From an uncultured bacterium (GTDB lineage: Bacteria > Patescibacteriota > Minisyncoccia > Phycocordibacterales > CAIZLB01): a stretch of 64,000 bases of DNA. The first letter of the stretch is position 1, and the number at the start of each line of letters is the position of its first letter. The stretch is taken from assembly GCA_903821355.1 (NCBI GenBank), contig CAIJKW010000022.1, positions 423 through 64,422 on the forward strand. The letters are read 5' to 3'. Below, one piece after another: positions 1 to 64,000 of this stretch. A model generated the notes under the pieces. It did not search any database and had not been told where the DNA came from. It was given only the letters and a program-made list of their open reading frames with translations. A program made the position numbers and the translations under genes.

Positions 1-963
1 AACCTGCCATTTGGCGGAGTACAAATCATCGCCGTTGGAGACCTATTTCAACTTCCTCCAGTTGTTACAAGTTATGAGGAGGAAATGTTTTCTTCGTACT
101 ATAAGAGCCCATACTTTTTTGATTCAAAAGTTTTTGTCGATGCAGATTTTAAGTTGATTGAGCTTAATAAAATCTATCGTCAAGACGATGATAAATTTAT
201 AGATATTCTAGAGGGTGTAAGATCTGGAAATATAAGAGACTCGCATTTAGATTTGTTAAATAAAAGACATTGTGACCCAACTGAAGAAAATCTTGATCCG
301 TCAATTTACAATGATTATATTTTTCTTGTTACAACGAATGCCATGGCGGATGCAATTAATAACGGAAAATTAAATGAAATTGAATCGAACAAAATAATTT
401 TTAAAGGTAGAAAGACAGGCTCGTTTGAAAGAAATTTTCCAACAAATGAAGATCTTGCGTTAAAGGAGAACGCAAGAATCATGATGCTAAATAATGACAA
501 AGAGGGAAGATGGGTTAATGGTGATTTGGGTACCGTTACTAAGATAAATGAACATAAGCAAGAAATTTATGTCAGGCTGGAAAATGGCGCGGAAGCAATC
601 GTTCCAAAATATACTTGGGAGATGATTAAGTTTTCATACGATAAAGATTTTGACTCCGTTGATACTGACGTCGTCGGTACTTTTGCACAATTTCCAATTA
701 GACTTGCGTGGGCAATTACTATTCACAAAGGGCAAGGGAAGACCTACAACAACGTGATAGTTGATTTTGGTAGAGGAACTTTCACTCACGGCCAAGCCTA
801 TGTTGCACTTAGTAGGTGCAGAAGCTTGGAGGGTATGATTTTAAAAACTCCGCTAGTAAGGCGTCATATTATGATCGATGAACGCATCGTCGCATTCATG
901 AAAAATATGACCAGTGAAAATAAATCAATATTTATGGGTGATAATGAGCACTTGGCAATTTAG
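1..963 (+). CDS. PIF1/RecD-like SF1B helicase, C-terminal part (5' end lies outside window)
   Basis: Frame-1 translation from nt 1 gives NLPFGGVQIIAVGDLFQLPPV (GDxxQLPPV helicase motif), continuous with ORF 85..963. C-terminus has ITIHKGQGKTY...GQAYVALSRCRSLEGM, typical of PIF1/RecD/TraA-type helicases. Confidence 0.75.
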   Translation, partial: NLPFGGVQIIAVGDLFQLPPVVTSYEEEMFSSYYKSPYFFDSKVFVDADFKLIELNKIYRQDDDKFIDILEGVRSGNIRDSHLDLLNKRHCDPTEENLDPSIYNDYIFLVTTNAMADAINNGKLNEIESNKIIFKGRKTGSFERNFPTNEDLALKENARIMMLNNDKEGRWVNGDLGTVTKINEHKQEIYVRLENGAEAIVPKYTWEMIKFSYDKDFDSVDTDVVGTFAQFPIRLAWAITIHKGQGKTYNNVIVDFGRGTFTHGQAYVALSRCRSLEGMILKTPLVRRHIMIDERIVAFMKNMTSENKSIFMGDNEHLAI

Positions 964-1001
964 GTGAGTAGATGGATAGGTAAAAAGGGCCAGCAGCAGC
1001 G

Positions 1002-1009
1002 CCCCCCCC
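1002..1009. repeat. Homopolymeric C8 tract followed by A7, 3' of the helicase gene and upstream of the ORF at 1083
   Basis: gcccccccct tccaaaaaaa read directly. Flanked by a GGGC...GCCC hairpin. Confidence 0.5.
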
Positions 1010-1082
1010 TTCCAAAAAAATTGAACTCAGCCTGTATTTAAGGTATAATTCAAATATCAATCATCAAGCTTAAAATAATTTT

Positions 1083-1436
1083 ATGACAATCGGTATACCA
1101 AATTTTGATAAAAACGAAGAAATCTTAGATCCAGAACTAAGACATCTTAAGGAGATTGTTGACCCTTTGATAGAAAATGCTCCAGATGAAAAGCTGAGTC
1201 CAAATTTTTATGTAACTCTTCCAGACGGTACAGTTGAGTTTATTCCTAAAAAAGATATACATGGGAGATTTGATGACCCTTCTGTCGAGTATGTAAATGA
1301 AGATGGAAATGTGGTTAAAGAACATCTTGGAGAGAAGGATGGTAAATTTGAATCCATAGGTCAGGCGGAACATTTTGAAAGTAAAAAACATTCTCCCGAT
1401 TACGACCCTCGTCAAATAGAACTTAAGCTTGATTAA
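1083..1436 (+). CDS. Hypothetical acidic protein (117 aa)
   Basis: ORF with protein-like composition (D/E-rich). TATAAT-like box at 1043-1048. The antisense ORF 1137..1466 looks like an AT-rich artefact. Confidence 0.4.
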   Translation: MTIGIPNFDKNEEILDPELRHLKEIVDPLIENAPDEKLSPNFYVTLPDGTVEFIPKKDIHGRFDDPSVEYVNEDGNVVKEHLGEKDGKFESIGQAEHFESKKHSPDYDPRQIELKLD

Positions 1437-1452
1437 CAAACACCTTTTTTGG

Positions 1453-2727
1453 CTAATGCGCGACACCTGAACCTATAGTTGTAATTTGCAGATTCTTTGG
1501 TGTGAAAGAATCCAGCTCTATATATGAAGGTATCTTTATATTGTCTTTATTGATTGTGATGTTATTTTCTCCAGCATTAAACTTACTTGCATCAACTATG
1601 GCGTGAACATCTTCCTGTTTTAAATTAGCAACATCTTTATTGCTTCCCATAACAGTTATTTTTACTGTGCTCTGAGAGTTTGCACTAATTGTCATATCCG
1701 ATTTTAGATATTTGAATTCTACTGGAACAGAATATGTATTTTTTACAACACCCGCTGTATAGACAAGAAAGAACCAAAACAATACAGATAAAACTAAGGC
1801 AATAATTTTTGTAGTACTATTTTTAATCAGAAAATAATGTGCTAAGCCCTTCGATTTATTTGAAGAATCAACTTCGTCATCGGCAAACTTATGAATTATG
1901 TTTGCTAATTCTTCAGGTGTCGCAATCTTTTTAAGATTGCCGTCTTGCGAAACAGAAACTTCACCTCTTTCTTCTGAGACAACAATCGCGAGCGCGTCAG
2001 TTTTTTCTGTTATTCCAGCTGTGGCACGATGTCTTGTTCCAACTCTACTGTACTCCGTAAATTCACGCGCCAAAGGCAGGTGAAGTCCAAACATCTTAAT
2101 TCTAGAGCCTTCAATGAGCATGGCGCCATCGTGTCCGGGAGATGTCGGATCAAAGATGCTCAAAATAAGCGGTCTGGAGATTTGACCATCAAGAGGAAAG
2201 CCGCCCTCGATAAGATCATCCAGTGGATACTGACCAGGTAGAACAATTATTGCGCCTATTCTCTGTTTTGCCATATCAAAAACTGATCTAACGATTGTCT
2301 GTGTATTTTCTTCGGGAAGAGAAAGAGCCTTAGCAAAAGTTGTTTTTCTGCCAGCACTAAACCATTTGAAAAACTTTCTGATTTCCGGCTGAAAGACGAC
2401 GACAAAAATCGCAATAAAAAAGGTAAGTAGCGGTTCAAAAATTTGTCTAGTCAATGCAAGGTCAAATTTCTGAGAAATAAAATTTATACCTAGGAGAATG
2501 ACGATGGCGCTAAATATAAAATTTGATCTAGTTTGCTTAATAAAAATTAGAACGAGGTAAATACAGGCGGCGACAATTATTATGTCAAAAATATCCCTCA
2601 CTGATATTGAGAGAAGGGTAGATGTAACCTGACTTGGTAATGACCATAGACCCGCCATTAAATCCGTTGAATTTGGTAGATTATTGAACATATACTTTTT
2701 TATAACATATTTCCTTATATCAGACAA
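1453..2727 (-). CDS. cdaA: Diadenylate cyclase CdaA (DisA_N domain) fused to a C-terminal YbbR/CdaR-like domain
   Basis: N-terminal TM helices, then the DAC domain (TRHRATAGITEKTDALAIVVSEERGEVSVS; DGAMLIEG). C-terminal roughly 150 aa YbbR-like beta-rich repeat region after an extra TM. Alternative internal starts at 2691 or 2658. Confidence 0.75.
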   Translation of the reverse strand: MSDIRKYVIKKYMFNNLPNSTDLMAGLWSLPSQVTSTLLSISVRDIFDIIIVAACIYLVLIFIKQTRSNFIFSAIVILLGINFISQKFDLALTRQIFEPLLTFFIAIFVVVFQPEIRKFFKWFSAGRKTTFAKALSLPEENTQTIVRSVFDMAKQRIGAIIVLPGQYPLDDLIEGGFPLDGQISRPLILSIFDPTSPGHDGAMLIEGSRIKMFGLHLPLAREFTEYSRVGTRHRATAGITEKTDALAIVVSEERGEVSVSQDGNLKKIATPEELANIIHKFADDEVDSSNKSKGLAHYFLIKNSTTKIIALVLSVLFWFFLVYTAGVVKNTYSVPVEFKYLKSDMTISANSQSTVKITVMGSNKDVANLKQEDVHAIVDASKFNAGENNITINKDNIKIPSYIELDSFTPKNLQITTIGSGVAH

Positions 2728-2828
2728 CAGTTATTGACTTTTTGGAAATTTCATGTAGTGTTGTAAGCGGACTTTCTGTCCAGTCACACAATAATCCAGA
2801 TTCAACCCCACAGAAAAAACAAAGAACA

Positions 2829-3722
2829 ATGAAAACAAAAACAACAATCGGGGGCTTTATCGCCCTCCTCTTTGCTGCCGCTTCGGCGACGGCAACACCG
2901 CCGCCGCTACCACCAACAGTGGTTGTGAAAGCAGCCATCGTTGTCAACGGGTCGCCAACCTCAACCACCGTCGCCACCTTGCCAGCAAAGGTGACCGTGG
3001 CTGATGTTGGTCTCAGTCAGATCGTCCATCTTGGTACGGGCCTGCAGTTTGAGTTCCAAGACTCAGCAGGACACCCTGTCAACGTGGATGGTTTCAAGGC
3101 CGCCAAGGCAGAGCACTCACTCATCGGCAACGGCACCGCATTCTGGACAAATACCCCATTGGGGTCTTTTCATCCAGATGACCAAGGGTCACCGGATTAT
3201 CATGTCTACAACGCCTCTGGCGCTGACGTGACTCCGTCCTCTGGTTTTGTTACCGGCTACATGGGCGATAATTCGGGAGCAGTTCTGCCTCCGATGTCCA
3301 GGTTCCAGGTCCTAGACCAGACGATTACGCTTGGAGGTACATCAGGCCGTCCGCTGCTCGCTGCCGCTGGCAATTACTACAGCTTCACTTACACTTGGGT
3401 CTTTTCGTACTCCTACGGGGGCACGACTTACACCAAGACACTGTCGTCATCCGACACAGAGGTGATGGTTCAAGTGGTTGCTGGGTTGCCGGACTTTTTC
3501 AAGGGAGAGGAGGGGGTTGTCCCCCCATGTCTCATTCACCTTGAGGTAAGTGAGAACCTTGCCGATTGGGTTATTCCTCCCGGCGTGGTGATTCCAAACC
3601 CTCGTCCGACGAATATTTTGAATATCGTTGACCTGCTGAAATCAACCTCAGCTTTTTCAGGCCAAACAAACGGCGGCGTCACCCGATTCTACAGATACGT
3701 TCAGAGCCCAATTCTGCCGTAG
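2829..3722 (+). CDS. Secreted protein of unknown function, GC-rich (likely horizontally acquired)
   Basis: Start chosen at MKTKTTIGGFIALLFAAASA, a signal-peptide-like N-terminus. Pro/Thr-rich linker. The ORF is markedly GC-rich relative to its flanks. Confidence 0.5.
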   Translation: MKTKTTIGGFIALLFAAASATATPPPLPPTVVVKAAIVVNGSPTSTTVATLPAKVTVADVGLSQIVHLGTGLQFEFQDSAGHPVNVDGFKAAKAEHSLIGNGTAFWTNTPLGSFHPDDQGSPDYHVYNASGADVTPSSGFVTGYMGDNSGAVLPPMSRFQVLDQTITLGGTSGRPLLAAAGNYYSFTYTWVFSYSYGGTTYTKTLSSSDTEVMVQVVAGLPDFFKGEEGVVPPCLIHLEVSENLADWVIPPGVVIPNPRPTNILNIVDLLKSTSAFSGQTNGGVTRFYRYVQSPILP

Positions 3723-3749
3723 ATGTGAATGGAATCGGCTGGATCCAGT

Positions 3750-3790
3750 CACGGAAACGCCCGTGCCCCAAGTGGGTGCGGGTGTTTTTT
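3750..3790 (+). terminator. GC-rich hairpin cluster followed by a T-run
   Basis: cacgg-aaacgc-ccgtg hairpin plus GC-rich stem, then gtgtttttt. Confidence 0.4.
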
Positions 3791-3863
3791 CTATAATTTT
3801 TTCTTGACATTTTAATTTTAATCTGGTACCATCATGTGATTAGAAAAGTTATAAATCATTATT

Positions 3864-4832
3864 ATGTTTACAAAAAATATTAAAGTAATCGCCTGTTCAG
3901 CACTCATATTGGGCTCATCATTGTTTCTTTTGATGATAATCTTTGGTGTGTCAGGCGTAAATGCGGCATCGGGTTCGGATTCAGAAACAACTGACACAAC
4001 ATCAGTGGTTGTAGAAAACTCATACACTCTATGCCATGATGGTATGGACAATGACAACAACGGAACAACAGACATGGGAGACAGAAACTGTTCAAATTTT
4101 ACTACAGCACCAGCTACAACAACTGATACAACATCATTAGTTGTAGAAAACTCATACTCTCTATGTCATGATGGTATGGACAATGACAACAATGGAACAA
4201 CAGATATGGGAGACAGAAATTGTTCCAACTTTGTTTCAATAGCAACTCCAGAACTTGACACAACATCAGTGGTTGTAGAAAACTCATACACTCTATGCCA
4301 TGATGGTATGGACAATGACAACAACGGAACAACAGACATGGGAGACAGAAATTGTGCAGGTCACGATACAAGACCAGCTACTACAACACCTCAAAACCCA
4401 GTTATAATATCAACAGGTGGTGGAAGTAGTTCTTCAGGAAGTTATCTACCAGGCTTTGGAGGTCTATCCACTGGATCAGTTTTGGGTGCAGCTATTGATA
4501 CAGAGTCTACATCGACATCTTGCGATAGCCTATTTAAAACTTTCATGAGAAAGGGATACAAGAATAACAAAGCGGAAGTTATTAAATTACAAAAATTCTT
4601 GAATACAGAGCTTAATATAAAATTACCTGTAACAGGAACTTTTGGTTCACTGACTGACAAGGCGGTAAGAGAGTTTCAACTGAAGAAGGCAAATATAGTT
4701 TTGGTTCCTTGGGTTAAGGCAGGTCTTATGAAGAACATAACTTCTACCGGATACTTCTATAGAACAACTCAATTTGCAGCAAATCAAATATTATGTCCAA
4801 GCACGGTAGTTGATGCTCCAATCTTGAAATAA
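3864..4832 (+). CDS. Secreted tandem-repeat protein: three MopE-like Cys/Asp motifs plus a C-terminal PG_binding_1-like domain
   Basis: Signal peptide. Three 44-aa repeats TTSVVVENSY(T/S)LCHDGMDNDNNGTTDMGDRNC. C-terminus KLQKFLNTELNIKLPVTGTFGSLTDKAVREFQ matches the peptidoglycan-binding domain pattern. Confidence 0.6.
   Translation: MFTKNIKVIACSALILGSSLFLLMIIFGVSGVNAASGSDSETTDTTSVVVENSYTLCHDGMDNDNNGTTDMGDRNCSNFTTAPATTTDTTSLVVENSYSLCHDGMDNDNNGTTDMGDRNCSNFVSIATPELDTTSVVVENSYTLCHDGMDNDNNGTTDMGDRNCAGHDTRPATTTPQNPVIISTGGGSSSSGSYLPGFGGLSTGSVLGAAIDTESTSTSCDSLFKTFMRKGYKNNKAEVIKLQKFLNTELNIKLPVTGTFGSLTDKAVREFQLKKANIVLVPWVKAGLMKNITSTGYFYRTTQFAANQILCPSTVVDAPILK
3996..4391 (+). repeat. Three tandem 132-bp direct repeats inside the CDS
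   Basis: Units start near 3996, 4128 and 4260. Units 1 and 3 are nearly identical at nucleotide level; unit 2 has diverged. Confidence 0.85.
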
Positions 4833-4961
4833 CAAGAATATCTAAAAAGATGTAAGGAATCTTAAAAAACAAAAAACTATCCGTAAGGGTGGTTTTTTGT
4901 TATAATGTCGATATCGAAAGTATTTGTGAATAATTAATAAAAACAAAGAAAATTCGTCAAA

Positions 4962-5912
4962 ATGAAAAAACTAATAAGAAAAACTTTTATACACAGAAAT
5001 GAAAAGATGCCATATTTGTGGACCGGAGCCGGAGTTTCTATTTTGTCAGTAGTTATTTTGGCTCTTGTCGTCTTTGCTCAGTTTCATCAATATATTTTTC
5101 TAAAAATTAATCACGGACTTTCAGGTTCAGTAATTAATTCTGTTGTGGTTGATATGACAAATCAAGAAAGAGCTTCACTTGGATTAGGCGAACTAAAGAC
5201 CAACGAAGCACTAAGAAAAGCCGCTCAAGCAAAAGCGGATGACATGGCCAAGAGCGGGTATTTTGCACATCAGAGTCCAGACGGAAAAACTCCATGGTAT
5301 TGGATAGATCAGACTGGCTATACTTACAAAGCGGCGGGGGAGAACTTGGCAGTGAATTTTGACTATTCAAGGGATGTTGTAAATGCTTGGATGAATTCGC
5401 CAACACACAAAGCTAATATCGTTAAAGCAAAATATCAAGAAATTGGAATAGGAATTGCAGAAGGTTTTTATCTTGGTCGCCCAACAGTTTTTGTTGTGCA
5501 GATGTTTGGAACACCAAAAGGGGATATCGGATTTGGCAACGCACCAACTTTGACGATGAATACAACCGCGACAGCAAATGTGTCAACCACCACCGCTGTA
5601 GCTACAACCAGCACAACGACGACTGCCGTGGCGGGCGCAACAGCCATCTCGACAACAAAAGTCTTGGGCGCTTCTTTTGACACCATCTCTCTTTACGATT
5701 TACTTTTCTCTGGAAAAATCAGGACTATCGTATTAAGCACCATCATAATACTAATTATTTTGGTTCTTCTCCTTGCTCTCACAAATCCAAACGGTAAGAT
5801 GATTGTTAAGATTGCCAAAATGGCCTTAATTCCTTTAACTATACTTTTGATTGCCTATATTGTCCTAATTCTGAAGAGTGGCACAGCGGAAAGTAGCTTT
5901 CTGGAGTTCTAA
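4962..5912 (+). CDS. CAP/SCP/PR-1 (YkwD-like) domain protein, with N-terminal TM, Thr-rich linker and C-terminal TM
   Basis: NQERASLGL...ALRKAAQAKADDMAKSGYFAHQSPDGKTPW...GENLAVNF...AWMNSPTHKANIV matches the CAP domain consensus. TATAAT at 4903-4908. Confidence 0.65.
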   Translation: MKKLIRKTFIHRNEKMPYLWTGAGVSILSVVILALVVFAQFHQYIFLKINHGLSGSVINSVVVDMTNQERASLGLGELKTNEALRKAAQAKADDMAKSGYFAHQSPDGKTPWYWIDQTGYTYKAAGENLAVNFDYSRDVVNAWMNSPTHKANIVKAKYQEIGIGIAEGFYLGRPTVFVVQMFGTPKGDIGFGNAPTLTMNTTATANVSTTTAVATTSTTTTAVAGATAISTTKVLGASFDTISLYDLLFSGKIRTIVLSTIIILIILVLLLALTNPNGKMIVKIAKMALIPLTILLIAYIVLILKSGTAESSFLEF

Positions 5913-6034
5913 TTAAGTGTTTCTGACATTTAAGTATTGACAATATTAACATAATATGCCAATATATGGTCTGACATCGGAGGTCTTTGTCAGTCTGTTA
6001 TTCTAGTTTCAACTCAAACAATTCACAACCAAAA

Positions 6035-6241
6035 ATGAAACCGCGAGATATTGTAATTGCAGTGGGTGGTGCATGTATTGTGTGCTACTTTATCATCCTA
6101 GGTGGCAACGCGTGGCTCTATAACCACGCCAGCCATGAGTCAATCAAAGCACTCCTTCCAAAGGAGAATATAATCACCCCGGCAAAAGCGCCTAACAAGG
6201 CGCCGTCGGTGGAAGTATCAGAAATCATCAGGCAGCACTAG
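6035..6241 (+). CDS. Small membrane protein (68 aa)
   Basis: Start chosen at MKPRDIVIAVGG, internal to ORF 5987..6241. One TM helix. Followed by an intrinsic terminator. Confidence 0.4.
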   Translation: MKPRDIVIAVGGACIVCYFIILGGNAWLYNHASHESIKALLPKENIITPAKAPNKAPSVEVSEIIRQH

Positions 6242-6265
6242 CCAAAACAATTAGTGTAGGATTCG

Positions 6266-6299
6266 TTGGCGCCGGCAATTCTGCCGGCGCCTTTTGTTG
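6266..6299 (+). terminator. Rho-independent terminator
   Basis: ggcgccggca-attc-tgccggcgcc perfect 10-bp stem, then TTTTGTTGT. Confidence 0.8.
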
Positions 6300-6370
6300 T
6301 ATCAAAAATGTTTGATGGACAAAATCGTCAAAAGTTATAAACTTAAAGCCTTACAAATTTAAATACAAAC

Positions 6371-7132
6371 ATGGACTTAACATTTATAATAGTAGTTATC
6401 GTAGTAATTCTTTTGACGATGTCACTTAAAGTCGTAAAAGAATATGACAGAGGCGTCATCTTTTTCCTAGGAAAAGTGACTGGTGTTCGCGGGCCTGGAC
6501 TTATCATCCTCATCCCAATTTTTGAGCAGATGACAAAGGTGTCGCTTAGAACAATTACGATGAGCATTCCTTCGCAAAAAATTATTACAAAAGATAATGT
6601 TTCAATTGATATCGCGGCGGTTGCGTATTATCACATTTTGGATCCGCAGAAGTCAGTTGTTGCAATTGAAGATGTTTATAGTGCAGTTAATCAAATTAGT
6701 CAGACAACGGTTAGAAATATCGTTGGGCAATTTGAGCTGGATCAATTGTTGCAAAAGACGGGGCAAATTAATGTGCAGATTAAGGAAGTGATCGATATTC
6801 ATACAGAGCCATGGGGAATTCAAGTTACTGCTGTTGAGATTAAAGACATTACTTTGCCTGACAATATGCAAAGAGCGATGGCCAAGGAGGCGGAGGCTGA
6901 GCGTGAGCGTCGTGCCAAGATTGTTGCGGCTGAAGGAGAGTTCCAAGCTGCGGTTAAGCTTTGCGAGGCGGCAGATCTAATTTCCGCGCATCCTGTTGCA
7001 CTACAATTGCGCACTCTTCAGACGATGGCGGAAATCTCCGTGGAAAAGAACTCGACAATCATTTTCCCTGCGCAGTTTATGACGACGGTGAGCGAGGCGA
7101 TTTCCATGATTAGAGGTGATGTGAAGAAATAG
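6371..7132 (+). CDS. SPFH/band-7 (stomatin-like) membrane protein
   Basis: N-terminal TM. VKEYDRGVIFFLGK...PSQKIITKDNVSIDIAAVAYY...AKEAEAERERRAKIVAAEGE is typical of stomatin/prohibitin family. Confidence 0.85.
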   Translation: MDLTFIIVVIVVILLTMSLKVVKEYDRGVIFFLGKVTGVRGPGLIILIPIFEQMTKVSLRTITMSIPSQKIITKDNVSIDIAAVAYYHILDPQKSVVAIEDVYSAVNQISQTTVRNIVGQFELDQLLQKTGQINVQIKEVIDIHTEPWGIQVTAVEIKDITLPDNMQRAMAKEAEAERERRAKIVAAEGEFQAAVKLCEAADLISAHPVALQLRTLQTMAEISVEKNSTIIFPAQFMTTVSEAISMIRGDVKK

Positions 7133-7172
7133 GCGGGTGGTGCGGGATGGAGAACAGATAGGGTTGGTTAAA

Positions 7173-7201
7173 CAAAGGGCGCCGTGAGGCGTCTTTTTTG
7201 T
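7173..7201 (+). terminator. Probable intrinsic terminator
   Basis: aagggcgcc-gtga-ggcgtcttt hairpin with G-U pairs, then TTTTTTG. Confidence 0.5.
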
Positions 7202-7208
7202 CAAAAAC

Positions 7209-7268
7209 TAGTGAATGACAGGTTGTTTTAACCCTCCATTCACTAAAAAATGGCAAAATTTAGTGAAT
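7209..7268 (+). promoter_or_regulatory. Three-arm element able to form two mutually exclusive hairpins
   Basis: Arm A tagtgaatg (7209-7217) and arm C tttagtgaatg (7258-7268) are both complementary to the central arm B cattcactaaa (7237-7247). Confidence 0.3.
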
Positions 7269-7539
7269 GAGAAGTAAAGACGAGAGACGTCCAGTGGATT
7301 TTTGTCTGTTTTTGTTTTGTCTGTAATATTTTTGCTTCTCGTTCGTTTTATTAAATATCACAAGCTCATCCCAGTGCTATACACTGTGTAAGGCTAGGGT
7401 AATTTAGTGAGCGACCCAGTAGGTCATCCTGCTGGATGACATGCACTTTAGAGCCGACTCATGGTTGTAATACCATGAACCCATATGTCAAAGCTTTATA
7501 TTGATGTATAGACTAGATATATTGCTGGGTAATATTGTC

Positions 7540-7572
7540 AAAACAGAGACGCTTAGGTGTCTCTGTTTTGCA
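7540..7572. terminator. Bidirectional intrinsic terminator
   Basis: aaaacagagac-gcttaggt-gtctctgtttt: 11-bp stem flanked by an A-run and a T-run. Confidence 0.6.
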
Positions 7573-7636
7573 TATTATGTAGAGTTTTTTTACATCAAGC
7601 TTAAACTTTTTTACGTTTCTTAATATATTTATATCA

Positions 7637-8146
7637 ATGATTACTAATGAAAAAAAAGAAAAAGAGGAATCTCCAGATTATGAAAAGTATAAACAAATGA
7701 TATTGGCTTTTTTGCGACTGGAGAAAAGTATTACAAAAATAAAGTTTGCCAAGCTATTATATTTTGCTGATTTTGCATGGTTTTATAACAATCTCAAAAG
7801 TATGAGTGGAATGCAATATAGAAAAATTCAACAATATGGTCCTATTGCTGATTCGTACTTTAGAATTGTCGATGAGATGTATGACCAAGGTGAAATAAGA
7901 ATTAATCACATAAAAGACGGTGCAACACTCATCTCTTCAACCAGAAGTGGAGATATGATGTATTTGCATAAAATTGCAAAAGCAGAATTCGCCTTAATCA
8001 AAAAAATAGAAAAAAAGTGGAAAGATGAAAAGACTTCTGAAATAGTCGATTTTACTCGCAAACAACTGCCTTTTCTACTGGCACATGAAAATGAAATAGT
8101 ATCATACGATGTATTTGGTCAAGAAGATCCTGATAAAATATTTTAG
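7637..8146 (+). CDS. Panacea (DUF4065, SocA-like antitoxin) domain protein
   Basis: KFAKLLYFADFAWFYNNLKSMSGMQYRKIQQYGPIADSYFRIVDEM matches the Panacea/SocA consensus (KLqKLLYFa...W..yGPv...Y). Confidence 0.55.
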   Translation: MITNEKKEKEESPDYEKYKQMILAFLRLEKSITKIKFAKLLYFADFAWFYNNLKSMSGMQYRKIQQYGPIADSYFRIVDEMYDQGEIRINHIKDGATLISSTRSGDMMYLHKIAKAEFALIKKIEKKWKDEKTSEIVDFTRKQLPFLLAHENEIVSYDVFGQEDPDKIF

Positions 8147-8333
8147 TTGTTTATACGAGCTTTTTTTCTCAAATTGACTTTTGAATTCAGTGGATATATA
8201 ATCTCAGTAGAAGTATGCAATAATAGCTTTTCAGGCGCTTGAGTGTTCCCTCAGAGGATCTGGGGTATAAATGATAAATCATTTATGTAGCTTAAGAACA
8301 CCGCCTGACTAGACGCTACTTCTAACAAAGTAA

Positions 8334-8356
8334 GTCTGCTTGGCAGGCTTTTTTTG
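8334..8356. terminator. Terminator shared by the convergent genes
   Basis: gtctgc-ttg-gcaggc hairpin followed by TTTTTTTGTT. Confidence 0.6.
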
Positions 8357-8394
8357 TTAGTATTAAAATGTTTTTATATAAGTATTCATTGTAT

Positions 8395-9042
8395 TTATTC
8401 TGCAAAAAATTCCCTTCCTTTATCTAAAAAATTATTTTTTAATATTTTAAAATATTCTCCACCATCCTTACCTTCCTCCAGATATCTGAAAATTGCTCCA
8501 GAAATCCAGTCTGCAATTTGTATGTTTGTATTTGAAGTAGAATCAATCATGTGTACTTGAATCATGGTTTCAGCAGAACATAGAGGTAAAAGCTTCCCTG
8601 TAATATGCGATTCAAATTCACTTTTAGACATGTCTTTTAATGATCTTTGATCACAGAATATATAAATCTCTTTTTCGTCCGTAGGTAAATATGTCCCAAG
8701 TGTCTCAGCAATAATATTTGCGTATAAAATACCGCTATCTAATTTTCCCTTCCTTCTATATTTACTCGGTATATTATTTATTGATAAAAAACCATATCTG
8801 ATACGAACGTCCATATTTGAGATGTATTTAACTGTATGAATGCGAAGTTTATCAGCAATTCCTGTTGCAGACCATTTGATTTCACCTTGCTTCCGCATCT
8901 TTTTTGGAAACTTACTGTTTATCCAAGCTTTAAAAGCTTTTGCGGTAGCCTTCTGATTACTTACAGTAAAAGAGCCGATCACGAAATATTCTTCATGATT
9001 ATGTTTTGTAAAATTTCCACTTTCATCTAAAAATATGTACAT
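8395..9042 (-). CDS. DUF3800 family protein
   Basis: N-terminal MYIFLDESGNF and C-terminal NIQIADWISGAIFR match the DUF3800 hallmarks (YiDESG ... QlADlia). Confidence 0.6.
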   Translation of the reverse strand: MYIFLDESGNFTKHNHEEYFVIGSFTVSNQKATAKAFKAWINSKFPKKMRKQGEIKWSATGIADKLRIHTVKYISNMDVRIRYGFLSINNIPSKYRRKGKLDSGILYANIIAETLGTYLPTDEKEIYIFCDQRSLKDMSKSEFESHITGKLLPLCSAETMIQVHMIDSTSNTNIQIADWISGAIFRYLEEGKDGGEYFKILKNNFLDKGREFFAE

Positions 9043-9357
9043 AAAATTTATAAAATAAGTTTCCCAAGGTCTTCATAGAGGTAAACCAAAAATCAATGTC
9101 TTAACCTTCTAGTTTGAAATTTTGCAGGCCTTAAAATACCCTTATTTCTGAGAGTTTGCCATTAATCTTAAAAATTCAGCTTTAGTGCCCCTAAAACCCC
9201 TCAGTGATTTTTTTGATATTTTTTTCTTTTTCATAATGACACATAATACAGATGAGACATGATACCTTTATAAAGAGAATCTAAAGAATTACCAACATTT
9301 TTCTTTGGTATTTTAGTAGTGTTGTGGATAAGTCATTTATATGGCAATATTTATTGT

Positions 9358-9705
9358 ATGGACCCTATAAAAAGACTAACTAAAAAGATAGTGGCGTTTA
9401 GAAACAGGAGAAATTGGAAACAATTTCACAACCCAAAAGATTTATCAATATCGTTGGTTCTAGAAGCAACAGAACTGATGGAACATTTTCAATGGAAGAA
9501 TACACAGGAGACAGAAGAATATGTTAAGAAAAATAAAGCAGAAATATCAGAAGAAATAGCGGATGTTTTATATTATATCTTATTAATTTCTCACGACATG
9601 AAAATTGATGTAGAAAAAGCTTTAGATAGGAAGATTGAAATAAATGACAAAAAATATCCTGTAGAAAAATCAAAAGGTAATCATACTAAATATAATAAGT
9701 TATAA
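9358..9705 (+). CDS. MazG-like nucleoside-triphosphate pyrophosphohydrolase (all-alpha NTP-PPase)
   Basis: KKIVAFRNRRNWKQFHNPKDLSISLVLEATELMEHFQW...EEIADVLYYILLIS is the MazG/YpjD-like EExxE/D core. Stop is 2 nt before the next start. Confidence 0.6.
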   Translation: MDPIKRLTKKIVAFRNRRNWKQFHNPKDLSISLVLEATELMEHFQWKNTQETEEYVKKNKAEISEEIADVLYYILLISHDMKIDVEKALDRKIEINDKKYPVEKSKGNHTKYNKL

Positions 9706-9707
9706 AA

Positions 9708-11576
9708 ATGATAGTATACTCTAAGCAGAAAATTGACTTTAAAAAAGATATCATGTCCAATAATATTGGTAATATTATTTTAGACAACTACAAAAGAGTT
9801 ACTGGCAGAAATACAGGGAAATCAGAATTTGATTCTTGGACAAATTCATTACAATATATGGAGAGAGTTTTATCAGATTCAGAAATTCCTGATGATGCCG
9901 GTATCGCTATTGAGTATCATATTCCTCAGTCATCAAAGAGGGTAGATTTTATAATTACAGGTTCTGATTCTGAAAAAAATGAATCCGCTATTTTAATAGA
10001 ATTAAAACAATGGCAGACAGCCAAGCTTACAGAAAAAGACGCTGTCGTTATTACTAGATTTAAAGGAGGGGAACAAGAGACGACACATCCTTCATATCAG
10101 GCCTGGTCCTACAAAAGGTTACTTGAAGATTTCAATCAAACTGTAGATGAAGATAAAATCCAACTATTTCCTTGTGCGTATCTTCATAACTATGATTCTG
10201 ATAACGTAATAGATAATGATTTTTATGGTGAATACACAAATAACGCTCCTCTGTTCTTAAAACCTGATGCAGTTAAATTGCAGGATTTTATAAAAGCACA
10301 TGTTAAACATGGAGACAAGAGTCGAATAATGTTTCGGATAGATAATGGTAAAATTCGACCGTCAAAAAGTTTAGCTGATCAATTAAGCTCTATGTTGTTT
10401 GGCAATACAGAGTTTACAATGATTGATGATCAGAAAATTGTATACGAGACAGCTATTAATCTGGCAAAGACATCGCATGAAAATAATAAAAACGTTCTGA
10501 TTGTTCAAGGCGGTCCAGGAACCGGTAAGTCTGTGGTCGCTATAAATTTACTTGTAGCGCTGACTAATCTTCCTGAAAATAGACTTGTGACTCAATATAT
10601 AACTCGTAATTCTGCCCCAAGAGCTGTCTATGAAGCTAAATTAACTGGAAGCCATAAAAAATCTCACATTACAAATATGTTTAGTGGTTCAGGATCTTTT
10701 CATTCAGTTAAATCAAATATTTTTGATGCGTTAATAGTGGATGAAGCCCACAGACTTAATGCTAAGTCTGGAATGTTTAGTCACTTAGGTGAAAATCAGG
10801 TTAAGGAAATAATTAATGCTTCAAAATTTAGTGTATTTTTTATTGATGAAGATCAAAAGGTCACACTTAAAGATATTGGTGATACAGAAGAAATTAAAAA
10901 ATATGCAAAACAACTTAATGCGAATGTCGTTGATATGACCCTAGAATCACAATTTAGATGTAATGGTTCAGACGGGTATTTGGCTTGGTTGGATGATGTG
11001 CTTCAGATAAGACAAACTGCAAATAATTCTTTGAAAGAACTGAATTACGACTTTAAGATATTTGATGATCCTCAAAAAATGCACGATGAAATAGTTGAAA
11101 AAAATAAAGAAAAGAACAAAGCTCGTGTTGTTGCTGGGTATTGTTGGAAGTGGATTAGTAAAAACAGGCCCGTGCTTAAAGATATCGTGATAGGTAATTA
11201 TAAAGCTACCTGGAATTTGAATGAAGATGGGCAAGCGTGGATTATTAAACCTGAATCTGTAACAGAAGTTGGATGCATACACACATGTCAGGGATTAGAG
11301 GTCGATTATGTCGGTGTGATTATAGGAAAAGATTTGATAGTTAGAGATGATGTAATTAAGACCGTACCAGAAGAGCGAGCAAGTACGGATAAATCTGTAC
11401 ACGGGTGGAAGAAGATGTTTAAAGAAAATCCAGAAGAGACTCTGAGAAAACTAGATTTGATAATAAAAAATACTTATAGAACTTTAATGACTAGGGGAAT
11501 GAAAGGATGTTACGTATATTTCGAGGATAAAGAAACTGAGAAATATTTTAGAGAAAGACTGTCTTTTATAGAATAA
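9708..11576 (+). CDS. N-terminal PD-(D/E)xK nuclease-like domain fused to a DUF2075 (Nhi/Schlafen-helicase-like) P-loop ATPase
   Basis: N-terminus has VDFIITG...AILIELKQW (D ... ExK). Walker A is VQGGPGTGKSVVAIN and Walker B is ALIVDEAHRL. C-terminus GYCWKW...CIHTCQGLEVDYVGVIIG is typical of DUF2075 proteins. Confidence 0.65.
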   Translation: MIVYSKQKIDFKKDIMSNNIGNIILDNYKRVTGRNTGKSEFDSWTNSLQYMERVLSDSEIPDDAGIAIEYHIPQSSKRVDFIITGSDSEKNESAILIELKQWQTAKLTEKDAVVITRFKGGEQETTHPSYQAWSYKRLLEDFNQTVDEDKIQLFPCAYLHNYDSDNVIDNDFYGEYTNNAPLFLKPDAVKLQDFIKAHVKHGDKSRIMFRIDNGKIRPSKSLADQLSSMLFGNTEFTMIDDQKIVYETAINLAKTSHENNKNVLIVQGGPGTGKSVVAINLLVALTNLPENRLVTQYITRNSAPRAVYEAKLTGSHKKSHITNMFSGSGSFHSVKSNIFDALIVDEAHRLNAKSGMFSHLGENQVKEIINASKFSVFFIDEDQKVTLKDIGDTEEIKKYAKQLNANVVDMTLESQFRCNGSDGYLAWLDDVLQIRQTANNSLKELNYDFKIFDDPQKMHDEIVEKNKEKNKARVVAGYCWKWISKNRPVLKDIVIGNYKATWNLNEDGQAWIIKPESVTEVGCIHTCQGLEVDYVGVIIGKDLIVRDDVIKTVPEERASTDKSVHGWKKMFKENPEETLRKLDLIIKNTYRTLMTRGMKGCYVYFEDKETEKYFRERLSFIE

Positions 11577-11583
11577 TAATTGG

Positions 11584-12273
11584 ATGATTCCAACCCTCCT
11601 AAAATTAAAAAGAAAAATAAACAAACTAAGGCGGTCCATCAAAACCGCTCGCACCTCTCGTCCTGCCCGCCCAATCAAAACCTCAGAAAATCAAATCACG
11701 CTCAAGGGACAAAATGTTCCGTACGTCCTTCGCTTAAACCCTCGATCCAAATCTATTCGTCTTGCAATTCATTCGGGTGGGGAATTTACGGTGACAGCGC
11801 CGCCTAGGGTGACGCAGAAAATGATTGAGCATTTTATCGAGCTGAAAGCGGATTGGATACTGGAAAAGATTGCGCATTTTAAAAAGTTTGATTTGGCGCG
11901 CGGATCCGGGTCGCAAGCGTCGGCGCCGAGAAAAACTAAAGCACAGCAACGCGCGGAATATTTGGCTCTTAAAGATAAGGCGCTCAAAATTGCTACAGAA
12001 AAAGTTCTACATTGGAATGCCTTCTACAATTTTAAATTCAACAAAATCAGTATCAAAAATCAAAAAACCAGATGGGGGAGTTGTTCCAAAAATGGGAATC
12101 TGAATTTCAATTACAAAATTGCGCTTCTGCCTGAAAATTTGGCGGACTATCTTGTTGTGCACGAGATTGCACACCTCGGCCAATTTAATCACTCGGCAAA
12201 ATTTTGGGCGCTTGTAGCACAAACAATTCCGGATTATCAGACGCTTAGAAAAGAATTGAAGGGAGTTAAATAA
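11584..12273 (+). CDS. YgjP-like metal-dependent hydrolase (DUF45, WLM/M48-like HExxH)
   Basis: C-terminal LADYLVVHEIAHLGQFNHSAKFWALV contains the HEIAH zinc motif of the DUF45/YgjP family. Starts 7 nt after the preceding gene. Confidence 0.7.
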   Translation: MIPTLLKLKRKINKLRRSIKTARTSRPARPIKTSENQITLKGQNVPYVLRLNPRSKSIRLAIHSGGEFTVTAPPRVTQKMIEHFIELKADWILEKIAHFKKFDLARGSGSQASAPRKTKAQQRAEYLALKDKALKIATEKVLHWNAFYNFKFNKISIKNQKTRWGSCSKNGNLNFNYKIALLPENLADYLVVHEIAHLGQFNHSAKFWALVAQTIPDYQTLRKELKGVK

Positions 12274-12293
12274 ATGAATAAATAAGTAGAGTA

Positions 12294-12316
12294 GAATTTT
12301 TGCACGTGGTATAATA
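12294..12316 (+). promoter_or_regulatory. Extended -10 promoter (TGgTATAAT) for the TspO gene
   Basis: tgcacgtggtataata immediately upstream of the start at 12322. Confidence 0.5.
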
Positions 12317-12321
12317 ACTAC

Positions 12322-12720
12322 ATGAACAATACCTACAACTGGTACTCGCAACTTATAAAACCAAGGTGGTCTCCACCAAGCTATCTTTTTGGCCCCGTCT
12401 GGAGCGTACTGTACATAATAATTGCAGCAAGCTTTGGAACGGTCTTTTACAAAGCATTCACAAAACAAATTCCTTGGATTGTGGCTCTACCCTTCATCCT
12501 TAACTTAATCTTCAATTTTGCTTTTACTCCGCTTCAATTTGGCTTAAAAAATAATTTACTGGGCGCCATTGATATCCTCTTAGTACTTGGAACATTAATT
12601 TGGGCGATAATTGCAATCTACCCATACGTTAAATGGGTTGCTTATATTCAAACTCCATATTTGCTTTGGGTTACTTTTGCTACCGTCTTGCAATTGACGA
12701 TTACATATTTGAATAGATAG
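12322..12720 (+). CDS. TspO/MBR (tryptophan-rich sensory protein) family membrane protein
   Basis: WYSQLIKPRWSPPSYLFGPVWSVLYIIIAASFG... is a Trp-rich multi-TM protein matching TspO N-terminal signatures. Confidence 0.6.
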   Translation: MNNTYNWYSQLIKPRWSPPSYLFGPVWSVLYIIIAASFGTVFYKAFTKQIPWIVALPFILNLIFNFAFTPLQFGLKNNLLGAIDILLVLGTLIWAIIAIYPYVKWVAYIQTPYLLWVTFATVLQLTITYLNR

Positions 12721-12840
12721 GGGATATATATCGAATACAAAAACTGCCATGTCGCCATATATATATGTGCACATTACCCGCACCTATTGACAATAACCAA
12801 TAGGCATGTTAGCATGTGTATGTGTTCGCACAAACCAAAT

Positions 12841-12992
12841 GCGCGACGTGGCACAGGACAGACCACTTAAGTCTCAATCCTGATATCGCGTGCGCGCGCA
12901 GTCCCGCAAAGCCGAAAGGCCGCTTGAGGGGACACAAAGGGGCTGTAATACGCCCAGCGTAAAGAGATCAAAAGGGGGAAACTTGCGGTTTG
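12841..12992 (-). ncRNA. Candidate structured small RNA of unknown family (GC-rich island in an AT-rich spacer)
   Basis: The segment is GC-rich with nested helices (GCC-GAAA-GGC GNRA hairpin; cagtccc/ggggctg helix). Minus-strand promoter TTGCTG-17nt-TATTAT at 13027-12999 points into it. No ORF of 60 aa or more other than GC-induced ones. Confidence 0.25.
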
Positions 12993-13197
12993 GATCGTAT
13001 AATAATAAGGATCCGTTAAAGCAGCAACAGTTAAGACTGTCATGATGTACGACAATTTGTTCTCGACAAGAGACAGACCGTGCACTTATGGGATTAAGCT
13101 TCCCGAAAGAAACCCCACTAATAACAAAGGTCTCAAAACCACCGTCCATGAATCAAGTAATGGGCGGTGTTTTTATTTGTATGTTAAAATAGGCGAC

Positions 13198-13707
13198 ATG
13201 AAAGCCAATAAAATAAGTATCGAAAACGCCAAGCAGGACAAGTTATTTTACTTTGTCGCTAATGTTGTTGTCTTCCGAGAATCTGACAAAAGATGTCTCA
13301 TCCTAAAAAGAAGCGAGTCTGAAAAAGTTCATCCTGGAAAATTTGCAGTCCCTGGTGGAAAGCTTGAGTGGAAGGACCTAGACATTACAAAGCCAACCAG
13401 AATGAATGGCGATGTGATAGATTTTGAAAACTCGGTTGAGGATCTTCTTAAAAGAGAAGTTATGGAAGAAGCAGGAATTGTAATCGATAATAAACTTCAT
13501 TATATAAATAGTGTAGCTTTTATTAGACCCGACGAGACTCCTGTCGTCCTCGTTAAATTTGCTGCAAAATATATCAGCGGAGACGTTGTGCCTGAGGCCG
13601 GCGCCTTTACTGATTTTGCATGGGTTAACGCAGAGGAAATTAAAAATTACGATTGTATACAAGGCGTCCATGAAGAGGTTGCTGAGACAATTAAGATATT
13701 TTGTTAA
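13198..13707 (+). CDS. NUDIX hydrolase
   Basis: GGKLEWKD...VEDLLKREVMEEAGI is a Nudix box (Gx5Ex7REVxEExGI). Start chosen at MKANKIS, internal to ORF 13042..13707. Confidence 0.7.
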   Translation: MKANKISIENAKQDKLFYFVANVVVFRESDKRCLILKRSESEKVHPGKFAVPGGKLEWKDLDITKPTRMNGDVIDFENSVEDLLKREVMEEAGIVIDNKLHYINSVAFIRPDETPVVLVKFAAKYISGDVVPEAGAFTDFAWVNAEEIKNYDCIQGVHEEVAETIKIFC

Positions 13708-13758
13708 GTAAGTCTGACGGTGGCATCCATCGCCATTTTATTGTACAATCTACCTACT

Positions 13759-16200
13759 ATGGCCAAAAAACAAGTATACGACCACAAGAAAATCGAAAAA
13801 AAGTGGCAAAAGAAATGGGAAACAAGTAAAATTTATAAAACTGATGACAAGACACTTAAGGCGGGTCAAAAGAAATTTTATGTTTTGGACATGTTCCCCT
13901 ATCCATCAGGAGAAGGCCTTCACGTTGGCCACCCAAAGGGATACATTGCAACTGACGTCGTTTCTAGAATGAAAAGAATGAATGGATTCAAAGTTCTTCA
14001 TCCGATGGGATGGGATGCTTTTGGCCTGCCTGCTGAGCAATTTGCTATTAAGAACAAAACTAATCCAATGATTGGTGTTAAAAAAACTGTTGCCAGATTT
14101 AAGAAACAAATTTCTATCATTGGACTTGATTACGATTGGGGACGTGAGATAAATACAACTGATCCAAAATACTATAAATGGACGCAATGGACATTCTTAA
14201 AAATGTTCGATGCTGGACTTGCTTATGAATCATGGGAACCAATCAACTGGTGTCCATCATGTAAAACTGGACTTGCTAATGAAGACTTGGAAGATGGAAA
14301 GTGTGAGCGATGTGGAAGCGTCGTTGAGAAAAAACCTCTTAGACAATGGGTGCTTAAAATTACAAAATATGCGGATAGAATGCTTAATGATTTGGAAACT
14401 CTAGAGTGGCCAGAGCCTATTAAGGATGCCCAAAGAAATTGGATTGGTAGAAGTGAGGGGTCAATGATTTCTTTCGATATTGAGGGAACATCTGACGCGT
14501 CAGGTTCGGAAAAGAAGATCACAGTATTTACAACTCGTCCTGATACACTTTATGGTGTGACATATGTTGTGATTGCCCCAGAACATAAATTGGTTCTTGA
14601 ATTGAAAGACAAAATAAAGAACTGGAAGGAAGTCGAGAAGTATATTGTGGAGACCAAGAATAAAACAGAAATTGATAGAACGGCAGAAGGAAAAGAAAAA
14701 ACTGGTGTTAAGCTTGAGGGAATTTCTGCGATTCACCCAATCACAAAAGAAAAAGTTTCTGTTTTTATTGCTGACTACGCGCTGGCTGGCTATGGAACAG
14801 GATGTGTGATGGCGGTGGGTGCGCATGATACTCGTGATTTTGATTTTGCAAAGAAATATGATTTGGAAATTAGAGAGGTTATCACTCCAGCCGATGCTGA
14901 TGCACAACTTCCATATCTTGGTGATGGCGTGATGATTAATTCGCCAAAATTTAATGGCAAGAAAAACACAGAAATTTTTGAAGAAATTACAAAACTTGCA
15001 GGTGGTAAAAGGGAAGTGGTTTATAAGCTGAAAGACTGGGTCTTTTCTCGTCAAAGATATTGGGGTGAACCGATTCCTGTAATTCATTGTGAAAAATGTG
15101 GAGTTGTACCTGTGCCTTATAAGGATTTGCCAGTTGTACTTCCTAAGGTGAAAAGTTATGAACCAACAGGAACGGGAGAGTCACCACTCGCTAATATTGC
15201 TTCTTGGGTAAATGTTAAGTGTCCTAAATGTAAGGGCCCAGGAAAGCGTGAGACAAACACTATGCCTCAATGGGCGGGTTCATCTTGGTATTATTTACGA
15301 TATATGGATCCTAAGAACGATAAGGCTCTAGTTGACCCTAAGAAGGAAGCTTTTTGGTCACCTGTGGATTTTTACGTCGGAGGGGCAGAACACGCTGCTA
15401 GGCACCTTATATACGCTAGATTCTGGCATAAATTCTTGCAAGACATCGGGGTTGTTAAATATGGTGAGCCTTTTAAGAAATTACAGAATGTTGGATTGAT
15501 TATGGGTGAAGACGGCAGAAAGATGAGTAAGAGGTATGGAAATGTGGTTAATCCAGATTCTATCGTTGAAACTTATGGAGCAGATTCATTAAGATTATAT
15601 GAAATGTTCATGGGTCCATTTGATCAAGAAATTTCATGGAAAACTGATAACATTATTGGGGTCAGAAGATTCTTGGAAAAAGTTTGGCGATTACAAGAGA
15701 AGGTTGTGACAGACAAAAAGAAAAAAGTTGATTTGGATGATACGACTGAAATTATTTTTAATCAAACTATTAAAAAAGTCACCGATGATATTAACGAACT
15801 TGGCTTTAATACGGCCGTCTCTCAAATGATGATTTTTGTAAATCATTTGGAAAAAGTTGAAAATATTTCTCAGGCGGTTTATTTGACTTTGATAAAATTA
15901 TTAGCACCATTTGCTCCACATATGACGGAGGAAATTTGGGCGATGTATAATCCAAAGGGAAGTGTACACGTGTCGAGTTGGCCTGAGTACGATTCTACCA
16001 AGTTGGTATTATCTACTGTCACAGTAGTGGTTCAAGTGAATGGAAAAGTTAGAGATCAATTCAGTGCAAAGAACGGAATCTCAAAAGCTGAAATGGAGAA
16101 GATGGCACTTGCTTCAAAATATATTCAAGAAAATTTTGCGGGTAAAACTCCAGCAAGGATTATTGTGGTGCCAAATAAAATTGTGAATTTGGTTTACTAG
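13759..16200 (+). CDS. leuS: Leucine--tRNA ligase
   Basis: MAKKQVYDHKKIEKKWQKKWE N-terminus. HVGHPKGYIATDVVSRMKRMNGFKVLHPMGWDAFGLPAE is the HIGH region. KMSKRYGN is the KMSKS motif. Confidence 0.9.
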   Translation: MAKKQVYDHKKIEKKWQKKWETSKIYKTDDKTLKAGQKKFYVLDMFPYPSGEGLHVGHPKGYIATDVVSRMKRMNGFKVLHPMGWDAFGLPAEQFAIKNKTNPMIGVKKTVARFKKQISIIGLDYDWGREINTTDPKYYKWTQWTFLKMFDAGLAYESWEPINWCPSCKTGLANEDLEDGKCERCGSVVEKKPLRQWVLKITKYADRMLNDLETLEWPEPIKDAQRNWIGRSEGSMISFDIEGTSDASGSEKKITVFTTRPDTLYGVTYVVIAPEHKLVLELKDKIKNWKEVEKYIVETKNKTEIDRTAEGKEKTGVKLEGISAIHPITKEKVSVFIADYALAGYGTGCVMAVGAHDTRDFDFAKKYDLEIREVITPADADAQLPYLGDGVMINSPKFNGKKNTEIFEEITKLAGGKREVVYKLKDWVFSRQRYWGEPIPVIHCEKCGVVPVPYKDLPVVLPKVKSYEPTGTGESPLANIASWVNVKCPKCKGPGKRETNTMPQWAGSSWYYLRYMDPKNDKALVDPKKEAFWSPVDFYVGGAEHAARHLIYARFWHKFLQDIGVVKYGEPFKKLQNVGLIMGEDGRKMSKRYGNVVNPDSIVETYGADSLRLYEMFMGPFDQEISWKTDNIIGVRRFLEKVWRLQEKVVTDKKKKVDLDDTTEIIFNQTIKKVTDDINELGFNTAVSQMMIFVNHLEKVENISQAVYLTLIKLLAPFAPHMTEEIWAMYNPKGSVHVSSWPEYDSTKLVLSTVTVVVQVNGKVRDQFSAKNGISKAEMEKMALASKYIQENFAGKTPARIIVVPNKIVNLVY

Positions 16201-16276
16201 CCGGTACAATAAGTGAGTGGAGAATGATGTGTTGAGGCAAATATAAAACTCAGTAATAAAATTCAGTAATGGAAAA

Positions 16277-16299
16277 GCGCCGCCCCGGAGGGGCGGCGC
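16277..16299. terminator. Bidirectional GC-rich hairpin terminator between convergent genes
   Basis: gcgccgcccc-gga-ggggcggcgc perfect 10-bp stem. T-run on the minus side (ggaaaa) and ttgggttt on the plus side. Confidence 0.7.
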
Positions 16300-16333
16300 T
16301 TGGGTTTATGAGTTTCCTGGTGAGGTGAGGGGG

Positions 16334-16858
16334 TTAGGCCGAAACGGAGAGCGAGGACGCCTTTCCGGCACGGATTTCTTCCACCGCTTGCCAGATTGCC
16401 TGGCTAAGTGGTTTTTGGCACTTCTTCGGTACCACCTTGTCCAACTCGACGGGGTAGATCTGGTGTCCGTCCTTGCAGGGTTGCCCCTTCTTGACATGAA
16501 CCAGAACGGCGCTGGGATGCCCAGAAACTGGCACTAAAACGAATTCATCGAGCCCGTCGTAGGCTTTGATGAAATCATGGATGACATCCTCCGGGGTGTT
16601 GCAGACAGAGCAGTTGCAGTTGTTGAGACGGAACGGTGTGAATTCTTCATGCACCACGTGGATGCAGGCATGGCCGCATTTTGTGACGCTCACGAAATAC
16701 AAATCCAAGTAAGTTCCTTTCTCATTGGCCTTGGCTCGAGCGCACCTGGCAGCACCTTTTTGTTGTGCTCTTTGGACGCGCTCTTCGGCCTCTCGTGCTC
16801 TCCGTTCTGATTTGTCTTCGACAAGGGGTTTGGTAGGTCCGACATTTTTGACACTCAT
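16334..16858 (-). CDS. Cys-rich hypothetical protein, strongly GC-rich (likely horizontally acquired)
   Basis: 174-aa ORF with diverse composition and Cys pairs (CGHAC, CNCSVC). Markedly GC-rich. Overlapping alternative-frame ORFs are shorter. Confidence 0.45.
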   Translation of the reverse strand: MSVKNVGPTKPLVEDKSERRAREAEERVQRAQQKGAARCARAKANEKGTYLDLYFVSVTKCGHACIHVVHEEFTPFRLNNCNCSVCNTPEDVIHDFIKAYDGLDEFVLVPVSGHPSAVLVHVKKGQPCKDGHQIYPVELDKVVPKKCQKPLSQAIWQAVEEIRAGKASSLSVSA

Positions 16859-16997
16859 ATGCAGTTTTTTTGGTTTGGGTCAGTTTATTGAATCTGAAAT
16901 TTGGCCTGAAAACCTTTCAAGTCCAAATAGAATATAATCATACATCGATATTATTGTAAATAGCGACCCCAATTTATATTGTTGATAACTAATCGTA

Positions 16998-17888
16998 TTA
17001 GTTTGCCGAACGATTTGAACCTCTTGAACCAATCAAGTATGTTTGAATATTATTCTTGTGCTGTTCGTAAGTCTTTGCACAATGTATTTGTCTATTGTTG
17101 TCGTGCAAATAGTACATGCAATCAGTTTTTTGTGGAGCATAAGCAGCCTTAAGTGCATCAATACTTATATTTGAAATTGCTGTTGGAGGTAATCCTAAAT
17201 TTGAATAAGTGTTATATGGAGAATCAATTTTCTTATCCACCGATAAAACCTTTGGCCACCAATTATCTTCATTTCCTTTTGCGTATTGAAGTGTCGCATC
17301 CATGCCCAGTGTCATCCCTTTAAATAGTCTGTTCCAGATTACACCTGATATTAAATTCATATCCTTTGGACCAGCTGCTTCTTTTTGAATTATTGAAGCA
17401 ATTCTAACTGCGGTTTCCAGATTGATTTTTTGGGCACTTTGTTTGGTCTGTTTGCCGGCCAAAACTTTATCGCCAACTTCTTTATTAAAATTAGCCAATA
17501 TTTGATCAGCCACTTCTTTGCCAGTTGCGTCTATATTGATCCAATAAGATCCTGGCATAAAGAACCCCTCCATTGGTCCATTATCATCTTTTGGCGCTGA
17601 GTCTATAAACTCTTTTTTATCCTTATCTGTCCAGGCTATTGTTTTGGATATTTTCTCAGCAATTTGCTCCATTCTCATGCCGGGCTCAATCGTTATATAT
17701 CTGACATATGGGTTAGCTAAATTTAGATAGAAAGAAAGGATGCTATTTGAATTAAGGCCGCTTTCAACATAAACGATTCCCATTGCTATAAAAAACCCAA
17801 TTATGGCGATTAAAGACAATAGCCCCCATCTATGTTTACCCTTATTCTTAGGCCTCCTTGTGGAGTTAGATGTATTTATTTGAATCAT
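16998..17888 (-). CDS. mltG: Endolytic murein transglycosylase MltG/YceG-like
   Basis: N-terminal TM. EGFFMPGSY, ASIIQKEA, LGMDATLQY and YNTYSNLGLPPTAISN are YceG signatures. Confidence 0.75.
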   Translation of the reverse strand: MIQINTSNSTRRPKNKGKHRWGLLSLIAIIGFFIAMGIVYVESGLNSNSILSFYLNLANPYVRYITIEPGMRMEQIAEKISKTIAWTDKDKKEFIDSAPKDDNGPMEGFFMPGSYWINIDATGKEVADQILANFNKEVGDKVLAGKQTKQSAQKINLETAVRIASIIQKEAAGPKDMNLISGVIWNRLFKGMTLGMDATLQYAKGNEDNWWPKVLSVDKKIDSPYNTYSNLGLPPTAISNISIDALKAAYAPQKTDCMYYLHDNNRQIHCAKTYEQHKNNIQTYLIGSRGSNRSAN

Positions 17889-17944
17889 ATGATACCATTA
17901 TACGATATGATGTAATAAAGGTGAACCCCATTACGTCATAATCT

Positions 17945-18472
17945 ATGTCTAGAAAGACACACATAAGCCAACTTAAAAAGGATTTTTCCAAAACGTATGA
18001 CGAGCATTCAGATGCTATTTTCAGATATGCATATTTTAAGCTCTCAGATATGGAAAAAGCCAAGGATGTCGTTCAAGACACTTTTGTTAAATTTTGGGAG
18101 TACATTTCAGCGGAAAGCGAGTTACAGAACGTAAGAGCTCTTTTGTATAGAATCGCTCTTAATACCATAATTGACCTCTATAGAAAGCGTAAGACCTTTT
18201 CTTTGGACATCTTGGCTGATGACGGGTTTGATCCCGCCTATGAGCCAGAGAAAGATGTTTTTGAAAGGTATGAGTCAGAGGCGGTACTTAAGGCAATAAA
18301 TGAACTAGATGAAGATGATAAAAATATCATGTTCATGAGGTACATAGAAGGGCTTTCGTTTGACGATATCGCAGAAGTGATTGGTGATAGACCAAACACT
18401 ATCGCTGTAAAAGTACATAGATTGTTGAAGCAGCTTCGTCAGTCATTAAATGTCGAAGACGAACAACAATAA
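17945..18472 (+). CDS. ECF-type RNA polymerase sigma factor (sigma-70 family)
   Basis: Region 2 (DVVQDTFVKFWEY...LYRIALNTIIDLYRKRK) and region 4 (FMRYIEGLSFDDIAEVIGDRPNTIAVKVHRLLKQLR). Confidence 0.85.
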   Translation: MSRKTHISQLKKDFSKTYDEHSDAIFRYAYFKLSDMEKAKDVVQDTFVKFWEYISAESELQNVRALLYRIALNTIIDLYRKRKTFSLDILADDGFDPAYEPEKDVFERYESEAVLKAINELDEDDKNIMFMRYIEGLSFDDIAEVIGDRPNTIAVKVHRLLKQLRQSLNVEDEQQ

Positions 18473-18481
18473 AATAAAGTC

Positions 18482-19846
18482 ATGATCGAAAAAAAGATTA
18501 ACAAGTTAAAAGATTCCTTAATGAACGTACGCATGTCAACAGATGACAAACGTGACGTTTTTAAGCGTATCTTACTTGTTGTCGATAAGATCGAGTCTGT
18601 CTCATCTGAATCTCACAAAGCTCCGGTTCTTTCTCCATTTTCTAATAATAATATATTTGAAGGTTTATCTGGTAGTCGTTTTGCCTCAAATATTTTTGTA
18701 TACGTAAGACAAAGAAAGTTTGTCCCATCTCTCGTAGTTGTTTTATTATTGTGTGTCACTGGTGCGTTTTCTGCCGGCGCAGAACAAGCACTTCCTGGAG
18801 ATTCCTTATATTCTCTAAAGGTAAATGTTAATGAACAGGTTAAAGATTTTGTTGCTGTAACTCCAGAAGCTAAAGCTCGCCTTGCTGTTGAGACAACAGA
18901 AAGGAGACTTCAAGAAGCTGTTATATTATCTTCACAAGGAAAATTAACAGATGAAAGAAAGCAGATTATTCAGACTCAATTAAGTAAAAATGCTGAAAAT
19001 GTAAAGAATAGTGTAGCAACATTAGTTGCTACAGATAATATTTCTGTTGCTCAAGAAGTGTCCACTAATTTTGAAGCATCACTTAAGACTCATGAATTAA
19101 TATTAGAAACTCTTGCAAAAAATTCAGACAGTTCAGATAGTTCAAATAATGCAACTTCAACTAATGCAGATAACAGTACAACAACAGCTAGCACCACATC
19201 TTCTTCTGCCACAAGTTCAGCTGAAGGTATTGTTGGCGGTGTTGCAAGTACTACGGTAGGTACTTCTTCTGAGTCTACAGTTCAAAACTCAGCTATTAAA
19301 AAAGCACTTCCTGTAAATACTCTAATGCAAGATATTAGACAAGAGATAAACTATAATGCTCAAGTTAGAGAGGATTTGTCTCAGAAGGAAATAGCTGAAG
19401 CAACCAGCCCTGAAAAAGTTGATTCTAAGATCAAAGATACAGAAACAAAATACGCAGATTTAATCTCTCAAAAAAATACCTTAACAGATTTAAGTCCTGC
19501 TTCCATCAAGATGCTTAATAGTTATATAAACACAGCTTCATCATCTTTGGGTGATGCAAAGACTGCTTTAAAAAACAATGACTTGGTTAAGTCTGTGGTT
19601 TCATTACAACAAGCTGTAAAGGCTGTTAGTGATTCTGATTCATTAATTTCAATAGAACTAAATAGTAAGCCAGAAGTAAGAAGAGCGCTAGAATTAATTG
19701 ATATAAACAAGCTTTTGGATTCAATTCATTCCAATGATCCAAATTCTCCTTCCAACTCAACAAGCACAGTGTCCGTCGCAGATGGCCTATCAAAAGGAGC
19801 CGTCTTAGGAACAAGCACTTCGTCAGAGATTCTAAATACTAAATAA
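18482..19846 (+). CDS. Membrane-anchored S/T-rich protein; probable anti-sigma or sigma-associated partner (DUF5667-like)
   Basis: Starts 10 nt after the sigma factor gene. Single TM near residue 85. Long coiled and low-complexity extracytoplasmic region. Confidence 0.45.
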   Translation: MIEKKINKLKDSLMNVRMSTDDKRDVFKRILLVVDKIESVSSESHKAPVLSPFSNNNIFEGLSGSRFASNIFVYVRQRKFVPSLVVVLLLCVTGAFSAGAEQALPGDSLYSLKVNVNEQVKDFVAVTPEAKARLAVETTERRLQEAVILSSQGKLTDERKQIIQTQLSKNAENVKNSVATLVATDNISVAQEVSTNFEASLKTHELILETLAKNSDSSDSSNNATSTNADNSTTTASTTSSSATSSAEGIVGGVASTTVGTSSESTVQNSAIKKALPVNTLMQDIRQEINYNAQVREDLSQKEIAEATSPEKVDSKIKDTETKYADLISQKNTLTDLSPASIKMLNSYINTASSSLGDAKTALKNNDLVKSVVSLQQAVKAVSDSDSLISIELNSKPEVRRALELIDINKLLDSIHSNDPNSPSNSTSTVSVADGLSKGAVLGTSTSSEILNTK

Positions 19847-19913
19847 ATTTTAAGGACGGTTGAACAAATTAATACGTGCAAAAATATAAAAATCTGATAG
19901 ACTATCAATCACT

Positions 19914-20147
19914 ATGTCATTTTTTCAAAACATGTTGATGAAGCAAATGCTTAAAAAGCAAATGAAAGGTGTTCCTGAAGCTGAGCAAGAAAAGATCTTG
20001 AAAGCTATTGATGAAAACCCTGATTTTTTTACTAATATAGCAACAGAGATACAAGCTAAGATGAAGACTGGCAAAAGCCAGATGGATGCAACCATGGAAG
20101 TTATGGGCCAACATCAAGACAAGTTGAGACAAATAATGGGGAAGTAA
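19914..20147 (+). CDS. Small hypothetical protein (77 aa)
   Basis: ORF with balanced composition. No recognisable domain. Confidence 0.3.
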   Translation: MSFFQNMLMKQMLKKQMKGVPEAEQEKILKAIDENPDFFTNIATEIQAKMKTGKSQMDATMEVMGQHQDKLRQIMGK

Positions 20148-20154
20148 GGATTTA

Positions 20155-20583
20155 CTATTTATTACTATCTTTAACAACGATCTTATAAATCTCCTCTGTT
20201 AATTGATTGTTGATTTCTATCAATTTATGAACCTCATCCTGGATTTGCAAAAGAGCCTCAGCGTCTTTATATGTTTGTAGAGATTGCTTATCAGACGCTA
20301 ATGCTGCAACTTTTTGACCAACCATAATTATTGAAAGCAAAACTAATTGTAGAAAAGTTTGAGCGATCCACGCAATTAAAGTGGCTGTTCCACCAGCAAT
20401 TGCTGCAGGAAGACTAATAAGTGCAATAGCAGTGAAAAGATAAGCGCACCACATCGTACTCACCATGTTGGTTATAATAAGCGCTAGGCGACCATTTAAT
20501 CCAATTCGCTCGTCTTTGGTTGTGTGAGGGCCGTATTTTGTTCTCTCCTCAATACGAGGGTGTGGGACGTGTGTTTTTGTCAT
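20155..20583 (-). CDS. DUF1003-like small membrane protein
   Basis: Two TM helices following a basic N-terminus. C-terminal coiled segment. Layout typical of the DUF1003 family. Confidence 0.45.
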   Translation of the reverse strand: MTKTHVPHPRIEERTKYGPHTTKDERIGLNGRLALIITNMVSTMWCAYLFTAIALISLPAAIAGGTATLIAWIAQTFLQLVLLSIIMVGQKVAALASDKQSLQTYKDAEALLQIQDEVHKLIEINNQLTEEIYKIVVKDSNK

Positions 20584-20661
20584 AACTATAATTATATATC
20601 AAAAAGTGGAAATTAAAATGTATTTAATCGCACATAGGTATATTTATAAATGGAATAATGC

Positions 20662-20689
20662 TTGACAACACTTTTTGCGGGAATATTAT
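20662..20689 (+). promoter_or_regulatory. Sigma-70-like promoter (TTGACA-16nt-TATTAT) and strong RBS AAGGAGG at 20716-20722
   Basis: Read directly upstream of the ATG at 20727. Confidence 0.55.
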
Positions 20690-20726
20690 TAATACGGTCT
20701 TAAATTAGTACAAAGAAGGAGGAAAA

Positions 20727-21344
20727 ATGAAAACAAAAACGCAGTTTGTTCTTTTCGTTCTAATTTTTGTAATCATTTCGCTTTCATCCGTCACATGCAA
20801 CATTACACCTAGATCCATTTCAGCGCAGGTGAGCTCTGAGCTTTGCCAACAAGTAGAGGACAGACCATATCTTGCGTTGATTGAAGGTCTTCAGCCGATC
20901 TCAGGTGATAGAATGAAACTTTTGGGGCAAAAGATTTCTTCTGCTCAAAAAGTTTGTGTGTGTGCGACGTCTGGAAATCACGATGCTCATATGCCAGTAA
21001 TACGGAAGGCACATGAAAATCATCAACCAATTTATATTGCAGGTTTTAGCATGGGAGAATTGGAAGCCGTTAGTTTGGCCGAAGATTGTGGAAAGGAAAA
21101 CATTCCCGTAGAGAGATTGTTTTTGCTTGATGGTCCAGAGAAGTCCAAGATTAACAAATCTGTGAAAAAAGTGGTTGATATCATCGGGGTTAATCCGTAT
21201 CTGTTCCGAAGAAACAATAGGTATCTAGATCAAGACCTAGAAGACAAAGGGACGATTCTGGGATATTACAAATTAAGCTGCGGACACCTCAATGTTCCAG
21301 CCAACTCGTATCCAATTTTCTCGTCTGAAATTTCCAGAAAATAG
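20727..21344 (+). CDS. Secreted protein with GxSxG serine-hydrolase-like motif
   Basis: Signal peptide. IYIAGFSMGELEA is a nucleophile-elbow motif. Short for a full alpha/beta hydrolase. Confidence 0.4.
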   Translation: MKTKTQFVLFVLIFVIISLSSVTCNITPRSISAQVSSELCQQVEDRPYLALIEGLQPISGDRMKLLGQKISSAQKVCVCATSGNHDAHMPVIRKAHENHQPIYIAGFSMGELEAVSLAEDCGKENIPVERLFLLDGPEKSKINKSVKKVVDIIGVNPYLFRRNNRYLDQDLEDKGTILGYYKLSCGHLNVPANSYPIFSSEISRK

Positions 21345-21364
21345 TCCGTCTAACAACCTAACAA

Positions 21365-21400
21365 GCCTCCGGTTTGAGGACCGGAGGCTCTGCCTTGTTT
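21365..21400 (+). terminator. Intrinsic terminator
   Basis: gcctccgg-tttgagga-ccggaggc 8-bp stem, then tctgccttgtttt. Confidence 0.55.
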
Positions 21401-21450
21401 TAAATAAGATAAATTTTTCAAAAAAATACAAAACATGCTAGTATCATGGA

Positions 21451-22548
21451 ATGAAATTAAGTATTGGAATCGTCGGTCTCCCAAACGTCGGTAAATCCAC
21501 GTTATTTAATGCACTAACAAAAAAGTCAGTGCCAGCAGAAAATTATCCATTTTGCACGATAGATCCATCTGTTGGGGTTGTTCCTGTTCCAGATGATAGA
21601 CTGTACCAGCTTGCAGAGTTTTCTAAGACACAAAAGACAATTCCTGCGGCAATTGAGTTTGTGGACATCGCAGGTCTTGTTAAGGGGGCATCAGAAGGCT
21701 CAGGACTTGGTAATCAATTCTTGGCTCACATTAGAGAGACTGACGCGGTTGCAGAAGTCGTTAGAATTTTTGAGGATGCAAATGTTATTCACGTTGATGG
21801 ATCAATTAACCCTAAACGTGACATTGAAGTTATTAACCTTGAGCTTGTCTTGGCAGATCAACAAACTGTCGCTAAAAGGCTTATTGGAGTTGAGAGTGGT
21901 GCAAAAAGAGGAGATAAAGTAGCTATCGCAGAGAAAGCTGTTTTGCAAAAAATTGCACACGCACTAGAGGAGGCTAAACTTGCATCTTCTATTGAACTGA
22001 CAGAGGAAGAAAAAGAAATCGTTCAAGGTCTTCATCTTATAAGCATGAAGCCAATAATGTACATCCTAAACAAAAAGGCTGGTGGAAAGAATTTGGACGA
22101 ATTAAAAGATCAAAGATGGACGGAACTGATGGATTTTTTGAATGAGCAAAAAGCTAAGTGGACAATTGTCGATGCGGGCATTGAGCATGAGCTAAAAGAT
22201 TTAGAGGGAGAAGACAAGGTAATATTTAGAAAAGAACTTGGCGCACATGATGATGGTGTTGATTTGCTAATAAAAAAAGGGTATGAGTTATTGGATTTGG
22301 AAACATACTTTACGACTGGAGTAGTTGAGACAAGGGCTTGGACAATTGCAAAAGGCTCAACAGCACCAGTTGCTGGTATGGCAATTCACACAGATTTTAA
22401 AGATAAGTTTATTAGGGCTGAAATTGTTTTCTGGAAGGATTTGATAGGTGCAGGATCATATGTTGCCGCAAAAGAGAAAGGTTTAATTAGAACAGAAGGG
22501 AAGGAGTATGTAGTGAAGGATGGGGATGTGATTGAGTTTAAAATCTAG
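21451..22548 (+). CDS. ychF: Ribosome-binding ATPase YchF (Obg-family GTPase)
   Basis: MKLSIGIVGLPNVGKSTLFNALTK P-loop and a C-terminal TGS domain. Confidence 0.9.
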   Translation: MKLSIGIVGLPNVGKSTLFNALTKKSVPAENYPFCTIDPSVGVVPVPDDRLYQLAEFSKTQKTIPAAIEFVDIAGLVKGASEGSGLGNQFLAHIRETDAVAEVVRIFEDANVIHVDGSINPKRDIEVINLELVLADQQTVAKRLIGVESGAKRGDKVAIAEKAVLQKIAHALEEAKLASSIELTEEEKEIVQGLHLISMKPIMYILNKKAGGKNLDELKDQRWTELMDFLNEQKAKWTIVDAGIEHELKDLEGEDKVIFRKELGAHDDGVDLLIKKGYELLDLETYFTTGVVETRAWTIAKGSTAPVAGMAIHTDFKDKFIRAEIVFWKDLIGAGSYVAAKEKGLIRTEGKEYVVKDGDVIEFKI

Positions 22549-22564
22549 GCATAAGAAAAGGGCC

Positions 22565-22584
22565 AGGAACGTCGATCGACGTTC
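22565..22584. terminator. Perfect 20-nt palindrome (10-bp stem hairpin) directly after the ychF stop; no U-tract
   Basis: ggaacgtcga|tcgacgttcc, flanked by gggcc/ggccc-like arms. Confidence 0.3.
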
Positions 22585-22755
22585 CCAGCCCTCGAACCGT
22601 GACGATTAAACGTTGCGGCGCATGTCAGATTTCTAACCAAGAGAAAGTCTCTCAATAGCGCTTATTTGAAAGCGAAGAAGGCTTTTTCCCGCCAGTGGGT
22701 TCTTATGTGGCCCTGCGGTAATTGCATCCCTCCATCTCTCCTGGAACCTGACTTA

Positions 22756-22930
22756 ATTAGTAGATTACACTCTTCTATATAAAAATCAAGTAAAAGGAAA
22801 AGGTCAGCTTGGTTCCTTAGGGTTTGAGACTAACTACTTTGGTTCTCTTACTAAAAAAGCACTAATAAAATTTCAGCTATTGGATATTTTGGCCCTAAGA
22901 CTCGAGAGGCCTTTTCTAAATAGCGTTTAA
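22756..22930 (+). pseudogene. Decayed fragment of a PG_binding_1-like domain, paralogous to the C-terminus of the 3864..4832 protein
   Basis: Open frame with no start codon. It translates to ...YKNQVKGKGQLGSLGFETNYFGSLTKKALIKFQLLDIL..., cf. GTFGSLTDKAVREFQ in the intact gene. A stop lies immediately upstream. Confidence 0.35.
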
Positions 22931-22969
22931 AGTCAAAGTGTATAACCTATTTGACTAAACATTGATAAT

Positions 22970-24052
22970 GTGCTAAAAATAAGGTATAAATTAATAAAAC
23001 AAATGTCTAACACAAATATAGCATTATCGTTCAAGCCAAAGAATGTTACAAAGAAGCTTTTGTCTTCATTGACAGACAGAGCTAAACTGGTGGTTACTAA
23101 ACGTTATGGGCTTGATAAAGACGGAGAAAAGATGACTCTTGAGGCTATCGGTGAGCAATACTCCATCACCCGTGAGAGAGTTCGTCAGATAGAACATGCA
23201 GCTCTTCAAAACATCAGGAAGTCTTCAGCTTACAAGCAAGAGAAGGCCTCTTTTGACGAATTGTATCAAGTAGTAGAGGGTTTGGGCGGTTTTCTTTCAG
23301 AAGATGATCTTCTGTCATCTTTAGCCAAAGATCCATCTTCAAGAAATCATGTTTGCTTCATGCTTGTTATTGGTGAAGAGTTTAAAAAAGAAAAAGAAGA
23401 TTCAGAATTTAAACACAGATGGCATATTGACCAAGATCTATCAAAAAAAGTTCACGAGGCTATAAGAAAATTATACAAAAGTTTGGATGATGAATCTTTG
23501 ATACCAGAGTCAGAGATTTTGCAAGAATTCCTAAAACATTTGCAAGATGTAAATCAAAAGTATCTTACAGAGGAAATTGCTAAAAGATGGTTGTCTGTTT
23601 CAAAAAATTTGGATAAAAATCCACTAGGAGAATGGGGAAAAGCTGATTCTTCAAACGTTAGAACAAAGGGAATTAGAGACTATGCTTTTCTTGCTATGAG
23701 AAAACATGGTTCACCTATACACTTTCGTGATATCGCAAAACAAATTGAGAAGCTATTTGATAAAAAAGCACACATCGCCACAACTCACAATGAATTAATA
23801 AAAGATAAAAGGTTTGTTCTCGTTGGAAGAGGTCTATACGCCCTAAGTGAATGGGGATATCTAAGTGGTGTTGTTAAGGATGTTATTAAGAAGGTTCTTG
23901 ATAAAAACGGTCCATTAACTAAAGAGGAAATAATTCAAAAAGTTTTGAAAGAAAGATACGTTAAGGAAAACACTATATTAGTAAACCTGCAAAACAGTAA
24001 GCTATTTAAAAAAGATAAGGAAGGCAGATATCGTTACGTTGAGAATGAATAA
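22970..24052 (+). CDS. Sigma-70 region-4-like HTH plus HARE-HTH domain protein (putative transcription regulator)
   Basis: N-terminus LTDRAKLVVTKRYGLDKDGEKMTLEAIGEQYSITRERVRQIEHAALQNIRK is sigma70_r4-like. C-terminus AFLAMRKHGSPIHFRDIAKQI...DKRFVLVGRGLYALSEWGY is a HARE-HTH as in RpoE delta N-terminus. Confidence 0.5.
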   Translation: MLKIRYKLIKQMSNTNIALSFKPKNVTKKLLSSLTDRAKLVVTKRYGLDKDGEKMTLEAIGEQYSITRERVRQIEHAALQNIRKSSAYKQEKASFDELYQVVEGLGGFLSEDDLLSSLAKDPSSRNHVCFMLVIGEEFKKEKEDSEFKHRWHIDQDLSKKVHEAIRKLYKSLDDESLIPESEILQEFLKHLQDVNQKYLTEEIAKRWLSVSKNLDKNPLGEWGKADSSNVRTKGIRDYAFLAMRKHGSPIHFRDIAKQIEKLFDKKAHIATTHNELIKDKRFVLVGRGLYALSEWGYLSGVVKDVIKKVLDKNGPLTKEEIIQKVLKERYVKENTILVNLQNSKLFKKDKEGRYRYVENE

Positions 24053-24129
24053 ACGTCTAAAAAGCTAAGTCAAACAAAAGATCTCAGATTAAAGTCTGGG
24101 GTTTTTGTTTGTATATGCCTATTATAAAA

Positions 24130-24283
24130 TATGTGATTTAGCAAAATCATCCAAACGACGATTTTGGAGAATCGCCTACTGGGTGTTTAGCAAAATCATC
24201 CAAACGATGATTCTGGTGAATCACCTACTGGGCGATTTTGGAGAATCGCCTACTGGGTGTTTTGCAAAATCACCTACTGGGTA
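24130..24283 (+). repeat. Tandem direct repeats (iterons) in a promoter region
   Basis: Two roughly 50-bp units (24137-24185, 24186-24235) plus two partial units. Core aatc[ga]cctactggg[tc]g recurs four times. Ends at a TATAAT box (24283-24288) upstream of the ATG at 24302. Confidence 0.8.
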
Positions 24284-24301
24284 GTATAATATCTTGTAAA
24301 T

Positions 24302-25552
24302 ATGCAGACACAATTAACGGCCGAAATATTTGTTTTATTTTTTTTGAAAATAGCGATAGCTTTTGTTGTTATTATGCTTGTCGTCGGTATTGGAAAAAGA
24401 TTTCTAGTCAGGCTTAAGACCAAATCTCGTGCAGAGTTTTTTGCAAAACAAAAATATATTTTGTTAGAAATTACTCCTCCAAAAAATCTTCAAAAGACAC
24501 CTCAGGCTATGGAGCTATTCATAGGCTCTCTTTATCAGGCTAGTGGTGACGCTTCAGGTTTTATTTCAAAGTATACAAACGGCTCATGCAGACCATGGTT
24601 TTCTCTAGAAATAGTATCCATTGATGGATATGTTAGATTTTTCATTTGGTCTCGGGCTAATTTTCTAGACATGATTGAGACACAGCTATATTCTCAATAT
24701 CCAGATGTTGAAATTATCGATAGAACGGGCAATGACTATACTACTGATATAAAATGGGATCCTGAAAATTATCAATATTGGGGATGTAATTTTATTAAAA
24801 CTTCAGCTTCTCATTTGCCAATAAAGACCTACGTTTCTCACGGAATGGTTGGTGGCGGAAAGGAAGAATCAAAGGTTGATCCTATAACCCCCGTTATTGA
24901 ACTGCTTGGTTCTTTAAAAAAGAATGAACAAATTTGGTTTCAAATTTTGATCAGAGCTCATACAAAAGAAATATTAAAACCCGGAACAAGAAATGAAATG
25001 GTTGACTGGAAATATGAAGCGGGACTAGACTTGATAAAGAGAATGAAGCGGGACGTAAAGATGGATAAGGACAAACCTGTTAATCCCGCCTTACTTCAAT
25101 TAACTAAGGCAGAAAAAGAAGCGGCTGAAGCCATTGAGAACAATATATCTAAGTTGCCATTTGATTGTGGCGTCAGGGCTGTTTATTTAGCCAAGAAAGA
25201 TGTATTTAGACCATCCATGATTGCGGGAATCAATGGTTCTTTTAGACAATATGGTTCACCAAATCTAAATGGGTTCAAGACAGTAGGAACACCCTCACCA
25301 ACTAAATTTAAATGGCAGGATAGAGGTGGAAAAAAACTACTTGCTCAAAAAAAGAAAATAATTGGCGAATATCAACACAGGTCATTTTTCATCCCAGAAT
25401 ACATTCCTTATGGAGCTAGACTCAAACATTTTGTCATGACAACAGAAGAATTGGCAACAATATTTCACCTTCCTGGAAATGTTGCAAGGACCCCTACAAT
25501 GGCTCGTGTTCAAGCAAAAAAGGTGGAGCCACCTGCAAATCTTCCTATATAA
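24302..25552 (+). CDS. Hypothetical membrane-anchored protein (416 aa)
   Basis: N-terminal TM helix. Conserved-looking globular body. No family recognised. Confidence 0.5.
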   Translation: MQTQLTAEIFVLFFLKIAIAFVVIMLVVGIGKRFLVRLKTKSRAEFFAKQKYILLEITPPKNLQKTPQAMELFIGSLYQASGDASGFISKYTNGSCRPWFSLEIVSIDGYVRFFIWSRANFLDMIETQLYSQYPDVEIIDRTGNDYTTDIKWDPENYQYWGCNFIKTSASHLPIKTYVSHGMVGGGKEESKVDPITPVIELLGSLKKNEQIWFQILIRAHTKEILKPGTRNEMVDWKYEAGLDLIKRMKRDVKMDKDKPVNPALLQLTKAEKEAAEAIENNISKLPFDCGVRAVYLAKKDVFRPSMIAGINGSFRQYGSPNLNGFKTVGTPSPTKFKWQDRGGKKLLAQKKKIIGEYQHRSFFIPEYIPYGARLKHFVMTTEELATIFHLPGNVARTPTMARVQAKKVEPPANLPI

Positions 25553-25665
25553 TTTACATGTACGCCCTCAAGATTTCGTAAATTAAACATCTTCTTACCG
25601 CTAGGTTCTTATGGTATAATCATATAGTAAATAAGATGAATTGAACCATCAACTTAGTAAAAAAA

Positions 25666-26697
25666 ATGAACGAACTTAATCAAAAAACTACTAAAAATAA
25701 CGATTTAAACACAAATGGAGACCTTACTGCAAAAGTTTTTGTGTCTAGGATTTTTGTGCTTGTAATGGTGCCGGTTGTACTTTTAGTATTAGTTTTATTT
25801 TATTTTGTATCAGCTCCTTTTGGTTCATTTGGTAAACCATTAATGATAGAAATTAATTCTGGAGATTCTTTAAAAACTATTGCTGGCGAGATTAAAGACA
25901 ATAAGATTATAAGATCTTCTGATTTGCTCAGATTAATGATTTCTGTATATGGTGGACAGAACAAAATTAAGGCGGGTGTTTATGAATTTGATAAGCCTGC
26001 AAATGTTTTTAATGTTGCTTACAGGTTATCTCATCAAGATTACGGATACATTCCAGTAAAGCTAACTTTCCCTGAGGGTATAAATTCTAAAGAGGTTCTA
26101 AGTATCATTGATTCTAAATTTCCAGACTTAAAAAATAAGCCAAACTATGAGACGGATAAACTTTTGATTGTATCCAATGAGGGTTATCTGTTTCCCGATA
26201 CATATTTTTTTCCACCAAACGCTGATATAAAAGTGATTACAGACAGAATGCTGTCAGAATATAAAAGAAAAATGAAAAAATACCAGTCTGTCATTGCGTC
26301 AAGCGGGCACACGGAGTCAGATATAATAATAGCAGCTTCTATATTGGAGGAGGAGGTTAAAACATCGGACGATAGAAAGATGGTAGCTGATTTACTGTGG
26401 AGAAGAATTGCAAAAGGTATGCCACTTCAAGTTGATAGCACGCTTGGTTATATCGATGGTAAAAAATCTTCTGATTTAACCCTCAACGATTTAGCCGCAA
26501 ATTCTCCTTTTAATACTTATAAAAACAAAGGCCTTCCTCCAACCGCCATCTCAAATCCTGGAATCGACGCTATTGAGGCGGCCATGTATCCAACAAAAAA
26601 TGATTATATTTTCTTTCTTACCAGTCAAGATGGTAAAACATATTTTTCCAAAACTTACGCAGAACACTTGAATTTTAAGAAATTGTATATAAGATAA
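25666..26697 (+). CDS. MltG/YceG-like endolytic transglycosylase (second paralog)
   Basis: N-terminal TM. AASILEEE, LQVDSTLGY and YNTYKNKGLPPTAISNPG signatures. Confidence 0.7.
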   Translation: MNELNQKTTKNNDLNTNGDLTAKVFVSRIFVLVMVPVVLLVLVLFYFVSAPFGSFGKPLMIEINSGDSLKTIAGEIKDNKIIRSSDLLRLMISVYGGQNKIKAGVYEFDKPANVFNVAYRLSHQDYGYIPVKLTFPEGINSKEVLSIIDSKFPDLKNKPNYETDKLLIVSNEGYLFPDTYFFPPNADIKVITDRMLSEYKRKMKKYQSVIASSGHTESDIIIAASILEEEVKTSDDRKMVADLLWRRIAKGMPLQVDSTLGYIDGKKSSDLTLNDLAANSPFNTYKNKGLPPTAISNPGIDAIEAAMYPTKNDYIFFLTSQDGKTYFSKTYAEHLNFKKLYIR

Positions 26698-26701
26698 CCG
26701 C

Positions 26702-27952
26702 ATGGTTTTCAAAACTAAAGAAAAAGATGTGACTGAGTCAGTTTATAGCAAAAAAAAGGTTTTTGTTGGTCTTTCTGGTGGTGTAGACTCATCTGTGTCA
26801 GCATATTTATTAAAAAAGGCAGGTTATGAGGTCACAGGAGTCTTTATAAAGGTGTGGCAACCAGAAAATGGTGATTGTACATGGAAAGAGGATAGAAGAG
26901 ACGCCATGAGGGTTGCAGCCAGCCTTGGTATTAAATTTCAGACCCTTGATTTACGCAATGAATACAAAAGTGGTGTGGTTGATTATATGATTGATGAATA
27001 TGCAAAAGGTAGAACTCCAAACCCCGATGTAATGTGTAATAAGGAGGTGAAGTTTGGCGCTTTTATGAATTGGGCACTTGCAAATGGAGCTGATTTTGTG
27101 GCAACCGGTCATTATGCGGAAACAAAAAATGGTGAAATGTTTGAAGGACAAGATGCTGGAAAAGACCAATCGTATTTTTTATGGACATTGAAAAGTGCCC
27201 AATTAGAAAAAATATTATTTCCAATTGGTCACTTAGAGAAAAGTGAGGTCAGAAAAATTGCCATTAAAAATAAAATTCCTGTTGCCCGTAAAAAAGACAG
27301 CCAGGGAGTTTGCTTTATCGGTCATATTGATATGAAAGATTTTATAAGGGAACACGTTTTAGCTAATACTAGTGGTAACCTTAAAAAGGAAGAAAAAAAT
27401 CAAACTATTTTCAAAGGTTTAACAGAAGGTGATGTTTTGGATATGGATGGTAATGTGATTGGTAAGCACGAAGGCTCTCTTCTTTACACAATCGGCGAAA
27501 GGCATGGATTGGCTTTAAGTAATAGCACAACAAACACACCAAGATTCTATGTTGTTAGCAAGGACGTTGAAAAAAACATAATAACCGTAGCAGAAAAAGA
27601 GCAAATTAAAAATGAAGGTGCAGGGTCAGTAAAAAAAATAATTTTTGACGATATTCATTTTATCTCACCTAAATACAAAGAGATTCTTTTGAGTGAGCCA
27701 ATAAATTGTTTGGGTAGAGCAAGATATAGACAAAAAAAAGAGAAATGTATCTTATCTTTCAAAAATAGTAAGTACGAAGTTGATTTTGTAAGACCTCAGG
27801 ACGGTATTACACCTGGGCAATCACTGGTAATTTATTTTGCAAATGAACTGATAAATGAATCGGCGGATGAGTCGTTAAAGGCTAATAAAAAAGATTATAA
27901 TGATACAACTACTGAAAAAGGTGCAAAAACTCTAGGTGGTGCTATAATCTAA
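26702..27952 (+). CDS. mnmA: tRNA-specific 2-thiouridylase MnmA
   Basis: VFVGLSGGVDSSVSAYLLKKAGYEVTGVFIKVW PP-loop. Catalytic Cys context CFIGHI. Confidence 0.9.
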   Translation: MVFKTKEKDVTESVYSKKKVFVGLSGGVDSSVSAYLLKKAGYEVTGVFIKVWQPENGDCTWKEDRRDAMRVAASLGIKFQTLDLRNEYKSGVVDYMIDEYAKGRTPNPDVMCNKEVKFGAFMNWALANGADFVATGHYAETKNGEMFEGQDAGKDQSYFLWTLKSAQLEKILFPIGHLEKSEVRKIAIKNKIPVARKKDSQGVCFIGHIDMKDFIREHVLANTSGNLKKEEKNQTIFKGLTEGDVLDMDGNVIGKHEGSLLYTIGERHGLALSNSTTNTPRFYVVSKDVEKNIITVAEKEQIKNEGAGSVKKIIFDDIHFISPKYKEILLSEPINCLGRARYRQKKEKCILSFKNSKYEVDFVRPQDGITPGQSLVIYFANELINESADESLKANKKDYNDTTTEKGAKTLGGAII

Positions 27953-28008
27953 GAAATTTTAAGCAGGACTGTTATTTAAACACATAAGTGTAACCAATCA
28001 ATACAAAT

Positions 28009-28908
28009 ATGAACCCCATTTTCATCCAAAAAGCAGATGGAACCAGTGAAGAATTTGACATAGTGAAACTTAAGGAATCATTGGTTAAATCTGGTGCTCA
28101 ACCAACTGTTACAGACAAAATAATCAGAAAAATAACGGAAGACTTAAAGGCTAAGTCAGAAAAGATGGGCAAGAAAGCAGTTTGTGATGCTACCCAGATA
28201 TACAAACAAGCTTTTGCAATGCTAAAGAAGATGTCAATTTCTGCGGCGGCTAGATACTCGTTAAGAAGATCAATAATGGAAATAGGCCCAACGGGTTTTC
28301 CGTTTGAAGACTTTGTTGCGGAAATATTTAAAGCGCAAGGCTATCAAACATTAACAGATCAAATGGTTTTGGGAAAATGTGTTCCTCATGAAGTTGATGT
28401 AATAGCTTGGAATGAACAAAAGCTACTTATGGCGGAGGTTAAATATCATAACGAGTTAGCAGGCAAAACTGATTTAAAAGTTGCTTTATACGTTAAAGCA
28501 AGATTTGATGATTTATCACAAAACAAATATCAATATACGGAAGGAGTTCCCGCAAGAAAGTTAGATGAGGGATGGCTTGTCACAAACACAAAATTTACTG
28601 AATCGGCCATAAATTATGGTGAATGTAGCAAGATGAAACTATTAAGTTGGAATTATCCACAAGAGGGAAATCTTCTGGATTTAATAGAAAAAAACAAACT
28701 ACATCCCGTAACTTGTTTAACGTCCTTAACAGCACTAGACAAGAAATCTCTAATTGGAAGAAAAATTCTTTTATGTAAGGAGCTGTATGATAGCAAAAAA
28801 TCTATGAAAGAGTTGGGTATGTCAGAAGCTAAAATATTTAAAACTTATTCTGAAATTGGAACAATTTTTGGAGAATTAGATGGTGTCGAGGTAGCTTTGA
28901 ACTCTTAG
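28009..28908 (+). CDS. ATP-cone domain fused to a Mrr/restriction-endonuclease-like (PD-(D/E)xK) domain
   Basis: N-terminus MNPIFIQKADGTSEEFDIVKLKESL is ATP-cone-like. FEDFVAEIFKAQGYQ...HEVDVIAWNEQKLLMAEVKYH...WLVTNTKFTESA matches the Mrr_cat pattern. Confidence 0.55.
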   Translation: MNPIFIQKADGTSEEFDIVKLKESLVKSGAQPTVTDKIIRKITEDLKAKSEKMGKKAVCDATQIYKQAFAMLKKMSISAAARYSLRRSIMEIGPTGFPFEDFVAEIFKAQGYQTLTDQMVLGKCVPHEVDVIAWNEQKLLMAEVKYHNELAGKTDLKVALYVKARFDDLSQNKYQYTEGVPARKLDEGWLVTNTKFTESAINYGECSKMKLLSWNYPQEGNLLDLIEKNKLHPVTCLTSLTALDKKSLIGRKILLCKELYDSKKSMKELGMSEAKIFKTYSEIGTIFGELDGVEVALNS

Positions 28909-28930
28909 AAAAATCTGATATCCTTAGCCC

Positions 28931-30763
28931 ATGACTAAAATCAATACTAAGGCTGTAAATCAGGTTAAAAAAAATAACGAAGCAAATAAGCTCTTCTTTA
29001 GAACAGGATGGGATTTTTCTGGGCTATATAAATCAGACACAGACCCTAAAATTGAGAAGGACGTGTCTATGATTGAAGAAAAATTCAAAGCTTTTGCTAA
29101 GAAATATTCTAATAAGAAATATCTAAATTCCACCAAAACTATTTTAAGTGCGCTAAAAGATTGGGAAAAGTTACAAGAAGAAGCTGGACTCGCTAAGCCT
29201 GTCTGGTATTTAGGTAGATTAAATGATCTTGATTCTTCAAATCAACAAAGAAAAGCTAAAACAAATTTGTTAAGTGCAAAAATAACCAAAGCAGGCAATG
29301 AGATTATATTTTTTACTCTATCCTTGTCCAAGCTGGATGTTAAGTTACAAAAACAAATTTTAGCAGACAAAAATTTTGCTCCATATAAATATTATTTGAA
29401 AAAGCTTTTTGACGAAGGAAAACACTTGCTTTCTGAACCTGAAGAAAAAATTATAAATCTTAAGAGTCAGATTACCTATAAGATGTGGGTTGATGCACAA
29501 AAAAAACTTTTAAATCAGCAAACTGTTAAATTTAAGGGTAAAGATTTGCCTATTGCAGAAGCGTTAGCAATGAGGCATCAGCTTGGTTATAAAGAAAGAC
29601 ATGAATTACACAACAAGGTGATACCAATTTTGAAGTCAATAAGCCACATGGCTGAAGCTGAAATTGTTGCCGTATATACAGACAAAAAGATAGAGGATGA
29701 GCTCCGAGGTTACAAGACGGCTTATCAATCAACGGTTGAAGCTTATGAAAATGATTTGGAAACTGTGGAGAATTTAGTTAAAGTCATAAACGCAAACATG
29801 AAGACATCACACAGATTCTTCAAGGCCAGAGCTAAATTACTTGGTTTAAAAAAATTAAGTACAGCTGACATGTATGCTCCAGCTGTTAAATCATCAGAGA
29901 AAAAAATAGATTTGTCAGAAATTTTAAATAAAACAATAGAAAGTTTTAATAAAATTAAACCAGAATATGGTGATTATGTTAGAAATTATGCAAAAAATGG
30001 CCAAATAGATTTTTTGCCAAAAAAAGGGAAGAGGGGCGGAGCATATTGTGCCAGCGCTCGTTCTATACCCACTTGTGTATTGATGAATGTTACCGGAAGT
30101 GTCGATGATATCTGTACGCTTTCTCATGAAATGGGCCACGCTATACATTCTGAATTAACAAAGACGCAACCTGTTTTGTATGATGGATGTACAATTTCTG
30201 TTGCAGAAGTAGCCAGTACTTTTTTTGAACAACTTGTGATTGATGATTTGATTGAAAATGCTGAAAATGACCAGGAGAGATTAAGGCTTCTTGATGAAAA
30301 AATGAAGGGCGATATAGGTACAATATTTAGACAGATTTCATACTTTAATTATGAATTAGCGTTGCATACAAAAATAAGAAAAGATGGTAGTGCATCAAAA
30401 GAAGAGATGGCCTCAATGTTCCTTGATGAATCAAAAAGATTCGCTGGGCCAGTTTTGTCACCGGCAGAAGATGATGGTTATGCTTTCATTTACATTCCTC
30501 ACCTTAGGTACTTCTTTTATGTTTATAGTTATGCCCTTGGCCAAATAATAAGTAGAGCTCTCGTTGCAAAGTATAAATCTGATAATAGCTTTATTGAAAA
30601 GGTAGAAGAGTTTCTAAAGGCCGGCCAGTCTATGTCACCAAGAGATATCTTCTTAAAAACAGGAATTGACATTGCTGATCCAAAGTTTATTCAGGCCGGC
30701 CTTGATGCTGTGGAGAAGGATGTTAAAAAATACGAAGAGGTGGTGAATAAATTGAAAAAGTAG
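28931..30763 (+). CDS. pepF: Oligoendopeptidase F (M3B family)
   Basis: HEMGHAIH zinc motif. Size and layout of PepF. Confidence 0.85.
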   Translation: MTKINTKAVNQVKKNNEANKLFFRTGWDFSGLYKSDTDPKIEKDVSMIEEKFKAFAKKYSNKKYLNSTKTILSALKDWEKLQEEAGLAKPVWYLGRLNDLDSSNQQRKAKTNLLSAKITKAGNEIIFFTLSLSKLDVKLQKQILADKNFAPYKYYLKKLFDEGKHLLSEPEEKIINLKSQITYKMWVDAQKKLLNQQTVKFKGKDLPIAEALAMRHQLGYKERHELHNKVIPILKSISHMAEAEIVAVYTDKKIEDELRGYKTAYQSTVEAYENDLETVENLVKVINANMKTSHRFFKARAKLLGLKKLSTADMYAPAVKSSEKKIDLSEILNKTIESFNKIKPEYGDYVRNYAKNGQIDFLPKKGKRGGAYCASARSIPTCVLMNVTGSVDDICTLSHEMGHAIHSELTKTQPVLYDGCTISVAEVASTFFEQLVIDDLIENAENDQERLRLLDEKMKGDIGTIFRQISYFNYELALHTKIRKDGSASKEEMASMFLDESKRFAGPVLSPAEDDGYAFIYIPHLRYFFYVYSYALGQIISRALVAKYKSDNSFIEKVEEFLKAGQSMSPRDIFLKTGIDIADPKFIQAGLDAVEKDVKKYEEVVNKLKK

Positions 30764-30786
30764 CCAATTATGCTATATTAGACAGC

Positions 30787-32607
30787 ATGAATTCTAAAGA
30801 AATACGCCAGAAGTACCTAGGTTTTTTTGAAAAAAGGGGTCACGCTATTTTACCAAGCACATCTCTTGTTCCAGAAAATGACCCCTCAGTTCTATTTAAC
30901 ACCGCGGGCATGCAACCACTCGTTCCACATCTTTTGGGTGAAAAGCATCCGCTTGGAAAGCGTCTTACAAGTATACAAAAGTGTGTCAGAACAATAGATC
31001 TTGAGTCTGTTGGTGACAACTCGCATGCTACTTTTTTTGAGATGATGGGCAACTGGTCACTTGGCGATTATTTCAAAAAGGAATCCATCAATTGGAGTTT
31101 TGAACTCCTTACATCCAAAGAAGGCTTTGGTCTCGATGCAAATAGACTATACGTAACTTGTTTTGAAGGTGATGAAAATGCACCAAAGGATGAAGAAAGT
31201 GCCGGTATTTGGAAAGAGATTTTTGATAAGAATGGTGTAAAAGGGAACAGAATATTTTTTATGTCTGCTGAAGATAATTGGTGGAGCGCAGGGGATAACA
31301 GCCCATGTGGTGCTGATACAGAGATTTTTTATGATCTAACAAATTCTCACAAAGAAGGTCTGACACATGAAGAATTTATTAAAGCCAATTCTGCCCAAGA
31401 ACTTGTTGAAATCTGGAACAATGTTTTCATGGAGTACGAGAAGAAAGATGGAAAGATTATTGGAAAGTTGGCAAATAAAAATGTTGACACAGGTGCTGGT
31501 TTTGAGAGATTCGCCATGGTTTTGAATGGCAAAGATAACTTCTACGATACAGATCTTTTTGATGAAATTTTTTCAAAAATTGAAGAACAAAAAACTGAAT
31601 TATCAGTGAATTCAGCTTTGAGCGAAAAAGAAGCTCTTCGTGTAAAAAGAATTATTGCAGATCATATAAGAACGTCTGTTATGCTTATTTCAGATGGAGT
31701 AACTCCTTCAAACACTGATCAAGGTTATATTCTAAGAAGATTATTGAGACGCGCTGTTAGATTTGCAGATAATTTGGGACTTAAAAAAGGTTCTTTGTTC
31801 TGGATAGCGGACGCTGTTGTAAGCACGTATGCTGATATTTATGAAAATGTTGCAAAACAAAGAGAAACTATCAAGGTTACAATAGATACTGAAGAGCAAA
31901 AATTTAGGAACACTCTTTCTCATGGACTGAAAGAATTTGATAGAATCGTTAAAAAAATGGAAGGTGATACGATAAGCGGAAAAGATGCTTTTGTGTTATT
32001 TAGTACCTATGGTTTTCCAATTGAAATGACAATAGAGATGGCAGGAGAAATCGAGAAAAAAATAGACAGAGAAGACTTTGACGAAGAAATGAAGAAGCAC
32101 CAGGATCTATCAAGATCGGGTGCTGGGCAAAAATTTAAGGGTGGAATGGGGGACACGAGTGATATATCGATTAAATACCATACAGCTACTCATCTTTTGC
32201 ATCAGGCACTAAGAGAAGTTCTTGGAACTCACGTCTCACAAAAGGGAAGTAATATTACTCCAGATAGACTGCGTTTTGATTTTGCTCATACGGCAAAAAT
32301 GACCGATGAAGAAAAACAGCGCGTTGAAGATATCGTAAATAAAAAAATTGAGGAATCTTTGCCTGTTAATGTCGTAGAATTGCCATTTGCTGAAGCTGAA
32401 AAAACTGGTGCCCTTCACTTCTTTGGTGAAAAGTATGGAGATAAGGTGACCCTTTATTATATTGGCGATACAATCGATGAGGCATTTTCTAAAGAATTTT
32501 GTGGAGGTCCGCACGTAAAAAATACATCAGAACTTGGTCACTTTAAAATTCAAAAGGAAGAGGCGGTAGCACAAGGGGTGAGACGTATAAAGGCGGTCCT
32601 ATCCTAG
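30787..32607 (+). CDS. alaS: Alanine--tRNA ligase, short form lacking the C-terminal C-Ala domain
   Basis: FFEKRGHAILPSTSLVP...FNTAGMQPLVPH... N-terminal catalytic core. Editing-domain HTATHLLHQALREVLG. Ends at about 606 aa. Confidence 0.9.
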   Translation: MNSKEIRQKYLGFFEKRGHAILPSTSLVPENDPSVLFNTAGMQPLVPHLLGEKHPLGKRLTSIQKCVRTIDLESVGDNSHATFFEMMGNWSLGDYFKKESINWSFELLTSKEGFGLDANRLYVTCFEGDENAPKDEESAGIWKEIFDKNGVKGNRIFFMSAEDNWWSAGDNSPCGADTEIFYDLTNSHKEGLTHEEFIKANSAQELVEIWNNVFMEYEKKDGKIIGKLANKNVDTGAGFERFAMVLNGKDNFYDTDLFDEIFSKIEEQKTELSVNSALSEKEALRVKRIIADHIRTSVMLISDGVTPSNTDQGYILRRLLRRAVRFADNLGLKKGSLFWIADAVVSTYADIYENVAKQRETIKVTIDTEEQKFRNTLSHGLKEFDRIVKKMEGDTISGKDAFVLFSTYGFPIEMTIEMAGEIEKKIDREDFDEEMKKHQDLSRSGAGQKFKGGMGDTSDISIKYHTATHLLHQALREVLGTHVSQKGSNITPDRLRFDFAHTAKMTDEEKQRVEDIVNKKIEESLPVNVVELPFAEAEKTGALHFFGEKYGDKVTLYYIGDTIDEAFSKEFCGGPHVKNTSELGHFKIQKEEAVAQGVRRIKAVLS

Positions 32608-32738
32608 AGTCACTCTTGAAACTTTTGTTTTTCATTTATGTATTTGTATTTCTTTCTATATTTTTGGAATTAATGAATATGTATATTATCTGGATCTCGT
32701 GTATACATTTTCTAAAAATCTTTGCTATAATATCACTA

Positions 32739-33950
32739 ATGAAATCTAACACATCTATAATTGCCTATGTCGGAAACGGAGTTGTTAAAGGTGGTTTGGT
32801 TTATCATGAAAAAGGTAAAAACCCAATCGTCCTGTCTGCCAGAAAAAGAGATTTAAAATATTACGACGAAAGAGACAGGGACCACATAGAAACTCTTATA
32901 TTGTCGGAGTTTGAGACTTTGATGAAAGAAATTAAGACAGAAGATTTTCCAAAACTACACAATAAAAAATGTGGGAAGCCTGATAGCGCTCTAATAATTT
33001 TGGCTTCTCCTTGGTATTTATCGGAGACAAACACTATTAAAATGCAAGAATCCAAGCCTTTTTTGGTAACAGAAGATTTGATGAATAAGGCGACATCTAA
33101 CATTATAAAAGCTTATAAAGGTGAGAGAGATAATATAACTGTTCTAGAACAAAATTTCTTATCTGTGGTTGTGAATGGTTATAATATTTCAAATCCTATT
33201 GGCAAGAAGGTTAAAGATCTTGATGTAAATGTTTTTACGAGTTATGCAAGGGCCGATTCTATTAAAAAGATTGAGGATATTGTTAGTAGTAATTTCCACA
33301 TGCACAATATTCATATTCACTCTCAGTCCCTTGTATCATTTTCAGCAATTAATGATTTGTACACAGATCTTAAAGATTATACTGTCATAGATATAACGTC
33401 TGTTCTTACTGAGGTTTTGATTGTGAAAGAAAACATCCTTAGAGATACAGCCTCTTTTCCTCTCGGAAGATATTCTCTAATGCAAAGCGTATCAGAAACG
33501 ATAAATCCAAAACCTGCCGATTCTACCCCAGATGGATCAAACCCAACATTATTATCACTTGATGCAACTGAATCATTAATTGAATCGTATGCAAATAATA
33601 AATTAGAGCCTGAACTAGGACAAAGAGTCGGCTCCGCAATAAAAATAGCTGAGAAAGACTGGCTAAATAGTTTTTCTTCCGTTTTAAGGCAAATTACAGT
33701 TAATGGGGCTTTGCCTAAGGATGTATTTTTGTTTGCAAAATATGATATTGCCAATATTTTTAAACAGTTTATTGAAAATGAGGAGTATCAACAATTTGCC
33801 TTAACATCGGGAAAATTTGACATAAAAATTGTAAGTCCAAAAGACGCATCTTCTGTTTGTGATATAGACAAGGACGCAAATACAGACCAAGACCTAGATA
33901 TTTCAATCGTTATAGGTGCACTTTTCAACAACAAAAAATTATTTGCTTAA
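32739..33950 (+). CDS. Hypothetical protein, possibly actin-like ATPase fold (FtsA/PilM-like)
   Basis: Start chosen at MKSNTSIIAYVGNGVVKGG. Upstream codons are an AT-rich hydrophobic run. An extended -10 box sits just upstream (32722-32730). Family assignment is weak. Confidence 0.35.
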   Translation: MKSNTSIIAYVGNGVVKGGLVYHEKGKNPIVLSARKRDLKYYDERDRDHIETLILSEFETLMKEIKTEDFPKLHNKKCGKPDSALIILASPWYLSETNTIKMQESKPFLVTEDLMNKATSNIIKAYKGERDNITVLEQNFLSVVVNGYNISNPIGKKVKDLDVNVFTSYARADSIKKIEDIVSSNFHMHNIHIHSQSLVSFSAINDLYTDLKDYTVIDITSVLTEVLIVKENILRDTASFPLGRYSLMQSVSETINPKPADSTPDGSNPTLLSLDATESLIESYANNKLEPELGQRVGSAIKIAEKDWLNSFSSVLRQITVNGALPKDVFLFAKYDIANIFKQFIENEEYQQFALTSGKFDIKIVSPKDASSVCDIDKDANTDQDLDISIVIGALFNNKKLFA

Positions 33951-33982
33951 AAATCAATTGAGTTTCGTGTTATATTTATATT

Positions 33983-35557
33983 ATGACCAAGAAATCTAAA
34001 TTTTACGATATAGTCCCTAAGGAAAGTAAATCAATACGCAATATTCCTATTCCAGAAAAAGGAAAGGCCGATGATGAAGGATACATAGAATCTAACGAAT
34101 TGCATCAAGGGGTTGAGATGAGTAGAAAAAACAGGCATTCTGCAAGCAAGGACTCTTTGAACAAAAATGCTGTTAAGAAGCACAATCATGAGGAATCATC
34201 TAGTGTCGAAATTAAGAAGCTGGAGAGACCTATAACTAATGTTAATGAATATAATGAAGATGAGTATATTGAAATTATAGACCATAAGACTTCAGATGAT
34301 GATATTGTTGAAGAAGTTCACATGCTTGGAGAAAATAAGGAACAAATAGAGAAGACTAAAATTCCTGCTTTAGCTGAAACCGAAAATGAAGATTTTAGCG
34401 ATTATACAAAAAACACCATAAACAATGGTCGTGATAGAAAGTATTTCTTTACGGGATTTTTTCGTGGTTCATATAAGTTACCTATATTGATTTTTATAAT
34501 TCTAATTGTGTGTTTTTTCGGTTTAACATTATTTAGTTCTGCAACCGTTATTATTAAGACTGAAGACCTTAAGGCTTCTTTGGGCTCCGGATATAATTTT
34601 GATGCAGGCGATGGGGAAGTTTTGCAATCCACTTCATCGGATTCAATAAGTACTGATGCAAACGGAACTGTTAAACTAAATAAAAAATCAACCGGAACTG
34701 TGGTTATTTTCAACAACACAAGCGCAAGCCAAAAACTTACAAAAGGAACAAGAATGCAGACACCTGCTGGTTTAGTTTACTTACTTGATGCCGCCGTCAC
34801 TGTGCCAGCTAAAAAAACAGTGGCCAAAAAAGCTGTTTTAGGTAGTGTCACAACAACAGTTACAGCTGAGGCTGTTGGCGATAAATACAATTCTGGCCCA
34901 AAGGACTTTACGTTTGTCGGATTCAAGGGCACTGCTAAGTTTGATACTATATATGGTAGATCAAAAGGAAATCTTGCTGGTGGATTTTCAGGTGATGTTC
35001 CTAATATTTCTCAAAAGGATCTTGCAAGCCAAATCGCTGATGCTAAGGATAAAATGAAGGACACCTTACTTTCCTTATTAAAAAAACAGGCTGATTCTAG
35101 ATATTTGATTATTAATAATGATACTCTTCAATATAAAATAATAAATTCAGAAACTAGACTTTCTGATGATAAAAAACAGGCAGTGGTGAAAATTGACGGA
35201 TCCCTTCAAGCTGAAACCCTATTAAATGCTTCCATGACTGATGCTTCTAAGACCATCTTGGGTGCAGAAGATGTAAATGGCTTTAAATATGAAGTTAATT
35301 TATCATCAAGTACTATAGATATATCTAATTCAACATCTACTGGTAACGGACAAATAACGGCTACAGGAGATGTTCAGGTTGGAGTATCTGTAAATAAGGA
35401 CGAATTGGCAAAAAGCTTACAAAATAAAGGCAAAAAAGAGGCTTTAGCCCTACTTCAACAAACTAAAGGAATAACTTATGCTCAAATTAAGATTTTTCCT
35501 TTCTGGAAGACGGCTCTACCAAAGGCGAAGGGGATAACTATACTTGTGCAAGATTAA
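33983..35557 (+). CDS. Hypothetical bitopic membrane protein with acidic cytoplasmic N-terminus and large S/T-rich external domain
   Basis: Single TM (LPILIFIILIVCFFGLTLF) near residue 180. Confidence 0.45.
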   Translation: MTKKSKFYDIVPKESKSIRNIPIPEKGKADDEGYIESNELHQGVEMSRKNRHSASKDSLNKNAVKKHNHEESSSVEIKKLERPITNVNEYNEDEYIEIIDHKTSDDDIVEEVHMLGENKEQIEKTKIPALAETENEDFSDYTKNTINNGRDRKYFFTGFFRGSYKLPILIFIILIVCFFGLTLFSSATVIIKTEDLKASLGSGYNFDAGDGEVLQSTSSDSISTDANGTVKLNKKSTGTVVIFNNTSASQKLTKGTRMQTPAGLVYLLDAAVTVPAKKTVAKKAVLGSVTTTVTAEAVGDKYNSGPKDFTFVGFKGTAKFDTIYGRSKGNLAGGFSGDVPNISQKDLASQIADAKDKMKDTLLSLLKKQADSRYLIINNDTLQYKIINSETRLSDDKKQAVVKIDGSLQAETLLNASMTDASKTILGAEDVNGFKYEVNLSSSTIDISNSTSTGNGQITATGDVQVGVSVNKDELAKSLQNKGKKEALALLQQTKGITYAQIKIFPFWKTALPKAKGITILVQD

Positions 35558-35585
35558 ATATCGTGCTAGTCTAATGCTTATACAA

Positions 35586-35807
35586 ATGGATGCATCAAAA
35601 CAAGGCAAGAAGCTGTTCCAAGGAATCGTCACAGAATCATTACCTGATACACATTTCAGAGTAAAGTTATTGGACGAGGACAAGGAAATAATGACGTATC
35701 TTGGCGGTAAAATGAAAATCAATAGAATCCGTATATTTATCGGAGATAAGGTAACTGTCGAGATAGATCAATACGGAGGAAAGGGTAGAATTGTCCGCCG
35801 AATGTAA
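35586..35807 (+). CDS. infA: Translation initiation factor IF-1
   Basis: FQGIVTESLPDTHFRVKLLDEDKEIMTYLGGKMKINRIRIFIGDKVTVEIDQYGGKGRIVRR aligns with the IF-1 S1-like fold. Confidence 0.85.
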   Translation: MDASKQGKKLFQGIVTESLPDTHFRVKLLDEDKEIMTYLGGKMKINRIRIFIGDKVTVEIDQYGGKGRIVRRM

Positions 35808-35921
35808 CAAAATAATGTAAACCGGGAGGAGCGACCCGCACGTGTATTATCGTGTATATAATAAAGCTTTACATTATTTTGGAATTATAGTAGTATCGTT
35901 TTCACGACTTTAAATAATAAT

Positions 35922-36038
35922 ATGAAAGTAAAAGCATCCGTCAAAAAGCGTTGTGTAAAGTGTAGAACCGTCAGAAGAGACGGTGTTGTGCGTGTAATTT
36001 GCCCAGCAAACGCTAGACACAAGCAAAGACAGGGCTAA
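35922..36038 (+). CDS. rpmJ: 50S ribosomal protein L36
   Basis: Not in the ORF track (38 aa). [38 protein letters not shown] is a canonical L36 zinc ribbon. Confidence 0.85.
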
Positions 36039-36061
36039 GGTTTCGGTAATCATAAAAATAT

Positions 36062-36439
36062 ATGCGTATCCTTGGTATAACTATTCCCGAAGAAAAAAGA
36101 ATTGAAATGGCCTTAACGGCGATATTTGGTATTGGCCGTGCAAGAGCTCATAAAATTTTAGATGAGGCTGGTGTTGAATTTGGTAAAAAGCCAAAAGATT
36201 TAACTGCTGATGAAGAAGGTAAAATTCGTCAAATTATTGAATCATTCAAGCTAGAAGCTGATCTAAAGCGTGAGGTTGGTGCAAACATCAAGAGACTTAA
36301 GGATATTAAGTCTTACAGAGGATTGCGTCACTCTCGTAGATTGCCTGCGCGTGGTCAGCGTACAAAGACAAATGCCAGAACTCTTAAGGGTCCTAAGAAG
36401 ACTATGGGTTCAGGTAAGAAGAAAGAGTCTAAGAAATAA
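36062..36439 (+). CDS. rpsM: 30S ribosomal protein S13
   Basis: MRILGITIPEEKRIEMALTAIFGIGRARAHKIL... Confidence 0.95.
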   Translation: MRILGITIPEEKRIEMALTAIFGIGRARAHKILDEAGVEFGKKPKDLTADEEGKIRQIIESFKLEADLKREVGANIKRLKDIKSYRGLRHSRRLPARGQRTKTNARTLKGPKKTMGSGKKKESKK

Positions 36440-36457
36440 TTTTAATTTATAATCAAT

Positions 36458-36883
36458 ATGGGAAAGAAGAGAATTGTAACAGCCGGAAAGAATTCTGAAG
36501 GCGCAAAAAAGACATCGACAGCTTCATCAAAAAAGAAGATGGATTCTGGTATCCTTTGTATTCAGTCAACTTACAATAACACAAAAGTTATTTTAACTGA
36601 CGTTAAGGGTAATGCGGTAGCTTGGTCATCATCGGGTTCACTTGGTTTTAAAGGTGCAAAAAAGGGTACTCCTTTTGCAGCTGCAAAAGTTGGTGAGCTT
36701 CTAGCTGATAAGGCAATAGCAATGGGAGTCAAAGAAGTATCGGCTGTGGTTAAGGGTGTTGGTTCAGGTAGAGAATCAGCAATTAGAGCATTTATTAGTA
36801 AAGGAATCAGTATATCTTCTGTAAAAGATGCCACTGGTGTTCCTTTTAATGGCCCTAAAGCAAAAAAGCCAAGACGTGTATAG
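36458..36883 (+). CDS. rpsK: 30S ribosomal protein S11
   Basis: ILCIQSTYNNTKVILTDVKGNAVAWSSSGSLGFKGAKKGTPFAA... Confidence 0.95.
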   Translation: MGKKRIVTAGKNSEGAKKTSTASSKKKMDSGILCIQSTYNNTKVILTDVKGNAVAWSSSGSLGFKGAKKGTPFAAAKVGELLADKAIAMGVKEVSAVVKGVGSGRESAIRAFISKGISISSVKDATGVPFNGPKAKKPRRV

Positions 36884-36904
36884 TCTTTAAATAAAGATAA
36901 AACT

Positions 36905-37516
36905 ATGATAACAGGACCAAAATACAAAATAGCGAGAAGACTGGGAGCGCCCATCTTTGAAAAAACACAGACAGCAAAGTTTAAGGCTAGAGCTGAGCGT
37001 GATTTTGCTTCAAAGAAAAAGAGAGGAGGCCCTAGAAGTGACTACGGAAAGCAATTGATTGAGAAGCAAAAAGCAAGATTTACTTACGGTATTTCTGAAA
37101 AACAATTTTCAAATTACGTTAATAAGGTTATTGAGTCAAAATCAACAATCCCTACCGTAAAAATCTTTGAGGCACTAGAGACAAGACTTGATAATGTAAT
37201 CTACAGACTGGGACTTGTTCCTACAAGAAGATTTGCAAGACAAGCTGCATCTCATGGACACATACTTGTGAACGGAAGACGTTTAACTATTCCTTCATAC
37301 GTGGTTAAAATAGGAGATCAAATTTCAGTAAGAGAAGGTAGTAAGAATAATGGTATTTTTTCTAATATTGATGAAATAATCAAGACAAAAGAAACACCAG
37401 CATGGCTTACATGGAACTCAGAAAAGCGAACGGCATCAGTACTTAAAATGCCAAGTATTGAAGGCCAAGATTTACTGTTTGACCTTGGTACAGTGATTGA
37501 ATTTTATAAAAAGTAG
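36905..37516 (+). CDS. rpsD: 30S ribosomal protein S4
   Basis: MITGPKYKIARRLGAPIF... plus an S4 RNA-binding domain. Confidence 0.95.
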   Translation: MITGPKYKIARRLGAPIFEKTQTAKFKARAERDFASKKKRGGPRSDYGKQLIEKQKARFTYGISEKQFSNYVNKVIESKSTIPTVKIFEALETRLDNVIYRLGLVPTRRFARQAASHGHILVNGRRLTIPSYVVKIGDQISVREGSKNNGIFSNIDEIIKTKETPAWLTWNSEKRTASVLKMPSIEGQDLLFDLGTVIEFYKK

Positions 37517-37536
37517 TATTTAATTTTAAAAACACC

Positions 37537-38523
37537 ATGACCGAGACAAATATTGTATTACCATCAAAACCAAAGATTATAGAAGAAACCTCAACAAAGG
37601 GAACTTATGAGATAGAGGGTCTTTATCCTGGATATGGACATACTCTTGGAAACTCTTTGAGACGTATAATTCTTTCATCACTAACTGGCGCTGCAATAAC
37701 AAAAGTTAAAATTGCAGGTGTTCCTCATGAATTTTCTACAATTGATGGTGTTAAAGAAGATGTGATAAACATCATTCTTAATCTTAAGAAAGTTAGATTC
37801 TCTCTAACAACTGATGAGCCACAAGTTGTGAATATAAAAATTAGAGGAGAAAACGTGGTTAAAGCAGGAGATATTAAGCTATCAGGTCAAGTTATTTTGG
37901 CAAATCCTGAGCTTCATTTGTTCACAATAACACACAAGGATACAGAGGTAGACATGGAAATCACAATAGAACAAGGTGTTGGTTACGTTAGAAAAGAAGA
38001 AATAGAAAAAGAAAGAGTAGAAATTGGTGCAATTGCACTGGATGCCGCTTTTTCTCCAATAATCTCTGCAAACTACGATGTAGAAGAAATGCGTGTTGGA
38101 GACAGAACTGACTTCAATAAACTGACTTTGATGATACAAACTGACGGAACTCTATCTCCTCATGAGGCGTTAGAGAAATCAATTGAAATAATGATTAATC
38201 AATTAAGAGCAATTGTTGGTTTCAAGGAAGATAAAATTGAAGTTGCTGCTCATAATAAAGAGAAGGAAGTTGCTGAAGAATCTTCAAAGGTTTCAACTTT
38301 GGAGGATAAAGAGGCACTAGACGATGCGCTAAAGACTCGTATAGAATCAATAAACCTTTCACAAAGAACAACAAACGCTCTTGTGAACGCAAATATTAGA
38401 ACTATCGGAGGACTTATTCGTAAAAAAGAAAAAGACATTCTTGATATTGAAGGACTAGGAAACAAGGGGTTAGAAGAAATAAAAGGACTACTTGAGTCAC
38501 TAGGTCTATCACTTAAAGAATAA
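37537..38523 (+). CDS. rpoA: DNA-directed RNA polymerase subunit alpha
   Basis: N-terminal dimerisation domain (GYGHTLGNSLRRILLSSL) and C-terminal alpha-CTD. Confidence 0.95.
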   Translation: MTETNIVLPSKPKIIEETSTKGTYEIEGLYPGYGHTLGNSLRRIILSSLTGAAITKVKIAGVPHEFSTIDGVKEDVINIILNLKKVRFSLTTDEPQVVNIKIRGENVVKAGDIKLSGQVILANPELHLFTITHKDTEVDMEITIEQGVGYVRKEEIEKERVEIGAIALDAAFSPIISANYDVEEMRVGDRTDFNKLTLMIQTDGTLSPHEALEKSIEIMINQLRAIVGFKEDKIEVAAHNKEKEVAEESSKVSTLEDKEALDDALKTRIESINLSQRTTNALVNANIRTIGGLIRKKEKDILDIEGLGNKGLEEIKGLLESLGLSLKE

Positions 38524-38569
38524 GTGTAGGATTGAAATTAATTAATTATTAAGAAATAAAAGAAAAGCC

Positions 38570-38926
38570 ATGAGACATCATAATGCAAACAGAAAATTCG
38601 GTCGAAAGACAAACCAACGCAGAGCACTGCTACGTTCACTTGCTCGTGAGCTTTTCTTGCATGGTAAAATTGTAACAACAGAAGCTAAGGCAAAGGAGCT
38701 AAGACCATATGCAGAAGAGTTGATAACTATCGCTCGTCAAAATACTGTAGCATCAAGAAGACAAGTTGAGTCAAGAATGGCAAACAATGTTATTTCAAAG
38801 AAAATCTCAAATATAATTGCTCCTCAATACCTAGAAGTTAATGGGGGATACACAAGAATTATCAAACTAGATCGTCGTCCTTCTGATGGAAGTAAGATGG
38901 CTGCAATTGAATTAATTTCAAAATAA
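38570..38926 (+). CDS. rplQ: 50S ribosomal protein L17
   Basis: MRHHNANRKFGRKTNQRRALLRSLAREL... Confidence 0.95.
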   Translation: MRHHNANRKFGRKTNQRRALLRSLARELFLHGKIVTTEAKAKELRPYAEELITIARQNTVASRRQVESRMANNVISKKISNIIAPQYLEVNGGYTRIIKLDRRPSDGSKMAAIELISK

Positions 38927-38936
38927 TTATAAATAT

Positions 38937-39281
38937 ATGAAGTACGTAATAGACGCAAAAAATAAAAAGATAGGAAGAGTTGCACAAGAGGCCGCATCTG
39001 TTTTGATGGGAAAAAACTCTGTAAACTATTCAAAAAACTCAATCCCTGAGATTACTGTTGAGATCATCAATACTTCAAAAGCAGACATTAATGCTCAAAG
39101 AAAGGATGATAAGTATTACAAGAACTACTCAGGATATCCTGGAGGACAAAGAGTTAGAACTATGTCAAAAGTTATAGAGGATAAGGGATATTCAGAGGTA
39201 TTCAGAATAGCTGTAAACGGAATGCTTCCAGATAACAAGCTTAAGGCAAAGATGATGACTCATTTAACTGTTACTGAGTAA
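38937..39281 (+). CDS. rplM: 50S ribosomal protein L13
   Basis: IDAKNKKIGRVAQEAASVLMGK...IAVNGMLP... Confidence 0.9.
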   Translation: MKYVIDAKNKKIGRVAQEAASVLMGKNSVNYSKNSIPEITVEIINTSKADINAQRKDDKYYKNYSGYPGGQRVRTMSKVIEDKGYSEVFRIAVNGMLPDNKLKAKMMTHLTVTE

Positions 39282-39319
39282 TATCATAATCGCAAAAATA
39301 TCTTAATTTAAATAATAAT

Positions 39320-39715
39320 ATGACTGAACACAAAAAATATACAGAAACAATTGGAAGAAGAAAGACAGCGTCAGCTAGAGCAAGAATAACTGAGGCTACA
39401 AAATCTTCCATAACAGTAAACGGCAAAGAGCTTGCTGAATACTTTAAGACTGCAACACTTCAAGCTAAAGCAATAGCTGCGCTTGATCTAGCAGAACATA
39501 AATTTGCTATTACAGCTAAAGTTGTAGGAGGTGGAATTGCTGGCCAAGCAGAAGCCGTAAGACATGCTATCGCTCGTGCAATTGAAAAGCATACTCCAGC
39601 ACTTCGTGGCGTTCTAAAGCATGAAGGACTTCTAAGAAGAGATCCTAGAGCCAAGGAAAGAAGAAAGTTCGGATTGAAGAAAGCTAGAAAGGCTCCACAG
39701 TGGTCAAAGCGTTAA
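39320..39715 (+). CDS. rpsI: 30S ribosomal protein S9
   Basis: C-terminus [29 protein letters not shown]. Confidence 0.95.
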
Positions 39716-39799
39716 TTCAAACAACTACTCAGAAAAACAAAATACAGAAAATAAGAATCGGCCGGCAACTCTGGTACATTCCAAAATTCAAAAAAGCAG

Positions 39800-39826
39800 A
39801 GACTCCTCACAAAGGAGTTTTTGTCT
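39800..39826 (+). terminator. Intrinsic terminator after the ribosomal cluster
   Basis: gactcc-tcacaaa-ggagt hairpin, then TTTTTGTC. Followed by an extended -10 box TGtGATATAAT (39832-39845). Confidence 0.55.
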
Positions 39827-39887
39827 ATATTGTGTGATATAATTTCATGAACATTTTTCGAATTAATATTAATTTAATTTTATTCTT

Positions 39888-41699
39888 ATGAAGGACTACT
39901 TAAAAGTGTTTAAATTCAGTGTTAAACAGGCTATAAAATCAGCGCCAATTCTAACTATTGCTTTGGTTGTAATTATTTTTCTTAGTGCTCAAATTCCATT
40001 CTTGGGATATAAAATTTCTGCTGACATTATTAACAACCTGATTGATTATGCCAAGAATCCTGGATCTGGATTAAGTGTTATTTTTAAGCTTGCATTATTG
40101 TGGGCCTTGATTGAATCAGCGCTAAGTTTACTAAATAGATTAAACAGCTATATAAATGCAATTTGGAGATATAAATTACAAATTAATTCAGAGATTATGT
40201 TTGCGGAACAGGCGACGAATCTTGACCTTGGAAGGTTGGAAAGTAAGGACTTTCAAAACTTAAAGCAAAGAGCTCTCAGAAGGCAAATGTTTCCACTCGT
40301 TGAGATTTTTTCATATTTTCTGTATATCATTAATCCAGTTTCTATAATAATAACCTCCTCACTTATTATCGGGTTATTAGACTGGAGAATATACTTGATT
40401 TCAATTATTTCAATTATTCCTCAAATATTAATTGAAAAGAAATATGGAAAAAAGAGTTGGGGTATTTGGAGTAGTGGCGGGGGTGAGGATCAAAGAAGAT
40501 ATTATGAGTACAGATCACATATAACAAATACAGACAGGCTACCAGAAGTAAAAAGATTTGGATCTTTAAACTATTTTAAACAAAAGACCCTTGATATTTT
40601 TAAGGAGACAACAGAAAAATTAGAAAAAAATGAAGGGGAGAGATTTAAAAAATACACAGGCGTTGAAGTTATAAATATAATTAGTTTTATAGCGGTCATA
40701 TTTATATTATTAACACACATAACCGACGGGAAAATACTTATTGGTGCATTTTTATTTTATTCGCAGTCTATAGATAAGTTCTCAGGAGCTGTTTCTAATC
40801 TTTTTGTCGGAATGGCTTATCAAGAAGAAAATATAGCTCTATCAAATGACATCATAGATTTTCTTAATGTTAAACCATTGGTAAAAACCCATCAGCCTGT
40901 AGAGTTTCCAATAAAGAAGCCAGACGTTGGTCCAGAAATCGTATTTGATAATGTTGTCTTTGCATACCCAGACACAGATAAGGTTATACTAGATGGAGTT
41001 TCCTTTACAATCAAATCTGGAGAAAGAATCGGTCTTATTGGAATAAATGGTGCTGGTAAGTCGACAATTGTTAAACTGTTGTTAAGAATGTATGACCCAA
41101 CATCTGGAAAGATTACAGTTGATGGAATTGATTTGAAACACATAAGGCCAGAAGATTGGTGGGTGCATTTATCTACTTTGATGCAGGACTACAATAAATA
41201 TACATCTCTAACACTGAAAGAGTCCTTGTTGGTATGCAATCTAGGCAGAAAGAGTAAGCTGGATGAAAATCGTTTTCTTGAAAGCCTAAGAAAAAGTAAG
41301 GCCGATGAGTTTGTCGAAAAATGGGATAACAAATATGACTCTATGCTTGGCAAGGAATTTGCTGGAGAATCTTTATCTAAAGGACAAGCCCAAAAATTAG
41401 CTCTCGCCAGAACTTTTTACAAAGAAGCTTCTGTTATGATATTAGATGAACCAACAGCTGCAATTGATGCAGAATCGGAAATTGAAATTTTTGAAGAGCT
41501 AGAGAAAATACCGAGAACAGTTTCCATTCTTTATATAAGTCACGACATGGCAACAATCAAGAAAGCGGATAGGATAATGTTGATTGAGGATGGTAAAATT
41601 GTGGAAAATGGTGACCATGATACTTTGATTAAAAAGAAGGGGCATTATGCAAGGATTTACAACGCTCAACTTCAAAACTTAACAAAAGCGACGAGCTAA
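39888..41699 (+). CDS. ABC transporter, fused permease/ATP-binding (exporter type)
   Basis: Six TM helices. Walker A GINGAGKST, signature LSKGQAQKLALAR and Walker B ILDEPTAAID. Confidence 0.85.
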   Translation: MKDYLKVFKFSVKQAIKSAPILTIALVVIIFLSAQIPFLGYKISADIINNLIDYAKNPGSGLSVIFKLALLWALIESALSLLNRLNSYINAIWRYKLQINSEIMFAEQATNLDLGRLESKDFQNLKQRALRRQMFPLVEIFSYFLYIINPVSIIITSSLIIGLLDWRIYLISIISIIPQILIEKKYGKKSWGIWSSGGGEDQRRYYEYRSHITNTDRLPEVKRFGSLNYFKQKTLDIFKETTEKLEKNEGERFKKYTGVEVINIISFIAVIFILLTHITDGKILIGAFLFYSQSIDKFSGAVSNLFVGMAYQEENIALSNDIIDFLNVKPLVKTHQPVEFPIKKPDVGPEIVFDNVVFAYPDTDKVILDGVSFTIKSGERIGLIGINGAGKSTIVKLLLRMYDPTSGKITVDGIDLKHIRPEDWWVHLSTLMQDYNKYTSLTLKESLLVCNLGRKSKLDENRFLESLRKSKADEFVEKWDNKYDSMLGKEFAGESLSKGQAQKLALARTFYKEASVMILDEPTAAIDAESEIEIFEELEKIPRTVSILYISHDMATIKKADRIMLIEDGKIVENGDHDTLIKKKGHYARIYNAQLQNLTKATS

Positions 41700-41716
41700 T
41701 ATATAATCAAAAAACT

Positions 41717-42346
41717 ATGAAAGATGACAAGAAAAAACAAGATATTACTGAAGAAACCCCGTTGAATGATGATACAAACGTTGATTTCTCTAATAAAACC
41801 CCTTTTGAAGACATTGAAATTGAGGAATTTGAAGATACCGATGATGAAGGTGGGGAGTTAGGTTCTGCAGCAAAAATGAAGAAACTTAGAGAAAAACTCA
41901 AGGTTGCTATTGAGGAAAAACAACAATATCTAAACGGTTGGCAAAAAGAAAAAGCTGAATTCATTAATATAAGGCGTCGCGATGAGGAATCTAAGCAAGA
42001 ATTCTTAAAATATGCTGTTTCAGGCCTTCTAGAAGAGCTTTTGCCGGTGCTAGACAGCTTTGATATCGCAATGTCTAATAAAGAAGCCTGGAACGCTGTT
42101 TCTGGACAATGGCAGGCTGGTATGGAGACGGTTTATAATCAATTTAAGGCTATTTTGGCTAAAAATGGAGTGGAGTCCTTTGGTAATACTGGAGACCCTG
42201 CTGACCCTGCAAAATTTCACATGATTGGGGTAGATGAAACTACTGATGCAAAACAAGACCATACAGTTTCCGTAGTTTTGCAAAAAGGATACATGTTTAA
42301 AGAAAAGGTTCTAAGGCCTGCAATGGTTAGGGTTTATCAAAAATAA
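41717..42346 (+). CDS. grpE: Nucleotide exchange factor GrpE
   Basis: Coiled-coil N-terminus plus C-terminal beta domain. Gene order grpE...dnaK-dnaJ. Confidence 0.85.
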   Translation: MKDDKKKQDITEETPLNDDTNVDFSNKTPFEDIEIEEFEDTDDEGGELGSAAKMKKLREKLKVAIEEKQQYLNGWQKEKAEFINIRRRDEESKQEFLKYAVSGLLEELLPVLDSFDIAMSNKEAWNAVSGQWQAGMETVYNQFKAILAKNGVESFGNTGDPADPAKFHMIGVDETTDAKQDHTVSVVLQKGYMFKEKVLRPAMVRVYQK

Positions 42347-42377
42347 TAAAAAAAATATTATTTACTAAAATCAGGTC

Positions 42378-42719
42378 ATGCCAAATCCAATCTTAATTCT
42401 AATAGTAACTCAAATACTTTTTACCACTAGTGACTTTATCGCTAAGTATTTTATGACTAGGTTTGGTTTTAATTTAAATAACTTCTTATCGATTTGGTTT
42501 ATTGTCTACGTATTGATCCGTATCCTTGCAACTTTTGGACAATTGTATATCTTCACCCAATTAGGATTAGGAAGGACGATGGCCTTGATGGGTGCTGTGT
42601 CCCTTGTTTTATCCGCAAGTCTTGCTTTTCTTCTTTTGGGAGAAATAATAACGACAGCACAGTACATAGGAATTACCTTAGTTGTTATTGCGTTTCTTGC
42701 TCTTGCTTTTGTAAAATAA
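42378..42719 (+). CDS. Small 4-TM membrane protein (SMR/EamA-like)
   Basis: 113 aa, four hydrophobic helices. Confidence 0.4.
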   Translation: MPNPILILIVTQILFTTSDFIAKYFMTRFGFNLNNFLSIWFIVYVLIRILATFGQLYIFTQLGLGRTMALMGAVSLVLSASLAFLLLGEIITTAQYIGITLVVIAFLALAFVK

Positions 42720-42768
42720 GACCATAGATAAGATTTGACATCTATGCTATAATACGAGCCTAAAAGAG

Positions 42769-43272
42769 ATGATTATCGCCCAAAAAACATATAAACATAA
42801 GGTTTTATTGCTAATGAAGGTTGGATTGGCTGTTTTTATGGTGGTTATTTTTCTAGCCCAAAATGCTAGCGCTGGCACCTTGGAGGCCAAAAATTTTGTT
42901 TACAAGAAGCTAAATGCTACTGAGACACAATATTTCCTAAGTAATCTAAATGTGTTACCAGATGCCGGCGGGACTGAATCCACGCTTGGCCAAGGTCTAA
43001 ACCTTGAACTCATCTCAGCTCAAATTTCTGCTCATATCAAAAATGCAGTTGAACCACTATTATTACAAGAAGCTTCAGTTGTAAAAACAATTTCTCCTGC
43101 ATTTACTGCGCACCAAAGCTCGTCAAATATTTTACTATACTCAACATTACTTGCAGTTCTTTCAATACTTTTTATAGAAAAACAAAGACAGATTTTTAGC
43201 GCAACAAAATCGCTCAAACTTAAAAAACTTTTAGTCAGCATTTCACCAAGATCTCCAAACCTTGTTATTTAA
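42769..43272 (+). CDS. Hypothetical secreted or membrane-anchored protein
   Basis: N-terminal hydrophobic segment. No recognisable domain. Extended -10 TGcTATAAT at 42745-42753. Confidence 0.35.
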   Translation: MIIAQKTYKHKVLLLMKVGLAVFMVVIFLAQNASAGTLEAKNFVYKKLNATETQYFLSNLNVLPDAGGTESTLGQGLNLELISAQISAHIKNAVEPLLLQEASVVKTISPAFTAHQSSSNILLYSTLLAVLSILFIEKQRQIFSATKSLKLKKLLVSISPRSPNLVI

Positions 43273-43376
43273 TTTATCTTTCGCAAATTATAAGAAATTA
43301 ATTAAATAACTAAATATCGATGAGTGTGGCTGGCGCTATTTTTGTGCGCGGGCAACATTTCGTCAAAACAAAACAT

Positions 43377-45305
43377 ATGTCAAAAATAATAGGAATAGAC
43401 TTAGGAACTACTAACTCAGCGGTTGCAGTAATGGAGGCTGGGGCTCCAAAGATTCTTGAAAACGCAGAAGGATCAAGAACTACACCCTCAATAATTGCGA
43501 TCTCAAAGACAAATGAAAGACTTGTTGGTCTTTTGGCAAAGCGTCAAGCTGTGACTAATCCCAAAAATACCGTTTATGGTATTAAGAGATTTATTGGGCA
43601 CAGTTTTGATGAGGCTGGAGTTCAAGCAGATATGAAAACTGTCGCTTATGAAATTTCAAAAGCAGACAATAACGGAGTAAATATTAAGATGGGAGATAAG
43701 AATTATACTCCTGAAGAAGTTTCAGCAATGATTCTTTCTAAGATCAAAGCAGATGTTGAAGCAAAGCTTGGCGAAAAGATAACTCAAGCGGTTATTACTG
43801 TTCCTGCATACTTTAACGACTCACAAAGACAAGCAACAAAGGATGCTGGTAAAATTGCAGGTCTTGAAGTGATGCGTATTATCAATGAGCCAACAGCGGC
43901 CGCTCTTGCTTACGGATTCAATAAAAAGAAAGATGAAAAACTAGCAGTCTTTGACTTTGGTGGAGGTACATTTGATATCTCAATTCTTGAAGTTGGCGAT
44001 GATGTTGTGGAGGTTAAAGCAACAGATGGAGACCACAGATTGGGAGGACGTGACATTGACTACAAACTTCTAAATTACATCGCTGATGAATTTAAGAAGG
44101 AAAATGGAATTGATCTTAAAAAAGATCCTCTTGCAATGCAAAGACTTGATGAGTCGGCAGAAAAAGCAAAAATTGAACTTTCAACTGCAACAGAGACTGA
44201 AATCAATATTCCATTCATTGCAAACGATGATTCAGGCCCAAGACACTTGGTATTGAAGTTAACTCGTGCAAAATTGGAAGAAATTGCAGATGAGTATGTA
44301 GAGCGTGCAATGCAAATAACAAAGCGTGCCATGGAAGCATCGCCATTCAAGGTTGGAGAAATCAATGAAGTAATCTTGGTTGGAGGTCAAACAAGAATGC
44401 CAAAAATCAGAGAGGCTGTTAAGGCTTTCTTTGGTAAAGAACCAAATCAAACCATTAACCCAGATGAGGTTGTTGCGCTTGGTGCTGCAATTCAAGGAGG
44501 AGTTCTAGCGGGAGATGTAAAAGACATTTTACTTCTAGATGTTATTCCACTTTCACTTGGAATTGAAACTATGGGAAATGTTTCGACAAAATTAGTTGAG
44601 AGAAATACAACAATCCCTACATCTCGTTCACAAATCTTTTCAACCGCAGCTGATAATCAAACATCGGTTGAAATTCATATCGTTCAAGGAGAACGCGCGC
44701 TTGCAAAAGACAATAAATCCCTTGGAAGATTTATCTTAGACGGTATTCCACCTGCACCTCGCGGAATGCCACAAGTTGAAGTTACATTTGACGTTGACGC
44801 AAACGGAATTCTAAATGTCAAAGCAAAAGAAAAGACTACAAACAAGGAACAGTCAATTAGAATTGAAGCAAGCTCAAGTCTTTCAAAAGAAGATATTGAA
44901 AAAATGAAAAAGGATGCGGAAATGTATGCAGCGGAAGATGAAAAGAAGAAAGAGGAAATTGAGGCTAGAAACACCGCTGATAATATGATTTATACAGCAG
45001 AGAAAGCTATCAAAGAAAATAAAGAAAAACTTCCGGCTGAAGTTGTAACTTCTGTTGAAGAAAAGATAACAGCACTTCGTACAATTAAAGATAATGGCGA
45101 ATTGGAAGCTGTTAAAAAGGCAACCGGGGAACTATCATCTGAAATGTCAAAGATTGGTGAAGCTATGAGTAAAGCGGGAGCTACACCTGAGGCTGGTGCA
45201 ACACCAGAGACTGGCACAGCAACAGAGGGTGCTCAAAGTGAACAAACTGGGCCAACTACTGAAACACCAGAAGGCGATAATGTTAGAGATGCGGAGACTA
45301 AATAA
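43377..45305 (+). CDS. dnaK: Chaperone DnaK (Hsp70)
   Basis: [18 protein letters not shown]..., DLGGGTFD and [11 protein letters not shown] motifs. Start chosen at the canonical [12 protein letters not shown]. Confidence 0.95.
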
Positions 45306-45419
45306 TCTTTTTTAGAAATCACGCAATTCTGCGTGAGCGAATGCCTTTGTTTGGAGTGTTTAACTCGTACTTAAGGCATTCGTCATACAAATTAATAAAA
45401 TCAATCAAATTCACAAAAA

Positions 45420-46547
45420 ATGCCAAAAGATTATTACAAATCACTGGGGATAAATAAAAATGCAAGCAAAGATGAAATAAAAAAAGCATTCAGGAAACTT
45501 GCGCATGAACATCACCCAGATAAAAATCCAAAAGACGCAGATAAATTTAAAGAAATATCTGAAGCTTATAGTGTATTGTCTGATGATTCTAAACGTGCCC
45601 AATATGATCAATTTGGATCAGCTGGACCAGGATTTTCTGGTGGCGGAGGAGGTTTTGGCGGAGAGCAAGGGCAAGGCGGATTTGGAGGATTTGATTTTTC
45701 AGGATTTCAAGGTGGCTTTGGTGGGGGTCAAGGTTTTGGACAAGACGGTGTGGAGTTTGATTTGGGCGATATCTTTGGGAGTGTTTTTGGCGGCGGAAGA
45801 AATTCGTCAAAAAAACAAAGGCAGGGAAGGGATATCGAATTGGATATAGAAATAGATTTTAAATCGTCAATATTTGGAAAGGAAGAGGAGATTAAAGTAA
45901 GCAAAGACAGCACCTGTGCACACTGCAAGGGGACAAGGGGTGAACCTAATTCAAAATTTGATGATTGTGGAACTTGTCATGGAACAGGAACTGTCTATGA
46001 GATAAAAAGAACTTTTTTTGGACAAATGCAAAATGCTAAAGTTTGCGATATTTGTTTTGGCACAGGAAAAATTCCTAAAGAAAAGTGTCATGTCTGTAAG
46101 GGGCAGGGGACGGTTCATAGTACAGAGACTATAAACGTAATTATTCCACCGGGAATTAATCCGGGAGATACATTAAAAGTTCAAGGAAAAGGTGAATCTG
46201 TAACAGGTGGTCTATCTGGAGACTTGTATATTAAACTTCATGTCAAAAAACATCCAAAAATAATCAAAGATGAATACAATTTGATCTACCCACTGGAAAT
46301 TAAACTAACAGACGCATTGTTGGGCGCCGATATTAAAGTTGAAGCACTGGATGGTGATTTAACATTAACTATACCTGCTGGAATTTCTCACGGAGAATTA
46401 TTACGAGTTAGGGGCAGGGGAGTTCCTATGGATAACAAGGCAAGTCGTAGAGGAGATTTGCTATTTAAAATTTCTGTAAATATTCCAAAAAGATTATCTA
46501 GAGAATCTAAGAAACTATTGGAGGACTTGAGAAGAGAAGGGCTATAG
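45420..46547 (+). CDS. dnaJ: Chaperone DnaJ
   Basis: J-domain with HPD (AHEHHPDKN). G/F-rich region. Four CxxCxGxG zinc-finger repeats. Confidence 0.95.
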
Positions 46548-46674
46548 AATTTTCGTTCCGCTTAAATCCTAATTCGTTCCGCTTCGTTTGACTTACTAAC
46601 CTTCTGTGGTATTCTACTGTCTAGATTCGGTCATTGGCATGTCCGGTCTTCTCAATTTGGAAAAAATCAAACCA

Positions 46675-46685
46675 CCCCCCCCCCC
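46675..46685. repeat. Homopolymeric C11 tract 6 nt upstream of a start codon (RBS region)
   Basis: accacccccccccccacaatcATG read directly. Preceded by direct repeat ttcgttccgctt x2 (46552-46563, 46576-46587). Confidence 0.85.
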
Positions 46686-46691
46686 ACAATC

Positions 46692-47174
46692 ATGAAACTG
46701 TTTACTACTGTTGTGATGGCATCTTTTGCCATCGTCCTGTCTAGCTGCACCAACTCCGACAACACGGGAAATTCTCCCGCACCTCATCCGGCGCTCGCCA
46801 AAATCAAGGTCGTCAACCGCGCCGGCAATAACGGCAAGGAGGCTGTGGCGACCCAGTGTATCGTCAAAACCATTGACGGAAAGTCTGTTTCTCCTGGGGA
46901 ACAGGCCTTTGCACTGATGCATCCGGGAAAGAGGAGGGTTTCCTTCACTTACCAGAAATGGACTTCTGGTCAAACGACCAACCATCAGATCAAGCATGTC
47001 GCTTCGTTGAGGCAGGTTTGTGTTGATGCCGAGTTCAAGGCCGGAGGAGTATATTGGCTGGACGTCAGTCATCTCAAACCAGAAGCAACCGATGGCTGTT
47101 GTTCCGTCTCGGCGACGGACGGTCAGCTTGTTTACGAATTGACCGGCAAAGCGAAGATCGTGGAGGTCAAATAA
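46692..47174 (+). CDS. Putative lipoprotein, GC-rich (likely horizontally acquired)
   Basis: Signal peptide with a lipobox-like LSSC. Clearly GC-elevated relative to flanks. Strong terminator downstream. Confidence 0.5.
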   Translation: MKLFTTVVMASFAIVLSSCTNSDNTGNSPAPHPALAKIKVVNRAGNNGKEAVATQCIVKTIDGKSVSPGEQAFALMHPGKRRVSFTYQKWTSGQTTNHQIKHVASLRQVCVDAEFKAGGVYWLDVSHLKPEATDGCCSVSATDGQLVYELTGKAKIVEVK

Positions 47175-47204
47175 CCCTTCACGAAAAACATCAACAAATT
47201 TAAA

Positions 47205-47244
47205 GTCTCGGCGGAGTAACCTTCGCCGAGACTTTTTGTTTTTT
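47205..47244 (+). terminator. Rho-independent terminator
   Basis: gtctcggcg-gagtaacctt-cgccgagac 9-bp stem, then TTTTTGTTTTTT. Confidence 0.8.
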
Positions 47245-47288
47245 AAAAGGATGCAATATTAAATATATTAGTGTATAATGATTCCATT

Positions 47289-47405
47289 ATGGCAAAAAGA
47301 GCAACAGGAGTTGGAAAAGGAAAAGTTTCTCGTTCTAAAAAAACAAAGAAGAGACTTGCAGTAAAGCATGCAAAAATAGCAGCAAGAGTTACTAAGAGAA
47401 AATAA
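47289..47405 (+). CDS. Small highly basic protein (38 aa), stand-alone unit
   Basis: MAKRATGVGKGKVSRSKKTKKRLAVKHAKIAARVTKRK. TATAAT at 47271-47276. Own terminator hairpin actcatc...gatgagt + TTTTT at 47433-47467. Not matched to a known r-protein. Confidence 0.3.
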   Translation: MAKRATGVGKGKVSRSKKTKKRLAVKHAKIAARVTKRK

Positions 47406-47432
47406 TAAATTTCTTAATAATTTTAGATTAAT

Positions 47433-47467
47433 TACTCATCTAATAATGTATTTGTTGATGAGTTTTT
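47433..47467 (+). terminator. Hairpin terminator after the small basic ORF
   Basis: actcatc-(16 nt)-gatgagt, then ttttatg. Confidence 0.4.
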
Positions 47468-47484
47468 ATGTTATTATTAAAATA

Positions 47485-47979
47485 ATGAATAAAATAACAT
47501 ATTTACTAGAACTTTACGCACCAGGGGTGCTTCGCATAGGAATGGCCTCGGTGGTTTTATGGTTCAGTATTCAACAATTTTTACACAACAGTGTTTGGAC
47601 AGCCTACGTACCAGATTCAATAATAAGCCTTACACACATGAGTGCTCCAACAATCGTCTTGTTAAATGCTATTTTTGAATTAGTCTTTGGATTGGCGATG
47701 ATGTTTGGCTGGTATACAAGGCTCGCTTCATTGCTTCTGGCTCTTCATCTTTTTGATATCATGTGGGTTGTGGGATATGGAGAGATTGGCGTTCGTGATT
47801 TTGGACTAGCTGTTGGAACTCTTGTCGTCTTTATGAATGGCCCAGATGTTTTTTGCTGGAAGCAAAGAATACGAAAGACACAATTTATTTCAGCTTCACA
47901 GTCAGACTCGCAAATACAAGAAGCACAAGCACCCTCAAACTTTTCTGGTATATCATCGCAGGGGATAAGAAGGATATAG
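47485..47979 (+). CDS. DoxX-family membrane protein
   Basis: Start chosen at MNKITYLLELYAPGVLRIGMASVVLWFSIQQF. 4-TM DoxX-like topology. Confidence 0.55.
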   Translation: MNKITYLLELYAPGVLRIGMASVVLWFSIQQFLHNSVWTAYVPDSIISLTHMSAPTIVLLNAIFELVFGLAMMFGWYTRLASLLLALHLFDIMWVVGYGEIGVRDFGLAVGTLVVFMNGPDVFCWKQRIRKTQFISASQSDSQIQEAQAPSNFSGISSQGIRRI

Positions 47980-48036
47980 AAATATAAATTTAATTAATAG
48001 TCAGATTTCTAAAATGAATCTGACTCACACACAAAA

Positions 48037-48603
48037 ATGAATTCGATAAATCAATCATACAAAAAAATAGGAATCCTTATTGGCATAGTGGCTGTTCTTG
48101 CTGTTATTATTGTTACTTTTGCTAATGAAGATGAACAGGATGTGGCTTCAACTAATGACACCCAACCCTCGGTTCAAACGCAAAATTCTGATGTAGGAAA
48201 TAAAAACTCAAATCAGTCAGGTGAATCTTCGTCAAACACACCAACAACACAGACTCCTGTGGTTATACCGAAGCAGACAAAACCATCAAATACAAAACAA
48301 ACTACTGTTTACAAGAACGGAACATATACAGCAGACGGCTCTTATATGACTCCAGAAGGAAACGTTTCTATTAACGTTACCGTGACGCTCGCAAATGATA
48401 TAATTACAGATGCAAATGTCACATCAGTATCAGGTGATCGTACTTCAGTGAGATATCAAAATAAATTTATATCTGGATACAAACAATATGTTGTTGGCAA
48501 AAACATTGCAGATGTTCAACTATCAAAAGTCTCTGGGTCATCGCTTACTCCAGAAGGTTTCAATAATGCCCTTGCGACAATAAAATCACAGGCTAAATCA
48601 TAG
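48037..48603 (+). CDS. Membrane-anchored FMN-binding (FMN_bind) domain protein
   Basis: N-terminal TM, S/T/Q-rich linker, then YKNGTYTADGSYMTPEGNVSINVTVTLANDIITDANVTSVSGDRTS...KVSGSSLTPEGFNNALATIKSQA. This matches the FMN_bind fold with an S/T-G-S/A-S/T flavinylation-type motif. Confidence 0.55.
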   Translation: MNSINQSYKKIGILIGIVAVLAVIIVTFANEDEQDVASTNDTQPSVQTQNSDVGNKNSNQSGESSSNTPTTQTPVVIPKQTKPSNTKQTTVYKNGTYTADGSYMTPEGNVSINVTVTLANDIITDANVTSVSGDRTSVRYQNKFISGYKQYVVGKNIADVQLSKVSGSSLTPEGFNNALATIKSQAKS

Positions 48604-48627
48604 TCCTAAAATTATAATAAATAAAAT

Positions 48628-49503
48628 ATGGCCCAATTAAATTTCAAGGCTATAGGTACGAGTTGGCAGATTGATATTTATCAAAATATCGATCAAAAAA
48701 AAGAAGCTGAAATTTTTTCTAACATAAAAGACCGCATAGAAACTTTTGAAAGTAATTATTCTAGATTTAGAGATAATTCAATTGTGACGAAGATTTCAAA
48801 AGAAGAATCGAAAGGGAAAATATATGAATTGCCAGATGATGCAGAAAAGATGTTTACACTCTATCATGATCTTTATGTTTTAACCGATGGTTTTTTTACA
48901 CCACTCGTTGGTAATCTTCTTTCTGATGCAGGATATGACGCCAAGTATTCTCTAGAAAAGCAAAAAGAATTAACGACCCCGCCAACTTGGGATGAAGCGC
49001 TTGAATATCATCGTAATAAACTTCTGGTTAAAAAACCTGTGCTACTTGATTTTGGTGCAGCAGGCAAAGGCTACATTATTGATATAGTAGGAGAATTGTT
49101 AGAAAACAATAATATTTACGAATATTGCATCGACGCCGGTGGTGACATCCTTTATAAAAACAAAACTCCAATTCGTATTGGATTAGAAAACCCAGAAAAC
49201 ACCGGTCAGGTTATTGGTGTATATACATTAAATAACGGCGGTTTTTGTGGTTCCGCAGGGAACAGACGTGCCTGGGGGAAGTTTAATCACATAATGAATC
49301 CCAAAACTCTTGAGTCAGCTTCAGAAATAGCTGCTATTTGGGTAACTGCAGAAAGTACAATGATTGCTGATGCACTTACGACATGTTTATTTTTTATTCC
49401 AGCAAAAACTTTGGCAAGAAAATATGATTTTGAATATCTATTAATGCACAAAGATTTTTCAATTGAAAAGTCTGAAGGATTTTCTTGCGAGTTTTTTTCG
49501 TAA
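48628..49503 (+). CDS. apbE: ApbE-like FAD:protein FMN transferase
   Basis: DFGAAGKGYIIDIV (GxAKGYAxD-like core) and IDAGGDIL motifs of the ApbE family. Confidence 0.65.
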   Translation: MAQLNFKAIGTSWQIDIYQNIDQKKEAEIFSNIKDRIETFESNYSRFRDNSIVTKISKEESKGKIYELPDDAEKMFTLYHDLYVLTDGFFTPLVGNLLSDAGYDAKYSLEKQKELTTPPTWDEALEYHRNKLLVKKPVLLDFGAAGKGYIIDIVGELLENNNIYEYCIDAGGDILYKNKTPIRIGLENPENTGQVIGVYTLNNGGFCGSAGNRRAWGKFNHIMNPKTLESASEIAAIWVTAESTMIADALTTCLFFIPAKTLARKYDFEYLLMHKDFSIEKSEGFSCEFFS

Positions 49504-49555
49504 AAATATAAAAACTATTTCCTAAAAATAAAAAACAATATATAATAGATGACAT

Positions 49556-50026
49556 ATGTTTAACATCGCACTTATCGCAACGCTAGTTGTACTTGTTGGA
49601 TTAACTTTTTACAAAGGAAGAGGCACAATGTTTTCATTAATAATTGCATTTTATCCAACCGCAGTAATTTTTGATTCATTCCGTCCATATCTGTCAAAAG
49701 TGATAATTGCAAAGGATACAGCTTTTCATATGTACTTATCTCAAGCGCTAGTATTTTTAGTTATTTTTGCACTAGTGTTTTTGGTAACAAGAAGGCTAAG
49801 CCACTATGAAGGATCCAGAGGCGGAGTTGCCGGATTCATAGACGCACTTTTACTTTCCGTTTCCATAATTCTTTTAGTTATGACGATAACATTCCACATT
49901 CTTCCAGCCACAGACATATACAGCCTTACAGCAGACATAAGAGACTTCTTTAAGTCAGGATTGGGCTACTTAGTTTGTGTTTTAGCCCCAATTGTCGTAT
50001 TGTTAACCATGACAAGGAGGATATAA
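49556..50026 (+). CDS. Multi-TM membrane protein (CvpA-like?)
   Basis: Four predicted TM helices. Weak resemblance to the CvpA family. Confidence 0.35.
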   Translation: MFNIALIATLVVLVGLTFYKGRGTMFSLIIAFYPTAVIFDSFRPYLSKVIIAKDTAFHMYLSQALVFLVIFALVFLVTRRLSHYEGSRGGVAGFIDALLLSVSIILLVMTITFHILPATDIYSLTADIRDFFKSGLGYLVCVLAPIVVLLTMTRRI

Positions 50027-50128
50027 TAAAAACCCTCAAAATAGCTATATTTATAGGTATGCGTGGACGGCACATAAATAGTAATCGAAAGATTTATAGG
50101 TATAAAGGTGTCACAAAAACAATAATTT

Positions 50129-51418
50129 ATGAAAAATAAAATGGACTTATACTGCGCTACTTTTGTAAGTGGTGGACAGCAAATAATAGAAAGACAGCTC
50201 AAGAAGAAGCCCGCCAACAGGTTTAAAATTGTTGAGGTTCTTGACGGTATGGTTATTTTTGAGACCGATTACACTCCGCACGAGCTTAGGCAGATGCGTT
50301 TTTTAACCAATCTCTTTGTTATCTTAAACGGTCTATATTTTAAAGAAGATATGTCTTTTGAAAATCTATTCAAGAGATTTATAAATGATGGCGTACACAA
50401 TAAATCGCACATTAAAACTCTACTTGGAAAACACAGGGAGACTTTTAAAATTGTCGTTTCAGAAAATAATCAAACAATTGGTTTTGACAGAGTTTATCTA
50501 CAAAAAGCGGAAACGGTTGTTGAAAAAGATTTGGGAATGAAACTTTCCGTCAGGGAGCCCCAAAGAGAGCTTTGGTTCATGAGAAGAAACAAAATTAGAG
50601 TTGATAAGAACGAAATCGAAGAAGAAAACGATGAAGAGTGGAATGCCGCAGTTGCTAAAGCATCAGCGGATAAGGCAAAAATTGATTCTAAGGGTAAAAA
50701 AGGAAACTCAAAAGACAAAGACGAATCAGAGAAAAATGAATCTGGAAACAATGAACTAGCAAGTCTCGGGGAGATACTGGAACCAAAAAATAAAAATATC
50801 AGACTAATTTGTGCACTTAGACTTACTCAACTTTCTGAAGATAAAAAACATCACAGAGCAGGTGAACTTCCTCCAGAGATTGCTGAACTTTTGATATTGG
50901 AATCAAATCCAACCCCAAAAGATATTATTCTTGATCCATTTTGTGGCTATGGAGGAATTCTAAAAGAGCGTGTTCATTTTAATGCATATAGAAAAGCAAT
51001 TGGTATTGACTCACACGAGAGAGCAATAGAAGGTATTCATAAGGAATTAAATAGACAAATCAACACGAGAAAGAATATTCAACTAATTCATGGAGACTTT
51101 TTCGATCAAGGAGAAGCTGTGATTCCAAAAGCATCAATAACAAAAATTATTACTGATCCACCATGGACAAGCTTTAGAGGTAAAAGTGTTTTAAAAGATC
51201 ATGCATTTGAAAATAATCAGATTGATTATCAAGAAATGTTAAAGAAATTTGAGTATGTTTTAATGAAGGGCGGAAAAGCCATAATTCTGATAGTGGGGGA
51301 CAAGGAGGAATTTGAAAATAATCTTTTCAATTTTCAAAAGACACTAAAGCTAGATAGAACAGCTCATATTTTGGTTTCTGGTAAAAAAGCAGGGATTTAT
51401 ACGATTTCTAGACAATAG
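50129..51418 (+). CDS. THUMP-domain RNA methyltransferase (Trm14/RlmL-like) with an internal K/E/D-rich low-complexity insert
   Basis: N-terminal ferredoxin-like/THUMP region. SAM-MTase motifs ILDPFCGYGGIL and ITDPPW (DPPY-like motif IV). Insert spans about 50600-50780. Confidence 0.55.
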   Translation: MKNKMDLYCATFVSGGQQIIERQLKKKPANRFKIVEVLDGMVIFETDYTPHELRQMRFLTNLFVILNGLYFKEDMSFENLFKRFINDGVHNKSHIKTLLGKHRETFKIVVSENNQTIGFDRVYLQKAETVVEKDLGMKLSVREPQRELWFMRRNKIRVDKNEIEEENDEEWNAAVAKASADKAKIDSKGKKGNSKDKDESEKNESGNNELASLGEILEPKNKNIRLICALRLTQLSEDKKHHRAGELPPEIAELLILESNPTPKDIILDPFCGYGGILKERVHFNAYRKAIGIDSHERAIEGIHKELNRQINTRKNIQLIHGDFFDQGEAVIPKASITKIITDPPWTSFRGKSVLKDHAFENNQIDYQEMLKKFEYVLMKGGKAIILIVGDKEEFENNLFNFQKTLKLDRTAHILVSGKKAGIYTISRQ

Positions 51419-51435
51419 GACTTAAATATGATGTA

Positions 51436-51786
51436 ATGCCTAGCGGAGGCACAAAAACTGGCCCGAGCCGACCAGCCTCTATTTCAATCTCAAGACACTC
51501 AGACAACCAACCCCCAAGAGAAATGCTCAAACCATATGTGATAGATGAACCTTTTTTTGAAGCAGATGAGGTCAGAAAAATTTGTCCCATTTGCAAAATT
51601 CGCTGGGCTACCGGCGCAGCAATGGGCACAAGAGGAAGAAGAAGACACTTCAAGATCATCAGCTTTTTTCACTGCAGAAACCCCATATGCATTGAAATAG
51701 CTAATAACACAGCAAAGCTTCGGCCGATTAGAAAGATATCGGCACAAGAAATAAGGCGTAATTTATACACTTTCCTGCTTAAGTAA
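51436..51786 (+). CDS. Hypothetical small protein with CxxC...CxxxxC zinc-ribbon-like spacing
   Basis: CPICKIRW...HCRNPIC. Start may be the internal MLKPYV. Followed by a long imperfect hairpin (51792-51856). Confidence 0.3.
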   Translation: MPSGGTKTGPSRPASISISRHSDNQPPREMLKPYVIDEPFFEADEVRKICPICKIRWATGAAMGTRGRRRHFKIISFFHCRNPICIEIANNTAKLRPIRKISAQEIRRNLYTFLLK

Positions 51787-51942
51787 CAACCAAAAAAACC
51801 CAAACCGTCCAACAGGCCGCACTTCGTTTTTACGAGGTAGACTAGTTGGGCGGTTTTACGTTCTCATGCCATACTTTTTAGAAATTCGTCAAATACTCAT
51901 TAAAAAATTGCGGCAACTTCATATTTATACTATTATAATCAC

Positions 51943-53379
51943 ATGGCAAACGAAACTAATAAAATAACCCCAAGATCTGAGGATTATTCAGAATGGTACT
52001 TAGATGTAATAGCGGCTGCGGACCTCGCAGAATATAGTCCAGTGAAAGGCTGCATGATAATCAAACCTACCGGCTATGCAATTTGGGAGAATATGCAAAA
52101 AGACCTAGACGCTAGATTCAAAGAAGTTGATGTAGAAAATGCATACTTTCCACTATTCATTCCAGAGCGTTTTTTGAATAAAGAAAAAGATCACGTAGAA
52201 GGCTTTGCGCCTGAAGTTGCAGTCGTTACTCACGCCGGTGGAAAAAAGCTAGATGAACCATTGGTAATCAGACCAACATCGGAAACAATAATGTATGATA
52301 CGTTTTCAAAATGGATTCAATCGTATAGAGACCTACCTCTACTTATAAATCAATGGGCTAATGTTGTACGATGGGAAATGCGTCCTCGTCTATTTTTGCG
52401 TACTGTAGAATTTCTATGGCAAGAAGGTCACACTGTCCACGAGACAGAAGAAGAGGCAGATCAAAGAGCACGCCAGATGCTTGAAATATATAAGCAGTTT
52501 GCAGAAGAAGTTTTGGCAATTCCAGTAATTTTAGGAATTAAGTCAGATTCGGAAAAATTTGCTGGTGCATTTAAGACATATTGTGTTGAAGCAATTATGC
52601 AAGACGGAAAGGCGTTGCAATTTGGAACATCGCATCACCTAGGACAAAATTTTGCTAAAGCTTTTGATGTAAAATTCTTAGGAAGAAACAATACTATGGA
52701 ATACGGATGGCAAACAAGTTGGGGAGTTAGCACAAGGATGATTGGCGGGCTTATTATGACTCACTCGGATGATAAAGGATTGGTTCTTCCTCCAAAAATT
52801 GCTGGGCTACAGGTTATAATCACAACAATAATTAATAACGATGAAGACAGAGAAGCAATCATCGACAAAGCGGAAGAAGTTTCTTCATGGCTAAAAGAAG
52901 AGGGGATTAAAGTCAAAATTGATAAAAGAGATATTCGTCCAGGAGAAAAGTTTTACGAATGGGAAAGAAAGGGTGTTCCTGTTAGATTGGAGCTTGGCAA
53001 GAAAGATTTGGCAAACAATACTTTGTTTATGGCAAGACGCGACACGGGAGAAAAAACTTCAATATCAGCGGACGATGTTGTTGTTACGGTCGCAAAAACC
53101 CTTGAAGATATTCAGACTAATCTATTTGATAAGGCAGTTGCATATAGAAAGGAAAAGGAAAGGACTGTTGATACTTGGGAAGATTTTGTAAAAGAAATAG
53201 AAGCAGGGAACTTTGTTCATGCCCACTGGTGTGGCGATGCTGAAGTTGAAGCACAGATTAAAGAAGAAACGGCTGCAACAATCAGATGTATTCCATTTAG
53301 CCAAAAGATGGAAGACGGCATTTGTATTAAATCTGGCAAGCCATCAAAAGGCAGGGTGATTTTTGCGAAGTCGTACTAA
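51943..53379 (+). CDS. proS: Proline--tRNA ligase (class II, archaeal/eukaryote-like type)
   Basis: Class II motifs. C-terminal zinc-binding-like domain ending ...VIFAKSY. Confidence 0.9.
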
Positions 53380-53422
53380 CACATCCAAATTCCAATATAT
53401 TATTAAAAAAGTTAATAAAAAA

Positions 53423-53968
53423 ATGACATTCGAAATAAAAATAAATGATAAATTATCTCTTAAGATGCCCACAATGGAGGACTCTCAAGAAATATATAAA
53501 GTTGTAGACAAAGATAGAAACCATTTGAAAAAATGGTTAGCTTGGGTTGATAAAACAACATCAGTGAAAAATATTGAAGATAATACAACAGAGAGAATTG
53601 AGAAATTTGCTAAAAAGGAAGCTGCTTCATTTTATGCAAGATATGAAGATAAATGGATTGCGTCTGTCGGTTTTATCAGCATCGATGATACTAATAAACG
53701 TGGCGAAATAGGATATTGGTTAAGTTCAGAGTTTGAAGGACGAGGACTTATGACAGAATGTGTTAAAGCTTCAATAAATTATGGATTTAATGATCTTGGA
53801 CTCCATAGAATATTAATCAGATGTAGTGTCAACAATTTAAAAAGCGCTGCCATTCCAAAAAGGCTTGGCTTTATACTTGAAGGAACGTCCAGAGAAGATC
53901 ATAAAACAGAAGATGATTTTGAAGATACATTTATGTGGAGCATTTTGGAAGGAGAATGGAAGGAGTAA
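53423..53968 (+). CDS. GNAT family N-acetyltransferase (RimJ/RimL-like)
   Basis: Start chosen at MTFEIKIN. GNAT motif A region RGEIGYWLSSEFEGRGLMTE. Confidence 0.7.
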   Translation: MTFEIKINDKLSLKMPTMEDSQEIYKVVDKDRNHLKKWLAWVDKTTSVKNIEDNTTERIEKFAKKEAASFYARYEDKWIASVGFISIDDTNKRGEIGYWLSSEFEGRGLMTECVKASINYGFNDLGLHRILIRCSVNNLKSAAIPKRLGFILEGTSREDHKTEDDFEDTFMWSILEGEWKE

Positions 53969-54001
53969 TGCATCTTTTATTTATCTGAATTAAATAAACC
54001 A

Positions 54002-54541
54002 ATGAAATCCCCACAGATAAAATCTCCAAATTACACCATCCGTCCTTTTGAGAAAGAGGATGCTTTGTTGTGGCAAAAATGGGACACAGATCCTGAGATT
54101 CAAGCCCACATGCCAGAGCTTAGAAATGAAGCGCAGGATATATCCACTCAGTATGAATACATTGAGGAATGTGAGAATGATGAAGACGGATACTATTGGT
54201 CAATAGAAACAAGGGACAGGACAACCATCGGAATAGTTTCTTTGTTTGAAATTGATCCGCACCACAAGACCGTTGATTTAGGTATCGTAATAGGGGATAA
54301 GGAATATTGGGGAAAGGGAGTAGCTACAGAAGTAGTAAATACGATTAAAGAATATGCTTTTAATACATTAGGAATAGCAAGAATTAGCGCCGAAGTTGAA
54401 GAGGACAATCTTCCAATGAAGAAAGTCTTTGAGAAAACTGGTTTTGAACAGGATGGAGTATTTAGAAATGCTAGGGCTAAGAATGGAAAGAGGATTAATG
54501 TGTTACATTTTGGGATTTGTAATACAAAACAAAGACTATAA
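54002..54541 (+). CDS. GNAT family N-acetyltransferase (second, tandem)
   Basis: IVIGDKEYWGKGVATEVV motif A. Confidence 0.7.
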   Translation: MKSPQIKSPNYTIRPFEKEDALLWQKWDTDPEIQAHMPELRNEAQDISTQYEYIEECENDEDGYYWSIETRDRTTIGIVSLFEIDPHHKTVDLGIVIGDKEYWGKGVATEVVNTIKEYAFNTLGIARISAEVEEDNLPMKKVFEKTGFEQDGVFRNARAKNGKRINVLHFGICNTKQRL

Positions 54542-54545
54542 ATTC

Positions 54546-54573
54546 TTGACAATGTTGTTTGGGGGTATATGAT
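54546..54573 (+). promoter_or_regulatory. Near-consensus sigma-70 promoter TTGACA-16nt-TATGAT
   Basis: ttgaca atgttgtttgggggta tatgat read directly. Confidence 0.55.
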
Positions 54574-54643
54574 ACTCGGTAGACGAGAACATCCTGTTTT
54601 TGTCTTCTAAAGAACAATTAACTAAAGAGAAAGGAGAATCTAT

Positions 54644-54727
54644 ATGGGCAAATCAAAAGAGGTCAAGATTAGGCCACAACCGCGTCCAACCCCAAAACCC
54701 AAAACCGGCAACACTCGTGGACGATAA
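54644..54727 (+). CDS. Candidate 27-aa Pro/Lys/Arg-rich peptide with strong RBS
   Basis: aaaggagaatctatATG gives MGKSKEVKIRPQPRPTPKPKTGNTRGR. Sits between the promoter and a terminator. Not in the ORF track (below 60 aa). Confidence 0.3.
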   Translation: MGKSKEVKIRPQPRPTPKPKTGNTRGR

Positions 54728-54747
54728 TAATACGTCCACAATTCAAA

Positions 54748-54798
54748 GGCGACCGATCGGAATAACATCTGGCGGTCGCTTTTACATTGCTTTTTGAT
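54748..54798 (+). terminator. Hairpin plus T-tract terminator
   Basis: ggcgaccg-(17 nt loop containing palindrome ccgatcgg)-cggtcgc, then ttttacattgcttttt. Confidence 0.5.
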
Positions 54799-54859
54799 CC
54801 AACATAGCTTTTGCGTTGGTTGATTGTTAAAATAAGTAATTTTTGCTACAATTTCTGAA

Positions 54860-56107
54860 ATGATAACGTCTAATAAATATAAAAAACATATATCTGAAAA
54901 TAGTAGCTTTATTGAGATAAACTCTCTTTTGTTAATCAAAAACGCTGTCTCAGTACAATTTAACGTTGGGTCAATTCATGATCCTAAAACAAAAGAAGGG
55001 GTGGCACATTTTTTGGAACATTTGATACTGCAGGTAAATAATAAAGATAGAGCTTATATTAATAGAGAAAAAAAAGGTCTGTATATTAATGGCTTTACAG
55101 AAAAAGAAAGGACAATCTATGTTGCGTCTAGTTATATACTATCTGCTGAAGAAATCATTAAGGAATTGTTAAAATCATTAAATTTCGACCTCAAAAAAAA
55201 TGCCTTGAAAATAGAATTGGAAACCATATCCTCTGAAATTTTAGAGTCAAAGTCAGACCCTGTTAATCAAAATTTCAATAAGGCGTTAAATGAATGTGTA
55301 AAGAAATTTATGAATTTGAATCCTTATAACCATGATATTTTAGGTACTGAAAAAAGCATAAAAAATATTACTATTCAGGATGTAAAAAAACATATAGATA
55401 CTTACTACCTTAATCCAATAATTTCCGTAACTTCTTCTGTCGCTTTAGATAAAAATTCAATAGAATCTATTTTTTCGCATATTAAGAACAAAGGATTAAA
55501 GTTCAAGGAAGAGAAGCTTGAGGTGGTTGAATCAACTGATCCGTTAGAATCTACAACCTTTGAATTTGTCAACAAAAACACACAAGTTTTTGGTATATGT
55601 TTAAATAACTCAAATAGAGAGAACGAGGATTTATACTTAAGCGTTCTAAAGGGGTATCTAGCTTATAACTCCTCTTCAGTTTGTAATCAAAAAATGAGAT
55701 TTGATAAACAATTGACTTATTTTGTAAATAATTTCTGTCAGATATTTAATAACTTTTCTTTTCTGTTCATCCAATATGATGTATTGAAGAAGAATAAAGA
55801 AAAAGCAAAAAAAGAATATTATAAAATAGCAAATGAGCTAGGTCGTGGTAAGGTAGACAGAGATATATTTTATGCATCAAAAAGTATGTTGTTATCTCAT
55901 CTACGTGATCTACTTACTGATGGAGAAAATATGTTGGATGATTTTATGGACTTCAATCAAAATATGAACATAATCAGAAGGAAAAATGGTGATTTTTATA
56001 CCATAGATAAATTTATTGATTCCGTTGAAAAACTTACTATGGAAGATTTCACCGAGTATATAAAAAAGATTTTTAAACAAGACGGTGTGCCGTTCCGCGC
56101 CGAATAA
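54860..56107 (+). CDS. M16 (pitrilysin/insulinase) family peptidase-like protein
   Basis: HFLEHLILQ is the inverted zinc motif HxxEH. Confidence 0.6.
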   Translation: MITSNKYKKHISENSSFIEINSLLLIKNAVSVQFNVGSIHDPKTKEGVAHFLEHLILQVNNKDRAYINREKKGLYINGFTEKERTIYVASSYILSAEEIIKELLKSLNFDLKKNALKIELETISSEILESKSDPVNQNFNKALNECVKKFMNLNPYNHDILGTEKSIKNITIQDVKKHIDTYYLNPIISVTSSVALDKNSIESIFSHIKNKGLKFKEEKLEVVESTDPLESTTFEFVNKNTQVFGICLNNSNRENEDLYLSVLKGYLAYNSSSVCNQKMRFDKQLTYFVNNFCQIFNNFSFLFIQYDVLKKNKEKAKKEYYKIANELGRGKVDRDIFYASKSMLLSHLRDLLTDGENMLDDFMDFNQNMNIIRRKNGDFYTIDKFIDSVEKLTMEDFTEYIKKIFKQDGVPFRAE

Positions 56108-56192
56108 ATCTGATATATTAGAAATTAACAGTAAAAATAACCTTCCCAAACATAAAGATAAATAAAATTCTTAAGCATAAAGTAAGATTGTA

Positions 56193-56666
56193 TCAAAGAT
56201 TGATTTTTAACGTGGAAAAGTCTGAAGGAAATATCTCTAGTATTTTTTCTGAAGTTTCTTCTAATTGATTATCAAAAAGAAGATAATCATTCAGTTGAGA
56301 AAAAGGAACCCATTTATAAGCCTTAACTTCACTTTCTTGAAGTACTATTTCACTATCGTTTCCAATAAATTTAAAGCCGAAGAAATTTCTTTCTGACCCG
56401 TCATACTCTATACCTTCACGTGTCACCTTAATCACTTTAAATTTAAATTTTAAAGGTTGGCTACTTTTATCCACATATTCAAGTGATTTTTCTATGATAC
56501 CCAGCTCCTCTTTTATTTCTCTGTAAATTGCCTCTTCTAGGGTTTCTCCTTCTTCTACACCACCTCCTGGGACGGCAAAATACTTATCTTCAAAAGATTT
56601 TAGATTGACCAGCAAAAATTCTTTATTTTTGTTAATTATTAGCGCTGAAACTCCTTTTCTGTACAT
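56193..56666 (-). CDS. NUDIX hydrolase
   Basis: GGGVEEGETLEEAIYREIKEELGI Nudix box. Confidence 0.75.
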   Translation of the reverse strand: MYRKGVSALIINKNKEFLLVNLKSFEDKYFAVPGGGVEEGETLEEAIYREIKEELGIIEKSLEYVDKSSQPLKFKFKVIKVTREGIEYDGSERNFFGFKFIGNDSEIVLQESEVKAYKWVPFSQLNDYLLFDNQLEETSEKILEIFPSDFSTLKINL

Positions 56667-56772
56667 ATAAAAATAGTATCATGAAAAATTAAAAAGTCAT
56701 ACTGAATGGAGTTTGTAATACTAGATAAATACTATAAATGAAGTTTCTTTGTATTTTTGTTATACTGTAAAA

Positions 56773-57192
56773 ATGAAAAATAGAATCAGGGCTACCGCTG
56801 TTGTAATAAAGAATGGGAAGGTTTTATTAATTCATAGAAAAAATGAAAAAGAATTTTATGTCTTCCCAGGAGGAGGGGTTGAAGAAGGAGAAACAGTAGA
56901 ACAAGCGATATTAAGAGAGTTAATGGAGGAAACCAGTATAAATGTAAAGATAAATAAAATTCTTGAGCATAAGATTTACGATGACGGAACTGAAAACTAT
57001 GCATATCTTTGTGATTATATATCTGGAGAACCACATCTTGCTGGCAACTCGCCAGAAAAGATTGAGATGGAAAACGGTATTGAGTACTACAATCCGATGT
57101 GGATAAAAATTAAAGATCTAGAAAATCTGACTGTTTGGCCGGAAGAGGCAAAGAGACAATTAATTAATGCATCGGGTGGCGACCGCCAATAA
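56773..57192 (+). CDS. NUDIX hydrolase (divergent paralog)
   Basis: GGGVEEGETVEQAILRELMEETSI Nudix box. Start chosen at MKNRIRATAVVIKNGKV. Confidence 0.75.
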   Translation: MKNRIRATAVVIKNGKVLLIHRKNEKEFYVFPGGGVEEGETVEQAILRELMEETSINVKINKILEHKIYDDGTENYAYLCDYISGEPHLAGNSPEKIEMENGIEYYNPMWIKIKDLENLTVWPEEAKRQLINASGGDRQ

Positions 57193-57310
57193 AACTTGCA
57201 TACATCAATAAAGTGTGGTAATATAAAAAACATTGTGGAAACAAAAGAACAGAAAAAATCAAATTACCCAGCAATTCCAACGTTAACTGATAATATAAAC
57301 GATTAAAATT

Positions 57311-57338
57311 TGCGACCATTAAAAGTCGCATTTTTTAT
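57311..57338 (+). terminator. Intrinsic terminator
   Basis: tgcgac-cattaaaa-gtcgca, then TTTTTTATTG. Confidence 0.6.
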
Positions 57339-57373
57339 TGAAAAATAAACAAAAATACAATTAATAATTAACA

Positions 57374-57994
57374 ATGAATACCTTTTCCAAAATAACACAA
57401 TTCTTCGCTTGGTTTATCATATTAGGCATCTCAAGGCCTTTTTTCAAAATTGAGTTTAAAAATAGACAGAATTTAATTGGAGTTAAAGCCCCTGCAATTT
57501 TAGTATCTAACCATATCAGATTTTACGATAGTTTCTTATACAGAATCGCCGTCGGTCTATTTTCTCCACTTTCTCCACTTAGATTCATGGGTGTAAAGAG
57601 ATTTTATAACCCAGTACTTAATTTCTTGGCTAAGGTTGGTGTTGTACAAGTTATATATTTTTTAATGGGAGTCGTAACTGTTGTAACAGGACAAGGGGTA
57701 AGCAAAAATCTTGAAGGCGCAAAGAAGGCGCTTAGAGGCGGAGCGGTAATTGCAATGTTTCCTGAAGGTAGAATGTATTACGATGATACTGTCGGTCCAT
57801 TCAAGTGGGGAGCTGCAATTCTTGCAGAAGAAACTGATGCATCGTTAATTCCTTTTGCGATTAGAAAGCAAGGAAGGAGAGTTATAATTAATATTGGAAA
57901 GACTTTCGACATCGATAAACAAAAAGGTCCAACTGAAAATACAGAAATTATTAGAGACGTCGTTGTTAAATTGTTTAACGAAATTAGGTTTTAG
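57374..57994 (+). CDS. plsC: 1-acyl-sn-glycerol-3-phosphate acyltransferase (PlsC family)
   Basis: VSNHIRFYDSF (HX4D), FPEGRM and VIPF acyltransferase blocks. Confidence 0.7.
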   Translation: MNTFSKITQFFAWFIILGISRPFFKIEFKNRQNLIGVKAPAILVSNHIRFYDSFLYRIAVGLFSPLSPLRFMGVKRFYNPVLNFLAKVGVVQVIYFLMGVVTVVTGQGVSKNLEGAKKALRGGAVIAMFPEGRMYYDDTVGPFKWGAAILAEETDASLIPFAIRKQGRRVIINIGKTFDIDKQKGPTENTEIIRDVVVKLFNEIRF

Positions 57995-58009
57995 GTTTAT
58001 AATCAAAAT

Positions 58010-59398
58010 ATGAAAATAGAAACGCATTCAAGGTGTGTAAAAATATCCTACGGTTTGTTAAGAAGAATAGTGGCCGTCTTTATGAAGGTCTTTCTTCTTA
58101 AAAAGACATCGGGATTCGAGAATTTTCCAAAGAACGGCCCGGCAATAATAGCGATGAACCATCAAAGCTTTTTTGACTTCTTGTCAGTAGCTGCGGTTGC
58201 GCCAAGGAACATACACTTTTTAGCAGCAGAAAAGTTTTTTGAAAATAAATATTGGAGGATATTAATGATAGCGACAGGACAAATTAAAGTTGATAGAAAA
58301 GCAGAAGATAAAACAAAGTCACTTCAAGGTATAAAAAATCATCTTGAAGCGAAGACTTTGGTAGGTATTTTTCCCGAAGGAACTAGGTCTCATTTAAAAG
58401 ATGAGATGCTCAAGGCTTTTACTGGAATAGCAAAATTTGCTCTAGAAAACAAAGTGCCGATAATTCCAGTTGGAATAACTGGTACTGACGAAGTCATGTC
58501 GAAAGGAGATAAAAAACCTAAAATTAAAAAGGTTATAGAAATTCACGTTGGGAAGCCAATGCATTTTGAAAAGTATTATGGAAAACAAGATGAAAAGGAA
58601 ATTTGTACTTTTGTCACAGAAAGAGTGATGATGGAAATAGAAAAATTGTCTGGAAAAAAATATCCTCACTGCGAGTCTCAAATGCATAACGAGTTTTGTG
58701 ATAAAAAAGTTGCTTTAATAGACTTAGATGGAACTTTGACAAAGGATCAAACTCAAAGACTTTTTATAAAACATCTTAAAGAAAATAAATATTTAACTAG
58801 AAAAGACCTATTTTTAATATATGTATGGTTTATTTTATATAAAACAGGGCTAGTAAGTAACCCAAGAAAAGCTTTGGGGTTCATTTTAAAGAAATTTATT
58901 AAAAAAAATATTTCAATAATTGAAGGTGAAGTAAATGACTTTTACGATAAAACATACAATGATAATTTGTACAAACAATCTTTAAGTCTTTGTGAAAGCT
59001 TGAAAAATGAAGGGTATTATACAATATTGACCTCTGCAGCAGTTCATCCAATCGTCAAAAAATTTGCCAATAAATTAAATTTTGATGATTATATATCCAC
59101 AGAGCTGGAAGTAAAAGAAAACATGTTAACAGGCAAGATTAAAGGGGAAGAGCATCACGGCATAAAGAAAGTTCACGCAATCTCCAATTATTTTTGTGAT
59201 AAAAAAATTAATCCAAAACAAATAATAGCTGTTAGCGATCATCATTCTGACATTCCATTATTAAATTATGCTGATTATGCAATATCTGTTAATCCAAATA
59301 AAAAACTGTTGAAATACTCTAATAAAAATAACACACCCGTGTTATACTTAAATAACGATGAACTTTTTCAGTATATCAAGTTTAATATTATCAATTAG
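58010..59398 (+). CDS. Bifunctional lysophospholipid acyltransferase (PlsC-like) / HAD-IB-like hydrolase fusion
   Basis: N-terminus AMNHQSFFDF (HX4D) and FPEGTRS. C-terminus VALIDLDGTLTKDQ (HAD motif I DxDGT) and a downstream AVSDHHSD block. Confidence 0.6.
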   Translation: MKIETHSRCVKISYGLLRRIVAVFMKVFLLKKTSGFENFPKNGPAIIAMNHQSFFDFLSVAAVAPRNIHFLAAEKFFENKYWRILMIATGQIKVDRKAEDKTKSLQGIKNHLEAKTLVGIFPEGTRSHLKDEMLKAFTGIAKFALENKVPIIPVGITGTDEVMSKGDKKPKIKKVIEIHVGKPMHFEKYYGKQDEKEICTFVTERVMMEIEKLSGKKYPHCESQMHNEFCDKKVALIDLDGTLTKDQTQRLFIKHLKENKYLTRKDLFLIYVWFILYKTGLVSNPRKALGFILKKFIKKNISIIEGEVNDFYDKTYNDNLYKQSLSLCESLKNEGYYTILTSAAVHPIVKKFANKLNFDDYISTELEVKENMLTGKIKGEEHHGIKKVHAISNYFCDKKINPKQIIAVSDHHSDIPLLNYADYAISVNPNKKLLKYSNKNNTPVLYLNNDELFQYIKFNIIN

Positions 59399-60944
59399 TA
59401 GTTTAAGTTTTGGACTAATTGTTTATAGAAGTGATGAAAAAAGTAAAATAGCAAAATTTTGGCTATATACTTCTATCATCTTTGCTTTTTGGTCATTTAG
59501 CTTATATGAAGTAACAAAGGCGACAAGTGAAAATGTTGCTTACTTTTGGCAATTTATCTTGGATATTTCAGCTATTATTTTACCTACACTTTATTTTACG
59601 TTTACATCAGAACTTCTTCTATTAAAAAACTATAGGACCAGACATATATTCTATGTTTTATCATTTTTAACTGGGGTTTTAAGTTTAACAAAATATTTTA
59701 AAGATGGAATGATCATAAGATACGGCTTTTACTGGATTAATCCAGGTCCACTGTATTTTATTTTTCCAATAATGTTTTTTGCTATCGTTACAACTGCAAG
59801 TTTTAATTTAATAAGATCTTACATAAAAAACAAGGATAACCTTATACTAAGAGGTCAGGTAAGAAATACTTTAATTAGTTGTATATTTGGTTTTATAGGA
59901 GGATTCACAAACTTTTTTCCACAACTATTCAATGTGTACCCATTTGGAAACTATTTGGTAATTTTGTTTATAGTGTTTATGGTATACGGAGTTATCAGAT
60001 ATAAATTAGTTTCAGCCAAGGTTGTTTCAGCCCAAATATTCTCAGTTGCTCTTCTAATAATATTCTTATTTAATATTATACGATCGCAAGACCTTAGCGA
60101 TACAATAATAAATATAGTTATTTTCTTATCTTTTATTGTGTTTGGAATACTTTTGATAAAAAGTGTCGATAAGGAAATAGAAACTAGGTTAAAGGTGGAA
60201 AAACTAGCTAAAGAACTCGAGGAAGCCAACGTTCGTCTAAAAGTTCTTGATCAACAAAAGTCTGAGTTTATCTCCCTGGCTTCACACCAACTAAGAGGAC
60301 CGCTAACCGCTATTAAAGGTTATGCTTCAATGGTTCTTGAGGGTGATTTTGGTCTAATCACAGAACCCGTAAAAGAAGCAACGAATAAAATACTTCAATC
60401 AACAAGTGATCTCGTGGTTCTTGTTGGTGATTACCTAGATGTTTCAAGAATTGAACAAGGAAGAATGCAGTACAACTTTGAAAGATTTGATGTAGCGGAG
60501 GAAGTTGAAACTGTTATAACAGAACTTCGTCCAACCATAGAAAAAGCTCACCTTACTGTGTCTTGTGATATCGATAAAAATCTAAATTACACAGTGGATG
60601 GCGACAGAGGAAAGATTAAACAAGTTATTGGAAACCTGATTGATAATTCGATAAAATACACTCCACAAGGAAGTATCCATGTCTGGTTAACCAGAAAAGA
60701 TAATAATAAAATTCTTATCACCATTTCCGATACTGGTGTTGGAATTAAGCCTGAAGTTCTACCAAATCTATTTGAAAAATTCTCAAGAGCACCAGACGCA
60801 TCTAGGACAAATATTTTAGGAACAGGACTTGGGCTATATATTGCAAAGAAGATGATTGAGGCACATCACGGTAGAATTTGGGCGGAATCTGCTGGAGAAG
60901 GTAAGGGTGCATCATTTTTTATTGAACTGGAGGGGATTAACTAG
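59358..60944 (+). CDS. Sensor histidine kinase with N-terminal multi-TM sensing domain
   Basis: Seven or more TM helices. H-box SHQLRGPLTAIKGY. N, G1 and G2 boxes (DNSIKYT, DTGVGI, GTGLGLYIAKKMI). The ORF-track start overlaps the upstream gene by 41 nt; the true start may be later. Confidence 0.8.
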   Translation: MNFFSISSLILSISSLSFGLIVYRSDEKSKIAKFWLYTSIIFAFWSFSLYEVTKATSENVAYFWQFILDISAIILPTLYFTFTSELLLLKNYRTRHIFYVLSFLTGVLSLTKYFKDGMIIRYGFYWINPGPLYFIFPIMFFAIVTTASFNLIRSYIKNKDNLILRGQVRNTLISCIFGFIGGFTNFFPQLFNVYPFGNYLVILFIVFMVYGVIRYKLVSAKVVSAQIFSVALLIIFLFNIIRSQDLSDTIINIVIFLSFIVFGILLIKSVDKEIETRLKVEKLAKELEEANVRLKVLDQQKSEFISLASHQLRGPLTAIKGYASMVLEGDFGLITEPVKEATNKILQSTSDLVVLVGDYLDVSRIEQGRMQYNFERFDVAEEVETVITELRPTIEKAHLTVSCDIDKNLNYTVDGDRGKIKQVIGNLIDNSIKYTPQGSIHVWLTRKDNNKILITISDTGVGIKPEVLPNLFEKFSRAPDASRTNILGTGLGLYIAKKMIEAHHGRIWAESAGEGKGASFFIELEGIN

Positions 60945-60964
60945 CTTAGAATTAAATGTAAAAT

Positions 60965-60993
60965 TTGACAAAGTCTTAAATCGGCAGTATAAA
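60965..60993 (+). promoter_or_regulatory. Consensus-like sigma-70 promoter TTGACA-17nt-TATAAA
   Basis: ttgaca aagtcttaaatcggcag tataaa read directly. Confidence 0.6.
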
Positions 60994-60999
60994 TACTGG

Positions 61000-61229
61000 G
61001 ATTCAGTTCTTTTTATCAATACCACTACGGTATTGAGAGGACTGTTTTAGCTCCATAAATCTGATGCAAACAAAAAAACTGCCTGCATTGGCGAATCGCG
61101 CGTCCGCCCCAATTGGGAGGATTCGCTACGGGAAAAAACCCCGCAAAACTCGCCATTTCTGTGGCTAATCTGAAACCGCCACACCGCCTAGGTCGTGCGT
61201 GCCACCGCGCACGCACGACCATTTTTTTG
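61000..61229 (+). ncRNA. Candidate about 230-nt structured RNA (sRNA or cis-regulatory leader) of unknown family
   Basis: Bounded by the promoter above and a 12-bp-stem terminator. The GC-rich 3' half carries nested helices (gcgaatc...gattcgc enclosing cccaattggg; cggg-aaaaaa-cccg). No convincing ORF. Confidence 0.3.
61192..61229 (+). terminator. Very strong Rho-independent terminator
   Basis: ggtcgtgcgtgc-caccgc-gcacgcacgacc perfect 12-bp stem, then ATTTTTTTG. Confidence 0.85.
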
Positions 61230-61255
61230 CATCAAAACAAAAAACAGTTTTAACC

Positions 61256-62203
61256 ATGAAAACAATACTCGCAATAACACATGTGGATGAAGATATACAA
61301 ATAGAAGAAGTAAGTCGAAATGCAAAGAGGAATAATGTAAAAATTATTCCAATCTGCACTAACACTATCAGCTTTGAAAATGTTGCCCTAATTCAAAATG
61401 GAAGGAAGCCCTATCTTTTGATGGATGGAAAAAGAATTAATCCGTCTGGAATATGGTTTGCTACCTATCCGCGCGAAGACACTCTTTTCCATTCAAAAAT
61501 GAGTAGGTATGAATTTCCAGGGGAATATAGGTCGGCGGTCCTGCAGTTTATAACAGACCTCAGATTTTCTTTTGAAGAACTCCGTTCTTATCCGGGATCC
61601 TTTGAGAACATACTTAGGGCTGACTCAAAACTTAGCCTTTTTAGTCTGGCAAAATCTGTAGGACTCAAAATTCCTCCTCTGACGATGAATTCTAATCTCA
61701 AGACAAAGAAGGGGTTAAATACCTCAAAGCTATACAGAAAGAAACTTGGCTTTCCTTCCATTGTCTCATATTCAAGGTCTTCAAAAGAGGAATGTGTTGT
61801 GACAACGACCAACGGACTTACAACCAAGAATTCTTCTTGTTTATTGTGGCAATGGCAAAGCCCAATAGAGAGTATTGCTCATGTTAGAGGAATACTTGTT
61901 GGAGATCAGGGGTGGTTTGTCGAATGGAACAGAAAATCAGAGACGAAATCACTAGTCGACTTTAGAGAGGCAAATCAGAAGGATGACAATACTTGGCTGG
62001 AGACAAACGTTCCTAAAAATATCCTTCTCAAGCTAAACAAGCTTGTAATCACACTTGGATTAAGTCTGTGTTGCCCAGAATTCCTTATAACCCCTAGTGG
62101 TGAATGGATTCTGATAGACCTAAACCCATGTGGAGACTGGCATGGTTTCTTCCCCGAACAGAGAAGGGTAGAAATCATTCAAAAAATAACTTCCTTATTT
62201 TAA
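61256..62203 (+). CDS. ATP-grasp fold protein (RimK/GshB-like), putative
   Basis: Start chosen at MKTILAITHV, downstream of the terminator. C-terminus CPEFLITPSGEWILIDLNPCGDW resembles the ATP-grasp E-x-N-x-x-P-G block. Confidence 0.5.
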   Translation: MKTILAITHVDEDIQIEEVSRNAKRNNVKIIPICTNTISFENVALIQNGRKPYLLMDGKRINPSGIWFATYPREDTLFHSKMSRYEFPGEYRSAVLQFITDLRFSFEELRSYPGSFENILRADSKLSLFSLAKSVGLKIPPLTMNSNLKTKKGLNTSKLYRKKLGFPSIVSYSRSSKEECVVTTTNGLTTKNSSCLLWQWQSPIESIAHVRGILVGDQGWFVEWNRKSETKSLVDFREANQKDDNTWLETNVPKNILLKLNKLVITLGLSLCCPEFLITPSGEWILIDLNPCGDWHGFFPEQRRVEIIQKITSLF

Positions 62204-62212
62204 CTCAAACCA

Positions 62213-62246
62213 CCGCTGGGGCTTACGCCTCAGCGGTTATCTTTTT
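62213..62246. terminator. Bidirectional terminator overlapping the 3' end of the convergent hydrolase gene
   Basis: ccgctggggc-ttac-gcctcagcgg 10-bp stem (one G-U), then ttatcttttt. Confidence 0.55.
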
Positions 62247-62798
62247 AATATAGTCATCGGTTAGTTCATGTTCTGTGTTTTCTACAGATACAAATTTTCC
62301 TTTGTACAAAGAAGACAATTTCTTAGCTTGAGAGACTGCGATTGGCCAATCTTGATCTCCAAACAAAAATACTGATTCTGACTTAATTTCTTTTGGAATT
62401 GAAATGTTTGAGAACTCTTTAATCCTATTCTTCCCCATAAAATTAATTGCCTCTTTCGGCAAATTTTCTAGGTTTTCTTTAAAGTAAGGTGAGAGTGATG
62501 CTAGTATTATCTTTTTAAATTTATGTTTACTTGATAACACAAGAGCGGTATAAGCACCCATTGAAAAACCTATTATTGTTAAAATCTTAAAATCATAATT
62601 TTTAAATTTTTCATCAAAATCGGCAACCCAATTTTTTATGGTTTTTCTATCCCATATTGGATCATAATTTAAAACTTTCGCACCAAAAGAGCTTATGATT
62701 TTTTTCTTAAGCTCCCGATATTGCTTATCTGAACCACTCTCTCCAAAACCCGGTATTATGACAAATAAAGCATTTTTTTCATTTTCTATTGTATGCAT
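62223..62798 (-). CDS. Alpha/beta hydrolase fold esterase
   Basis: IIGFSMGAYTAL (GxSxG) nucleophile elbow. Asp and His candidates in the C-terminal part. Confidence 0.6.
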   Translation of the reverse strand: MHTIENEKNALFVIIPGFGESGSDKQYRELKKKIISSFGAKVLNYDPIWDRKTIKNWVADFDEKFKNYDFKILTIIGFSMGAYTALVLSSKHKFKKIILASLSPYFKENLENLPKEAINFMGKNRIKEFSNISIPKEIKSESVFLFGDQDWPIAVSQAKKLSSLYKGKFVSVENTEHELTDDYIKKITAEA

Positions 62799-62836
62799 AT
62801 ATGGATTTTAACATAATTCTCTGATAAAATACTCCC

Positions 62837-63790
62837 ATGACTGAAACATCGAAAAAAGTATTATTATCTGGTATACAATCTACCGGTCGTCCTCATATTG
62901 CTAATTATTTTGGGGCGATGAAGCAATATGTTGACTTGCAAGATCAATACGATTCAAAAATCTTTATTGCAGACCTGCATTCATTGACCACTGTTCAAAA
63001 CAAGGAAGAACTTTCACAAAACACTCTTGATCTGGCAATAGATTATTTAGCTGTTGGACTTGATCCAAAAAAAGTTACAATTTTTAAACAATCAGATTTA
63101 CCTGAAGTTACTGAGTTGGCTTGGATTTTTAATTGTATTACAACTGTTCCATATTTAATGCGTGCACACTCTTTTAAAGACGCGGAAGCAAAGAACAAAG
63201 AAATTAATGTCGGCCTATTTGATTATCCAATGCTTATGGCGGCGGATATTCTAATTCACAATTCTGATATTGTTCCTGTTGGCAAAGATCAAAAACAACA
63301 TCTAGAAATTGCTAGGGATACTGCAGAAAAGTTCAATAGAGTTTTTAATACTGATATATTTAAAATGCCAGAACCTTATATCGTTGATTCTGTTGCAATA
63401 GTTCCAGGCATTGATGGGCAAAAAATGAGTAAAAGTTACAACAATCACATTCCACTTTTCTCAACCGATGAAGAAGTCAAGAAGCTTGTAATGTCTATTG
63501 TCACTGACTCCGGAGCTGGTATTCCAGTTAATGTCTATAATATTCACAAATTGTTCAGAGATGAGAAATACTTGGACAAGCTATATAAAGAGCATGAGGG
63601 CAAATATAAGGCCCTAAAAGACGCTTTGGCTGAAGATATTATTGCCTTTATTTCGCCCCTCAGAGCCCGTAGAGAGGAGATTGCCAAAGACCCTGAGGCT
63701 GTACGCGAAATGCTTAAAAACAACGCTAAAAAGCTTAAACTGGAGGTTGATGAAATGATGCAAAAAGTTAGAGAGGCGGTGGGGCTTTAG
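62837..63790 (+). CDS. trpS: Tryptophan--tRNA ligase
   Basis: Class I aaRS. GIQSTGRPHIANYFG (HIGH-like). GKDQKQHLEIARDTAEKFN. KMSKS motif GQKMSKS. Confidence 0.9.
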   Translation: MTETSKKVLLSGIQSTGRPHIANYFGAMKQYVDLQDQYDSKIFIADLHSLTTVQNKEELSQNTLDLAIDYLAVGLDPKKVTIFKQSDLPEVTELAWIFNCITTVPYLMRAHSFKDAEAKNKEINVGLFDYPMLMAADILIHNSDIVPVGKDQKQHLEIARDTAEKFNRVFNTDIFKMPEPYIVDSVAIVPGIDGQKMSKSYNNHIPLFSTDEEVKKLVMSIVTDSGAGIPVNVYNIHKLFRDEKYLDKLYKEHEGKYKALKDALAEDIIAFISPLRARREEIAKDPEAVREMLKNNAKKLKLEVDEMMQKVREAVGL

Positions 63791-64000
63791 GCTATGTGAC
63801 CCCATTTGTTGGGTGGCTCAATATAGCATTTGCACAAAAAGCATGTTCTAATCTTGATACAAGTATAAATTTTTGTGTTCTACTTTTTTGTAGTTTTCTG
63901 ATTAACTTAAATATCATCCTGATATTGTTGATGATTTCGGCATGAAACCAATTATCAATAAAAGAGTTTTTAAAATTCTAAAAATCTTTGGTTTTTCTTT

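Follow-up and report, generated by a model that had tools for sequence, protein, structure and literature searches.

What, if anything, joins a gene for a Panacea-domain protein to the DUF3800 gene that faces it? The question arises in a window of 64,000 nucleotides, the whole stretch of DNA analysed, from an uncultured bacterium of the Patescibacteriota. An earlier note had called an orphan Panacea gene convergent with a DUF3800 gene and had treated the two as belonging together. Profile searches supported both families above cutoff: the 169-aa Panacea product matches PF13274 (SocA_Panacea) with 29.5 bits against a cutoff of 25.7 (E 1.5e-6, residues 38-143), and the 215-aa DUF3800 product matches PF12686 with 66 bits against a cutoff of 21 (E 7.9e-18) over the full-length profile, 1-149. 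The ORF coordinates bear out the convergent orientation (Table 1), and the Panacea gene is indeed without a toxin ORF alongside, with no partner gene on either side. What the note had overlooked lies in the gap, as the 248 bp between the two stop codons are the site of a small RNA (sRNA) gene. The components of the locus are already known in kind, and the RNA gene is, by its covariance-model match, a member of the DUF3800-V motif.

Table 1. Features of the Panacea–DUF3800 locus and its surroundings, in window coordinates.
Feature	Position	Strand	Description
Three TAGTGAATG copies	7209-7217; 7238-7246 (inverted); 7261-7269	+	Putative remnant of ancestral Panacea promoter/operator region
Lineage-specific 259-bp insert or scar	7269-7527		At Fic site of L001/L083; absent from L168; blastn
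GC hairpin and T-run upstream of Panacea	7539-7570	+	Terminator scan
Panacea-domain gene, 169 aa	7637-8146	+	HTH-deleted, partner-less derivative of 224-aa HTH-Panacea antitoxin family
sRNA promoter, sigma-70-type (predicted)	8174-8202	+	TTGACT, 17 nt, TATAAT; 11/12 matches; promoter scan
DUF3800-V sRNA core	8209-8323	+	Rfam RF02964, 65.6 bits, gathering score 37.4, E 1.7e-12
Optional extra hairpin inside sRNA	8267-8286	+	AUAAAUGAU-AAA-UCAUUUAU; insertion relative to Rfam model
Two-way intrinsic terminator (predicted)	8324-8358		A-tract, GC hairpin, T-tract; terminator scan
DUF3800 gene, 215 aa	8395-9042	-	Predicted RNase HII-like fold; acidic residues D6, E7, D131, D178 intact
Short 5' flank that arrived with the cassette	9043-9077	-	blastn of L168 against window
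MazG-like gene	9358-9705	+	PF12643
DUF2075/SLFN-g3 helicase gene	9708-11576	+	PF09848, 362 bits
DUF45/YgjP-like gene	11584-12273	+	PF01863

The window RNA covers positions 1-96 of the 96 in the RF02964 model and scores 87.8 bits against a covariance model built in this analysis. Its core is predicted to fold into a rod-like hairpin, the 5' end paired with the 3' end, with conserved internal loops (GCAAUAAUA, GUGUUCC and AGACGCU). Covariation among the aligned related RNAs supports this fold: 20 of the 33 pairs show compensatory changes, and 96.9% of cells in the alignment are paired, as against 40-50% when the partners were slid as a control, with the observed pairing values reached in 0 of 500 shuffles. 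Together with the terminator (8209-8358) the RNA folds at -53.8 kcal/mol (z -4.9). The extra hairpin forms in the single-sequence fold and occurs in 13 of the 53 aligned RNAs, only in the window's subclade; variation is restricted to the covarying stems and this optional element, leaving no variable single-stranded segment. The sRNA gene measures about 150 nt, and the single structured hairpin is 96-115 nt long.

The predicted promoter, strong and near-consensus, is the best site that the scan returned within 7100-9400, with 6 nt between its -10 hexamer and the start of the RNA, and a TTGACa/TAtAaT pair stands at the equivalent place in nearly all related loci despite different flanks. An A-tract/hairpin/T-tract terminator recurs in most aligned related loci, the extracted spacer being too short to show it in about a dozen; in the window it is predicted to be common to the sRNA and the convergent DUF3800 mRNA. 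At about half of the loci, DnaA-box-like 9-mers lie at the sRNA promoter (TGTGGATAA-N3-TTGACA type, for example in L006 and L156). A DnaA box upstream of MazG was rejected as a general feature, being confined to the window lineage.

The constant partner of DUF3800 is this sRNA, not Panacea. In 81 of 81 related Patescibacteria loci with downstream sequence, our covariance model finds the RNA convergent to DUF3800, in one copy per locus, always on the opposite strand and 31-85 nt from the DUF3800 stop codon (72 nt in the window); the DUF3800 proteins of these loci are 41-91% identical. Among 80 genome loci selected for DUF3800 (L003-L082), the sole Panacea match lies in L060, at 23% identity and about 4.5 kb away, and among 80 Panacea loci a DUF3800 unit is nearby only in L157 and in L083, which belongs to the window's lineage, while L156 has the RNA alone. 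The pairing of the two genes made in the earlier note is not supported: apart from the match in L060, Panacea stands beside DUF3800 only in the window's own lineage (L001/L002).

DUF3800 and its RNA form a self-contained cassette of about 0.9 kb (8174-9042) that moves as a unit into unrelated contexts. The 140 ORFs that flank the cassette fall into 120 clusters, the largest of which, HsdM, accounts for 7 related loci in which the cassette lies within a type I restriction-modification operon, 2-11 nt behind hsdM and ahead of hsdS. L003 shares with the window only 8197-9053, and in the syntenic relative L168 the place now held by the cassette is occupied by the partner gene of Panacea, a putative toxin gene (product of 128 aa) that the segment 8146-9077 replaces (blastn). 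No direct repeats were evident at the cassette borders.

This replacement bears on the reading that Panacea has been recruited anew as antitoxin to the DUF3800 protein encoded opposite, the two making up a PanA-PanT pair. Dozens of unrelated toxins partner Panacea domains elsewhere (PMC8832971), the former position of the putative toxin is now that of the cassette, Panacea appears to be under purifying selection though that original partner is gone, and RNA or cassette lies downstream of Panacea in three separate loci (the window lineage, L156 and L157). Because the cassette sits in the toxin slot and Panacea switches partners (PMC8832971), a new relationship confined to this one lineage is conceivable. 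Outside that lineage, however, the match in L060 is the only one among L003-L082, in L157 Panacea is still followed by its own partner (128 aa), which separates it from DUF3800, and L167 has a Panacea gene lacking the helix-turn-helix (HTH) domain without any DUF3800. The two genes moreover form no bicistron but converge on an RNA gene and a terminator that lie between them, and DUF3800 already has a universal partner in the RNA. We regard such a pair as extremely improbable. The best explanation as a whole, which we consider likely, is that the Panacea and DUF3800 genes belong to two modules independent of each other, which insertion and not function has made neighbours.

Homologues of the window Panacea protein consist of HTH_3 plus Panacea and are normally 224 aa long (the full-length relative P0128 scores 44.3 bits to the Panacea profile). 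A partner gene of about 130 aa follows directly in 62 of 67 loci (tblastn), within a few bases of the HTH-Panacea gene or overlapping it, mostly by 4 nt, a position that suggests a toxin. The partner family has no match in Pfam, NCBIfam, PADLOC or PDB, and a RelE-like identity was not supported, profile comparison with E. coli RelE giving a probability of 0.3%. No homologue of the partner is found in the entire window or in the DUF3800 loci. The HTH_3 domain, typical of this subfamily though optional for PanA generally, is likewise absent from the window protein. Synteny with L168 places its loss in the window lineage as an in-frame deletion of 56 codons that kept the ancestral ATG; upstream of Panacea, tblastn with eight N-terminal HTH regions returned only the in-frame start region and no trace of the lost domain. 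PADLOC gave no match for Panacea.

With both the HTH domain and the partner gene gone, the 169-aa ORF might be read as a decaying remnant without function. We see only a very slim chance of this, in view of dN/dS values of 0.19 against L001 and 0.12 against L167 at a dS of about 1.1, of an ORF that is intact in four contigs, and of the cleanness of the deletion with respect to frame and start codon. The ratios indicate that the shortened gene is under purifying selection, and the remaining domain is probably kept as a free-standing antitoxin. In L167, the HTH-less Panacea of the same clade has no DUF3800, RNA, MazG or DUF2075 adjoining. The synteny series is a clear case from nature in which an antitoxin appears to have lost its DNA-binding domain and its putative toxin while still under selection, and in which an unrelated cassette has taken over a toxin slot.

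The region upstream of Panacea keeps traces of the ancestral arrangement. Positions 7203-7268 correspond to L168 4867-4932 at 91% identity, and synteny with both L168 and L001 breaks at 7268; in these two relatives the third TAGTGAATG copy lies between TTGACA and TAATAA/TATAAT, and we infer that the repeats may be an operator. The GC hairpin further downstream is kept in L001 with compensatory changes and is also present in L168, and its place in L168, directly after the promoter, makes a leader or attenuator hairpin at the 5' end of the Panacea mRNA a likelier reading than the terminus of a gene further upstream. Overlapping this hairpin is a short ORF, which the earlier note gave as 39 codons (7504..7623) and judged unlikely to be real. 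An alternative TTG start does extend it to 40 aa (7501-7623), but in L001, a relative of 89% identity, indels interrupt the reading frame, so that the ORF is not a gene and was rejected as a hidden toxin.

In L001 and L083 (89-90% nucleotide identity) a 298-aa Fic gene separates the ancestral Panacea promoter from the leader hairpin, at the site where the window has its insert or scar. Fic, and not the protein of about 130 aa, could therefore have been the last toxin of Panacea, which its loss then orphaned; the gene is upstream of Panacea on the same strand, and experiments have validated a pairing of Fic/Doc with Panacea (PMC8832971). The window, however, holds no Fic remnant (tblastn), L167, of the same HTH-less clade, is also without Fic, and a terminator-like hairpin stands between Fic and Panacea. 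The Fic protein also carries SNAIEN, an instance of the S-x-x-x-E-N motif that serves class II Fic proteins as a built-in inhibitory helix, so an antitoxin may be unneeded. This history seems improbable to us. No KilA-N remnant was found in the window either.

The Panacea gene and the cassette lie in a block that the earlier note had described as a small defence island at 7.6-12.3 kb. Its variable presence stands: between conserved Band_7 and TspO genes there are six gene sets in six relatives (window, L001/L083, L167, L168, L087 and L117), and because the interval differs in every relative examined, a variable island is supported; the defence role is suggested by context. Pfam annotation of 4962-13707 gives CAP, Band_7, Panacea, DUF3800, MazG-like, DUF2075, DUF45, TspO and NUDIX, with the three downstream neighbours as the note had named them. 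The MazG-like, DUF2075 and DUF45 genes are part of the variable block and lie outside the DUF3800 unit: MazG+DUF2075 adjoins the cassette in only 6 loci, in L168 MazG is directly 3' of the putative toxin gene that partners Panacea, and in L167 DUF45 is directly 3' of Panacea. PADLOC matched DUF2075 as candidate PDC-S41 (1.5e-19), with weak Nhi/AbiO matches, and gave no match for MazG-like or DUF45.

What the DUF3800 protein does is suggested by its predicted structure. The AlphaFold2 model (pLDDT 90.2, pTM 0.88) has archaeal RNase HII as all of its top 12 PDB matches in Foldseek (E 8e-6 to 7e-4, TM 0.45-0.59), the best being 1eke and 3p83 (E 8e-6, TM 0.54-0.59); a PDB sequence search returned nothing meaningful. 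The four acidic residues (Table 1) fall in invariant columns of the DUF3800 alignment, and the family's motifs are both present, DE at the N terminus and QxxD at the C terminus, with D6, E7, Q175 and D178 invariant in 23 orthologues. On this model, DUF3800 is predicted to be an enzyme of RNase HII-like type that has kept its catalytic acidic residues. A defence activity is a candidate annotation only, drawn from its PADLOC listing as PDC-M04A (E 1e-9) and from CRISPR and retron associations of the family (PMC10910872, PMC7736814).

In these loci the nuclease is never found without the RNA, whereas the RNA is found without the nuclease in two cases. One is the host locus L156, which has RhuM in place of the nuclease, and the other is a tailed-phage contig (L164) in which the RNA, at 630-728, lies just upstream of terL. 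The loci were chosen by protein search, a sample in which the absence of RNA-less nucleases is robust and the frequency of RNA-only copies is not measurable. Neither the RNA nor DUF3800 had a match among GenBank phages. Two viral contigs found with a looser DNA pattern (L165 and L166) were rejected as chance matches, lying inside coding regions without a covariance-model match.

Because this asymmetry, with RNA-only copies in one host and one phage and never the nuclease alone, is what would be expected of a toxin/antitoxin pair, we propose that the RNA restrains the nuclease. An abundant sRNA would bind the nuclease via its conserved internal loops and keep DUF3800 inactive, much as RNA antitoxins do; were the RNA lost or titrated, as when a phage shuts off host transcription, the nuclease would be released, and the freed enzyme would attack RNA/DNA-hybrid or other A-form substrates, aborting the infection. 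We offer this mechanism, which draws on the two RNA-only cases and on analogy, as a tentative account that falls somewhat short of probable.

The same linkage could mean that DUF3800 works as a ribonucleoprotein nuclease that cannot do without the sRNA as its cofactor or scaffold, the RNA activating or targeting the protein. The unbroken association (100%) and the strongly conserved internal loops would fit such a role, RNase H-fold enzymes often work with nucleic-acid partners, and DUF3800 is found attached to RNA-centred systems, namely CRISPR (Cas effectors) and retrons (PMC10910872, PMC7736814). The RNA has, however, no variable single-stranded segment to act as a guide, and were the RNA an activator of a host nuclease, it would be difficult to see why a phage should carry it by itself (L164). 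We consider a cofactor rather unlikely.

Convergent type I toxin-antitoxin loci provide a further model, in which the sRNA would be an antisense regulator of DUF3800 expression through 3'-end overlap or transcriptional interference. The genes are convergent and their transcripts would be complementary over the common terminator of about 35 nt, but any such overlap would take in none of the conserved, covarying part of the RNA, and DUF3800 is a 215-aa enzyme and no small membrane toxin. Action of the sRNA by base pairing at the 5' region of DUF3800 was rejected, as in the predictions cognate pairs (mean -28.4 kcal/mol) do no better than non-cognate ones (-28.0 kcal/mol, p 0.53). Antisense regulation is, in our judgement, distinctly unlikely.

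Extending the proposed restraint by RNA, DUF3800 and its cognate sRNA might form a previously unrecognised class of RNA-protein toxin-antitoxin or abortive-infection systems, in which the DnaA-box 9-mer would tie RNA supply to replication and phages would counter with the RNA alone (L164); we put this forward as speculation, less likely true than not. If true, it would explain what the eleven DUF3800 RNA motifs do, a question that has stood since 2017, and hint at the role of DUF3800 beside Cas12a2/a3, Cas13 and type VII retrons. The locus and its 81 relatives make a compact test system of about 0.9 kb, with a single nuclease gene and a single sRNA, and with a naturally occurring phage copy of the RNA alone. 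The idea that the RNA restrains the nuclease is directly testable because the system is compact, the promoter, ends and structure of the sRNA are defined by prediction, and the RNA-only phage copy exists.

Among known systems, the window RNA is closest to DUF3800-V itself, one of 11 DUF3800-associated motifs described by Weinberg et al. 2017 (PMC5737381), several of which are followed by a Rho-independent terminator. That study offered no hypothesis for the link between DUF3800 and RNA, whose function was unknown then (PMC5737381), and we found no later study on the function of these motifs in the literature searched; the link has been an open puzzle since 2017, while DUF3800 recurs beside CRISPR effectors and retrons. 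The window RNA has the full model length, a DUF3800 neighbour and then a Rho-independent terminator, and differs in nothing essential, its subclade adding the 20-nt hairpin. New here for DUF3800-V are the invariable convergent geometry, the predicted promoter of its own, the two-way terminator, the DnaA-box-like 9-mers and the RNA-only copies.

The Panacea side of the locus resembles PanA-PanT type II toxin-antitoxin systems, in which Panacea partners switch and many PanA proteins have an N-terminal HTH (Kurata et al. 2022, PMC8832971). It shares with them the Panacea domain and full-length relatives with an N-terminal HTH and a tightly coupled downstream partner gene, but the window copy has neither HTH nor adjacent toxin, and the family partner of about 130 aa matches no known entry. 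Type VII retrons (PMC7736814) similarly combine a structured non-coding nucleic acid with an RNase H2-like protein of the DUF3800 family. There is, however, no reverse transcriptase among the genes annotated in 4962-13707, and the retron proteins have DEED without the Q of QxxD, whereas the window protein has D6, E7, D131 and Q175-x-x-D178.

The cassettes within type I operons recall the latent nucleases PrrC and RloC. The prrC gene sits inside the prr locus. DUF3800 differs from these proteins in fold, the window copy lies outside any restriction-modification operon, and the silencer proposed here is an RNA and not a restriction-modification enzyme. In its proposed logic, a nuclease that would be checked by a cognate RNA encoded alongside, the cassette resembles type III toxin-antitoxin or abortive-infection systems (ToxIN, CptIN and TenpIN). 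Its RNA is nevertheless a single structured hairpin, with no tandem repeat array, and is encoded convergently with its own predicted promoter and not upstream in the same operon; the predicted fold of DUF3800 is RNase HII-like and not ToxN/Kid-like, and toxicity and neutralisation are here putative. Phage-borne pseudo-ToxI is an escape route from ToxIN, and the RNA-only phage copy resembles it.

The Panacea and DUF3800 ORFs lie where the earlier note had placed them, and profile searches upheld both families. A short ORF upstream (7501-7623, 40 codons), which overlaps a hairpin at 7539-7570 and which that note had doubted, is not a gene, since in L001, a relative 89% identical, its reading frame is interrupted. 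Overlooked was the content of the 248-bp stretch that separates the stop codons and is not plain spacer. It holds an RNA of the DUF3800-V family, the sole Rfam family matched in the whole 64-kb window, across which ARAGORN found no tRNA or tmRNA gene. DUF3800-V is one of eleven RNA motifs found beside DUF3800 genes, for which no specific functional hypothesis was obvious to the authors (Weinberg et al., 2017; PMC5737381), and our literature search found no later functional study of it.

Features of the interval and genes downstream of it (window positions)
Feature	Position	Strand	Description
Panacea gene	7637-8146	+	169 aa; PF13274 SocA_Panacea, 29.5 bits against a cutoff of 25.7
RNA promoter	8174-8202	+	TTGACT-17-TATAAT; best promoter-like site within 7100-9400
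DUF3800-V RNA	8209-8323	+	Rfam RF02964, full model, 65.6 bits against a gathering score of 37.4
Two-way intrinsic terminator	8324-8358	both	A-tract/GC-hairpin/T-tract directly after the RNA
DUF3800 gene	8395-9042	-	215 aa; PF12686 DUF3800, 66 bits
MazG-like gene			downstream
DUF2075/SLFN-g3 helicase gene			downstream
DUF45/YgjP-like gene			downstream

The DUF3800 gene and the RNA form one unit. We collected 80 loci from GTDB genomes, all Patescibacteria (CPR), with orthologues 41-81% identical to the window DUF3800, and added two contigs of a near-identical relative. A single-sequence nhmmer search detected the RNA in 79 of these 82 loci, and a covariance model made from 53 of the RNAs so found detected it in all 81 with sequence downstream of the DUF3800 gene; the sequence of the 82nd, L027, stops at that gene. 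Each of the 81 carries a single copy, always on the strand opposite DUF3800; its 3′ end and the stop codon of that gene are 31-85 nt apart. The structure of the RNA is well supported: compensatory changes occur in 20 of its 33 pairs, paired cells amount to 96.9% as against 40-50% with slid partners, and none of 500 shuffles attained the observed values. Its shape is a rod-like hairpin, 5′ end pairing with 3′ end, with nearly invariant internal loops (GCAAUAAUA, GUGUUCC and AGACGCU) and, in the window's subclade, an optional extra hairpin (8267-8286).

The promoter ends 6 nt ahead of the RNA, and an equal −35/−10 pair recurs at equal distance in almost all loci, amid unrelated surrounding sequence. 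Most aligned loci also show the two-way terminator, the extracted spacer being too short to show it in about a dozen. A folding energy of −53.8 kcal/mol (z = −4.9) was computed for the predicted transcript, 8209-8358. Promoter, terminator and fold together argue for an independent transcript of about 150 nt that is probably strongly expressed and would have only the terminator in common with the convergent DUF3800 mRNA. As no terminator lies between the Panacea stop codon and the RNA, Panacea transcripts may also read through into it.

Abutting the −35 hexamer of the RNA promoter in 31 of 78 loci is an exact DnaA-box 9-mer (TTATCCACA, in either orientation), and 31 of the 42 exact boxes in 696 kb are located there. 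With one mismatch allowed, 39 of 81 loci have a box, against 1.3% of random 45-nt windows; examples just upstream of the −35 are 5629-5637 in the Panacea-selected locus L156 and about 6874-6882 in L006, one of the DUF3800 loci. The window's own RNA promoter has none. This placement suggests that the sRNA is controlled by DnaA or by a different protein recognising that site. Elsewhere in the window, an exact 9-mer (TGTGGATAA) at 9323-9331 precedes the MazG-like start codon by 35 nt; it is kept in L001 and in the syntenic relative L168 and is absent upstream of MazG in L007, L020, L047 and L076. Further exact boxes occur at 28653, 56467 and 57098.

The twelve best PDB matches of an AlphaFold2 model of the DUF3800 protein, built on 23 orthologues (pLDDT 90.2), are all archaeal type 2 RNase H structures (1eke, 3p83 and 1i39 among them; E 8e-6 to 7e-4, TM 0.45-0.59), and the model is in line with published work that predicted DUF3800 beside retrons and Cas12 to be RNase H2-like (PMC7736814, PMC10910872). 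Since D6 and E7 (DESG motif), D131 and D178 (QIADW) are invariant, the active site looks intact.

In none of the 81 loci is the nuclease-fold gene seen without a cognate, structured and independently transcribed RNA. We infer the whole of a mechanism from such patterns: the RNA would bind the DUF3800 nuclease and restrain it, a tentative reading to which we give somewhat less than an even chance. It is favoured first because the association is asymmetric, as between toxin and antitoxin; the nuclease is always accompanied by the RNA, and L156 and L164 have the RNA but not the nuclease. In L156 (4533-5640) the promoter with its DnaA box, the RNA and the terminator are intact, the stem is kept by compensatory change, and a 317-aa RhuM-family gene stands in DUF3800's place. 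L164 is a tailed-phage contig (IMG/VR UViG 3300033064_004864; terminase large subunit gene terL at 735-2102, portal at 2423-4477) in which a DUF3800-V-like RNA (630-728, 58 bits), its loops conserved and its stems covarying, lies 7 nt upstream of terL, with no DUF3800 gene in 7.9 kb. The loci were collected by protein searches, so two copies give no frequency, the phage case is a single one, and most contigs compared are short metagenomic pieces. That the RNA serves the nuclease as a cofactor is a serious rival; a phage would gain by carrying an inhibitor, not an activator, which argues for restraint, and the L164 copy may be an anti-defence decoy. Restraint is also favoured because the RNA has no variable single-stranded segment usable as a guide, and because its promoter is near consensus, when DUF3800 often lacks a promoter. 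Nothing supports an antisense role: duplexes between the RNA and the DUF3800 5′ region were no better for cognate than for non-cognate pairs (p = 0.53).

Gene, RNA, promoter and terminator make up an autonomous cassette. Clustering of the 140 ORFs that flank it at 78 loci gave 120 clusters, of which 107 are singletons. HsdM, the largest cluster, covers seven loci (L006, L009, L018, L019, L024, L050 and L073) in which the cassette follows hsdM in type I restriction-modification operons; HsdM ends 2-11 nt ahead of DUF3800, and in three of the seven HsdS lies on the RNA's far side. Other neighbours are RhuM, integrase, nucleotidyltransferase, NYN, Bro-N and GIY-YIG proteins and housekeeping genes, with RhuM fragments flanking the cassette in L008 and L011. 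L003, whose DUF3800 is 81% identical, has only 8197-9053 in common with the window. Just before the DUF3800 start, both L003 and the window (9043-9077) carry the apparent last codons of an hsdM (...LG.. and stop), which hints at the cassette's origin.

Nearly all of the 1109 homologues detected for the window Panacea are about 224 aa long and carry an XRE-type HTH at the N terminus, ahead of the Panacea domain. Directly after them, in 62 of the 67 loci that extend far enough downstream (tblastn), comes a gene of about 130 aa, usually overlapping Panacea by 4 nt or starting within 5 nt; an ORF-based count of 24 partner loci was an undercount and is superseded. Judged by gene order, the pair reads as a classic antitoxin-toxin bicistron. 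The partner family (alignment A5: L168 5721-6107 and 66 other Panacea loci) has an invariant CKTEFKI.G..SR..SGNRCI and no match in Pfam, NCBIfam, PADLOC or PDB, and probably represents a PanT toxin family, confined here to Patescibacteria, that has not been described before. The impression of a RelE-like core in it was visual only and found no support on comparison.

The window protein lacks both HTH and partner, with no remnant of either in the window; within this stretch the gene is an orphan, as the earlier note held. L168 (CAP, Band_7, 237-aa HTH-Panacea, 128-aa partner, MazG-like, DUF2075) reveals how this arose. Compared with it, the window keeps the ancestral start codon, has lost 56 codons in frame (the HTH-coding part) and has 8146-9077 (RNA promoter, RNA, terminator and DUF3800) in place of L168 5714-6139, the partner gene; an extra 259 bp (7269-7527) lie at the site of the Fic gene in L001/L083. 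The shortened gene is not decaying: dN/dS is 0.19 against L001 and 0.12, at dS about 1.1, against L167, a second HTH-less, partner-less copy. Within 7209-7269 stand three copies of TAGTGAATG, one of them inverted. A TTGACA and a −10-like hexamer flank the third copy in L168 and L001, immediately ahead of the leader hairpin; the window has ATGGCA as its −35 and loses synteny at 7268. These copies may represent an operator for the HTH that Panacea has since lost. At 3986-4355, a tandem repeat with a 132-bp unit (2.8 copies, 88% matches) aligns to a portion of the 401-aa ORF that precedes CAP in L168.

Evidence speaks against a coupling of Panacea and DUF3800. The 80 DUF3800-selected loci yielded one Panacea match (L060, 23% identity, about 4.5 kb away), and the 80 Panacea loci yielded the RNA in L083 (the window's lineage), L157 and L156. 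Panacea's own partner gene is kept in L157, ahead of DUF3800, and in L167 DUF45 directly follows the HTH-less Panacea, with no RNA, DUF3800, MazG or DUF2075. The few cases in which they occur together are compatible with insertion into a shared hotspot.

A small defence island had been proposed for 7.6-12.3 kb. Its variability is supported: Band_7 and TspO are conserved, and the content between them differs in every relative examined, with HTH-Panacea, partner, MazG and so on in L168, Panacea then DUF45 in L167, Fic, Panacea, cassette, MazG and a different helicase (34% identical) in L001/L083, Panacea then TspO in L087, and HTH-Panacea, partner and TspO in L117. Six loci have the MazG and DUF2075 pair beside the cassette, in varying arrangement. 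As for defence, we infer it from context and candidate-level matches only, that of DUF3800 in PADLOC being to a candidate system (PDC-M04A, 1e-9). L001, the closest relative, has two extra genes (3400-4296 and 5465-6292, in its counterpart of window 5912-7636) absent from the window, Fic between Band_7 and Panacea and KilA-N between CAP and Band_7; the SNAIEN motif of the Fic protein resembles the inhibitory helix that class II Fic proteins carry within their own chain. Between L001 and the window, the MazG-like protein is 89% identical and the next helicase (L001 52-1002, window 9708-11576) only 34%, and dS is 0.86 for MazG as against about 0.2 for Panacea or DUF3800, a fourfold difference; these contrasts suggest recombination within the block.

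The RNA and both proteins belong to described families, and the locus adds to a known, functionally unexplained pairing. Set against the 2017 description without its supplement, the strict convergent geometry, promoter, two-way terminator, embedding in type I restriction-modification operons, RNA-only copies and DnaA-box-like 9-mer at the RNA promoter appear to be additions. Type VII retrons have a reverse transcriptase, which this locus lacks. The architecture that defines type III toxin-antitoxin systems (repeat array, same operon, ToxN-like toxin) is not that of the cassette, although in its proposed working the DUF3800-RNA pair would come closest to them.

Follow-up and report, generated by a model that had tools for sequence, protein, structure and literature searches.

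The analyzed sequence is a 64,000-nt stretch of DNA from an uncultured bacterium (hereafter the window), in which three open reading frames follow each other closely on the plus strand. They encode a MazG-like protein of 115 aa (9358-9705), a nuclease-helicase of 622 aa (9708-11576) and a DUF45/YgjP-like protein of 229 aa (11584-12273). The first two genes are separated by 2 nt (TAA-aa-ATG) and the last two by 7 nt (TAA-taattgg-ATG), in agreement with the coordinates and tight packing described in an earlier note on this DNA, and no terminator-like sites were found on the plus strand within 9358-12273. Pfam searches of the flanking genes identified Panacea (PF13274) and DUF3800 (PF12686), as well as TspO, NUDIX and LeuRS, so that the Panacea/DUF3800 pair on one side and the housekeeping genes on the other lie where the note had placed them; the wider flanking genome in the window consists mostly of housekeeping genes. 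The note had also described a hairpin-rich spacer of ∼500 bp in front of the operon. Such a spacer exists (504 nt, 7133-7636, z = -7.1), but it is located upstream of the Panacea gene, and the spacer directly 5' of the operon is 315 nt long (9043-9357). In the latter, no notable repeats were found apart from weak AT-rich inverted repeats, and in the upstream-spacer analysis promoter-like sites were not more frequent than in shuffled sequences. None of the three proteins could be assigned to an informative NCBIfam family.

The 115-aa protein matched Pfam family PF12643 (E = 5e-18, 65.6 bits versus a cut-off of 27), as expected for the small all-alpha MazG-type pyrophosphohydrolase that had been proposed. 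A sequence search of the PDB identified the pyrophosphatase 4qgp (1.5e-20) and mouse/human dCTP pyrophosphatase 1 (DCTPP1; 6.7e-19). In an alignment of 38 partner sequences the metal ligands E36, E39, E66 and D69 (ExxE...ExxD) were invariant, as were W20, H24 and the C-terminal KYP...KY, and the same residues were at least 90% conserved in a wider set of 73 sequences. The ExxE...ExxD ligands, both Trp residues and the KYP...KY tail are common to this protein, DCTPP1/RS21-C6 and the archaeal 4qgp, and the protein is predicted to be an all-alpha NTP pyrophosphohydrolase of the DCTPP1/RS21-C6 type. Homology to DCTPP1 suggests that its substrate might be dCTP or 5-modified dCTP. Mammalian DCTPP1 is a house-cleaning enzyme that works alone, whereas the MazG-like gene described here shows translational coupling to DNA endonucleases. 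In a different conflict system, enzymes of the MazG-like type were predicted to be NTP-targeting effectors; no PADLOC model matched the MazG-like protein.

The 622-aa protein could be assigned over the full length of PF09848 (SLFN-g3_helicase, formerly DUF2075) with E = 4.6e-108 (362 bits versus a cut-off of 24; aa 261-607 against model positions 1-354 of 354). The P-loop ATPase motifs pointed out earlier are both present: the Walker A sequence GGPGTGKS (aa 268-275, 10509-10532, plus strand) is invariant in both family alignments, and in the Walker B/motif II sequence IVDEAH (aa 343-348, 10734-10751, plus strand) D345, E346 and H348 do not vary and A347 is almost invariant. The N-terminal domain (aa 1-255, 9708-10472, plus strand) is restriction-endonuclease-like and of the PD-(D/E)xK type. 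Its catalytic core (9945-10007, plus strand) consists of D80 (9945-9947) and E98-L-K100 (9999-10007), and the codon of E69 lies upstream of it (9912-9914, plus strand). E69, R78, D80, E98, K100 and W102 were invariant in an alignment of 50 sequences with 31-63% identity, and the VDFIITG...ELKQW motifs on which the nuclease had originally been proposed correspond to these invariant residues. E69, D80 and E98/K100 lie on the consecutive predicted strands b65-71, b78-86 and b92-100, with the D...(D/E)xK residues on strands 2 and 3. A full-length AF2 model built from close homologues alone was of moderate quality (pLDDT 70) and its Foldseek matches were mostly to the helicase, but when the N-terminal domain was predicted again with a more diverse alignment, the alpha-beta-beta-beta-alpha core fold of PD-(D/E)xK nucleases was confirmed. 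The protein is thus predicted to be an effector in which a PD-(D/E)xK domain is fused to a DUF2075/Schlafen-group-3 SF1 helicase. More than 8000 homologues were found, and the best 120 were all at least 69% identical; the N-terminal domain represents a family of its own, with about 1800 cluster representatives. PHROGs contained a phage family neither for the nuclease-helicase nor for the DUF45 protein, and a phage-gene origin was rejected on this basis.

The Nhi- and Schlafen-like architecture that the earlier note had recognized was recovered with independent searches. The best Foldseek match in the PDB was SLFN11 (7zep, E = 2e-9, ∼10% identity), followed by RecD, nsp13 and Upf1; when the PDB was searched by sequence with the whole protein, nothing was found at E ≤ 0.01. 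The C-terminal helicases of human and mouse Schlafen group III proteins (SLFN11, SLFN14, SLFN5) belong to the same Pfam family PF09848, and both Schlafens and the window protein are fusions of a nuclease with an SF1 ATPase that are linked to replication stress or antiviral restriction; the Schlafen head, however, is an SLFN/AlbA-type tRNA endoribonuclease and not a PD-(D/E)xK domain, and Schlafens have no MazG partner and no S24 domain. Nhi (SERP2475 of Staphylococcus epidermidis; Bari et al., 2022) and the Nhi-like proteins (Millman et al., 2022) were shown by experiment to be anti-phage. Nhi carries an N-terminal PD-(D/E)xK domain and a DUF2075-overlapping SF1 helicase in one polypeptide and in a defence context, as is the case here, but it is a single-gene system, whereas the nuclease-helicase described here has a DCTPP1-like partner and often an S24 tail, neither of which was reported for Nhi. 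The PADLOC Nhi model matched aa 233-421 (model positions 178-333 of 470; E = 6.4e-10, 36 bits), which leaves the N-terminal domain outside the alignment and does not make the protein a full-length member of the Nhi family. The AbiO model likewise matched the helicase core alone (E about 1e-9). The best PADLOC match was PDC-S41 (E = 1.5e-19, 68 bits; aa 4-303 against model positions 6-276 of 657), a single-gene phage-defence candidate without a MazG partner, for which no publication was found in a literature search. The likeness extends over the N-terminal nuclease half, and because this match is partial and its score modest, the nuclease-helicase family is probably a sister clade of PDC-S41.

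The genomic neighborhood of the nuclease-helicase was compared across 80 loci, which represent distant phyla and include one archaeon and in which the protein was 58-73% identical. A MazG-like gene was detected in 72 of them. It was located upstream, on the same strand and within 150 nt in 64 of the 80 loci, with an overlap or a gap of at most 10 nt in 35 of these 64, and it was convergent instead of upstream in 3 loci. In the remaining 8 no MazG-like gene could be detected nearby; 2 of these 8 end too close to the gene for a decision. The 80 loci come from Patescibacteria, Desulfobacterota, Elusimicrobiota, Bacteroidota, Proteobacteria, Nitrospirae, Acidobacteria, Melainabacteria, Omnitrophota and Methanobacterium. 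Plasmid-borne copies were found in Marivirga, Priestia and the haloarchaeon Halalkalicoccus, and a further copy in the unannotated Microcystis 'phage' record Mwe-JY31, where the other genes scanned gave one TPR match and otherwise no Pfam match. The pairwise identities of both proteins correlated (r = 0.45), which was reached in 0 of 999 permutations. In the reciprocal test a DUF2075 gene adjoined 31 of 67 informative metagenome MazG-like loci, among them members of clades that share just 27-41% identity with the window protein; about half of the MazG-like loci lacked DUF2075, and the surroundings of some of these resemble housekeeping contexts. The conserved unit is a horizontally mobile cassette of two genes, the MazG-like gene and the nuclease-helicase. 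No paper describing this pairing of a pyrophosphatase and a nuclease-helicase was found in a literature search, and the three-gene combination matched no named system in PADLOC or in the literature, as had been suspected.

A small upstream gene that is translationally coupled to a large effector, spreads horizontally with it and occurs on plasmids and in variable regions beside the TA modules Panacea, Zeta and Fic would also be expected of an addiction module, in which the nuclease-helicase would be a toxin kept in check by the MazG-like protein, without a dedicated antiviral role. This seems very unlikely. The MazG-like protein has invariant catalytic residues, and this favours an enzymatic role over that of a purely stoichiometric inhibitor. 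Moreover, 8 loci have no detected MazG-like gene nearby, the gene is convergent in 3, and the same MazG-like clade pairs with unrelated nucleases. TA and Abi functions would in any case be compatible with defence.

In 41 of the 80 homologues the nuclease-helicase is extended at its C-terminus by an S24 peptidase domain (PF00717). A strict G[DE]SM Ser motif was present in 32 of these long forms, most of the others have a G-x-SMEP variant, and one (L010) is degenerate; cleavage-site-like AAG/ACG/GCG sequences and TVK-type Lys motifs recur in the tails. The Ser motif (G-x-SM), the Lys motif (TVK) and the AAG/GCG cleavage-like sequence are shared with the self-cleaving S24 domains of LexA, UmuD and phage repressors. 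In LexA and the repressors, however, S24 sits on a DNA-binding repressor domain, whereas here it sits on the C-terminus of a nuclease-helicase. The window copy stops at aa 622 and lacks the extension. In some loci the PD-(D/E)xK head is replaced by GIY-YIG without loss of the MazG partner or the S24 tail, and tight coupling of the same MazG-like clade to HNH and Vsr endonucleases was observed as well. RadC/JAB is inserted in three loci (L001, L002, L004). The presence of EVE/PUA reader domains was considered for Pfam-less proteins encoded after MazG-like genes (L121, L122, L127, L128, L144, L145) and was dropped; a Pfam scan of L121, L122, L144 and L145 gave no hit. Mean identity of the nuclease-helicase across phyla is 64%, a conservation that is unusually high for an immune gene and more typical of repair or housekeeping enzymes. 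Neither this conservation nor the S24 peptidase had been noticed in the earlier note.

These features could be read in terms of DNA damage and genome maintenance instead of immunity. The DCTPP1-like enzyme would then clear the pool of aberrant dCTP derivatives, while replication intermediates that are damaged or stalled would be processed by the nuclease-helicase; its S24 tail would place the latter under SOS control in the manner of UmuD and LexA. Such a role fits the very high cross-phylum conservation and the presence, in about half of the homologues, of a LexA/UmuD-type S24 domain whose catalytic and cleavage-site motifs are intact, as well as the RadC insertions in 3 loci, the coupling of the MazG clade to the repair endonuclease Vsr, the house-cleaning function of DCTPP1 and the activity of SLFN11 at stressed replication forks. 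A maintenance role is nevertheless considered unlikely. The distribution of the pair is patchy and horizontally acquired, plasmids included, and its neighbors are RM, TA and Abi-type genes rather than repair operons: the nearest flanks of the pair loci are rich in Fic, RhuM, HNH_2/DUF3427, PLD-SNF2, McrB_N, Mrr, RT, Zeta and Panacea, and in Priestia and Hymenobacter the pair is embedded in RM islands. Restriction enzymes fill the slot of the pair in sister genomes, and the characterized prokaryotic proteins of this architecture cited above, Nhi and Nhi-like, are anti-phage. The defence-rich flanks, the RM islands and the restriction genes in the sister slots also bear out the resemblance to a defence island that the earlier note had seen in this setting.

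The reading favoured here, with moderate confidence, is that the cassette combines a Nhi-like nuclease-helicase effector with a pyrophosphatase for dCTP or modified dCTP and constitutes an undescribed mobile anti-phage system. The case for defence is one of guilt by association.

The third gene has a different history. The YgjP/DUF45 metallohydrolase was correctly recognized in the earlier note (PF01863, E = 6e-44, 150.9 bits; HExxH motif HEIAH), whereas the three-gene MazG-DUF2075-DUF45 system that the note had built on it is rejected, as tblastn and blastp with the window DUF45 detected no homolog within about 6 kb in any of the 80 pair loci. DUF45 accompanies the pair only in DNA very closely related to the window, where the spacer gene is variable: in a 91%-identical relative DUF2075 is separated from DUF45 by a 133-aa gene, and in the 82% and 76% relatives DUF45 is absent. 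Its homologs decay smoothly from 90% to 50% identity, those with names being from Paceibacterota, Nomurabacteria and Minisyncoccia, and in sister genomes it remains beside TspO and NUDIX, as a gene of the genomic backbone would. DUF45 is inherited vertically by the host lineage (Patescibacteria) and lies outside the mobile cassette, although it is probably co-transcribed with the pair in the window.

The variable part of the locus lies between the backbone genes SPFH/Band_7 (end 7132) and YgjP (start 11584). This island (7133-11583) contains the structured spacer, Panacea, DUF3800-V RNA, DUF3800 and the MazG/nuclease-helicase cassette. In a sister contig the order is Band_7-Fic-MazG-DUF2075-YgjP-TspO-NUDIX-XRE/Panacea-115aa-LeuRS, and the content between Band_7 and YgjP thus differs between the two. 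A scan of the whole window detected no tRNA, and a tRNA-linked integration site is therefore absent. In sister genomes the slot upstream of YgjP is occupied by HsdR-like plus RT genes, by DpnI, or by an MTase with a MutH-like gene. Since it holds such varied restriction genes, the slot 5' of DUF45 behaves like a defence hotspot.

The same observations could indicate that DUF45 is a functional third component, a Zn-metalloprotease or hydrolase accessory to whichever restriction-type nuclease-helicase lies upstream, so that a three-gene unit would exist locally. Its task might be to clear away enzyme that is stalled or bound to DNA, or to regulate the amount of enzyme. The 7-nt gap on the same strand without a terminator would suit this role, and in the 7 sampled contexts of close DUF45 homologs a DNA nuclease was located upstream in all but one (MazG-DUF2075, HsdR-like, DpnI or MTase/MutH-like). 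Protease-like modules also join the pair elsewhere, as the fused S24 domains and the RadC/JAB insertions illustrate. DUF45/COG1451 genes often adjoin type I hsdR genes. In that arrangement, which fills the same slot in sister genomes, a PD-(D/E)xK nuclease with a motor is likewise followed by a YgjP-like gene; HsdR, however, has an SF2 motor and requires HsdM and HsdS, whereas the window enzyme has an SF1/DUF2075 motor, a MazG partner and no methylase. An accessory role is nonetheless doubtful given the absence of DUF45 from the other pair loci, the intervening gene or missing DUF45 in the close relatives and its association with TspO and NUDIX. In the one exceptional context there is just a transposase-like gene upstream, and simple flanking of an integration hotspot predicts the same pattern.

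If the cassette is an anti-phage system, the nuclease-helicase would most likely load on foreign or aberrantly replicating DNA, and would then translocate or unwind with ATP and cut. The MazG-like enzyme may act beside it on the nucleotide pool, where dCTP or, with higher probability, 5-modified dCTP would be converted to the monophosphate. Phage DNA synthesis could in this way be starved of a cytosine precursor; alternatively, modified nucleotides from DNA degradation could be kept out of host DNA recycling. In the about half of the family that carries it, the S24 tail would couple the enzyme to RecA-ssDNA filaments, a signal of DNA damage or phage replication. DUF45 is a resident gene of the Patescibacteria lineage beside a slot of exchanged restriction-type cassettes.

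A more specific and rather speculative version is that the DCTPP1-like partner serves as a hygiene enzyme for endonucleases directed at modified cytosine, with the S24 tail as an SOS-type trigger in the long forms. Here 5-modified dCTP would be destroyed, whether from the precursor pool of the phage or from the salvage of degraded DNA, so that phage DNA synthesis would be blocked and the host genome kept free of the mark that the nuclease attacks. In long forms the S24 tail would arm the nuclease-helicase only once RecA-ssDNA filaments appear. If this version is true, it would represent a new defence logic composed of an effector nuclease, a pool sanitizer and an SOS-type trigger.

For annotation, a DUF2075 protein next to a nucleotide pyrophosphohydrolase should be read as one unit, and in Paceibacteria-like genomes the site 5' of YgjP/DUF45 is to be regarded as a hotspot for the exchange of defence cassettes. 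The swappable head (PD-(D/E)xK or GIY-YIG) and the optional LexA-type trigger would make the system easy to dissect by mutation. If the pair is indeed immune, it would add a widespread and unusually conserved module to bacteria and archaea, in which an enzyme of the nucleotide pool is firmly linked to an effector that degrades DNA. Both parts have human homologs (DCTPP1 and the Schlafen group III helicase), which would extend the theme of immune components common to prokaryotes and animals.

Three + strand open reading frames (ORFs) were called in the window, at 9358-9705, 9708-11576 and 11584-12273. The first encodes a MazG-like protein of 115 aa, counted from its ATG (PF12643, E=5e-18), the second a nuclease-helicase of 622 aa with an SLFN-g3_helicase domain (PF09848, renamed from DUF2075; E=4.6e-108, aa 261-607) and the third a DUF45/YgjP-like protein of 229 aa (PF01863, E=6e-44). 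The DNA showed a 2-nt gap (TAA aa ATG) between the first two genes and a 7-nt gap (TAA taattgg ATG) between the second and the third. An earlier note had proposed a candidate anti-phage or nucleotide-targeting operon of these three genes; its ORF positions and gap lengths were borne out by ORF calls and DNA, and Pfam confirmed each of its domain calls and the flanking Panacea, DUF3800, TspO, NUDIX and leucyl-tRNA synthetase genes. As terminator-like sites were not found on the + strand within the three-ORF block, co-transcription is plausible in the window genome. The hairpin-rich spacer of ~500 bp behind which the operon was said to lie does exist (504 nt, 7133-7636), but it is located upstream of the Panacea gene; the spacer immediately 5' of the operon (315 nt, 9043-9357) is unremarkable.

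The 504-nt spacer, which on the + strand separates the SPFH/Band_7 gene from the Panacea gene, has a folding energy of -162 kcal/mol, compared to -121 ± 5.8 kcal/mol for shuffled sequences (z = -7.1), and several of its hairpins are long and perfect; the motif TAGTGAATGA is repeated in it. Rfam gave no family for it at E<=0.1; an unannotated RNA, a stack of terminators or the remnant of a MITE-like element could explain it. The SocA-like antitoxin encoded by the Panacea gene (7637-8146, + strand) has 169 aa and lacks an N-terminal HTH domain, whereas its relatives have 224-287 aa with HTH_3 and Panacea domains, and its gene lacks the downstream partner gene of ~115-132 aa present in related contigs. 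This antitoxin may be truncated or orphaned. An Rfam DUF3800-V RNA motif (RF02964, E=1.7e-12; 65.6 bits, the gathering score being 37.4) was found at 8209-8323 on the + strand, between Panacea and DUF3800. The latter gene (8395-9042) is convergent, on the - strand, and its product also matches the PADLOC candidate PDC-M04A (1e-9). Elsewhere in the window, a possibly coding, Cys/His-rich ORF of 174 aa without Pfam match (16334-16858, - strand) lies within a local GC peak (0.456 versus ~0.35 for the window), where shorter ORFs overlap it, several in number and from either strand.

The MazG-like protein is clearly homologous to mammalian dCTP pyrophosphatase 1 (DCTPP1/RS21-C6; E=6.7e-19), its closest known relative, and to the archaeal pyrophosphatase 4qgp (E=1.5e-20), and was matched by none of the PADLOC models. 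Its acidic metal ligands (E36, E39, E66, D69) do not vary among 38 partner sequences; nor do W20 and H24 or two C-terminal residue pairs also found in DCTPP1, K99-Y100 and K111-Y112. Judged by these residues, the protein looks like an active enzyme rather than a degenerate scaffold. DCTPP1 prefers dCTP and 5-modified dCTP.

The 622-aa protein was aligned with 63 homologues and, in a second set, with 49 more distant proteins (31-63% identity). Within aa 1-255, E69, R78, D80, E98, K100, W102, H127, P128, Q131 and Y135 were invariant in both alignments, as were Walker A (GGPGTGKS) and Walker B (IVDEAH) in the second half. The full-length structure model (pLDDT 70) matched SLFN11 best (E=2e-9), followed by RecD, coronavirus nsp13 and Upf1, indicating that the protein is an SF1 motor. 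Thus, sequence and fold both confirm the proposed fusion of a PD-(D/E)xK domain to DUF2075. By HMM, its closest relative is the PADLOC candidate PDC-S41, which matched only the N-terminal half (E=1.5e-19); the weak matches to Nhi (6e-10) and AbiO (8e-10) were confined to the helicase core. By fold it is closest to the helicase half of SLFN11/14. Among proteins characterised by experiment, Nhi and Nhi-like proteins come closest in architecture; the 622-aa protein shares the architecture of Nhi but falls outside the Nhi sequence family.

Over 8000 nuclease-helicase homologues are present in the database, the best 120 all being at least 69% identical. A scan with one genome per species resulted in 80 loci with 58-73% identity to the nuclease-helicase, from Patescibacteria, Desulfobacterota (Geobacter, Smithella), Elusimicrobiota, Bacteroidota, Beta-, Gamma- and Zetaproteobacteria, Nitrospirae, Acidobacteria, Melainabacteria, Omnitrophota and one Methanobacterium MAG. 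Horizontal transfer together with strong purifying selection is the only explanation for this distribution. A MazG-like gene was present in 72 of the 80 loci, and in 64 it was located 5' of the DUF2075 gene on the same strand and within 150 nt (15 overlapping, 20 with gaps of 0-10 nt). Five loci had an insert of ~530-1370 nt between both genes and in three the genes were convergent; among the eight loci without a MazG-like match, the sequence of L037 and L050 stops too near the DUF2075 gene to judge. When all ORFs of the 80 loci were clustered against each other, no further gene family occurred in more than 11 loci, shadow ORFs inside the MazG-like and DUF2075 genes excepted. DUF45 occurred in none of the 80, so that conservation of the three-gene arrangement did not hold. 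Pairwise identities of the MazG-like proteins and the nuclease-helicases correlated with r=0.45, a value reached by none of 999 permutations, as expected under co-inheritance of two proteins. The pair is also annotated, as 'nucleotide pyrophosphohydrolase' and 'DUF2075 domain-containing protein', on plasmids of the archaeon Halalkalicoccus jeotgali and of Priestia aryabhattai, and a Microcystis 'phage' record contains it as well; a plasmid of Marivirga has an annotated pyrophosphohydrolase and a DUF2075 gene that seems fragmented. Culturable organisms with the pair include Geomobilimonas luticola (L035), Pedobacter sp. CAN_A7 (L054), Polynucleobacter (L048) and P. aryabhattai (plasmid L088).

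The most telling neighbourhood evidence came from the DUF45 gene. Identity of its homologues decays smoothly from 90% to ~50%, and the named ones belong to Paceibacterota, Nomurabacteria and Minisyncoccia, which is a vertical signal. The relatives usually keep TspO and/or NUDIX close by, while the genes upstream of YgjP vary: DUF2075 and then a 133-aa gene (90% relative, contig beginning inside DUF2075); Fic, MazG-like and DUF2075 (87%); a reverse transcriptase and a 992-aa HsdR-like enzyme (71%); an HsdR-like enzyme and then two small genes (67%); DpnI and then a 157-aa gene (66%); an N6/N4 methylase and a MutH-like endonuclease (52%); and a transposase-like gene (a second 52% relative). The window is colinear with L082, its 91% relative, at 81-84% nucleotide identity, except for a 467-bp segment of L082 between DUF2075 and DUF45 that carries a 133-aa gene. 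Therefore, the 7-nt junction reflects local chance, and DUF45 is the downstream border of a slot exchanging restriction-type cassettes, one of which is the MazG/nuclease-helicase pair. In the window, the variable island is bounded by the SPFH gene, which ends at 7132, and by DUF45, which starts at 11584. The persistent position of DUF45 behind nucleases would also fit a generic protease or hydrolase accessory of whatever nuclease lies upstream; since it is missing from the 80 other loci with the pair, this is considered unlikely.

In the same slot, a sister Patescibacteria contig (L091, 168-4957) contains a 146-aa gene, an RVT_1 reverse transcriptase (455 aa) and a 992-aa HsdR-like enzyme, near which no methylase or specificity subunit was called, and L096/L097 (1-3963) contain an HsdR-like gene with 294-aa and 80-aa genes. 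Both versions may represent defence cassettes, built on RT or HsdR, that are as yet unclassified.

In a reciprocal test, an alignment of MazG-like partners was used as query against metagenomes, and 67 loci had sufficient downstream sequence. A DUF2075 gene adjoined the MazG-like gene in 31 of these, including clades just 27-41% identical to the window protein. Five of the 31 DUF2075 neighbours (L104, L106, L108, L117 and L133) carry a GIY-YIG-like N-terminal motif and align to the window protein only across the helicase half; the two scanned with Pfam (L104, L106) were GIY-YIG-DUF2075-S24 proteins. Hence the nuclease head has been exchanged with retention of the MazG partner and the S24 tail, which is good evidence that the head is truly the nuclease and that the association of the pair is functional. 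Where DUF2075 was absent, an HNH endonuclease protein (L099, L100), a Vsr mismatch endonuclease (L105, L120; PF03852, E=7e-29) or Pfam-less proteins of 350-470 aa were coupled 3' of the MazG-like gene, and next to the most distant MazG-like sequences the downstream gene was an ordinary metabolic or RNA-modification gene. The DCTPP1-like gene is thus a recurrent, but non-exclusive, partner of DNA endonucleases. In L121, L122, L127, L128, L144 and L145 the protein translationally coupled directly 3' has 346-469 aa; the four scanned with Pfam (L121, L122, L144, L145) gave no match. Apparently two or three families recur among them, in which the DCTPP1-like enzyme may have uncharacterised partners of nuclease or reader type.

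The window nuclease-helicase stops at residue 622 without an S24 tail. Long forms of 765-832 aa make up 41 of the 80 homologues, and their additional 150-190 C-terminal residues are a Peptidase_S24 domain (PF00717, E=7e-26 in L064 and 2e-9 in L031). The strict G[DE]SM serine motif is found in 32 of the 41 and a G-x-SMEP variant in most others, that of L010 being degenerate; a TVK-type lysine motif recurs, with an upstream AAG/ACG/GCG resembling the LexA/UmuD cleavage site. LexA and UmuD self-cleave on contact with RecA-ssDNA filaments. By analogy, the S24-tailed forms should do the same, which would tie the nuclease-helicase to DNA damage or phage replication intermediates.

In three CPR or unclassified bacterial MAGs, a RadC/JAB gene (PF04002, E=4.5e-40; HhH N-terminal region) lies precisely between the MazG-like and DUF2075 genes (L001, 5295-5993; L002, 809-1522; L004, 4063-4761). 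Peptidase-like modules attached to the pair are thus of three kinds, RadC/JAB, the fused S24 and the DUF45 of the window. An HSDR_N-type nuclease gene occupies the same position in L018, and on the Priestia plasmid a gene for McrB_N (5mC-DNA-binding) overlaps the start of the MazG gene.

The nearest flanking genes on either side of the 80 loci were pooled (143 proteins) and analyzed with Pfam. They included Fic (8), RhuM (7), HNH_2 (5), DUF3427 (4), PLD-type nuclease with SNF2/ResIII helicase domains (4 each), Panacea, Zeta toxin and Bro-N (3 each) and McrB_N, Mrr and reverse transcriptase (2 each), and 7-9 proteins each matched the PADLOC candidates PDC-S23 and PDC-S05. RM genes lie on both sides of the Priestia and Hymenobacter copies. 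The Hymenobacter canadensis plasmid (L090, 5001-8987) carries two tandem DUF2075 nuclease-helicase paralogues without annotated pyrophosphohydrolase, directly preceded by a 207-aa gene without Pfam match and adjoining a BPTD_3080-type restriction endonuclease and a DNA methyltransferase.

The defence reading of the earlier note is thus retained for a nuclease-helicase system of two genes instead of three, and the pair is probably an anti-phage or anti-MGE cassette. An SOS-linked repair module would account for the extreme conservation, the S24 tail, the RadC insertions, the Vsr coupling of the MazG-like gene and the house-cleaning role of DCTPP1; it is disfavoured by the patchy, mobile distribution of the pair and its RM/TA neighbourhoods and appears rather improbable. 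A plain addiction module is very unlikely. Documented directly are what the two parts are, that their active sites are intact, and how they are linked, spread and placed in genomes; we infer the antiviral role, the substrates and the cooperation of both proteins. Nhi nicks and unwinds phage DNA, and by analogy the nuclease-helicase would be the effector. The DCTPP1-like enzyme would act on the dCTP or modified-dCTP pool, either depriving phage replication of precursors or preventing the reuse of modified nucleotides in host DNA, and in long forms the S24 tail would be a RecA*-dependent switch.

A 2019 survey described DUF2075 NTPases beside modification-dependent restriction enzymes and suggested that they take part in attenuating phages, and a 2026 preprint predicted MazG-like domains as NTP-targeting effectors in a different system. 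The literature search returned nothing joining DUF2075 or Nhi with MazG and nothing on PDC-S41, although an account in journals beyond those searched is possible. We therefore class the system with the Nhi-type nuclease-helicases, as a variant that has its own DCTPP1-like partner, in some forms a LexA-type tail, and a nuclease head that can be exchanged. One more nuclease-helicase defence candidate will not surprise a specialist; what is unreported is that a nuclease-helicase is coupled tightly, and across prokaryotes, to a homologue of DCTPP1, that it can bear a LexA-type tail, that conservation is unusually high and that both components have human counterparts.
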